DNA of 32,000 nucleotides from the NCBI GenBank assembly GCA_049942765.1, contig CP188086.1, positions 570,001-602,000 on the forward strand, written 5' to 3'. The DNA is from Candidatus Saccharimonadota bacterium (GTDB lineage Bacteria > Pseudomonadota > Gammaproteobacteria > Enterobacterales > Enterobacteriaceae). The notes below the pieces were generated by a model. It saw only the letters and a list, made by a program, of their open reading frames with translations. It was not told the DNA's origin and ran no database searches. A program made the position numbers and the translations under genes. Positions 1-32,000 of this stretch are shown one piece after another; within the stretch, counting starts at the first letter, position 1; each line of letters begins with the position of its first letter.

Positions 1-1665
1 TATCAATCATTATGCCCTTTTCATAACGAAAAAACACCATCATTTACTGTAAATCACAACAAACAATTTTACTATTGTTTTGGTTGTAATGCTCATGGTA
101 ATGCAATTGATTTTTTAATGAACTATGAAAAATTAAATTTTTTAGAAAGTGTTGAAGAATTGTCTATTTTTAATGGATTAATAATACCAAAAAAAATAAA
201 CAATAAATTAACAAATAACGATATATGTAATAAATATATATATCACACAACATTACAAAAAATTTGTAATATATATGTAAAAAAAATGTTAAAACCAATA
301 AATAATATTGCTTATCAATATTTAATTCATAGAGGAATTAAACCAAATATAATACATCATTTTTCCATTGGTTTTTCCGGGGAAAAAATTAATTACATTT
401 CTCAATATTATAAATTTAATATTAACACATTAAATATTTTAATAAAATTAGGGATAATTGTACAAGATCATAAAAACAAACAATATGATCACTTTAGAAA
501 AAGAATAATTTTCCCTATCCGTGATAAACATGGAAGAATAAATGGTTTTGGAGGACGTTCAATATATTCTAATATTAAACCTAAATATTTAAATTCTCCT
601 GATAGTATTACCTTTAAAAAAAATAGACAAATATATGGAATTTTTGAATTACTTCAATATAATCCATTGCCTAATAAAATTATTGTAGTAGAAGGTTATA
701 TAGATGTAATTATGATGACACAACATCACATTCATGATGTTGTAGCTGTGTTAGGGAGTTCAATAACTACAGAACAAATTCAATATCTTTTTCGTATTAC
801 TAATACAATTATTTATTGTTATGATGGAGATCTAGCTGGACGAAATGCTTCTTGGAAATCATTAATTTTATCACTACCATATTTAAAAAATCAAAAGAAA
901 ATAAAATTCATTTTTTTACCAACAGGTACTGATCCAGATTCTATCATTAAAACTGAAGGAACAAATAAGTTTGTACATAGAATTAATAACGCCATTACAC
1001 TTTCGGATTTTTTATTTTCAAAACTATTAAAAAAATTTAATTTAACTTCTATTGAAGATAAATCTTATTTTACATCTTATACATTATCATTAATTAATCA
1101 AATTCCAAATACAATTACAAAAATATATCTAAGAAAACAATTAGGATATGAATTAGGAATACTTGATATAGAACAAATTAACAATATATTATATAAACAT
1201 CATAAAAAGCATAAAAATACCATTGTTATTAAACAGACACCTATGCGAATTCTTATTGGATTGTTAATACAAAATCCAAAATTATCATTATTAATACCAC
1301 ATAAACATAATTTAATTAATTTAAACATACCAGGATCAAATCTATTTTTAAATTTAATTAATATATGTATTAATAATCCAAATTATCACACAGGACAAAT
1401 ATTAGAACTATACAGAGGAAATATTATTGAAAATATTTTGAGAAAACTAATAATATGGGATCATATGATAGTAGAAAAAAAAATCAAAGAAGTATTTATT
1501 GACACATTAAATAATATTCGTTATCAAATATTAGAAAATAAATATCAAAAATTCATTATTAAAGAAAAACTTCAGGGATTAAACTCAACAGAAAAAAAAA
1601 AATTATGGTTAATTACAAAATATTTATCTCTAAAATCAAAAAAAAAAATTAAACAAAATATCTAA
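1..1665 (+). CDS. dnaG: DNA primase DnaG, 5'-truncated by the window edge
   Basis: Frame 1 from base 1 reads [45 protein letters not shown]. This is the DnaG CHC2 zinc-finger and nearly identical to E. coli [43 protein letters not shown]. The frame stays open into the listed 118..1665 ORF, which carries the Toprim motif EGYIDVIMM, so the ATG at 118 is internal. The rpoD gene follows, as in the rpsU-dnaG-rpoD operon. Confidence 0.95.
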   Translation, partial: [554 protein letters not shown]

Positions 1666-1800
1666 ATAAACTAAATAATTTATTTATCAATACATAATTA
1701 ATATTTTGTATATTTTTATATGTAATTTACAATATTATATTATATTCATTGAATAATATTTCAATTTGTCTCATAACATGAAAAAATTTCATAAATTAAC

Positions 1801-1827
1801 TTAATTTAGTTAATTTAGTTAATTTTA
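1801..1827. repeat. 9-bp tandem repeat, about 3 copies (ttaatttag ttaatttag ttaatttta), 30 nt upstream of the rpoD start
   Basis: Read directly from the sequence. There are two exact copies plus a third with 2 mismatches. Confidence 0.6.
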
Positions 1828-1857
1828 CTTCAATTAATTTACATATGGACATCATTT

Positions 1858-3702
1858 ATGGAGCACAACCCACAATCACAATTAAAATTACTTATTACAC
1901 ATGGTAAAGAACAAGGATATTTAACCTATGCTGAAGTAAATGATCATCTACCAGAAGATTTAGTAGATGCTGACCAAATAGAAGATATCATTCAAATGAT
2001 TAATGATATGGGTATTCAAGTAGTAGAAGAAGCACCTGATGCTGATGATTTAATTCTAAATGAAACAAGAAATAATGATACTGATGAAGACGCAGTAGAA
2101 GCAGCTGCTCAAGTATTATCAAGTGTAGAATCTGAATTAGGTAGAACCACTGATCCTGTACGAATGTACATGAGAGAAATGGGAGCGGTTGAATTATTAA
2201 CACGAGAAGGTGAAATAGATATTGCTAAAAGAATTGAAGAAGGTATCAATCAAGTTCAATGTTCTGTTGCAGAATATCCAGAAGCTATTACTTATTTACT
2301 TAAACAATATGATCGAGTAGAATCTGGAGATATGCAATTGTCAGATTTGATTATAGGATTTATTGAACCTAATATAGATGAAATAATTTCTCCATCTATT
2401 ATGAATTTAGAAGCAGATCTCGCAGCTGCAGCTAAAAATCATGAATTAACAAAAAACCATGACGAAGAACATCATACTGATGAAGAAAATAATATTGATC
2501 CAGTACTAGCTCAACAAAAATTTTCAGAATTAAGAAATCAATACTTTACTACTAACCAAATTATTAAAAATAAAAATCGCAATCATAAAGATGCCTTACT
2601 TGAAATACAAAATTTATCAGAAATATTTAAACAATTTAGATTAGTACCTAAACAATTTAATTATTTAGTAAATAACATGCGTAATATGATGGAACGTGTA
2701 CGTATTCAAGAAAGATATGTCATGAAACTATTTGTAGAAAAATGCCAAATTCCCAAAAAAAATTTTATACATATTTTTAACCCATCTGACACTAACAATA
2801 ATTGGTTTCATAAAGTAAAAAAAATGAATAAAACATGGTCGGAAAAATTATTTCAATTTAAAGAATTAATACATAATAGTTTACATGCACTTATGTCAGT
2901 AGAAAAAGAAACTGGACTAACTATAGAACAAGTGAAAGATATTAATAAAAGAATGTCTATTGGTGAAGCTAAAGCCAAGCGAGCTAAAAGAGAAATGGTT
3001 GAAGCTAACTTAAGATTAGTTATTTCTATTGCTAAAAAATATACTAATCGAGGTTTACAATTTTTAGATCTTATTCAAGAAGGAAATATAGGTTTAATGA
3101 AAGCAGTAGATAAATTTGAATATCGACGTGGATATAAATTTTCTACATACGCAACATGGTGGATTAGACAAGCAATTACCCGTTCTATAGCAGATCAAGC
3201 CAGAACAATTCGTATTCCAGTACACATGATAGAAACAATCAATAAACTTAATCGTATTTCTAGACAGATGCTACAAGAAATAGGACGGGAACCCACTCCT
3301 GAAGAATTATCAGAAAAAATGTTAATACCTGAAGAAAAGATCAGAAAAGTATTAAAGATAGCTAAAGAACCAATATCAATGGAAACACCTATTGGAGATG
3401 ATGATGATTCACATTTAGGAGATTTTATCGAAGATACTACATTAGAATTACCATTAGATTCTGCTACAGCAGAAAGTCTTAAATCAGCGACTCATAATGT
3501 ATTAGCAGGTTTAACACCTAGAGAAGCTAAAGTATTACGTATGAGATTTGGTATTGATATGAATTCTGATCATACCTTAGAAGAAGTCGGTAAACAATTT
3601 GATGTAACACGTGAAAGAATACGACAAATCGAAGCAAAAGCTCTAAGAAAATTACGTCACCCAAGTAGGTCAGAAATACTAAAAAGTTTTTTAGATGAAT
3701 AA
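1858..3702 (+). CDS. rpoD: RNA polymerase sigma-70 factor RpoD
   Basis: The 614-aa product starts [37 protein letters not shown]. Regions 2-4 are almost identical to E. coli RpoD ([63 protein letters not shown], and the C-terminus [15 protein letters not shown]). Confidence 0.98.
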
Positions 3703-3745
3703 TTTATTCTATATATACATATGTTTTATTGTCTAATTAAATCAG

Positions 3746-3771
3746 AAGCTTCCTAAGAACCATGGAAGCTT
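3746..3771. terminator. Stem-loop between convergent rpoD and cysE (8-bp stem aagcttcc/ggaagctt, 10-nt loop)
   Basis: The bases were paired by hand. It is the only GC-containing hairpin in the 200-bp convergent spacer. There is no strong U-tract. Confidence 0.4.
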
Positions 3772-3903
3772 GTATATAACATTTAATACTATATAAAAAT
3801 AAAATTAAAATCGTTTAAATCACAATTAATATGAAATAATTTACGTATCTAATTTCTATTTATATAATCAATAAATAATAAAAATTGGTATAAATAATAT
3901 TGT

Positions 3904-4731
3904 CTAAATGCCAGCGCCTTGTTCATATGTACATTCTATAGGTCGAATCGAACTAATACCATGATTATTAGTCATATGATAAAAATGCTTATTATATATA
4001 TTAACAATTTTAGCTGGTATGCCAACAGCTGTTGCATATGCTGGTATAGAATTCAACACTACCGAACCAGCACCTATTTTTGAAGCAAAACCTATTTCAA
4101 TGTTACCTAATATTTTTGCACCTGCTCCAATTACTACTTCGGATCTAATTTTTGGATGACGATCACCCATTTTTTTTCCTGTTCCCCCTAAAGTAACTGA
4201 TTGGAAAATAGATACATTATTATCAATGACTACAGTTTCACCAATTACAATGCCTGTGGCATGATCAAACATAACACCAGAACCTATAATAGCTGCAGGG
4301 TGAATATCTACTGATAATAATTTAGATATTTGATATTGTAAATATAATGCTAAAGATTTTTGATTATTATTCCATAAATAATGAGCAATACGATATGCTT
4401 GTAAAGCATGAAAACCTTTAAAATACAACAAAGGTATTACATAACTATTTACAGATGGATCATGAGTATATATAGACTGCAAATCTGCGCTAGCATGTTC
4501 TATAATAATTGGATGAGATATACAAGATTTATTACATATATTATATAACATATCATGTGATACAATCGCATCTGACAATTGATCAGCAATAATATTTATA
4601 ATTGATTCTTTTAAATTATTACATTGAAAAATATATTTATTATATAACTTTGACAATAATGGTTCTTTTTTTAATAAAAATTCAGTTTCATTAACTATTA
4701 TATCCCATAAAACATCTAACATTTTTAACAT
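3904..4731 (-). CDS. cysE: Serine O-acetyltransferase CysE
   Basis: The 275-aa product aligns along its full length with E. coli CysE (TRDPxV..YxTPLLYxKGFHALQAYRIxHxLW, DIHPAAxIGxGxMxDHATGIVxGETxVIxNxVSIxQSVTLGGTGK..DRHPKIR, and a C-terminal YExGxGI). Confidence 0.95.
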   Translation of the reverse strand: MLKMLDVLWDIIVNETEFLLKKEPLLSKLYNKYIFQCNNLKESIINIIADQLSDAIVSHDMLYNICNKSCISHPIIIEHASADLQSIYTHDPSVNSYVIPLLYFKGFHALQAYRIAHYLWNNNQKSLALYLQYQISKLLSVDIHPAAIIGSGVMFDHATGIVIGETVVIDNNVSIFQSVTLGGTGKKMGDRHPKIRSEVVIGAGAKILGNIEIGFASKIGAGSVVLNSIPAYATAVGIPAKIVNIYNKHFYHMTNNHGISSIRPIECTYEQGAGI

Positions 4732-5372
4732 GTATATTCTCTCTATAAATAATTTTATAAAAAAATATTAAGAATACATAATAATTTATTTATTAAACAC
4801 AATTATAATTTAAAATACAAAAAAGAACATATTAATAAAATATAATTTTTTAGTGTTTATTATTTAATAATAATCAAATTTATATTTTAATATAATAAAA
4901 ATTATAAAAAATATACATACAACAATATAAAAACACTACCAATGATAGTATGTTAAATAACACTACAATGTTAAAAACATATTAGTCCATAATCTATACA
5001 TAACTATATTGCATTTCATTAAATATAAAATAATAAATATATAAATAATATATAATTACCAAAAAACAAACATAAAAAAAAATATTTTTATTTCAATCAA
5101 TACGTATATAAATAAATAATTAAAAATTCGTACTATATTGCATAAAACGTATTTTTCATATATAAAACAATATATTCATATATAAAAACAATCAACAGAA
5201 TATATTGCTATTTCAATTATTATAAAACACGAAAATAAAATATGTATGTTGTTTAAATAGACTAGATAATAAATAATCATATATTTAAAAAATAAATGTA
5301 TATATTCAAAAAATAACACCCTTATTAAGGTATTTTAAAAAAAAATTATTTATTAAAACAACATAAATAATT

Positions 5373-6755
5373 TTATTTACTAATATTCAATCTAATTTTT
5401 TCATTGTAAATAGTTTTTTTAACTTGATCAAATGATACACCTCCTGTAGAATTACGTGCTTTAATACATGATTCTAAACTCAAAAAGGGGTACACATCAT
5501 CTTCAATATAAATACAATATTTTTTATAAATTTCTAAATCTAATTCAGTTAAGCTTATATTTTTTTGCATCGCTTCTAGTACAATTTGTCCTACTATATA
5601 ATGAGCTTCTCTAAATGGAATTCCTTTTTTAACTAAATAATCCGCTAACTCTGTAGAATTACTGTAACCTAATTTTGCTGCAGAAAAACATACAGAAGAT
5701 TTTATTGTTATAGTCTCTAATATTAATTTAGACATCTTTAAACAATTGTTCCAAATATCTAATGCTTTAAACAAAGCTTCTTTATCTTCTTGCATATCTT
5801 TATTATATGACAATGGTAAACTTTTTAGTAACGTTAACACTTGAATTAAAGAACCATACACACATGAACAACGACCACGAATCAATTCTAACGCATCTGG
5901 ATTTTTTTTTTGAGGCATTAAAGATGAACCTGATGTGACTAAATCAGATAAATCAATAAAATTAGCTTCCCCTGAGTTAAAAAAAATTAAATCTTCAGAA
6001 AAACGAGATAAATGTAACATGCTAATTGAAGCAATAGATAATAATTCTACAACATAATCTCTATCACTAACACTATCTAAACAATTTTTACTTGTAGAAG
6101 AAAAATGTAATTCTTGAGACAATTTTTCACGATTTATACCCCAAGTAGTTCCTGCTAAAGCTCCAGAACCTAATGGATTCACATCCATGCGATCATAACA
6201 ATTATTTAATCTACTTGTGTCTCTTTTAAACATTTCTAGATAAGCTAAACACCAATAAGCAAACGTAATTGGTTGTGCTCTTTGCAAATGTGTATATCCT
6301 GGTATGATAATGTCAATTGTTTTTTCTGCAGTTATAACTAAAATTTTTTTTAATTCAACTAAAGTAGTTAGTAATAATAATGTTTGAGATTTACACCATA
6401 GTTTTAAATCTGTTGTTACTTGATCATTACGGCTTCTACCAGTATGTAATTTTTTTCCCAAATTACCAATCTTATTTATTAATTGTTCTTCAACCCAACT
6501 ATGAATATCTTCTGCATCACTCCTTAAAATAAGATGTGGCTTATATTTTACTTCATTTAACACAGTTAATAATGCTTTTTCGATTGTTTCTTGTTCTTTT
6601 AATGTAATAATATTTTGATCTAGAATAGCTTTGGACCAAGCAATAGAACTACAAATATCTTGTTCTAATAACCGATAATCAGTTTTTAATGAATTATTAA
6701 ATTTTTTAAAAAAATCATTATTAGTTTTAGAAAAACGTCCACCCCACAGTGCCAT
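5373..6755 (-). CDS. argH: Argininosuccinate lyase ArgH
   Basis: The product aligns with E. coli ArgH from MALWGGRF onward ([40 protein letters not shown]). The ORF track starts 4 codons earlier at 6767 (MEYIM). I prefer the ATG at 6755 because it matches the E. coli N-terminus and the upstream atGGAGtatata supplies a Shine-Dalgarno sequence. Confidence 0.93.
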
Positions 6756-6819
6756 TATATACTCCATAAAATATGCTAATAAAAAATAAATATTAAAAAT
6801 AATATATCAATTTGAAATA

Positions 6820-8043
6820 TCATTCATTATTTAATTTATTTTGAATAACAGCTCGTGTTCGAGCAGGTAAAGAATAAAGACGAATAAAACCTGTAGCATC
6901 AACATGTTGATAAATCTTGTCAGTACTAAAAGTAGATAGTTTTTGAGAATATAAAGAATTATCAGATCTTTTTTGAATAATCATAACAGATCCTTTATAT
7001 AATTTTAATATTACTTCTCCATTCATTAATTTAGTAAATACACTAACAGCTGAACGTATAGATTCACAACAAGGTGAAAACCAATGTCCATCATAAACTA
7101 AATAAGACATATTTAAAGCTAATTTAGATCTCCAACGTCGACTATCTCTATCTAATACCAATTCTTCAATAGCACGAAGAGCTTTAACAATAATAGTTCC
7201 TCCTGGGGTTTCATAACAACCTCTAGATTTCATTCCAATTAATCTATTTTCTACAATATCTATTCTTCCAATGCCATGAATAGAACCTAGATAATTCAAT
7301 TTTTCTAAACACTCAACAGGAGTCATAGAAACCCCATTAAGAACAGTAACTATTCCTTGAGTTATTTCAATTGATAAATATTCTGGTTCATCTGGTGCTA
7401 TTATAGGATCTACAGTACGCACCCAACAATCATTTGTTGGAGCATTCCAAGGATCTTCTAATCTGCCACCTTCAGTAGAAGTATGCCAAATGTTATCATC
7501 TCGACTATATATTTTTTCTACAGTAGCTGAAGTAGCTATATTTTTTAATTTTAAATATTCTAATAAATCTTCTCTAGAACTAAAATTCCATTTTCTCCAC
7601 GGAGCTAACACTTCTAGATCTGGAGCTAATGATGTGTATACTAATTCAAATCGAACTTGATCGTTTCCTTTACCTGTTGAACCATGACATAAAAATTTAG
7701 CATTTAATTGTATTGCTAAATCTACTTGTGTTTTAGCAATAATAGGACGAGATATACTAGTACCTAATAAATAATTATCTTCATAAATTGCTCCAGTATG
7801 AATTAATGGATAAATGTAATTACATAAAAAATCATGGCGTAAATCTAACATATAAAATCCGTCAGCGCCTGAATTAAATGCTTTTTGTTTAACACTTTTT
7901 AAATCTTCTTCGGACTGTCCAATATTAGCTACAAAAGCAATAACCTGAAGATTATAATTTTCTTTAATCCAGGGGATAATAGCAGATGTATCTAAACCGC
8001 CAGAATAGGCTAATATAGCTTTATTTAATAATTTTGTATTCAT
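6820..8043 (-). CDS. argG: Argininosuccinate synthase ArgG (short, type-I-like form)
   Basis: Motifs present are AYSGGLDTS, LLGTSISRPIIAK, STGKGNDQVRFE and NRLIGMKSRGCYETPGG. The ORF track starts at GTG 8055 (MLIKM). The ATG at 8043, preceded by aaggtg, is more likely, but the start remains uncertain by 12 nt. Confidence 0.93.
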   Translation of the reverse strand: MNTKLLNKAILAYSGGLDTSAIIPWIKENYNLQVIAFVANIGQSEEDLKSVKQKAFNSGADGFYMLDLRHDFLCNYIYPLIHTGAIYEDNYLLGTSISRPIIAKTQVDLAIQLNAKFLCHGSTGKGNDQVRFELVYTSLAPDLEVLAPWRKWNFSSREDLLEYLKLKNIATSATVEKIYSRDDNIWHTSTEGGRLEDPWNAPTNDCWVRTVDPIIAPDEPEYLSIEITQGIVTVLNGVSMTPVECLEKLNYLGSIHGIGRIDIVENRLIGMKSRGCYETPGGTIIVKALRAIEELVLDRDSRRWRSKLALNMSYLVYDGHWFSPCCESIRSAVSVFTKLMNGEVILKLYKGSVMIIQKRSDNSLYSQKLSTFSTDKIYQHVDATGFIRLYSLPARTRAVIQNKLNNE

Positions 8044-8096
8044 TTTTATCAACACCTTAAATATTTAAGTTCAATAATATTACGAAATATATAATA

Positions 8097-8873
8097 TTAC
8101 ACAATAATTCGTGTTCCAATTGAAATACCTTGAAACAATAATTCTAACTGTGAAGAATCTTGCCAACTAGCAATATCAACTGAATGTCCTAACATCTGAG
8201 CAGCATCTAAAGCAGCATATACTTTTACGATCATACCATCAGTAATAATACCTCTGGAAATTAAATCGTCAGCTTCTAATTTATTAATTGATGAAATACG
8301 TTGTCCTTTACCATCTAAAATAGAACTTACATCAGACAATAAAATTAAATTGGCATGCAATGTTTTAGCAATAGCTGCAGCTGCTACATCAGCATTAATA
8401 TTCATTAATAGACCATCACTAGCAATACCTATTGAACTAATTACAGGAATAAAATTATGATTTAAAATCATGTTAAGAAAAATAGGTGAATTAGGTTTAG
8501 CTGAACCTACACAACCTAACTTAGAATTTATTGGTGTTACAATAACTGTATCTCCATCTGACAAACATAAACCAATAGCATTAATATTCTTTTTTTTAGT
8601 CCAAGACAAAATAATTTTATTTACAGTTCCAGCTAAAATACCAGTAATTAAATGTATTTGATCATGTGGTGTTTGTCTTAACCCATCAATTTTTTTAATT
8701 TTAAAACCTTCCTTAGACATCATTGCATCAACATAATTGCCACCACCGTGTACAATTAATATTTTTCTATTATATAATTGACGATAATTTGATAAGAAAG
8801 TAAACAATCTTTCCATAGCAAAATTACTATCTAATAATACCCCGCCTAATTTTATAACTAAAGGATTAATCAT
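8097..8873 (-). CDS. argB: Acetylglutamate kinase ArgB (intact)
   Basis: The product is 258 aa, the same length as E. coli ArgB. It is collinear with it: [16 protein letters not shown]..., IVHGGG, LMNINADxAA, [16 protein letters not shown]. Confidence 0.95.
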
Positions 8874-8881
8874 AATAAAAA

Positions 8882-9889
8882 TTAACCTATATATTGAAAT
8901 AAGTGATTCCGTTTTTTAATAAGTAAAACGAATATTATGACATTGAAATACTAGATAACAGTCCCTATTAATAAATTATCCTCTATAACTATAATAACTA
9001 AATATTGATGATATAATATAAAAACAATATCATGAAATAGCAATTTCATTACAAATTGTAGTTGAAGTAAACCATTTTTACATACGTATATATATGGTTT
9101 ATTTTAACAAATTTTTATAAAAAATTTGAATAACATCGTTATACTTCATACTATATTTTTTAAAAAGATAATAAAAAAAATACTATGTTTAAGAATACTT
9201 AAAGAAAAATTAATATTATAAGTAATTTTAAATATTCCACAATTTTAAAAGTATGTTTAATTCGATATATGTTATAAGAATATAAACTGATTAAAAAACT
9301 ATTATATATATTATTATTTTTAAATTACTCCACTGAAAACACTAATAGCATTTATAATTGATATATGATCCATAGATAAATAATTTTCAATAACTAATGG
9401 TTATAAAGCTAATTAAATGCAAATTCAATTCCATATTAGAATAGACAATGATGAAATATGTTATATTTTTATGAATATTTTATTTCAGTACACTATATAT
9501 TAATTTTTTATACAAATTGACATTAATAAAAAAAACTATAATATTTTATATAACGTTTTAATTACTCTCCTAAAAAAACAGATACATCCAAAACTATACA
9601 TCCGTAGCTAAAAAAACAACATACAATTATAATTAATACAATTATTTGTAGCAAAAAAAAAACACAATATTAAAAATAAAATTTTTATCATTAATCACTA
9701 AATGGTAAATAAAAATACAAATTCTTAATATCTTTTAATTTTCATCAAACATCTGAAATACGTTTCAAAATATCTAAAATAAATGATAAAAAATAATATT
9801 AGTGATTTAATCTAATGATATCAATTTAAATAATATATTTAATTTGTTCTAGAAAAATAGCTAGAATTTATGACTAAAGTATTTAACAT
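8882..9889 (-). pseudogene. argC: argC (N-acetyl-gamma-glutamyl-phosphate reductase) pseudogene, near full length with many in-frame stops
   Basis: Hand translation of the minus strand starts at ATG 9889 and reads MLNTLVINSSYFSRTN*, against E. coli MLNTLIVGASGYAGAEL. The stretch 8963-9046 reads KLLFHDIVFILYHQYLVIIVIEDNLLIG, against [28 protein letters not shown]. The stretch upstream of it reads NKPYIYVCKNGLLQL, against HKPLVRLYDKGVPAL. There are at least 4 stops in the first 26 codons, plus further stops at 9102-9104 and 8951-8953. Start and terminal stop (8882-8884) are 1008 nt apart and in the same frame; E. coli argC is 1005 nt. The relic ends 8 nt before the argB start. No ORF of 60 aa or more lies here. 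Confidence 0.85.
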
Positions 9890-10051
9890 AATTTATGTAT
9901 ACCTAATATCTATTATATTTTATATTAAAATAATAAAGTACAAACACCAATTTAATATATAAAAATATAATAAAGTTACACTAGATAAAATACATCATGT
10001 AGAATAATATAAATATAGATTATGCTAATCTACTATCAATAATTGCACAAC
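9890..10051. promoter_or_regulatory. Divergent argE/argC intergenic control region (the position of the argECBH bidirectional promoter in E. coli), now flanked by two dead genes
   Basis: This call rests on position only. It is the 162-bp spacer between the two relic start codons. I could not recognise an ARG box or a convincing promoter. Confidence 0.3.
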
Positions 10052-11191
10052 ATGAAACAATTAACTTTGTTACATAAATATATAAAACTTTAAATCAAAC
10101 TGTTTCCATCAATTCTAACAATAAAAATAATTATTTTAGCAATAAAAATAATTGATATAATAGTTAATTAACTAGATAAATTAAACTTTTCCAATCAATA
10201 TATAATATGTTCTAAATACGAAAAAATTTAATTTAATAACAAAGTTAAATTTAGGAATAGGAAATTGAATGTTAAATAGACAGTATGATACAATCAATAT
10301 TAATAATTCTTTATGGAATATAGATCTATTTTAACTAACTCTAAGTTAGAATAAATTTTATGGTTCAAGAACAGTAGATATAAAAAGTTTTATTATTTGA
10401 TACGTAAAATTTTAGATGATATTCAAAATCTTAAAATTAATACATTCTTATATATTGGTTACCTCAGACATAAAAAAACTACAACTGAATCAAAATATTT
10501 AAAAAATATGCAATTATTAAAAAAATTTCATAATTATTGGAAAAACTATATTTTTCATATCCATTATTGAACATCAAGATTATCTTAAAAAACCTATATC
10601 TATTAATAAAATTTCTGGATATTTCAGTAATACTAATTTAGGTATGAATATCATAGAAATAACAAATTATATATTAACTTCATTAATTAGTTTAAAAATC
10701 TTTATTTATAAGGATAATTTAACAACAAAAATTTTATATTTCTTATTCCACAACACCAAAACTTGAAAATATTCATGAAGGTAATTCTATCTATACAATT
10801 TATAAATTATGTACATTATAATTTATTATTCCTTAAATACCTAGAATATTTATTACTACCATTAAAAAACTAAAAAAACAATCTATATAACTCAATAACC
10901 AAAAATAATACGACCAATATTATCATTAATAATATATATCACCAGATTCCGAGTTATACGTTATTACTTAACATGTCTAACATAAAACATATCACAGAAT
11001 ACTTATTATAAAGAAAAGCAAAATATGTAAATTATTACTCCGAAAACTCTTGTTCACAAAAATAGCCCAGTAGTTATCATCGATTCAAGAGATCTATCAA
11101 TCAAACTCACCAAACTAGTAAATATTTACATATAAATTCAATTAAACCAACAAAAAAAATAATTAGTCAATTTATTCATTATTTTTATTAA
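10052..11191 (+). pseudogene. argE: argE (acetylornithine deacetylase, peptidase M20 family) pseudogene, near full length, about 20 in-frame stops by hand count
   Basis: Hand translation in a single frame from ATG 10052 gives several matches to E. coli ArgE. The start MKQLTLLHKYIKL*IKLFPSI matches [21 protein letters not shown]. The middle KILDDIQNLKINTFLYIG matches [21 protein letters not shown]. Next, IYHQIPSYTLLLN matches LHPPIPGYECPPN. Then EYLL*RKAKYVNYYSE matches EKLLGAKTEVVNYCTE. Positions 11093-11191 read SINQTHQTSKYLHINSIKPTKKIISQFIHYFY*, matching [34 protein letters not shown]. The span is 1140 nt; E. coli argE is 1152 nt. Confidence 0.88.
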
Positions 11192-11212
11192 TAAAAAATT
11201 AATTAGAGATGT

Positions 11213-11239
11213 ATCTGTATATGCATTAATAATACAGAT
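11213..11239. terminator. Small stem-loop (8-bp stem atctgtat/atacagat, 11-nt loop) between the convergent argE relic and metF
   Basis: The bases were paired by hand. The stem is weak and AT-rich with no clear U-tract. Confidence 0.25.
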
Positions 11240-11324
11240 CATTGATTATATATACTCTATTATTATTTATAATCATATGTTACTTTCATTTAAAAAAAAT
11301 TTATTTACATCCTGTATTTTTTAA

Positions 11325-12215
11325 TTATTTATTTATATTTACATTTAATAAAATATTAATAGCATAAGAAATATATGAACAATTCAATGTATAAAAATGA
11401 AAATTAGTCACCCCTTCTTTATATAAAGATTCTACCATATTCATTGCTATATTTGATCCTAATAAGATACTAGTAGTAGAATCTATATTATCAATACGAA
11501 AAACATCATAAATCCATTTTGGAATATTCACGTTAGTCATTTTTGAAAATTTACAAATTTGATTAAAATTAGAAATTGGTAAAATCCCTGGTATAATATC
11601 TATATGAATTTTATTTGAAATACATTCATCTCTAAATCGAAGAAAGGTATCTGTATTAAAAAAAAATTGTGTGATTGCTTGATTTGCACCAGCATCTATT
11701 TTTTTTTTTAAATTCAGTAAATCATCCTGTTTATTTTTAGATTCAGGATGCATTTCAGGATAAGCAGCAACTGAAATATTAAAATCACCTATTTCTTTTA
11801 ATAACTTTACTAAATCTACAGCATACATTATATGATTATATTGTTTATTACTTACACTATCACCTCGTAAAGCGACTATATCTTTAATACCTGAAGTCCA
11901 ATACCTTTTTGCAATTTTTTTTAATTCATATATCGTATGATTGATACATGTCAAATGTGGTGCAACAACAACTTTGGTTGATTCATACACTGTAGATACT
12001 AAATTAAAAATTTGATCACAAGTACTATTGTTAGCTCCATAAGTAATGGAGAAAAAACGAGGTTTTAATGTCGAAAGAACATTTACTGTATTCCAAAATT
12101 TATTTTCCATATCTAAATTTTTTGGAGGAAAAAACTCGAAAGAAACATTAATTTTTTTATTATAGAAAAAATTACTATATTGTAGTAAATCATTTTTTTC
12201 CTTGTTAATATACAT
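11325..12215 (-). CDS. metF: 5,10-methylenetetrahydrofolate reductase MetF
   Basis: The product is 296 aa, the same length as E. coli MetF. It is collinear with it: INVSFEFFPP, FxSxTYGAN, APHLTCI, IVALRGD, ISVAAYPExHPE, DAGANxAITQFFF, IIPGILP, FHFYTLN. Confidence 0.96.
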   Translation of the reverse strand: MYINKEKNDLLQYSNFFYNKKINVSFEFFPPKNLDMENKFWNTVNVLSTLKPRFFSITYGANNSTCDQIFNLVSTVYESTKVVVAPHLTCINHTIYELKKIAKRYWTSGIKDIVALRGDSVSNKQYNHIMYAVDLVKLLKEIGDFNISVAAYPEMHPESKNKQDDLLNLKKKIDAGANQAITQFFFNTDTFLRFRDECISNKIHIDIIPGILPISNFNQICKFSKMTNVNIPKWIYDVFRIDNIDSTTSILLGSNIAMNMVESLYKEGVTNFHFYTLNCSYISYAINILLNVNINK

Positions 12216-12783
12216 CTGATTATATCCTATTGTTATTAATTATACTATGTAACAAATGTAATTAAATATATTAAGGAATTAAAACTATTATATATCAATT
12301 AATAATTATACATTAATTAATGTATTAATCTCGATTCTTAATATGTAAGAATTATATTCTATTATAATTACTATATTTCTAATATCTTATCATCTTATAT
12401 AATAACTGTAATATCTGTATCTTATAGTAATTTAAACATTTACATTAAATTGTTATTAACAAATATCTATTTAAAATTTTAATAATTGTTATTAACATTC
12501 AAAAAAAATTTAATATATTTAAATATAAGCATATTATACTCTAAACAAAATGCTATATAAAAATTTCTGTTTATACTTAAAATCTTTATCTCTATAGTTG
12601 AAAACTAATTAAAAATTAATTTAATATTAAAAATATAATTTAATAACATAAAAATTAAAATTTTATTAACAAATATATATATTTTAAATACAAATATGTT
12701 ATTATATAATAAATATTACTTTAGTAGTGTATTTTATATAAAATATTTGATAGCATACGTAATATATTTATAAATAAGTTACA

Positions 12784-12856
<73 letters not shown>

Positions 12857-12870
12857 TAATGATTTAAAAA

Positions 12871-12952
12871 GGTGGGATTCCCGAGCGGCTAAAGGGAGCA
12901 GACTGTAAATCTGCCGTCAATGACTTCGAAGGTTCGAATCCTTCTCCCACCA
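12871..12952 (+). tRNA. tyrU: tRNA-Tyr (anticodon GUA), long variable arm, no encoded CCA
   Basis: The sequence ggtgggattcccgagcggctaaagggagcagactGTAaatctgccgtcaatgacttcgaaggttcgaatccttctcccacca is nearly identical to E. coli tyrU. The acceptor stem is ggtggga/tcccacc plus discriminator a. Confidence 0.93.
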
Positions 12953-12976
12953 TAAAAATATTAAACAAACTATTTT

Positions 12977-13051
<75 letters not shown>

Positions 13052-13058
13052 TATTTTT

Positions 13059-13133
13059 GCTGGTATGGCTCAGTGGTAGAGCACACCCTTGGTAAGGGTG
13101 AGGTCCCCAGTTCAAATCTGGGTATCAGCACCA
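13059..13133 (+). tRNA. thrT: tRNA-Thr (anticodon GGU), CCA encoded
   Basis: The sequence gctggtatggctcagtggtagagcacacccttGGTaagggtgaggtccccagttcaaatctgggtatcagcacca resembles E. coli thrT. The acceptor stem has one G-U pair. The cca lies at 13131-13133. Confidence 0.92.
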
Positions 13134-13542
13134 TCTAAATTATATAAACAATGATAGATACAAATAATAACACTAACTATTTAGTATAAAATATATATCC
13201 TATTAATATATGTTAATAACATAATCGATAATAGAAAAAAACTATAACTTAATAAATCCTTAATATTTATTATATATAACTTATATCCATAAATAAATTT
13301 ATGTTTATATTGTTACACTAATTAAAACAATCAAAGATATTTGATCTCAAAATGTTTAGTTACATTAAAACAACACTAAGAAATTAATTTTATACATATA
13401 TAATATATACTACATTTATAATTGCTAGAAATAAAAAATCTTAATAATCACTTAAAACTAACATTATAAAACTCTATCTATACTCAACAAAATACCTATA
13501 GATATAAGTAAAAAACTACATTTATGGTTTATAAAATTAATT

Positions 13543-13926
13543 ATGAATGATAATACTCGAAACAAAAACGATAATACTAAATCAGAATTTATCAAATGGA
13601 GTTCACTTATTATTTTACTGATAGCTACAATTGTTATTAATACTTATTATTTATATTTTAATATATTAATCTATATATTATGTATTACTTGTATCAGTAT
13701 AATTATACTAAATATTTTTTTTTCAACAAAAAAGGGGGCTATTTTATATTCTTCAATAAAAAAAACTAAAGAAGAAATACAAAAAATTATTTGGCCTTCA
13801 TATAAAGATACACTATACACGACGTTAATTGTATCAATAGTTACTACTGTAATGTCATTAATATTATGGCTACTAGATAAAACTTTACTTTATTTAGTAA
13901 CCTTAATAACCAGCATGAGGTTGTAG
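13543..13926 (+). CDS. secE: Preprotein translocase subunit SecE
   Basis: The product is 127 aa, the same length as E. coli SecE, and very hydrophobic with three predicted TM segments. It has the conserved C-terminal region ([21 protein letters not shown]). It lies immediately upstream of nusG, as in the secE-nusG operon. Confidence 0.9.
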
Positions 13927-13931
13927 AAATA

Positions 13932-14474
13932 TTGAATATATTAGTTAAAAGATGGTATGTGTTACAAACCTTTTCAGGTTTTGAAAGTAAAGTATTAAAA
14001 GCAGTAAAGGAACGAATTAAAATTAATCATATGGAAGAATACTTTGGAAATATCATGATTCCTTCTGAACAAGTTATAGAAATCAGATGTGGTCAAAGAA
14101 AAAAAAGTGAACATAGATTTTTTCCTGGATATGTATTGGTTCAAATGAATATGAATAATGCAAGTTGGCATTTAATTAAAAATGTACCTAGAGTAATGGG
14201 TTTCATAGGAGGTACTTCTGACCGACCAGCTCCTATCAGTGACAAAGAAGTTAACATAATTATAAATCGATTAAAAAAAGCTAAGAATAAACCTAGACCT
14301 AAAACACTATTCGAACCAGGAGAAACTATACGAGTAAATGACGGACCATTTGTAGACTTTAATGGAGTAGTAGAAGAAGTTGATTACGATAAAAATCGAC
14401 TAAAAGTATCTGTGTCTATATTTGGTAGATCAACACCTGTAGAATTAGATTTTTCACAAGTGGAAAAAAATTAA
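13932..14474 (+). CDS. nusG: Transcription termination/antitermination factor NusG, apparent TTG start
   Basis: [13 protein letters not shown] ... [44 protein letters not shown] ... [54 protein letters not shown] is collinear with E. coli NusG. No in-frame ATG exists before the conserved RWY. TTG at 13932 sits 11 nt after a gagg at 13917-13920. Confidence 0.93.
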
Positions 14475-14522
14475 TTATTATATATAATCAAAAACATTAT
14501 TAAATTTAAGGAAGAAATTTAT

Positions 14523-14954
14523 ATGGCTAAAAAAAAAATACAAGCTTATATTAAATTGCAAGTACCTGCAGGTATGGCTACTCCTAGTCCTCCAATTGGA
14601 CCAGCATTAGGTCAAAAAGGATTGAATATCATGGAGTTTTGTAAACTATTCAACGCTAAAACAGCTACATTAGAAAAAGGATTACCTATTCCAGTAATTG
14701 TGACAGTTTATTCTGATCGAACTTTTACTTTTATTACCAAAACATCTCCAGCTTCAACTTTATTAAAAAAAGCAGCAGGTATTGAATCTGGCTCTAAAAA
14801 TCCTGGAAAAGAAATTGTAGGATCCATTACAACACAACAAATAAAAGATATTGCTATAATAAAATTAGCTGACATGAACGGAACTAATATCGATAATATA
14901 TGTAAATCTATTATTGGTACTGCTCAATCAATGGGATTAACAATACGAGAATAA
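14523..14954 (+). CDS. rplK: 50S ribosomal protein L11
   Basis: [47 protein letters not shown] matches E. coli L11. The Shine-Dalgarno sequence aaggaag lies upstream. Confidence 0.97.
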
Positions 14955-14957
14955 GTA

Positions 14958-15641
14958 ATGAAAAAAATTACTAAACGAATGCAACTTATTCATAAAAAAA
15001 TCAATAAAACACAATTATATTCTATTGATCATGCTCTTCAATTACTTATAAAAACATCTTCCGTTAAATTTATAGAAAGTGTAGATCTAGCTATTAATTT
15101 AGGTATTGATCCTAAAAAATCTGAACAAAATATCAAAAGTACAGTAGTTTTACCTCATGGTATAGGTCGAATGATTAAAATAGCTGTATTTACACAAGGA
15201 AAAAATGCAGAAATAGCCAAAAAATTAGGTGCTACAGTAGTAGGAATGGATGATCTAGTCGAAAACATCAAAAAAAATGGAATTGATTTTAACTTAGCAA
15301 TTGCATCTCTTGACGCTATAGATACTGTTAGTAAATTAGGATCTATATTAGGACCAAGAGGGTTAATGCCTAATAGCAAATTAGGAACATTAACTAATGA
15401 CATTGAAACAGCTATTAAAAACGCTCAATATGGACAAATATTTCTTAAAAATGATAAAAATGGAGTATTACATACCACCATCGGAAAAATAAATTTTACT
15501 TTATCACATTTAATAGATAATTTTCATGCATGTTTAGAAAAAATTAAAAAATTAAAACCTAGTCAATCTAAAGGAATTTTTATAAAAAAAATAACATTAT
15601 CTACTACTATGGGTTCTTCAATATCGTTGACTGTCAATTAA
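14958..15641 (+). CDS. rplA: 50S ribosomal protein L1
   Basis: [10 protein letters not shown]..., [48 protein letters not shown] and [13 protein letters not shown] are collinear with E. coli L1. Confidence 0.96.
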
Positions 15642-15893
15642 AGTAATAAAATAAAAATCAATACTATAATTACGTGTCAACTCATATATAAATCATCAAC
15701 AATATGAATACAATATAATACTCTTAAATATATAAAAAAATTTAATAAAACATGCTATCCATAAATATTAATATACATAATTAACTATTAACATAATAGT
15801 TAAAAACTATTTTTATATATATTGCACTACACATCTAATGTTAATTAAATTAAATAAATTATTTTTATTAAAAATTTAATCTTCACAGCTTCT

Positions 15894-15902
15894 TGATATA
15901 AT
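15894..15902 (+). promoter_or_regulatory. Extended -10-like element TGaTATAAT, 36 nt upstream of the rplJ start (tentative)
   Basis: The sequence is an exact TGnTATAAT. TATAAT-like strings are common by chance in DNA this AT-rich, and no good -35 element is present. Confidence 0.25.
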
Positions 15903-15937
15903 CATGTATTAAATTAATGCTAAATCTAGGAGAAAAT

Positions 15938-16426
15938 ATGGCATTAAACTTACAAGAAAAAAAAACAATTGTTGATAAAATCCATAAATTAAATAATATA
16001 TCTTTATCTGCTATTATTGCTGATGCTAGAGGTATAAAATCAAATCACATTACAGAACTAAGAAAAAATTCAAAAAAAATAGGAGTTGAAATTAAACTTG
16101 TACCTAATAATTTATTACGTTTATCCATTCAAAACACTCATTTTGAATGTTTAAAACAATCTTTATCAGGACCGTTATTGATTGGTTATTCTTTAAAACA
16201 TCCAGGTAGTGCTGCTAGATTATTTCAAAATTTTTCTAAAGAACATCAACAATTTAAAATTACTAGCGCTGTATTTGAAAAAAAATTATTATTAGATATA
16301 CAAATTAATCAACTAGCAGAAATGCCAACTTATAAAGAAGCTATTACTCGTTTACTTTTTATTATAAAAGATGTATCAATCGGTAAAATAATACGAGTAT
16401 TATTAGCTTCATCTCAAAAAAAATAA
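15938..16426 (+). CDS. rplJ: 50S ribosomal protein L10
   Basis: MALNLQEKKTIV matches the E. coli L10 N-terminus MALNLQDKQAIV. The Shine-Dalgarno sequence aggag lies 7 nt upstream. The ORF-track start at 15917 adds 7 unsupported residues. Confidence 0.93.
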   Translation: MALNLQEKKTIVDKIHKLNNISLSAIIADARGIKSNHITELRKNSKKIGVEIKLVPNNLLRLSIQNTHFECLKQSLSGPLLIGYSLKHPGSAARLFQNFSKEHQQFKITSAVFEKKLLLDIQINQLAEMPTYKEAITRLLFIIKDVSIGKIIRVLLASSQKK

Positions 16427-16485
16427 AAGTTAAAACAACAAATTTTTAAATTTATATATCTTTTCTTTTTTTAGGAAAACATGTG

Positions 16486-16851
16486 ATGTCACTTACAAAA
16501 GAACAAATTATTGAAGCTATCTCTGATATGTCTGTAATGAACGTAGTAGAATTAGTTAAAGAAATGGAAAAAAAATTTGGAGTTTCTGCTGATCTAGTTA
16601 TTAACTCATCACCTAATCAAAATAATGATCAAGAAGAAAAGACAGAATTTAATGTATTTTTAAAAAATATCGGAAAAAATAAAGTATCTGTTATTAAAGC
16701 TGTAAGAAGTACTACTAGTTTGGGGCTAAAAGAAGCAAAAGATTTAGTGGAATCAGCCCCTATTATGATTAAAGAAAATGTTAACAAAGATGATGCAAAT
16801 AATTTAAAACAAATTTTAGAAACTGCAGGTGCAGAAGTGGAAATACAGTAA
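16486..16851 (+). CDS. rplL: 50S ribosomal protein L7/L12
   Basis: [24 protein letters not shown]...KTEFNVFLK...[24 protein letters not shown] is collinear with E. coli L7/L12 at 121 aa. The GTG at 16483 in the ORF track lies one codon upstream of the conserved ATG. Confidence 0.95.
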
Positions 16852-16895
16852 AATAAACATTTAAGTTTTTTAATTTTCTTTAATGTATTGTTATA

Positions 16896-16918
16896 GCTGG
16901 TAATAATTTATTACCAGC
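16896..16918 (+). terminator. rplL-rpoB intergenic attenuator-like hairpin (9-bp stem gctggtaat/attaccagc, 5-nt loop)
   Basis: The bases were paired by hand. It lies 45 nt after the rplL stop. A partial terminator is established at this position in the E. coli rplJL-rpoBC operon. The U-tract is weak. Confidence 0.5.
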
Positions 16919-17114
16919 CTATTGATATATATCATATTTAAAATATTTAAATTATAAAAATTATTTATATAAAGAAATTACATGTATTACATATGACATT
17001 TTTAATGCATTTCTATGTAATATTGAATATTTAATAAAACAATATATAAGATATTTTAATTTTCTGTTGTTAATTTTTTTTTTGTTTACTTACTAGTCTA
17101 ACTGAGGAACCCCT

Positions 17115-20100
17115 ATGGTTTACTCTTATACTGAAAAAAAACGGATTCGAAAAGATTTTGGAAAACGTCCCCAAGTATTGAATATACCATATTTATTATC
17201 TATTCAAATTAATTCGTTTCGAAAATTTATTTTAAGAACAAACAACGCCAAATCAGGATTAGAATCTGCATTTCATTCTATTTTTCCAATTAAAAGTTAT
17301 AGTGGTAATGCAGAATTACAATATGTTAGTTACCGTTTAGGTAAAATTATTTTTAATGTCAAAGAATGTCAAATCAGAGGTACAACATATTCAGCACCAT
17401 TAAAAGTTAAATTACGTCTAATTATTTATGAAAAAGAAGTATTGGAAGCAACTATTAAAGATATTAAAGAACAAGAAGTATATATGGGTGATATTCCATT
17501 AATGACTGATAATGGTACATTTATTATTAATGGTACAGAAAGAGTAGTAGTATCTCAATTACATAGAAGTCCAGGTGTTTTTTTTGATAGTGATAAAGGT
17601 AAAACTCATTCTTCTGGAAAAGTACTATATAATGCTAGAATCATTCCTTATCGAGGTTCATGGTTGGATTTTGAATTCGATCCTAAAGATCATTTATTTG
17701 TAAGAATTGATCGACGTCGAAAATTACCAGTCAGTATATTACTAAAAGCTTTAAATTATCAAATAGAAGAAATATTAAATATTTTTTTTGAAAAAGTAAC
17801 ATATAGGATTAATAATACTACCATAACAATGGATTTAAATCCAGATAGATTAAGAGGAGATACAGCGTCTTTTAATATTATTCACAATGAAAAATTATAT
17901 ATTGAAAAGGGACGTCGAATTACAGCACAACATATTAGAGAATTAAAAAAAGATAACGTTAATAGAATTATTATACCTATAGAATATTTAGCAGGTAGAA
18001 TTGTTCAAGAAAATTATTTCAATTCAAAAACAAAAGAAACTATTATTGCAGCTAATAATCCATTATCTATTGAAATAATTAAAAAAATTATAGATTCAGG
18101 ATATACAATTATAAATACTATTTTTACTAACGATTTAGATCATGGTCCTTACATGTCAGATACTTTAAAAATTGACACAACTAAAGATAAATTAAGCGCA
18201 TTAGTGGAAATTTATCGAATGATGAGACCAGGAGAACCTCCAACTAAAGAAGCAGCTGAACATCTATTTCAAAACTTGTTTTTTTCAGAAGAGAAATATG
18301 ATTTATCTTCAGTTGGAAGAATGAAATTTAATAGATCTTTATCAAGAAATTCTACTGATGGATGTGGTGTATTAAGCCATGAGGATATTATTGATGTTAT
18401 TAAAAAATTAATTAATATTAGAAATGGAAAAGGCGAAATAGATGATATAGACCATCTAGGAAATAGAAGAATACGATCAGTAGGGGAAATGGCTGAAAAC
18501 CAATTTAGATTAGGACTAATTAGAGTAGAAAGATCGGTTAAAGAACGTCTATCGTTAGGAGATATAGATACATTAATGCCACAAGATATGATTAATGCTA
18601 AACCTATTTCTGCTGCTATCAAAGAATTCTTTGGATCTAGCCAACTATCTCAATTTATGGATCAAAATAATCCATTATCAGAAATCACTCATAAGAGAAG
18701 AATTTCAGCTTTAGGTGTAGGAGGACTTACTAGAGAAAGAGCTGGTTTTGAAGTTAGAGATGTACATCCAACTCATTATGGTAGAGTATGTCCCATAGAA
18801 ACTCCTGAAGGTCCAAATATAGGACTAATTAACTCTCTTGCTGTATATGCAAGAACTAATGAATATGGATTTTTAGAAACACCTTATCGTAAAGTATTAT
18901 TTGGTTTAGTAACCAATGAAATTAAATATCTATCAGCAATAGAAGAAGGTAATTTTATTATTGCCCAAGCTAATACCAGATTAACAAAACAGGGAAAATT
19001 TTTAGATGATTTAGTTACATGTAGATATAAAGGTGAATCAAGTCTATTTAATAATAAAGATGTCCATTATATGGATGTTTCTACACAACAAATTGTTTCT
19101 GTTGGAGCCTCTTTAATCCCATTTTTAGAACATGATGATGCTAATAGAGCATTAATGGGAGCTAATATGCAACGACAAGCTGTACCTACATTAATTTCAG
19201 AAAAACCATTAGTTGGTACAGGTATGGAACGTTCAGTAGCTGTAGATTCCGGTGTAACTGTTACAGCTACTAGAAGTGGAATAATTAAATATGTTGATTC
19301 ATCAAGAATTGTAATTAAAGTTGATAAAAATGAAGTTCGAGAGGGAGATACAGGTATAGACATTTATAATCTTACAAAATATACCAGATCCAATCAAAAT
19401 ACATGTATTAATCAAAAACCTTGTGTTAATCCCGGAGATTATATTAATATTAAGGATGTTTTAGCGGACGGACCAGCAACTGATTTAGGTGAATTATCTT
19501 TAGGACAAAACATGAGAGTCGCATTTATGCCATGGAATGGATATAATTTTGAAGATTCAATATTGATTTCAGAAAAAATTGTTCAAGACGATCGATTTAC
19601 TACAATCCATATTCAGGAACTATCTTGTATAGCTAGAGATACTAAATTAGGAGTTGAAGAAATTACTGCTGATATACCTAACATTGGTGAAACTGCATTG
19701 TCAAAATTAGATAATTCTGGAATCGTATATATTGGTGCAGAAGTCATGGGTGGTGATATTTTAGTAGGAAAAGTTACTCCAAAAGGAGAAACACAATTAA
19801 CTCCAGAAGAAAAATTATTGAGAGCTATTTTTGGAGAAAAAGCATCTGATGTAAAAGATTCATCATTAAGAGTTCCTAACGGAGTATCTGGAACAGTAAT
19901 TGATATACAAATATTTATTAGAGATGGTGTAAAAAAAGATCAAAGAACTCTCGAAATCGAAGATATACAGTTAAAACAAGTTCAAAAAGAACTAACTGAA
20001 GAATTCAAAATATTTGAATCAGAAATTTTTTCTCATATTAAAAACATTATATTACAATCAGGGGTAAAAGAAGATAACTTTATCCATTTATCTAAAGAAA

Positions 20101-21143
20101 AATGGATAAATATGAATATAAAAAATAAACATTACCAAAATTCATTATCTTTATTATCTGAACAATATAAAAATTTAAAAATAAAATTCAAAAAAAAACT
20201 AGAGGAAAAAAAAAGAAAGATTATTCAAGGTGATGATTTAGCTCCAGGAATATTAAAAATTGTAAAAGTTTATTTAGCTGTTAAAAGACCGATTCAAACT
20301 GGTGATAAAATGGCTGGAAGACATGGTAATAAAGGTGTAATTTCTAAAATTAACCCTGTTGAAGATATGCCATATGATAGTAATGGAGAACCTATAGATA
20401 TTGTATTAAATCCATTAGGTGTTCCATCAAGAATGAACATCGGGCAAATATTAGAGACTCATTTAGGTATGGCTGCTAAAGGTATTGGTGATAAAATCAC
20501 TCATATATTAAAACAACAAAATAACATAAAAAAATTACGAAATTTTATACAAAAAGCATATGATATTGGTAATGATCTTCGTCAAAAAGTTGATTTATCT
20601 AATTTTTCTGATTTAGAAATACTAGAATTAGCAAATAACTTACGTCATGGAATGCCTATTTCTACACCAGTGTTTGATGGTGCTAAAGAAGAAGAAATAA
20701 AACAATTATTAAATTTGGCAGATTTACCTAATTCTGGACAAATTTTTTTATTTGATGGTCGTACTGGTGAACGATTTGAACGTCCTGTAACAGTAGGTTA
20801 TATGTATATGCTAAAATTAAATCATTTAGTTGATGATAAAATGCACGCAAGATCTACAGGTTCATATAGTTTAATTACACAGCAACCATTAGGAGGAAAA
20901 GCTCAGTTTGGAGGACAAAGATTTGGAGAAATGGAAGTATGGGCATTAGAAGCTTATGGTGCTTCATATACTTTACAAGAAATGTTAACAGTTAAATCAG
21001 ATGATGTAAATGGTCGTACTAAAATGTATAAAAATATTGTAGATGGCAATCATCAAATGGAACCAGGAATGCCAGAATCATTTAACGTCTTATTAAAAGA
21101 AATAAGATCTTTAGCTATTAATATTGAATTAGAAGACGAATAA
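17115..21143 (+). CDS. rpoB: RNA polymerase beta subunit RpoB
   Basis: The product is 1342 aa, the same length as E. coli RpoB, and starts [22 protein letters not shown]. The rifampicin cluster I sequence [27 protein letters not shown] is identical to E. coli. The Shine-Dalgarno context ctgaggaacccctATG resembles E. coli. Confidence 0.99.
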
Positions 21144-21165
21144 TTCACTCTATTGATATATAAGC

Positions 21166-21201
21166 ACAAGGAATCCAGTTAGAATGAACTGGATTCCTTG
21201 T
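21166..21201 (+). terminator. Strong 15-bp stem-loop in the rpoB-rpoC spacer, followed by tttcgtttc (terminator-like, attenuator-like or a processing structure)
   Basis: The bases were paired by hand. Positions 21166-21180 (acaaggaatccagtt) pair with 21187-21201 (aactggattccttgt), with the loop agaatg. The stem contains 6 G-C pairs, which is unusual for spacers in this window. Confidence 0.5.
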
Positions 21202-21229
21202 TTCGTTTCACTATGACGGGAACTAATCC

Positions 21230-24200
21230 GTGAAAGATTTACTAAATTTTTTAAAATCACAAACGAAAAAAGAAGAGTTTGATTCTATAAAAATTGAACT
21301 TGCATCACCAGATATGATACGTTCTTGGTCTTTCGGTGAAGTAAAAAAACCAGAAACAATCAATTATCGTACATTTAAACCTGAACGAGATGGTTTATTT
21401 TGCGCAAGAATTTTTGGTCCTATTAAAGACTATGAATGTTTATGTGGAAAATATAAACGATTAAAACACCGAGGTGTTATTTGTGAAAAATGTGGAGTAG
21501 AAGTCACTCAAAGCAAAGTTAGAAGAGATAGAATGGGTCATATTGAATTAGCATCGCCTACAGCCCATATTTGGTTTTTAAAATCTTTGCCTTCTAGAAT
21601 AGGCTTATTGTTAGATATGCCATTAAGAGATATTGAAAGAGTATTATATTTTGAATCTTATGTTGTAGTAGAAGAAGGTATGACAAATTTAGATAAAAAA
21701 CAAATTTTAACTGAAGAGCAGTACTTAGATGCATTAGAAGAGTTTGGAGATGAATTTTATGCAAAAATGGGAGCGGAAGCAATTCAATATTTATTAAAAA
21801 AATTAAATTTAAAAATAGAATGTGAAACATTAAAAAAAGAATTATATGAAACAAATTCTGAAACTAAACGAAAAAAAATTACAAAAAGAATAAAACTACT
21901 AGAATCTTTTATTCAATCTAATAATAAACCTGAATGGATGATTCTTACAGTATTACCAGTATTACCTCCAGATTTAAGACCACTTGTACCATTAGATGGA
22001 GGAAGATTTGCTACTTCTGATTTAAATGATTTATATCGAAGAGTTATTAATCGAAATAATCGTTTAAAAAGATTATTAGATTTATCTGCACCTGACATTA
22101 TTGTAAGAAATGAAAAAAGAATGCTACAAGAATCTGTTGATGCATTATTAGATAATGGAAGAAGAGGTAGAGCAATTACTGGATCTAACAAACGTCCACT
22201 CAAATCTTTAGCTGATATGATTAAAGGTAAACAAGGTAGATTTAGACAAAATTTATTAGGAAAACGAGTAGATTATTCAGGTAGATCTGTAATTACAGTA
22301 GGACCATATTTACATTTACATCAATGTGGTTTACCTAAAAAAATGGCATTAGAATTATTCAAGCCTTTTATTTATGGTAAATTAGAAGTAAAGGGATTAG
22401 CTACTACTATTAAAGCAGCTAAAAAAATGGTAGAAAAAGAAGAATCTGTAGTATGGGATGTATTAGATGAAGTTATACGTGAACATCCTGTATTACTCAA
22501 TCGAGCACCTACACTACATCGATTAGGAATTCAAGCATTTGAACCAATTTTAATTGAAGGAAAGGCAATTCAATTACATCCTTTAGTGTGTGCTGCATAC
22601 AACGCCGATTTTGACGGTGATCAAATGGCTGTACATGTACCTTTAACATTAGAAGCTCAGTTAGAAGCACGAGCATTAATGATGTCTACAAACAATATTT
22701 TATCCCCAGCAAACGGAGAACCAATTATAGTCCCTTCTCAAGATGTTGTTTTAGGTTTATATTATATGACTCGAAAAAAAATAAATGGAAAGGGAGAGGG
22801 GATGATATTCAGTAGTCCTGAAGAAGCTGAAAAATCATATCGAACAGGCTATACCGAATTACATTCAATAGTACAAGTACTTATTACTGAATATACCAAA
22901 ACAGAAGATACCAATTTTTTAAAATCTAAAAAAATAATAAAAACTACTATTGGTCGTACATTACTATGGATGATTTTACCAAAAGGATTATCCTTTAATA
23001 TGGTTAATCAAGTTTTAGTAAAAAAAACTATTTCAAAAATGTTAAATACTTGCTATCGTATTTTAGGTTTAAAAGATACTGTTAAATTTGCTGATCAAAT
23101 TATGTATACTGGATTTCATTATGCTGCAAAATCTGGTTCCTCTGTAGGTATAGATGACATGGTTATACCTTCTAAAAAATCTTTAATAATTGAAGAAGCA
23201 GAAACTGAAGTAATAGAAATACAAGATCAATTTCAATCGGGTTTAGTAACTGCTGGTGAACGATATAACAAAGTGATTGATATTTGGGCAGCCGCTAATG
23301 AAAGAGTTGCTACTGCTATGATGAATAATTTGTCACATCAATTTGTTATTAATAAAAATGGAATATTGGAACAACAAATATCTTTTAATAGTATTTTTAT
23401 GATGGCTGATTCAGGAGCTCGTGGTTCAGCAGCACAAATTAGACAATTAGCTGGAATGAGAGGTTTAATGGCAAAACCTGATGGTTCTATTATAGAAACT
23501 CCTATTACAGCTAATTTTAGAGAAGGTTTAAATGTATTACAATATTTTATTTCCACTCATGGAGCTAGAAAAGGATTGGCTGATACCGCTTTAAAGACTG
23601 CTAATTCAGGTTATCTTACTCGTAGACTTGTAGATGTAGCACAAGATTTAGTAGTGACTGAAGATGATTGTTTAACTTTTGAAGGTTTAACCATGACTTC
23701 TGTTATTGAAGGAGGTGATGTTAAAGAACCACTAAGAGAAAGAGTTTTAGGACGATTAACTGCAGAAGACGTATTACATATAAATTCTTCTAAAGTTTTA
23801 ATTCCTAGAAATACTTTATTAAATGAACAATGGTGCAATATTTTAGAAAACCATTCTATTGATAGTATTAAAGTAAGATCAGTCGTTAACTGTGAAACTA
23901 ATTTTGGTGTATGTGCATATTGTTATGGCAGAGATTTAGCTAGAGGTAACTTAGTTAATAAAGGAGAAGCAATAGGTGTTATAGCGGCACAATCAATTGG
24001 AGAACCAGGTACTCAATTAACTATGAGGACATTTCATATTGGAGGTGCTGCTTCTCGTGTCGCTACTGAATCTAGTATTCAAGTAAAAAGTAGAGGAAAA
24101 TTAGCATTAAACAATGTAAAATCAGTAAAAAACTCTATTGGAAAGATTGTTATTACTTCTAGAAACGCAGAATTACGTATTATTGATGAATACAATCGAA

Positions 24201-25474
24201 CAAAAGAAAGTTATAAAATTCCTTATGGTGCAATTATGGCTAAAGCACATGGAGACACTGTGAATCCTGGAGAAACTGTAGCTAAATGGGATCCACATAA
24301 TATGCCAGTAATTACTGAAGTTCACGGGTTTATTAAATTTATTGATATGATAGAAGGTCAAAGCATTATTAGACAAGCTGATGAATTAACAGGATTATCA
24401 TCAATTGTTATTTTGGACACTCCAGAACGTACAACAGTAGGTAAAGATTTAAGACCAGCTCTAAAAATTGTGACAGAAGATGGATTAAACGTTCTATTAC
24501 CAGGAACGGATATGCCAGCTCAATATTTCTTACCTGGAAAAAGTATTGTTCAATTAGAAAACAATATGAAAATTTTTTCTGGTGATACTTTAGCTAGAAT
24601 TCCTCAAGAATCAGGAGGTACAAAAGATATTACTGGTGGTTTACCTAGAGTAGCTGATTTATTTGAAGCTAGAAGACCTAAAGAACTAGCTATTTTAGCT
24701 GAAATTAACGGAATTGTATCATTTGGAAAAGAAACAAAAGGTAAAAGAAGATTAATGATTTCTTCACTTAATAATGATGAACCTTATGAAGAGATGATTC
24801 CAAAATGGCGACAACTTAATGTGTTTGAAGGTGAATATGTTGAAAAAGGAGATGTTATTTCAGATGGACCTGAATCCCCGCATGATATTTTACGTTTAAG
24901 AGGTGTGCAAGCTGTTACTAGATATATAGTAAATGAAGTACAAGATGTTTATCGTCTTCAAGGTGTAAAAATTAATGATAAACATATTGAAGTTATTGTT
25001 AGACAAATGCTTCGAAAAGCAACAATTATTAATAAAGGAGATTCTAATTTTTTAAATGGAGAACAACTAGAATTTTCTAAAATAAAAATTGAAAATAAAA
25101 AATTACAATCATTAAAAAAAAATATAGCTAGTTTTTCTAGGAATTTATTAGGAATTACTAAAGCTTCTTTAGCAACAGATTCTTTCATATCAGCAGCTTC
25201 ATTTCAAGAAACAACACGGATTTTAACAGAATCTGCTGTTGCAGGAAAAAAAGATGAATTACGAGGATTAAAAGAAAATGTAATTGTAGGACGTTTGATT
25301 CCAGCTGGTACAGGATATGCGTATCATATGAATCGAATAAATCAACGTCATAAAAACATATTTCATAATTTAAATAACAAAAAAAATCAAAATCATCAAA
25401 TTAGTCTAGAAGAAGCATCTGCTAATTTATCAGAATTACTTAATGCTACTAATATTAATAATAAACCCGATTAA
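21230..25474 (+). CDS. rpoC: RNA polymerase beta-prime subunit RpoC, GTG start as in E. coli
   Basis: The 1414-aa product reads [64 protein letters not shown], which is nearly identical to E. coli. The catalytic motif [12 protein letters not shown] is present. The start context gacgggaactaatccGTGaaagattta resembles E. coli. Confidence 0.99.
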
Positions 25475-25495
25475 ATATTGAAATTAATTAAATAA

Positions 25496-25530
25496 ACGAG
25501 AAAGTTAATTCTTATTTTCTCGTCTATTTA
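25496..25530 (+). terminator. Putative rpoC terminator hairpin (acgagaaa/tttctcgt, 12-nt loop) followed by ctattta
   Basis: The bases were paired by hand. It begins 22 nt after the rpoC stop. The stem is 8 bp and the U-tract is modest. Confidence 0.45.
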
Positions 25531-25811
25531 AATATAGTTAAATATTATTCTTAAATTTATACATATGTATGTAATAATATACATAATTGGATTGATTAAT
25601 ACTTTATTAAATTTTAACGCACATTACAAATGTAGTTATATTACTCATTAATTATCATGAAATATATTATATATAATAATAAAATTAATAAAAATAAATT
25701 TATTATTTTGGTACAATTATTTAAAAATATATTTTGTTGCTATTAATATTATTATCAATAATATAGTAACTATACAACATACCTGTTATTAACAATAACG
25801 AATACAAACTA

Positions 25812-27410
25812 ATGAATAAAAAAAATTCTATACGACAAGCTTTAATTAGTGTATCAGACAAATCTGGACTTGTTTCATTAGCTCAATCATTAATCAAAAG
25901 AAATATAAATATATTTTCTACAGGTGGAACAGAAAAATTTTTAAAAAAAAATAATATCACTACTACCAGTATATCTGAATATACTCAGTTTCCTGAAATA
26001 ATGAATGGTAAAATTAAAACTATACATCCTAAAATTTACGGAAGTATTTTAGGTAATCCAAACGATGATAGAGATATTATGAATTTTTATAACATTGTTC
26101 CTATTGATCTTGTTATAGTTAATCTGTATCCATTTTCAAAAAAGATTGCTATTGATAATATTTATCATGAAAATATACTTAATTATATCGATATTGGTGG
26201 AGTTACATTAATTAGAGCTGCTGCTAAAAACCATCCTAACGTTATGGTGGTAGTTTGTCCATTAGATTATCCATTAATTACCAATTTATTAGATAATAAT
26301 AATAATACATTTAACATAGAAGACAAGTTCTACATGGCTTGTAAAGCGTTTAAATATACTTCTCAATATGACAAAACTATTTTTGATTACTTAATTCAAC
26401 ATAATATTAAAACATCCACAATTCAATTAAAAACACAACCTTTACCCAATTATATAAATATTAAATTGAAAAAAAAACAAGATTTACGTTATGGAGAAAA
26501 TCATCATCAAAAAGCAGCTTTGTATTTTAATACATTAGACAATCAACATCATATAACTAATTCTATTTCATCGGCTAAACAAATTCAAGGCAAATTACTA
26601 TCATATAATAACATATCTGATGCAGATATAGCATGGGAATGTGTTCAATCTTTTAAAAATCCTGCCTGTGTTATTGTTAAGCATGGAACTCCATGCGGAG
26701 TATCTGAAAGTACTTCTTTATTAAATGCATATTTATCTGCTTATCATTGCGATAGTATATCCGCATTTGGAGGGGTTATAGCGTTCAATCACATATTAAA
26801 TAGTATTACAATTCATGAAATATTAAAAACACAATTTGTAGAAGTAATTATAGCTGATTCTGTAACAGAATCAGGATTAGAAATTTTAAAACTTAAAAAA
26901 AATATTAGAGTAATATTATGTAATAAAAATAAAAATAAAAATTGTTATGATATAAAATCAATTCATGGAGGAGGATTCTTAGTCCAAGATAGTGATACAA
27001 TAGAAACTAATTATAATGCATGGAAAAATGTTAGTTTTAAAACACCTACTAATCGGGAATATTTAGATTTGATATTTGCTTGGAAAGTAGTGAAATTTGT
27101 TAAATCTAATGCTATAGTGTATGTACAAAATCAATCAACAATTAGTATTGGTAGTGGTCAAACAAGTCGAATTGATTCAACAAAAATAGCTACTTCAAAA
27201 ATAAATGACAAAAAACAATCTTTAAAAAACATTGTTATGGCTTCAGATGCTTTTTTACCCTTTAGAGATAATGTTGATGAAGCAATAAAAATAGGTGTAT
27301 CTTGCATTATTCAACCTGGTGGATCTATAAAAGATCAAGAAATTATTCAAGCTGCAAATGAACATAATATAATCATGATTTTTACTAATAAACGTCATTT
27401 TAAACATTAA
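25812..27410 (+). CDS. purH: Bifunctional AICAR transformylase / IMP cyclohydrolase PurH
   Basis: The 532-aa product is collinear with E. coli PurH: ALISVSDKSGL, STGGT, KTIHPKI, VNLYPF, IDIGGVTLIRAAAKNH, LSYNNISDAD, CVIVKHGTPCGV, SAFGGVIAFN, FVEVIIA, VKSNAIVY, IGSGQTSR, ASDAFLPFRD, IIQPGGSI, and a C-terminal RHFKH. No purD follows. Confidence 0.97.
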   Translation: MNKKNSIRQALISVSDKSGLVSLAQSLIKRNINIFSTGGTEKFLKKNNITTTSISEYTQFPEIMNGKIKTIHPKIYGSILGNPNDDRDIMNFYNIVPIDLVIVNLYPFSKKIAIDNIYHENILNYIDIGGVTLIRAAAKNHPNVMVVVCPLDYPLITNLLDNNNNTFNIEDKFYMACKAFKYTSQYDKTIFDYLIQHNIKTSTIQLKTQPLPNYINIKLKKKQDLRYGENHHQKAALYFNTLDNQHHITNSISSAKQIQGKLLSYNNISDADIAWECVQSFKNPACVIVKHGTPCGVSESTSLLNAYLSAYHCDSISAFGGVIAFNHILNSITIHEILKTQFVEVIIADSVTESGLEILKLKKNIRVILCNKNKNKNCYDIKSIHGGGFLVQDSDTIETNYNAWKNVSFKTPTNREYLDLIFAWKVVKFVKSNAIVYVQNQSTISIGSGQTSRIDSTKIATSKINDKKQSLKNIVMASDAFLPFRDNVDEAIKIGVSCIIQPGGSIKDQEIIQAANEHNIIMIFTNKRHFKH

Positions 27411-27503
27411 CTTTATTTACTTTAATAAAAAATAAAATTCATATTTTATATTTATATAAAATATTAATGATAGTAATATTTTTATGTTTATTATTACTAA
27501 AAT

Positions 27504-27646
27504 AGTAAATAATCTCAGATCTCAAATCAGTTAGTAGATAGTAATTTTGTATGTTAAAAGGATGCTACAAAATTGAATTTTGTAGCATCCTTTTAACATA
27601 CAAAATTACTATCTACTAACTGATTTGAGATCTGAGATTATTTACT
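27504..27646. repeat. Perfect 143-bp palindrome (71-bp arms around G27575) overlapping the 3' end of metE
   Basis: I paired every position from 27574/27576 out to 27504/27646 by hand and found no mismatch. The first mismatch is t27503 against g27647. The right arm contains the metE codons for (V)NNLRSQIS plus the TAG stop (27616-27646). Confidence 0.95.
27556..27594. terminator. Bidirectional intrinsic terminator core shared by purH (+) and metE (-): aaaa-GGATGCTACAAAATT-g-AATTTTGTAGCATCC-tttt
   Basis: A 15-bp stem is flanked by A4 on one side and T4 on the other. This gives a stem plus U-tract on both strands. It lies between two convergent genes. Confidence 0.7.
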
Positions 27647-29886
27647 GCAATCATCATATTATATAATGATCTCTTTGTTTCCAACCAATCTCTAGTTTTT
27701 AAACCACAATCTGGATTCACCCATAATCTATTAGATGGAATATATTTCAAAGCTTTTTTTAATGAATTTTCTATCCATTCACTAGGAGGAATATTAGGAG
27801 AATGAATATCATAAATACCAGGTCCTATTGAGTTAAGATATTTGAATTTTTTAAAACTTTTTAATAATTCCATATTTGATCTTGCTGTTTCAATAGTAAT
27901 TACATCAGCATCTAACAATAATATAGAACTCATAATATCATTAAACTCACAATAACACATATGAGTATGAATTTGAGTACAATCTTTTACTCCAGAAGAA
28001 GCTAATTTAAAAGCTGTTATAGCCCAATCTAAATATTTTTTCCATAAACTTTGACGTAATGGTAAACCTTCTCTTAATGCAGGTTCGTCAATTTGAATAA
28101 TTTTGATTCCAGAATTTTCCAAATCAGCAACTTCATCTCTTAAAGCAAAAGCTAATTGTTTAGCTATGATTTCTTTTGAAATATCTTCTCTTGAAAACGA
28201 CCATAGTAACATTGTTACAGGACCAGTTAGCATCCCCTTTACAAATTTATTAGTTAATGACTGTGCATATTTAGTCCATTTAATAGTCATAGGAGATAAC
28301 CTATAAATGTCTCCAACAATAATTGGTGGTTTAACACAACGTGAACCATAACTTTGAACCCATCCATATGAAGTAAATACAAATCCTTCTAATTGTTCTC
28401 CAAAATATTCTACCATATCGTTTCTTTCAGGCTCTCCATGAACTAAGACATCAATATTAAGGTTTTCCTGTTGATATATAGTATCTTTAATATATTCTGA
28501 AATTTGTTCATTATAGTCTGATAAATTAATTTTTTGTTGTTTAAAATCTGAACGTAACTTTCTTATTTTTATAGTTTGAGGAAAAGATCCAATAGTAGTA
28601 GTAGGTAAAATAGGTAATTTTAATGTATCTTGTTGTATTTGATATCGAATTGTATAACTATTATTTCTACATATATCCCTCTGAACAATATTATCAATTC
28701 TTTTTTGAACATCTTTATTATGAACTAATAAAGAATCTTTTCTTTTTAAGATGGAAGAACTCCATGTTGTAATATCATTAATATTATCATTATTTAATGC
28801 ATTAGTTAATAATTTTAATTCAGTACATTTTTGTATAGCAAAAGAAAACCAACTTTTAGTTACAGTATCTAATTTATTTTCTATATTAATATCAATAGGT
28901 GTATGTAATAATGAACAAGATGATCCAATCCACAAGTTATTTCGACAATTCATAACAGGTTGAATTAATTTAAATAATTTAACCAAATTAGCTTTCCAAA
29001 TATTCCTACCGTTAATTACACCTAAAGATAAAACTAAATTTTTAGATAATAATTGATTAATTTGTGTTAAATTACATTTTTCGGAAATTATATCAATATG
29101 TAAACCTTGAATTGGTAATTTTTGTATAATATCTAAGTTATGTTCAATATTTCCAAAATAAGTAGTTAACAATAAATTATTGATACCATATAAATAATTA
29201 TAAGCTGTAAAAAAAGCTTTTTTCCACGTATCTGAAAGTTCGAGTACTAATATAGGTTCATCTATTTGAATCCATTTTATATTTTTTTTTGCTAATGTGT
29301 GTAAAATTTTTTTATAGACTGGGAGAATATTGTTTAATAAATCTAATCTATTGAATGAATCATCTATTGATTTACCTAACCAAAGATATGTTATAGGTCC
29401 TATAATTACTGGTTTTATATTGCGATTAAAACACATCGATTCATCAATTTCTTCAAATAGTTGAGTCCAAGTAATGTTAAACGATTGATCTTTATTAAAT
29501 TCTGGTACTATATAATGATAATTAGTATTAAACCATTTAGTCATATCAGATGCATGAATTATTTTTTCTTTAAATATTGAACCTCTAGCTATATTAAATA
29601 ATATATCTAATTTTGATAAATTATCATAATTTTTATGACGTTCTGGAATATTACCTAGTAACATACTAGTATGTAATACGTGATCATACCAAGAAAAATC
29701 CCCTACGGATAAAAAATCTAAATTATTATCTATTTGTATTTTCCAATTTTTATGTCTAATATTGTAGCCAACAGATAACAATTCTTGTTGACTGATATTT
29801 TTTTGCCAATATTTTTCTTGAGCGTGTTTTAATTCTCGATGACATCCAATTCTAGGAAACCCTAAAATATGATTCAATATAGTCAT
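27616..29886 (-). CDS. metE: Cobalamin-independent methionine synthase MetE
   Basis: The 756-aa product is collinear with E. coli MetE (753 aa): MTILNHILGFPRIG, MTKWFNTNYHYIVPEF, TTTIGSFPQT, VLVHGEPERNDMVEYFGE, GWVQSYGSRCVKPPII, IQIDEPALREGLPLR, IHTHMCYCEFNDI, ITIE, GPGIYDIHSP, WVNPDCGLKTR. The Shine-Dalgarno sequence aaggacaatatATG is present. Confidence 0.98.
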   Translation of the reverse strand: MTILNHILGFPRIGCHRELKHAQEKYWQKNISQQELLSVGYNIRHKNWKIQIDNNLDFLSVGDFSWYDHVLHTSMLLGNIPERHKNYDNLSKLDILFNIARGSIFKEKIIHASDMTKWFNTNYHYIVPEFNKDQSFNITWTQLFEEIDESMCFNRNIKPVIIGPITYLWLGKSIDDSFNRLDLLNNILPVYKKILHTLAKKNIKWIQIDEPILVLELSDTWKKAFFTAYNYLYGINNLLLTTYFGNIEHNLDIIQKLPIQGLHIDIISEKCNLTQINQLLSKNLVLSLGVINGRNIWKANLVKLFKLIQPVMNCRNNLWIGSSCSLLHTPIDINIENKLDTVTKSWFSFAIQKCTELKLLTNALNNDNINDITTWSSSILKRKDSLLVHNKDVQKRIDNIVQRDICRNNSYTIRYQIQQDTLKLPILPTTTIGSFPQTIKIRKLRSDFKQQKINLSDYNEQISEYIKDTIYQQENLNIDVLVHGEPERNDMVEYFGEQLEGFVFTSYGWVQSYGSRCVKPPIIVGDIYRLSPMTIKWTKYAQSLTNKFVKGMLTGPVTMLLWSFSREDISKEIIAKQLAFALRDEVADLENSGIKIIQIDEPALREGLPLRQSLWKKYLDWAITAFKLASSGVKDCTQIHTHMCYCEFNDIMSSILLLDADVITIETARSNMELLKSFKKFKYLNSIGPGIYDIHSPNIPPSEWIENSLKKALKYIPSNRLWVNPDCGLKTRDWLETKRSLYNMMIAVNNLRSQIS

Positions 29887-30726
29887 ATATTGTCCTTATT
29901 ATCGATATAATATTATATATTTATTTTTGATATTAATAAAAACCAATAATTTTTAATACAATGTTTTATAGAAAAAATAAAACATTAATTAAATATAATT
30001 TAGTTGTTTACATAAACTATTTTATAATATAAAACATTGAAATACAAAATTTTATATTAAAAAAAACTATTAATATATATACAATATTAATAAGTAATAT
30101 TTAATTAATAAAAAATTAAACAAATTATATAATTAATCAAAATTATATATTTATTAAAATCAATAAAAATATTTAATCTTAATTATTTTAAATAATGTTA
30201 AAAACATTTTTCTTATTATTAAATTTACAAAATAAAATAAAATAATTTTTATTAACAATAAAAAAGAACTATTATTTAATAATAGAAAATATTTTTTATC
30301 ATAAAAATAAATTTCAATATTTATTTAATATAAAACATTTAATATTTATAATTATATATATAAAATAAAAAATCTTTTGATTGTAAAAAATTTTAATAAC
30401 ATCAAATTAAATATGTTTTTAATAAAAATAATTTGTACTGAAATATATTTTTTTAGTTTATGTTGGTTACATTAATAATAAAAAAATACTCTATTTAACT
30501 CTGAATTAATAATAACTATTTTTAATAAACATATATCAAAAAACAGATAATAAAATTATTATTTTATTAATAGTATTTATTATTAATAATAAATAATGAT
30601 ATAAATTTAACAAAATTAATAATTAACAAAAAAAATAATTTTACTGTATATCGTACAACTAATAACATGAGTAACTTACATTATAATTTATAATAACATC
30701 ACTAATTTTTATAAATAAAATATAAA

Positions 30727-31501
30727 TTAGACAAATATTTTAATTATTTTGTTAATATAATTTTTATTAATTACTTCTAATTGAGGTTAAATATATTTTG
30801 AAATTATAATTTACAGCATTCATAATACATCCTTTACTTGAGATAAATACATATCATAATCATTCATATTATCTCCAAATGTAATATAATTATCTAGAGT
30901 GCAACATATTTTAGATGAAATAAATTTCAATACTGTAACTTTAGATATATCATAGTGGACTACCATTGCACATCCTATAGCAAAAAAACATTGTATTTTT
31001 AAAACTATAGTTTTATGATTTCCATTTTTAATAATTGTAATTTATTAATGTTTGAGAATTTAAAAAATATTTTATATATATTATTAAAAATTATAATTTT
31101 AAAATTTAATAAGTTAATTTTAAAAAAATATTACATATGCTATTTTTTAAATTAATATTGTTATGAATATATTATTAATTACGAAATATATTTTCGTAGT
31201 AATGTCTAAATTATTCCTTCTTAAATTACATAAATTGATTATCAATATTATGATAAATATAACAATAAAAAAATAATCTTTGATTAGGATCATGTGTTCG
31301 AAATTCATTAGAAATTATTACATAAAGTTGCATGTTAAAATATTCCACAATAAAAATATATCAGCATAGTATCAAACTGTTATAAGAATAAAATATATAT
31401 TTTTTAAAAACATTCAACAAAATTGATTTTTTAAAATCAATAATTTTACATTGAGATGTAAATAATACCCTATCTAAATTACTTACTATAATTTTATACA
31501 T
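30727..31501 (-). pseudogene. yigL: Cof-type HAD phosphatase pseudogene (yigL-like) with stops, at least one frameshift and a mutated catalytic motif
   Basis: Hand translation of the minus strand gives four matches to E. coli YigL. From ATG 31501, MYKIIVSNLDRVLFTSQ matches MYQVVASDLDGTLLSPD, with the nucleophile Asp changed to Asn. Positions 31268-31324, YVIISNEFRTHDPNQRLFF, match YMITSNGARVHDLDGNLIF. Positions 30820-31041, ...ISKVTVLKFISSKICCTLDNYITFGDNMNDYDMYL..KDVL*, match VSKGHALEAVAKKLGYSLKDCIAFGDGMNDAEMLSMAGKGCI. The C-terminal PQLEVINKN matches PELEVIGTN, with the stop at 30727-30729. The N-terminal and C-terminal parts are in different frames (775 nt in total). In E. coli yigL lies near metR-metE. 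Confidence 0.75.
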
Positions 31502-31571
31502 ATATAATACTTAAAATAAGTCATTATATTAAATATGTTCCATTAAATAAAAAATTATTTTTTAATATTCC

Positions 31572-31616
31572 AGCATCAACAAAAAAACAATTAATATGAA
31601 AGATTTTGCTGATGCT
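31572..31616 (-). terminator. Stem-loop about 25 nt downstream of the rpoH stop (13-bp stem with one G-U on the minus-strand transcript, 19-nt loop)
   Basis: The bases were paired by hand: 31572-31584 with 31604-31616. The single non-Watson-Crick position is G-U on the minus strand only, which fits the rpoH orientation. No U-tract follows. Confidence 0.3.
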
Positions 31617-31642
31617 AAACCATTAATAAACAATCAGTAATA

Positions 31643-32000
31643 TTATGCTTCTATAGCTATCTTTAACTTTTCCATCGCAGCTTTTTCTAATTGTCTAACT
31701 CGTTCAGCTGATATTCCATAATCATTAGCTATTTTTTGTAATGTGATTTTATTATTTTCATTTAACCATCTAGCACAAATAATTTTTCTACTTCTTTCAT
31801 CTAATCGTAATAAAGCATTAGATAATTTTAAAGTAGCATGTTTTTCCCAGTTATTTTCTTCTAATAAATTAGCAAAATCAGAAGCATGATCTCTTAAATA
31901 TGGCATATTAGATTTAACTTTACCTTCTATATAATCATCTTCAGAATGTAAATTAAATGCTATATCTTGAGCTGACATACGAGATTCCATTTCTCTAACA
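31643..32000 (-). CDS. rpoH: Heat-shock sigma factor RpoH (sigma-32), 5' end outside the window
   Basis: The C-terminal 115+ aa match E. coli RpoH: (VRE)MESRMSAQD, DNWE, LDERSRKIICARWL.E.NK.TLQ.IA..YGISAERVRQLEK.AM.KL..AIEA. The frame remains open through base 32000 (VRE precedes the listed Met). Confidence 0.95.
   Translation of the reverse strand, partial: VREMESRMSAQDIAFNLHSEDDYIEGKVKSNMPYLRDHASDFANLLEENNWEKHATLKLSNALLRLDERSRKIICARWLNENNKITLQKIANDYGISAERVRQLEKAAMEKLKIAIEA

Follow-up and report, generated by a model that had tools for sequence, protein, structure and literature searches.

How does a long and perfect palindrome, one arm of which reaches into a coding sequence, come to sit in the chromosome of a reduced enterobacterial symbiont, and what keeps it perfect? 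Enterobacterial chromosomes are normally regarded as unable to keep natural perfect palindromes of 143-293 bp. We analyzed such a structure at the junction of purH and metE in Buchnera aphidicola of Eriosoma harunire (CP188086), an aphid symbiont, within a stretch of 32 kb (hereafter the window; all coordinates are counted from its first nucleotide unless a related locus is named). The two arms, 27504-27574 and 27576-27646, are 71 nt long each and 100% complementary with zero mismatches, forming a palindrome of 143 bp around a lone G at 27575. The first failed pair opposes T27503 to G27647, and a search for residual complementarity past the arm ends of the window palindrome found none. An earlier, sequence-only reading of this DNA had described the exact 71-nt symmetry, the central G and the first mismatch, and all of its coordinates were reproduced here; its inner core, 15 bp flanked by A4 and T4, and the two AGATCT sites (27517-27522 and 27628-27633) were likewise found as described. 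With a pairing probability of 0.311, derived from the base composition of the window, an unbroken run of 71 pairs has a chance expectation of about 10^-31 per window. The runner-up among the hairpins of the 32-kb window has only 15 pairs; this second-best hairpin, a perfect 15-bp stem with a 6-nt loop, lies in the rpoB-rpoC spacer (21166-21201).

The palindrome occupies the space between two convergent genes and the end of one of them. metE, encoding the cobalamin-independent methionine synthase, runs on the minus strand from 27616 to 29886 (756 aa; Pfam Meth_synt_1 and Meth_synt_2; 100% match to XRX42594.1), and its product ends in AVNNLRSQIS, followed by the stop codon at 27616-27618. The final 31 nt of the gene fall inside the palindrome, so that the metE-side (right) arm consists of the metE 3'UTR (27576-27615) and of the stop, the last 9 codons and 1 nt more of metE (27616-27646). 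On the other side, purH (25812-27410, plus strand) is an ORF encoding the AICAR transformylase / IMP cyclohydrolase, with the Pfam domains MGS and AICARFT_IMPCHas, and its stop is 93 nt away from the purH-side (left) arm. This arm (27504-27574) matches the reverse complement of 27576-27646 without error. It is non-coding and repeats, in inverted orientation, the metE 3' end (9 codons and stop), the metE 3'UTR and half of the putative terminator core. Its GC content is 25.4%, versus 7.5% in the adjoining purH-side spacer (27411-27503), and a non-coding arm of such composition beside such a spacer is therefore not decaying like neutral DNA of this genome. The other measured spacers have 13-18% GC overall and go down to 6-12% in stretches of 200 nt.

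We then compared the metE loci of ten other Buchnera, reached via MetE protein homologues and considered with metE on the plus strand; the Buchnera of Baizongia pistaciae (P0009) is absent from this set. A MetE search of genome contigs gave matches of about 60% identity in free-living Enterobacterales alone and none in Buchnera. All six Eriosoma- and Mindarus-type genomes examined (three of each, the window included) carry a palindrome of their own at the metE/purH junction. Of the two further Eriosoma-type genomes, OZ060395 (locus L083) has arms of 80 and 79 nt around a 19-nt loop, with one 1-nt indel, while OZ060402 (L084) has a palindrome of 183 bp, with no arm differences, whose outer end touches the purH stop. 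The Mindarus-type palindromes measure 258 bp in Mindarus japonicus (CP135030, L085) and 293 bp in M. keteleerifoliae (CP135024, L089), both with no arm differences, and 251 bp, with one mismatch, in OZ060398 (L090), a genome that shares the gene order of M. japonicus and 88% MetE identity with it. Taken over the six genomes, the arms are 71-146 nt long and take in 10-31 codons of metE, the stop counted (18-31 in the five relatives), and the spacer is 0-1 nt in five genomes and 19 nt in L083. Long palindromes of the kind tolerated only where SbcCD is missing are perfect or nearly so, measure at least about 100-250 bp and have a very short spacer, and the sizes found, 143 bp here and 183, 251, 258 and 293 bp in the relatives, are of this order. 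A detail of L084 concerns its purH end: the outermost 9 nt of the palindrome (6390-6398) are the last two purH codons and the stop (AAGCATTAA), which leaves no purH-arm spacer, and a chance similarity to the metE codons for KAL has probably helped this match.

Four other Buchnera (L086, L088, L091 and L092) have short or degenerate hairpins at the junction. The Tetraneura-type genome OZ060366 (L088) has a 10-bp hairpin (ACAAGATGCT/AGCATCTTGT) and OZ060370 (L091) one of 11 bp, and LT667500 (L092) has lost purH. The 641.7-kb Buchnera CP029205.1 (L086) contains a 138-nt quasi-palindrome (6271-6408) that starts at the metE stop and is 81% self-complementary with indels; its score of 145 was reached by none of 500 shuffled sequences (64 +/- 12), and it could correspond to the perfect palindromes but be in decay or have escaped homogenisation. 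Across the roughly 120 kb of Buchnera DNA scanned, nothing comparable was detected at any other junction.

Which arm is the copy can be decided from the protein. The right-arm codons can be aligned with the C-terminal end of MetE from Escherichia, Yersinia, Pantoea and every Buchnera examined (AAQNLRRG versus AVNNLRSQIS), and no inverted copy of the metE 3' end, not even a decayed one, was found in the spacers of L086, L088 and L091, which lack the long palindrome. The purH-side arm is therefore derived and the metE side ancestral, in agreement with what had been proposed from the window itself.

The centre of the structure suggests where it started. The inner core (27556-27594) comprises A4 (27556-27559), a 15-nt stem (27560-27574), the central G, the complementary 15-nt stem (27576-27590) and T4 (27591-27594), the stem sequences being GGATGCTACAAAATT and AATTTTGTAGCATCC, with 5 G-C pairs in 15 bp. 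It sits between the end of purH at 27410 (plus strand) and the metE stop at 27616-27618 (minus strand), and is plausibly an ancestral bidirectional terminator hairpin. The stem motif GATGCT occurs in the core of the window, at the centre of the L083 and L084 palindromes and in the short hairpin of the Tetraneura-type L088, which suggests that the palindromes originated from an ordinary purH/metE intergenic hairpin. The core resembles bidirectional intrinsic terminators in its position between convergent stops, in its relatively GC-rich stem flanked by an A-run and a T-run, and in its homology to short hairpins found at the same place in other Buchnera; it differs from them in that the stem extends 55 bp past the core here, and up to 130 bp in Mindarus, into coding sequence. 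An intrinsic bidirectional terminator is expected to have a GC-containing stem of 5-20 bp, a loop of 3-8 nt and then at least 5 T on each strand; a simple terminator scan made no call between 27200 and 27900. The window core has a 15-bp stem that runs on outward and is missed because its T-run is only 4, and the same scan calls a terminator on both strands of the M. japonicus core. The bidirectional terminator of the earlier reading is made plausible by the GATGCT stem shared with the 10-bp hairpin of L088. The core probably still acts as a terminator or 3' stabiliser of both convergent transcripts. Each arm of the M. japonicus palindrome (L085, 6265-6293 and 6332-6360) also contains a 10/12 match to a sigma-70-like promoter (TTGACC, 17 nt, TACAAT); the two matches lie on opposite strands, are both directed away from the palindrome centre and could be due to chance.

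An indication of how the palindromes are maintained comes from comparing arms within and between genomes. Within the six genomes the arms differ at 0, 0, 0, 0, 1 and 1 positions, whereas between species the identity of orthologous arms is only 58-90%, metE differs at 27-51% of its four-fold degenerate sites, and MetE identity is 83-88% among Mindarus-type and 68-74% among Eriosoma-type genomes. Arms that diverge between species and yet remain identical or nearly so within each genome must be evolving in concert. This is best seen in the three Mindarus-type palindromes, which share a nearly identical outer start at the GLKTR codons, the arm of OZ060398 beginning 4 nt further in. Their arms are 13-22 substitutions apart, with additional indels of 6 nt and 13 nt in M. 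keteleerifoliae, and without exception these changes appear in both arms of the genome concerned; a 26-nt inner core is invariant in all three, and no alignment is possible for the DNA directly beyond the purH-side arm. The Eriosoma-type genomes have in common a motif after the stop, the A-run and the GATGCT core. Ongoing homogenisation, one of the options raised from the window alone, is the one that the comparison between genomes supports.

We favor, with moderate confidence, the joint reading that a conserved terminator hairpin has been extended into metE and is kept perfect by ongoing homogenisation at the DNA level, most likely through template switching during replication. In such a process, the short terminator hairpin would seed intramolecular template switching as the region is replicated, the nascent strand folding back and copying its own complementary arm. 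Early events would let the repeat grow outward, into metE on one side and the spacer on the other, and later ones would overwrite any new difference between the arms, amounting to a RecA-independent form of conversion. Purifying selection on MetE would then pick which variants of the coding arm survive, and the non-coding arm would follow. The long extension would most likely be a self-perpetuating by-product and not an adaptation. Template switching is the best candidate because Buchnera are reported to be devoid of RecA, which is absent from the sequenced genomes, and of most recombination genes (PMC1193525). Template switching is known preferentially to make imperfect inverted repeats perfect, and it can also lengthen them (PMC5941160, PMC8794818, PMC7202029, PMC13100816). 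The same pattern would also result from mismatch repair directed by the hairpin, or from fold-back resynthesis occurring time and again.

Inverted repeats maintained by template switching (the quasi-palindrome correction of the Ripley and Lovett models; Lavi et al. 2018, PMC5941160; Monttinen and Loytynoja 2022, PMC8794818) likewise stay perfect across orthologues while their sequence changes, do not need RecA, can grow outward and are often seeded at hairpins such as terminators. However, the documented bacterial cases have arms below 20 bp and spacers of up to 70 bp (Lavi et al. 2018, PMC5941160), whereas the Buchnera arms, at 71-146 nt, are five- to ten-fold longer, take in as many as 31 codons of an essential gene and have been kept through speciation. 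In size, the 143-293 bp of the Buchnera palindromes are closer to the 246-bp palindrome placed in lacZ of E. coli (Darmon et al. 2010, PMC3315005), and a lagging-strand hairpin is to be expected in each replication cycle in both cases. In E. coli such a hairpin does form in every cycle, is cut by SbcCD and is then mended by RecA-dependent repair (PMC3315005). That palindrome is engineered, while those of Buchnera are natural, evolutionarily stable and found in a lineage reported to lack RecA. Given the route by which E. coli deals with such structures, the occurrence of 143-293-bp palindromes in a RecA-less lineage leads us to predict that sbcCD is absent: the hairpin nuclease SbcCD is presumably missing in the palindrome-bearing Buchnera, and its absence would be what makes the palindrome tolerable. 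What the earlier reading had inferred about SbcCD is a reasonable expectation. Near-zero divergence of arms within a genome combined with substantial divergence between species is also the mark of arm conversion in the palindromes of the human Y chromosome and in plastid inverted repeats. These are kb to Mb long and dependent on the machinery of homologous recombination. The Buchnera palindromes measure only 0.14-0.29 kb and belong to a lineage reported without RecA, and a replication-based mechanism is therefore likelier than recombination of the Y-chromosome or plastid type.

Within the literature covered, a search on palindromes at the Buchnera metE/purH junction found no earlier description. 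Their interest lies in that they have apparently been inherited, free of error, through speciation in two Buchnera clades, with one arm in a gene for methionine provisioning. They could serve as a natural model, open to comparison between species, of how inverted repeats are homogenised independently of RecA, at a scale well beyond that described in bacteria. They also bear on the fate of hairpin-forming DNA as repair genes vanish during genome reduction, and on the question of whether a mechanism of mutation may tie the evolution of a protein C-terminus to that of non-coding DNA.

The alternative that fares best against DNA-level homogenisation, though we consider it rather unlikely, is that the long stem is selected as RNA. 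A 3' hairpin of 71-146 bp would then work as an insulating terminator, a 3' stabiliser or a target of RNase III, and selection would keep its pairing. Folding predicts, as did the earlier reading, that read-through RNA of either purH or metE forms a perfect 71-bp stem of -113.4 kcal/mol (z = -24.8) enclosing the metE stop codon, and it speaks for selection on such a hairpin that the structure has been kept through speciation, in two clades and at one locus among all the junctions scanned, with its inner core conserved. Given this persistence and the conserved core, the long stem could have a function under selection. However, selection on RNA would tolerate G-U pairs, bulges and mismatches, while there are only 0-1 imperfections in 71-146 pairs and no G-T or wobble position in any of the palindromes of 71, 91, 129 or 146 pairs. 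That wobble is missing from stems of as many as 146 pairs speaks for copying of DNA rather than for selection on RNA pairing. The two-fold variation in arm length and a boundary that moves between species do not fit well with selection on RNA either, and neither do the hairpins of 10-23 bp that suffice in four other Buchnera. Also, no Rfam family matched at or above its gathering score, the sub-threshold matches being to miRNA-precursor models only, as is expected of a generic hairpin, and we know of no terminator whose stem includes a stop codon and up to 31 codons. A post-transcriptional device can be imagined on the same basis, and we regard it as improbable: the read-through dsRNA, of 71-146 bp, would enclose the metE stop and the last 10-31 codons, and RNase III would truncate the metE mRNA ahead of its stop and trim that of purH. 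If this were true, productive expression of metE and purH would depend on the efficiency of termination at the core, the device could replace transcriptional control in lineages where MetR is mostly lost, and homogenisation of the DNA would be the means of keeping so long a stem perfect.

Another explanation dispenses with continuing homogenisation altogether: each genome would have undergone its own, very recent inverted duplication, by fold-back priming at the terminator hairpin, and the arms would be perfect merely for being young. We give it little credence, even if perfect arms are what it predicts and the outer boundaries are unequal (10.3 codons in the window, 18.3 in L083, 20.7 in L084 and 28-31 in the Mindarus group). 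It can also count on a decayed direct repeat just outside the window palindrome, which looks as if a fresh arm had been inserted beside an old one. This repeat (27469-27488, plus strand, 20 nt) is a copy of the inner part of the left arm, 27537-27555, with 18/19 matches and one gap, and lies 68 nt upstream of its counterpart; its score was reached by 4 of 2000 shuffles and by none of 318 real-spacer controls. It may be what remains of a former purH-side arm that a new fold-back copy has displaced outward. Decayed old arms were looked for outside the palindromes of L083, L085, L089 and L090 as well, and none was found. Since the boundary of the window palindrome lies about ten codons further in than that of L083 and L084, which is roughly the same in both, and since a decayed partial copy lies outside it, the window arm could be a fairly recent regeneration and not the product of steady conversion. 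As a general account, however, independent duplication needs at least six very recent events, hitting six of six genomes in two clades and none of four others. It must also contend with the approximately common boundary of L083 and L084, and with the Mindarus-type genomes, which share their boundary (within 4 nt), their centre and the 26-nt core although their arms differ by 10-28% from one genome to another. Moreover, regeneration at such frequency would itself be ongoing homogenisation. The one-off, very recent duplication that had been considered for the window is thus disfavored, both by the five relatives that carry the structure and by this shared Mindarus boundary.

Palindromic chimeras are a known artefact of long reads, and a fold-back chimera, or over-correction by Pilon, might have made the palindrome or the perfection of its arms. 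The Logan assembly of the Illumina run SRR33632139 alone contains two contigs identical to the flanks of the window palindrome, of which the purH contig (L002) stops at 27533 and the metE contig (L001) at 27617, that is, 30 nt into each arm. For Logan we take k to be 31; the contigs then end exactly k-1 = 30 nt inside the arms, as expected of a branch in a de Bruijn graph, and both flank-arm junctions are therefore present in the short reads. The deposited assembly has a Nanopore backbone (miniasm, Racon) polished with 75-bp Illumina reads of that same run (PMC12243488), a history that gives the suspicion of an artefact some ground and that makes the two lines of evidence for CP188086 not fully independent. 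An artefact is nevertheless very unlikely, because the Illumina-only assembly matches both flank-arm junctions base for base, because the same architecture is found at the same junction in five other genomes, and because 75-bp reads exceed one arm and are anchored in a flank or in the centre; the palindrome is genuine and heritable, and the artefact option of the sequence-only reading is rejected. A practical consequence is that the palindrome breaks short-read assemblies exactly at the metE/purH junction.

Two other identities were considered for this sequence. A mobile element of the MITE or IS kind was discarded, as neither the window nor any of the ten related loci contains a further copy and one arm is the 3' end of metE. 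A plasmid-borne sequence was discarded too, with no match in the plasmid collection.

The surroundings of the two genes offer some observations in their own right. Between metE and rpoH, 1.75 kb (29887-31642) are free of ORFs, with 13% GC overall and stretches of 6-12%. The same interval holds a Hydrolase_3 (yigL/cof-like) gene in relatives, and in some of them also metR, encoding a LysR-type regulator; both genes appear to be lost or reduced to pseudogenes in the window genome. On the other side, the rpoC-purH spacer (25475-25811) comprises 337 nt and is ORF-free. hupA (Bac_DNA_binding) adjoins purH in the Mindarus-type genomes and in CP029205 and is missing there in the Eriosoma-type genomes. 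Further away in the window, 2.45 kb between argB (AA_kinase) and metF (MTHFR), at 8874-11324, contain no ORF of at least 80 aa and have 18% GC; from the gene order of Buchnera we would expect argC and argE at this place, and they may be pseudogenes here.
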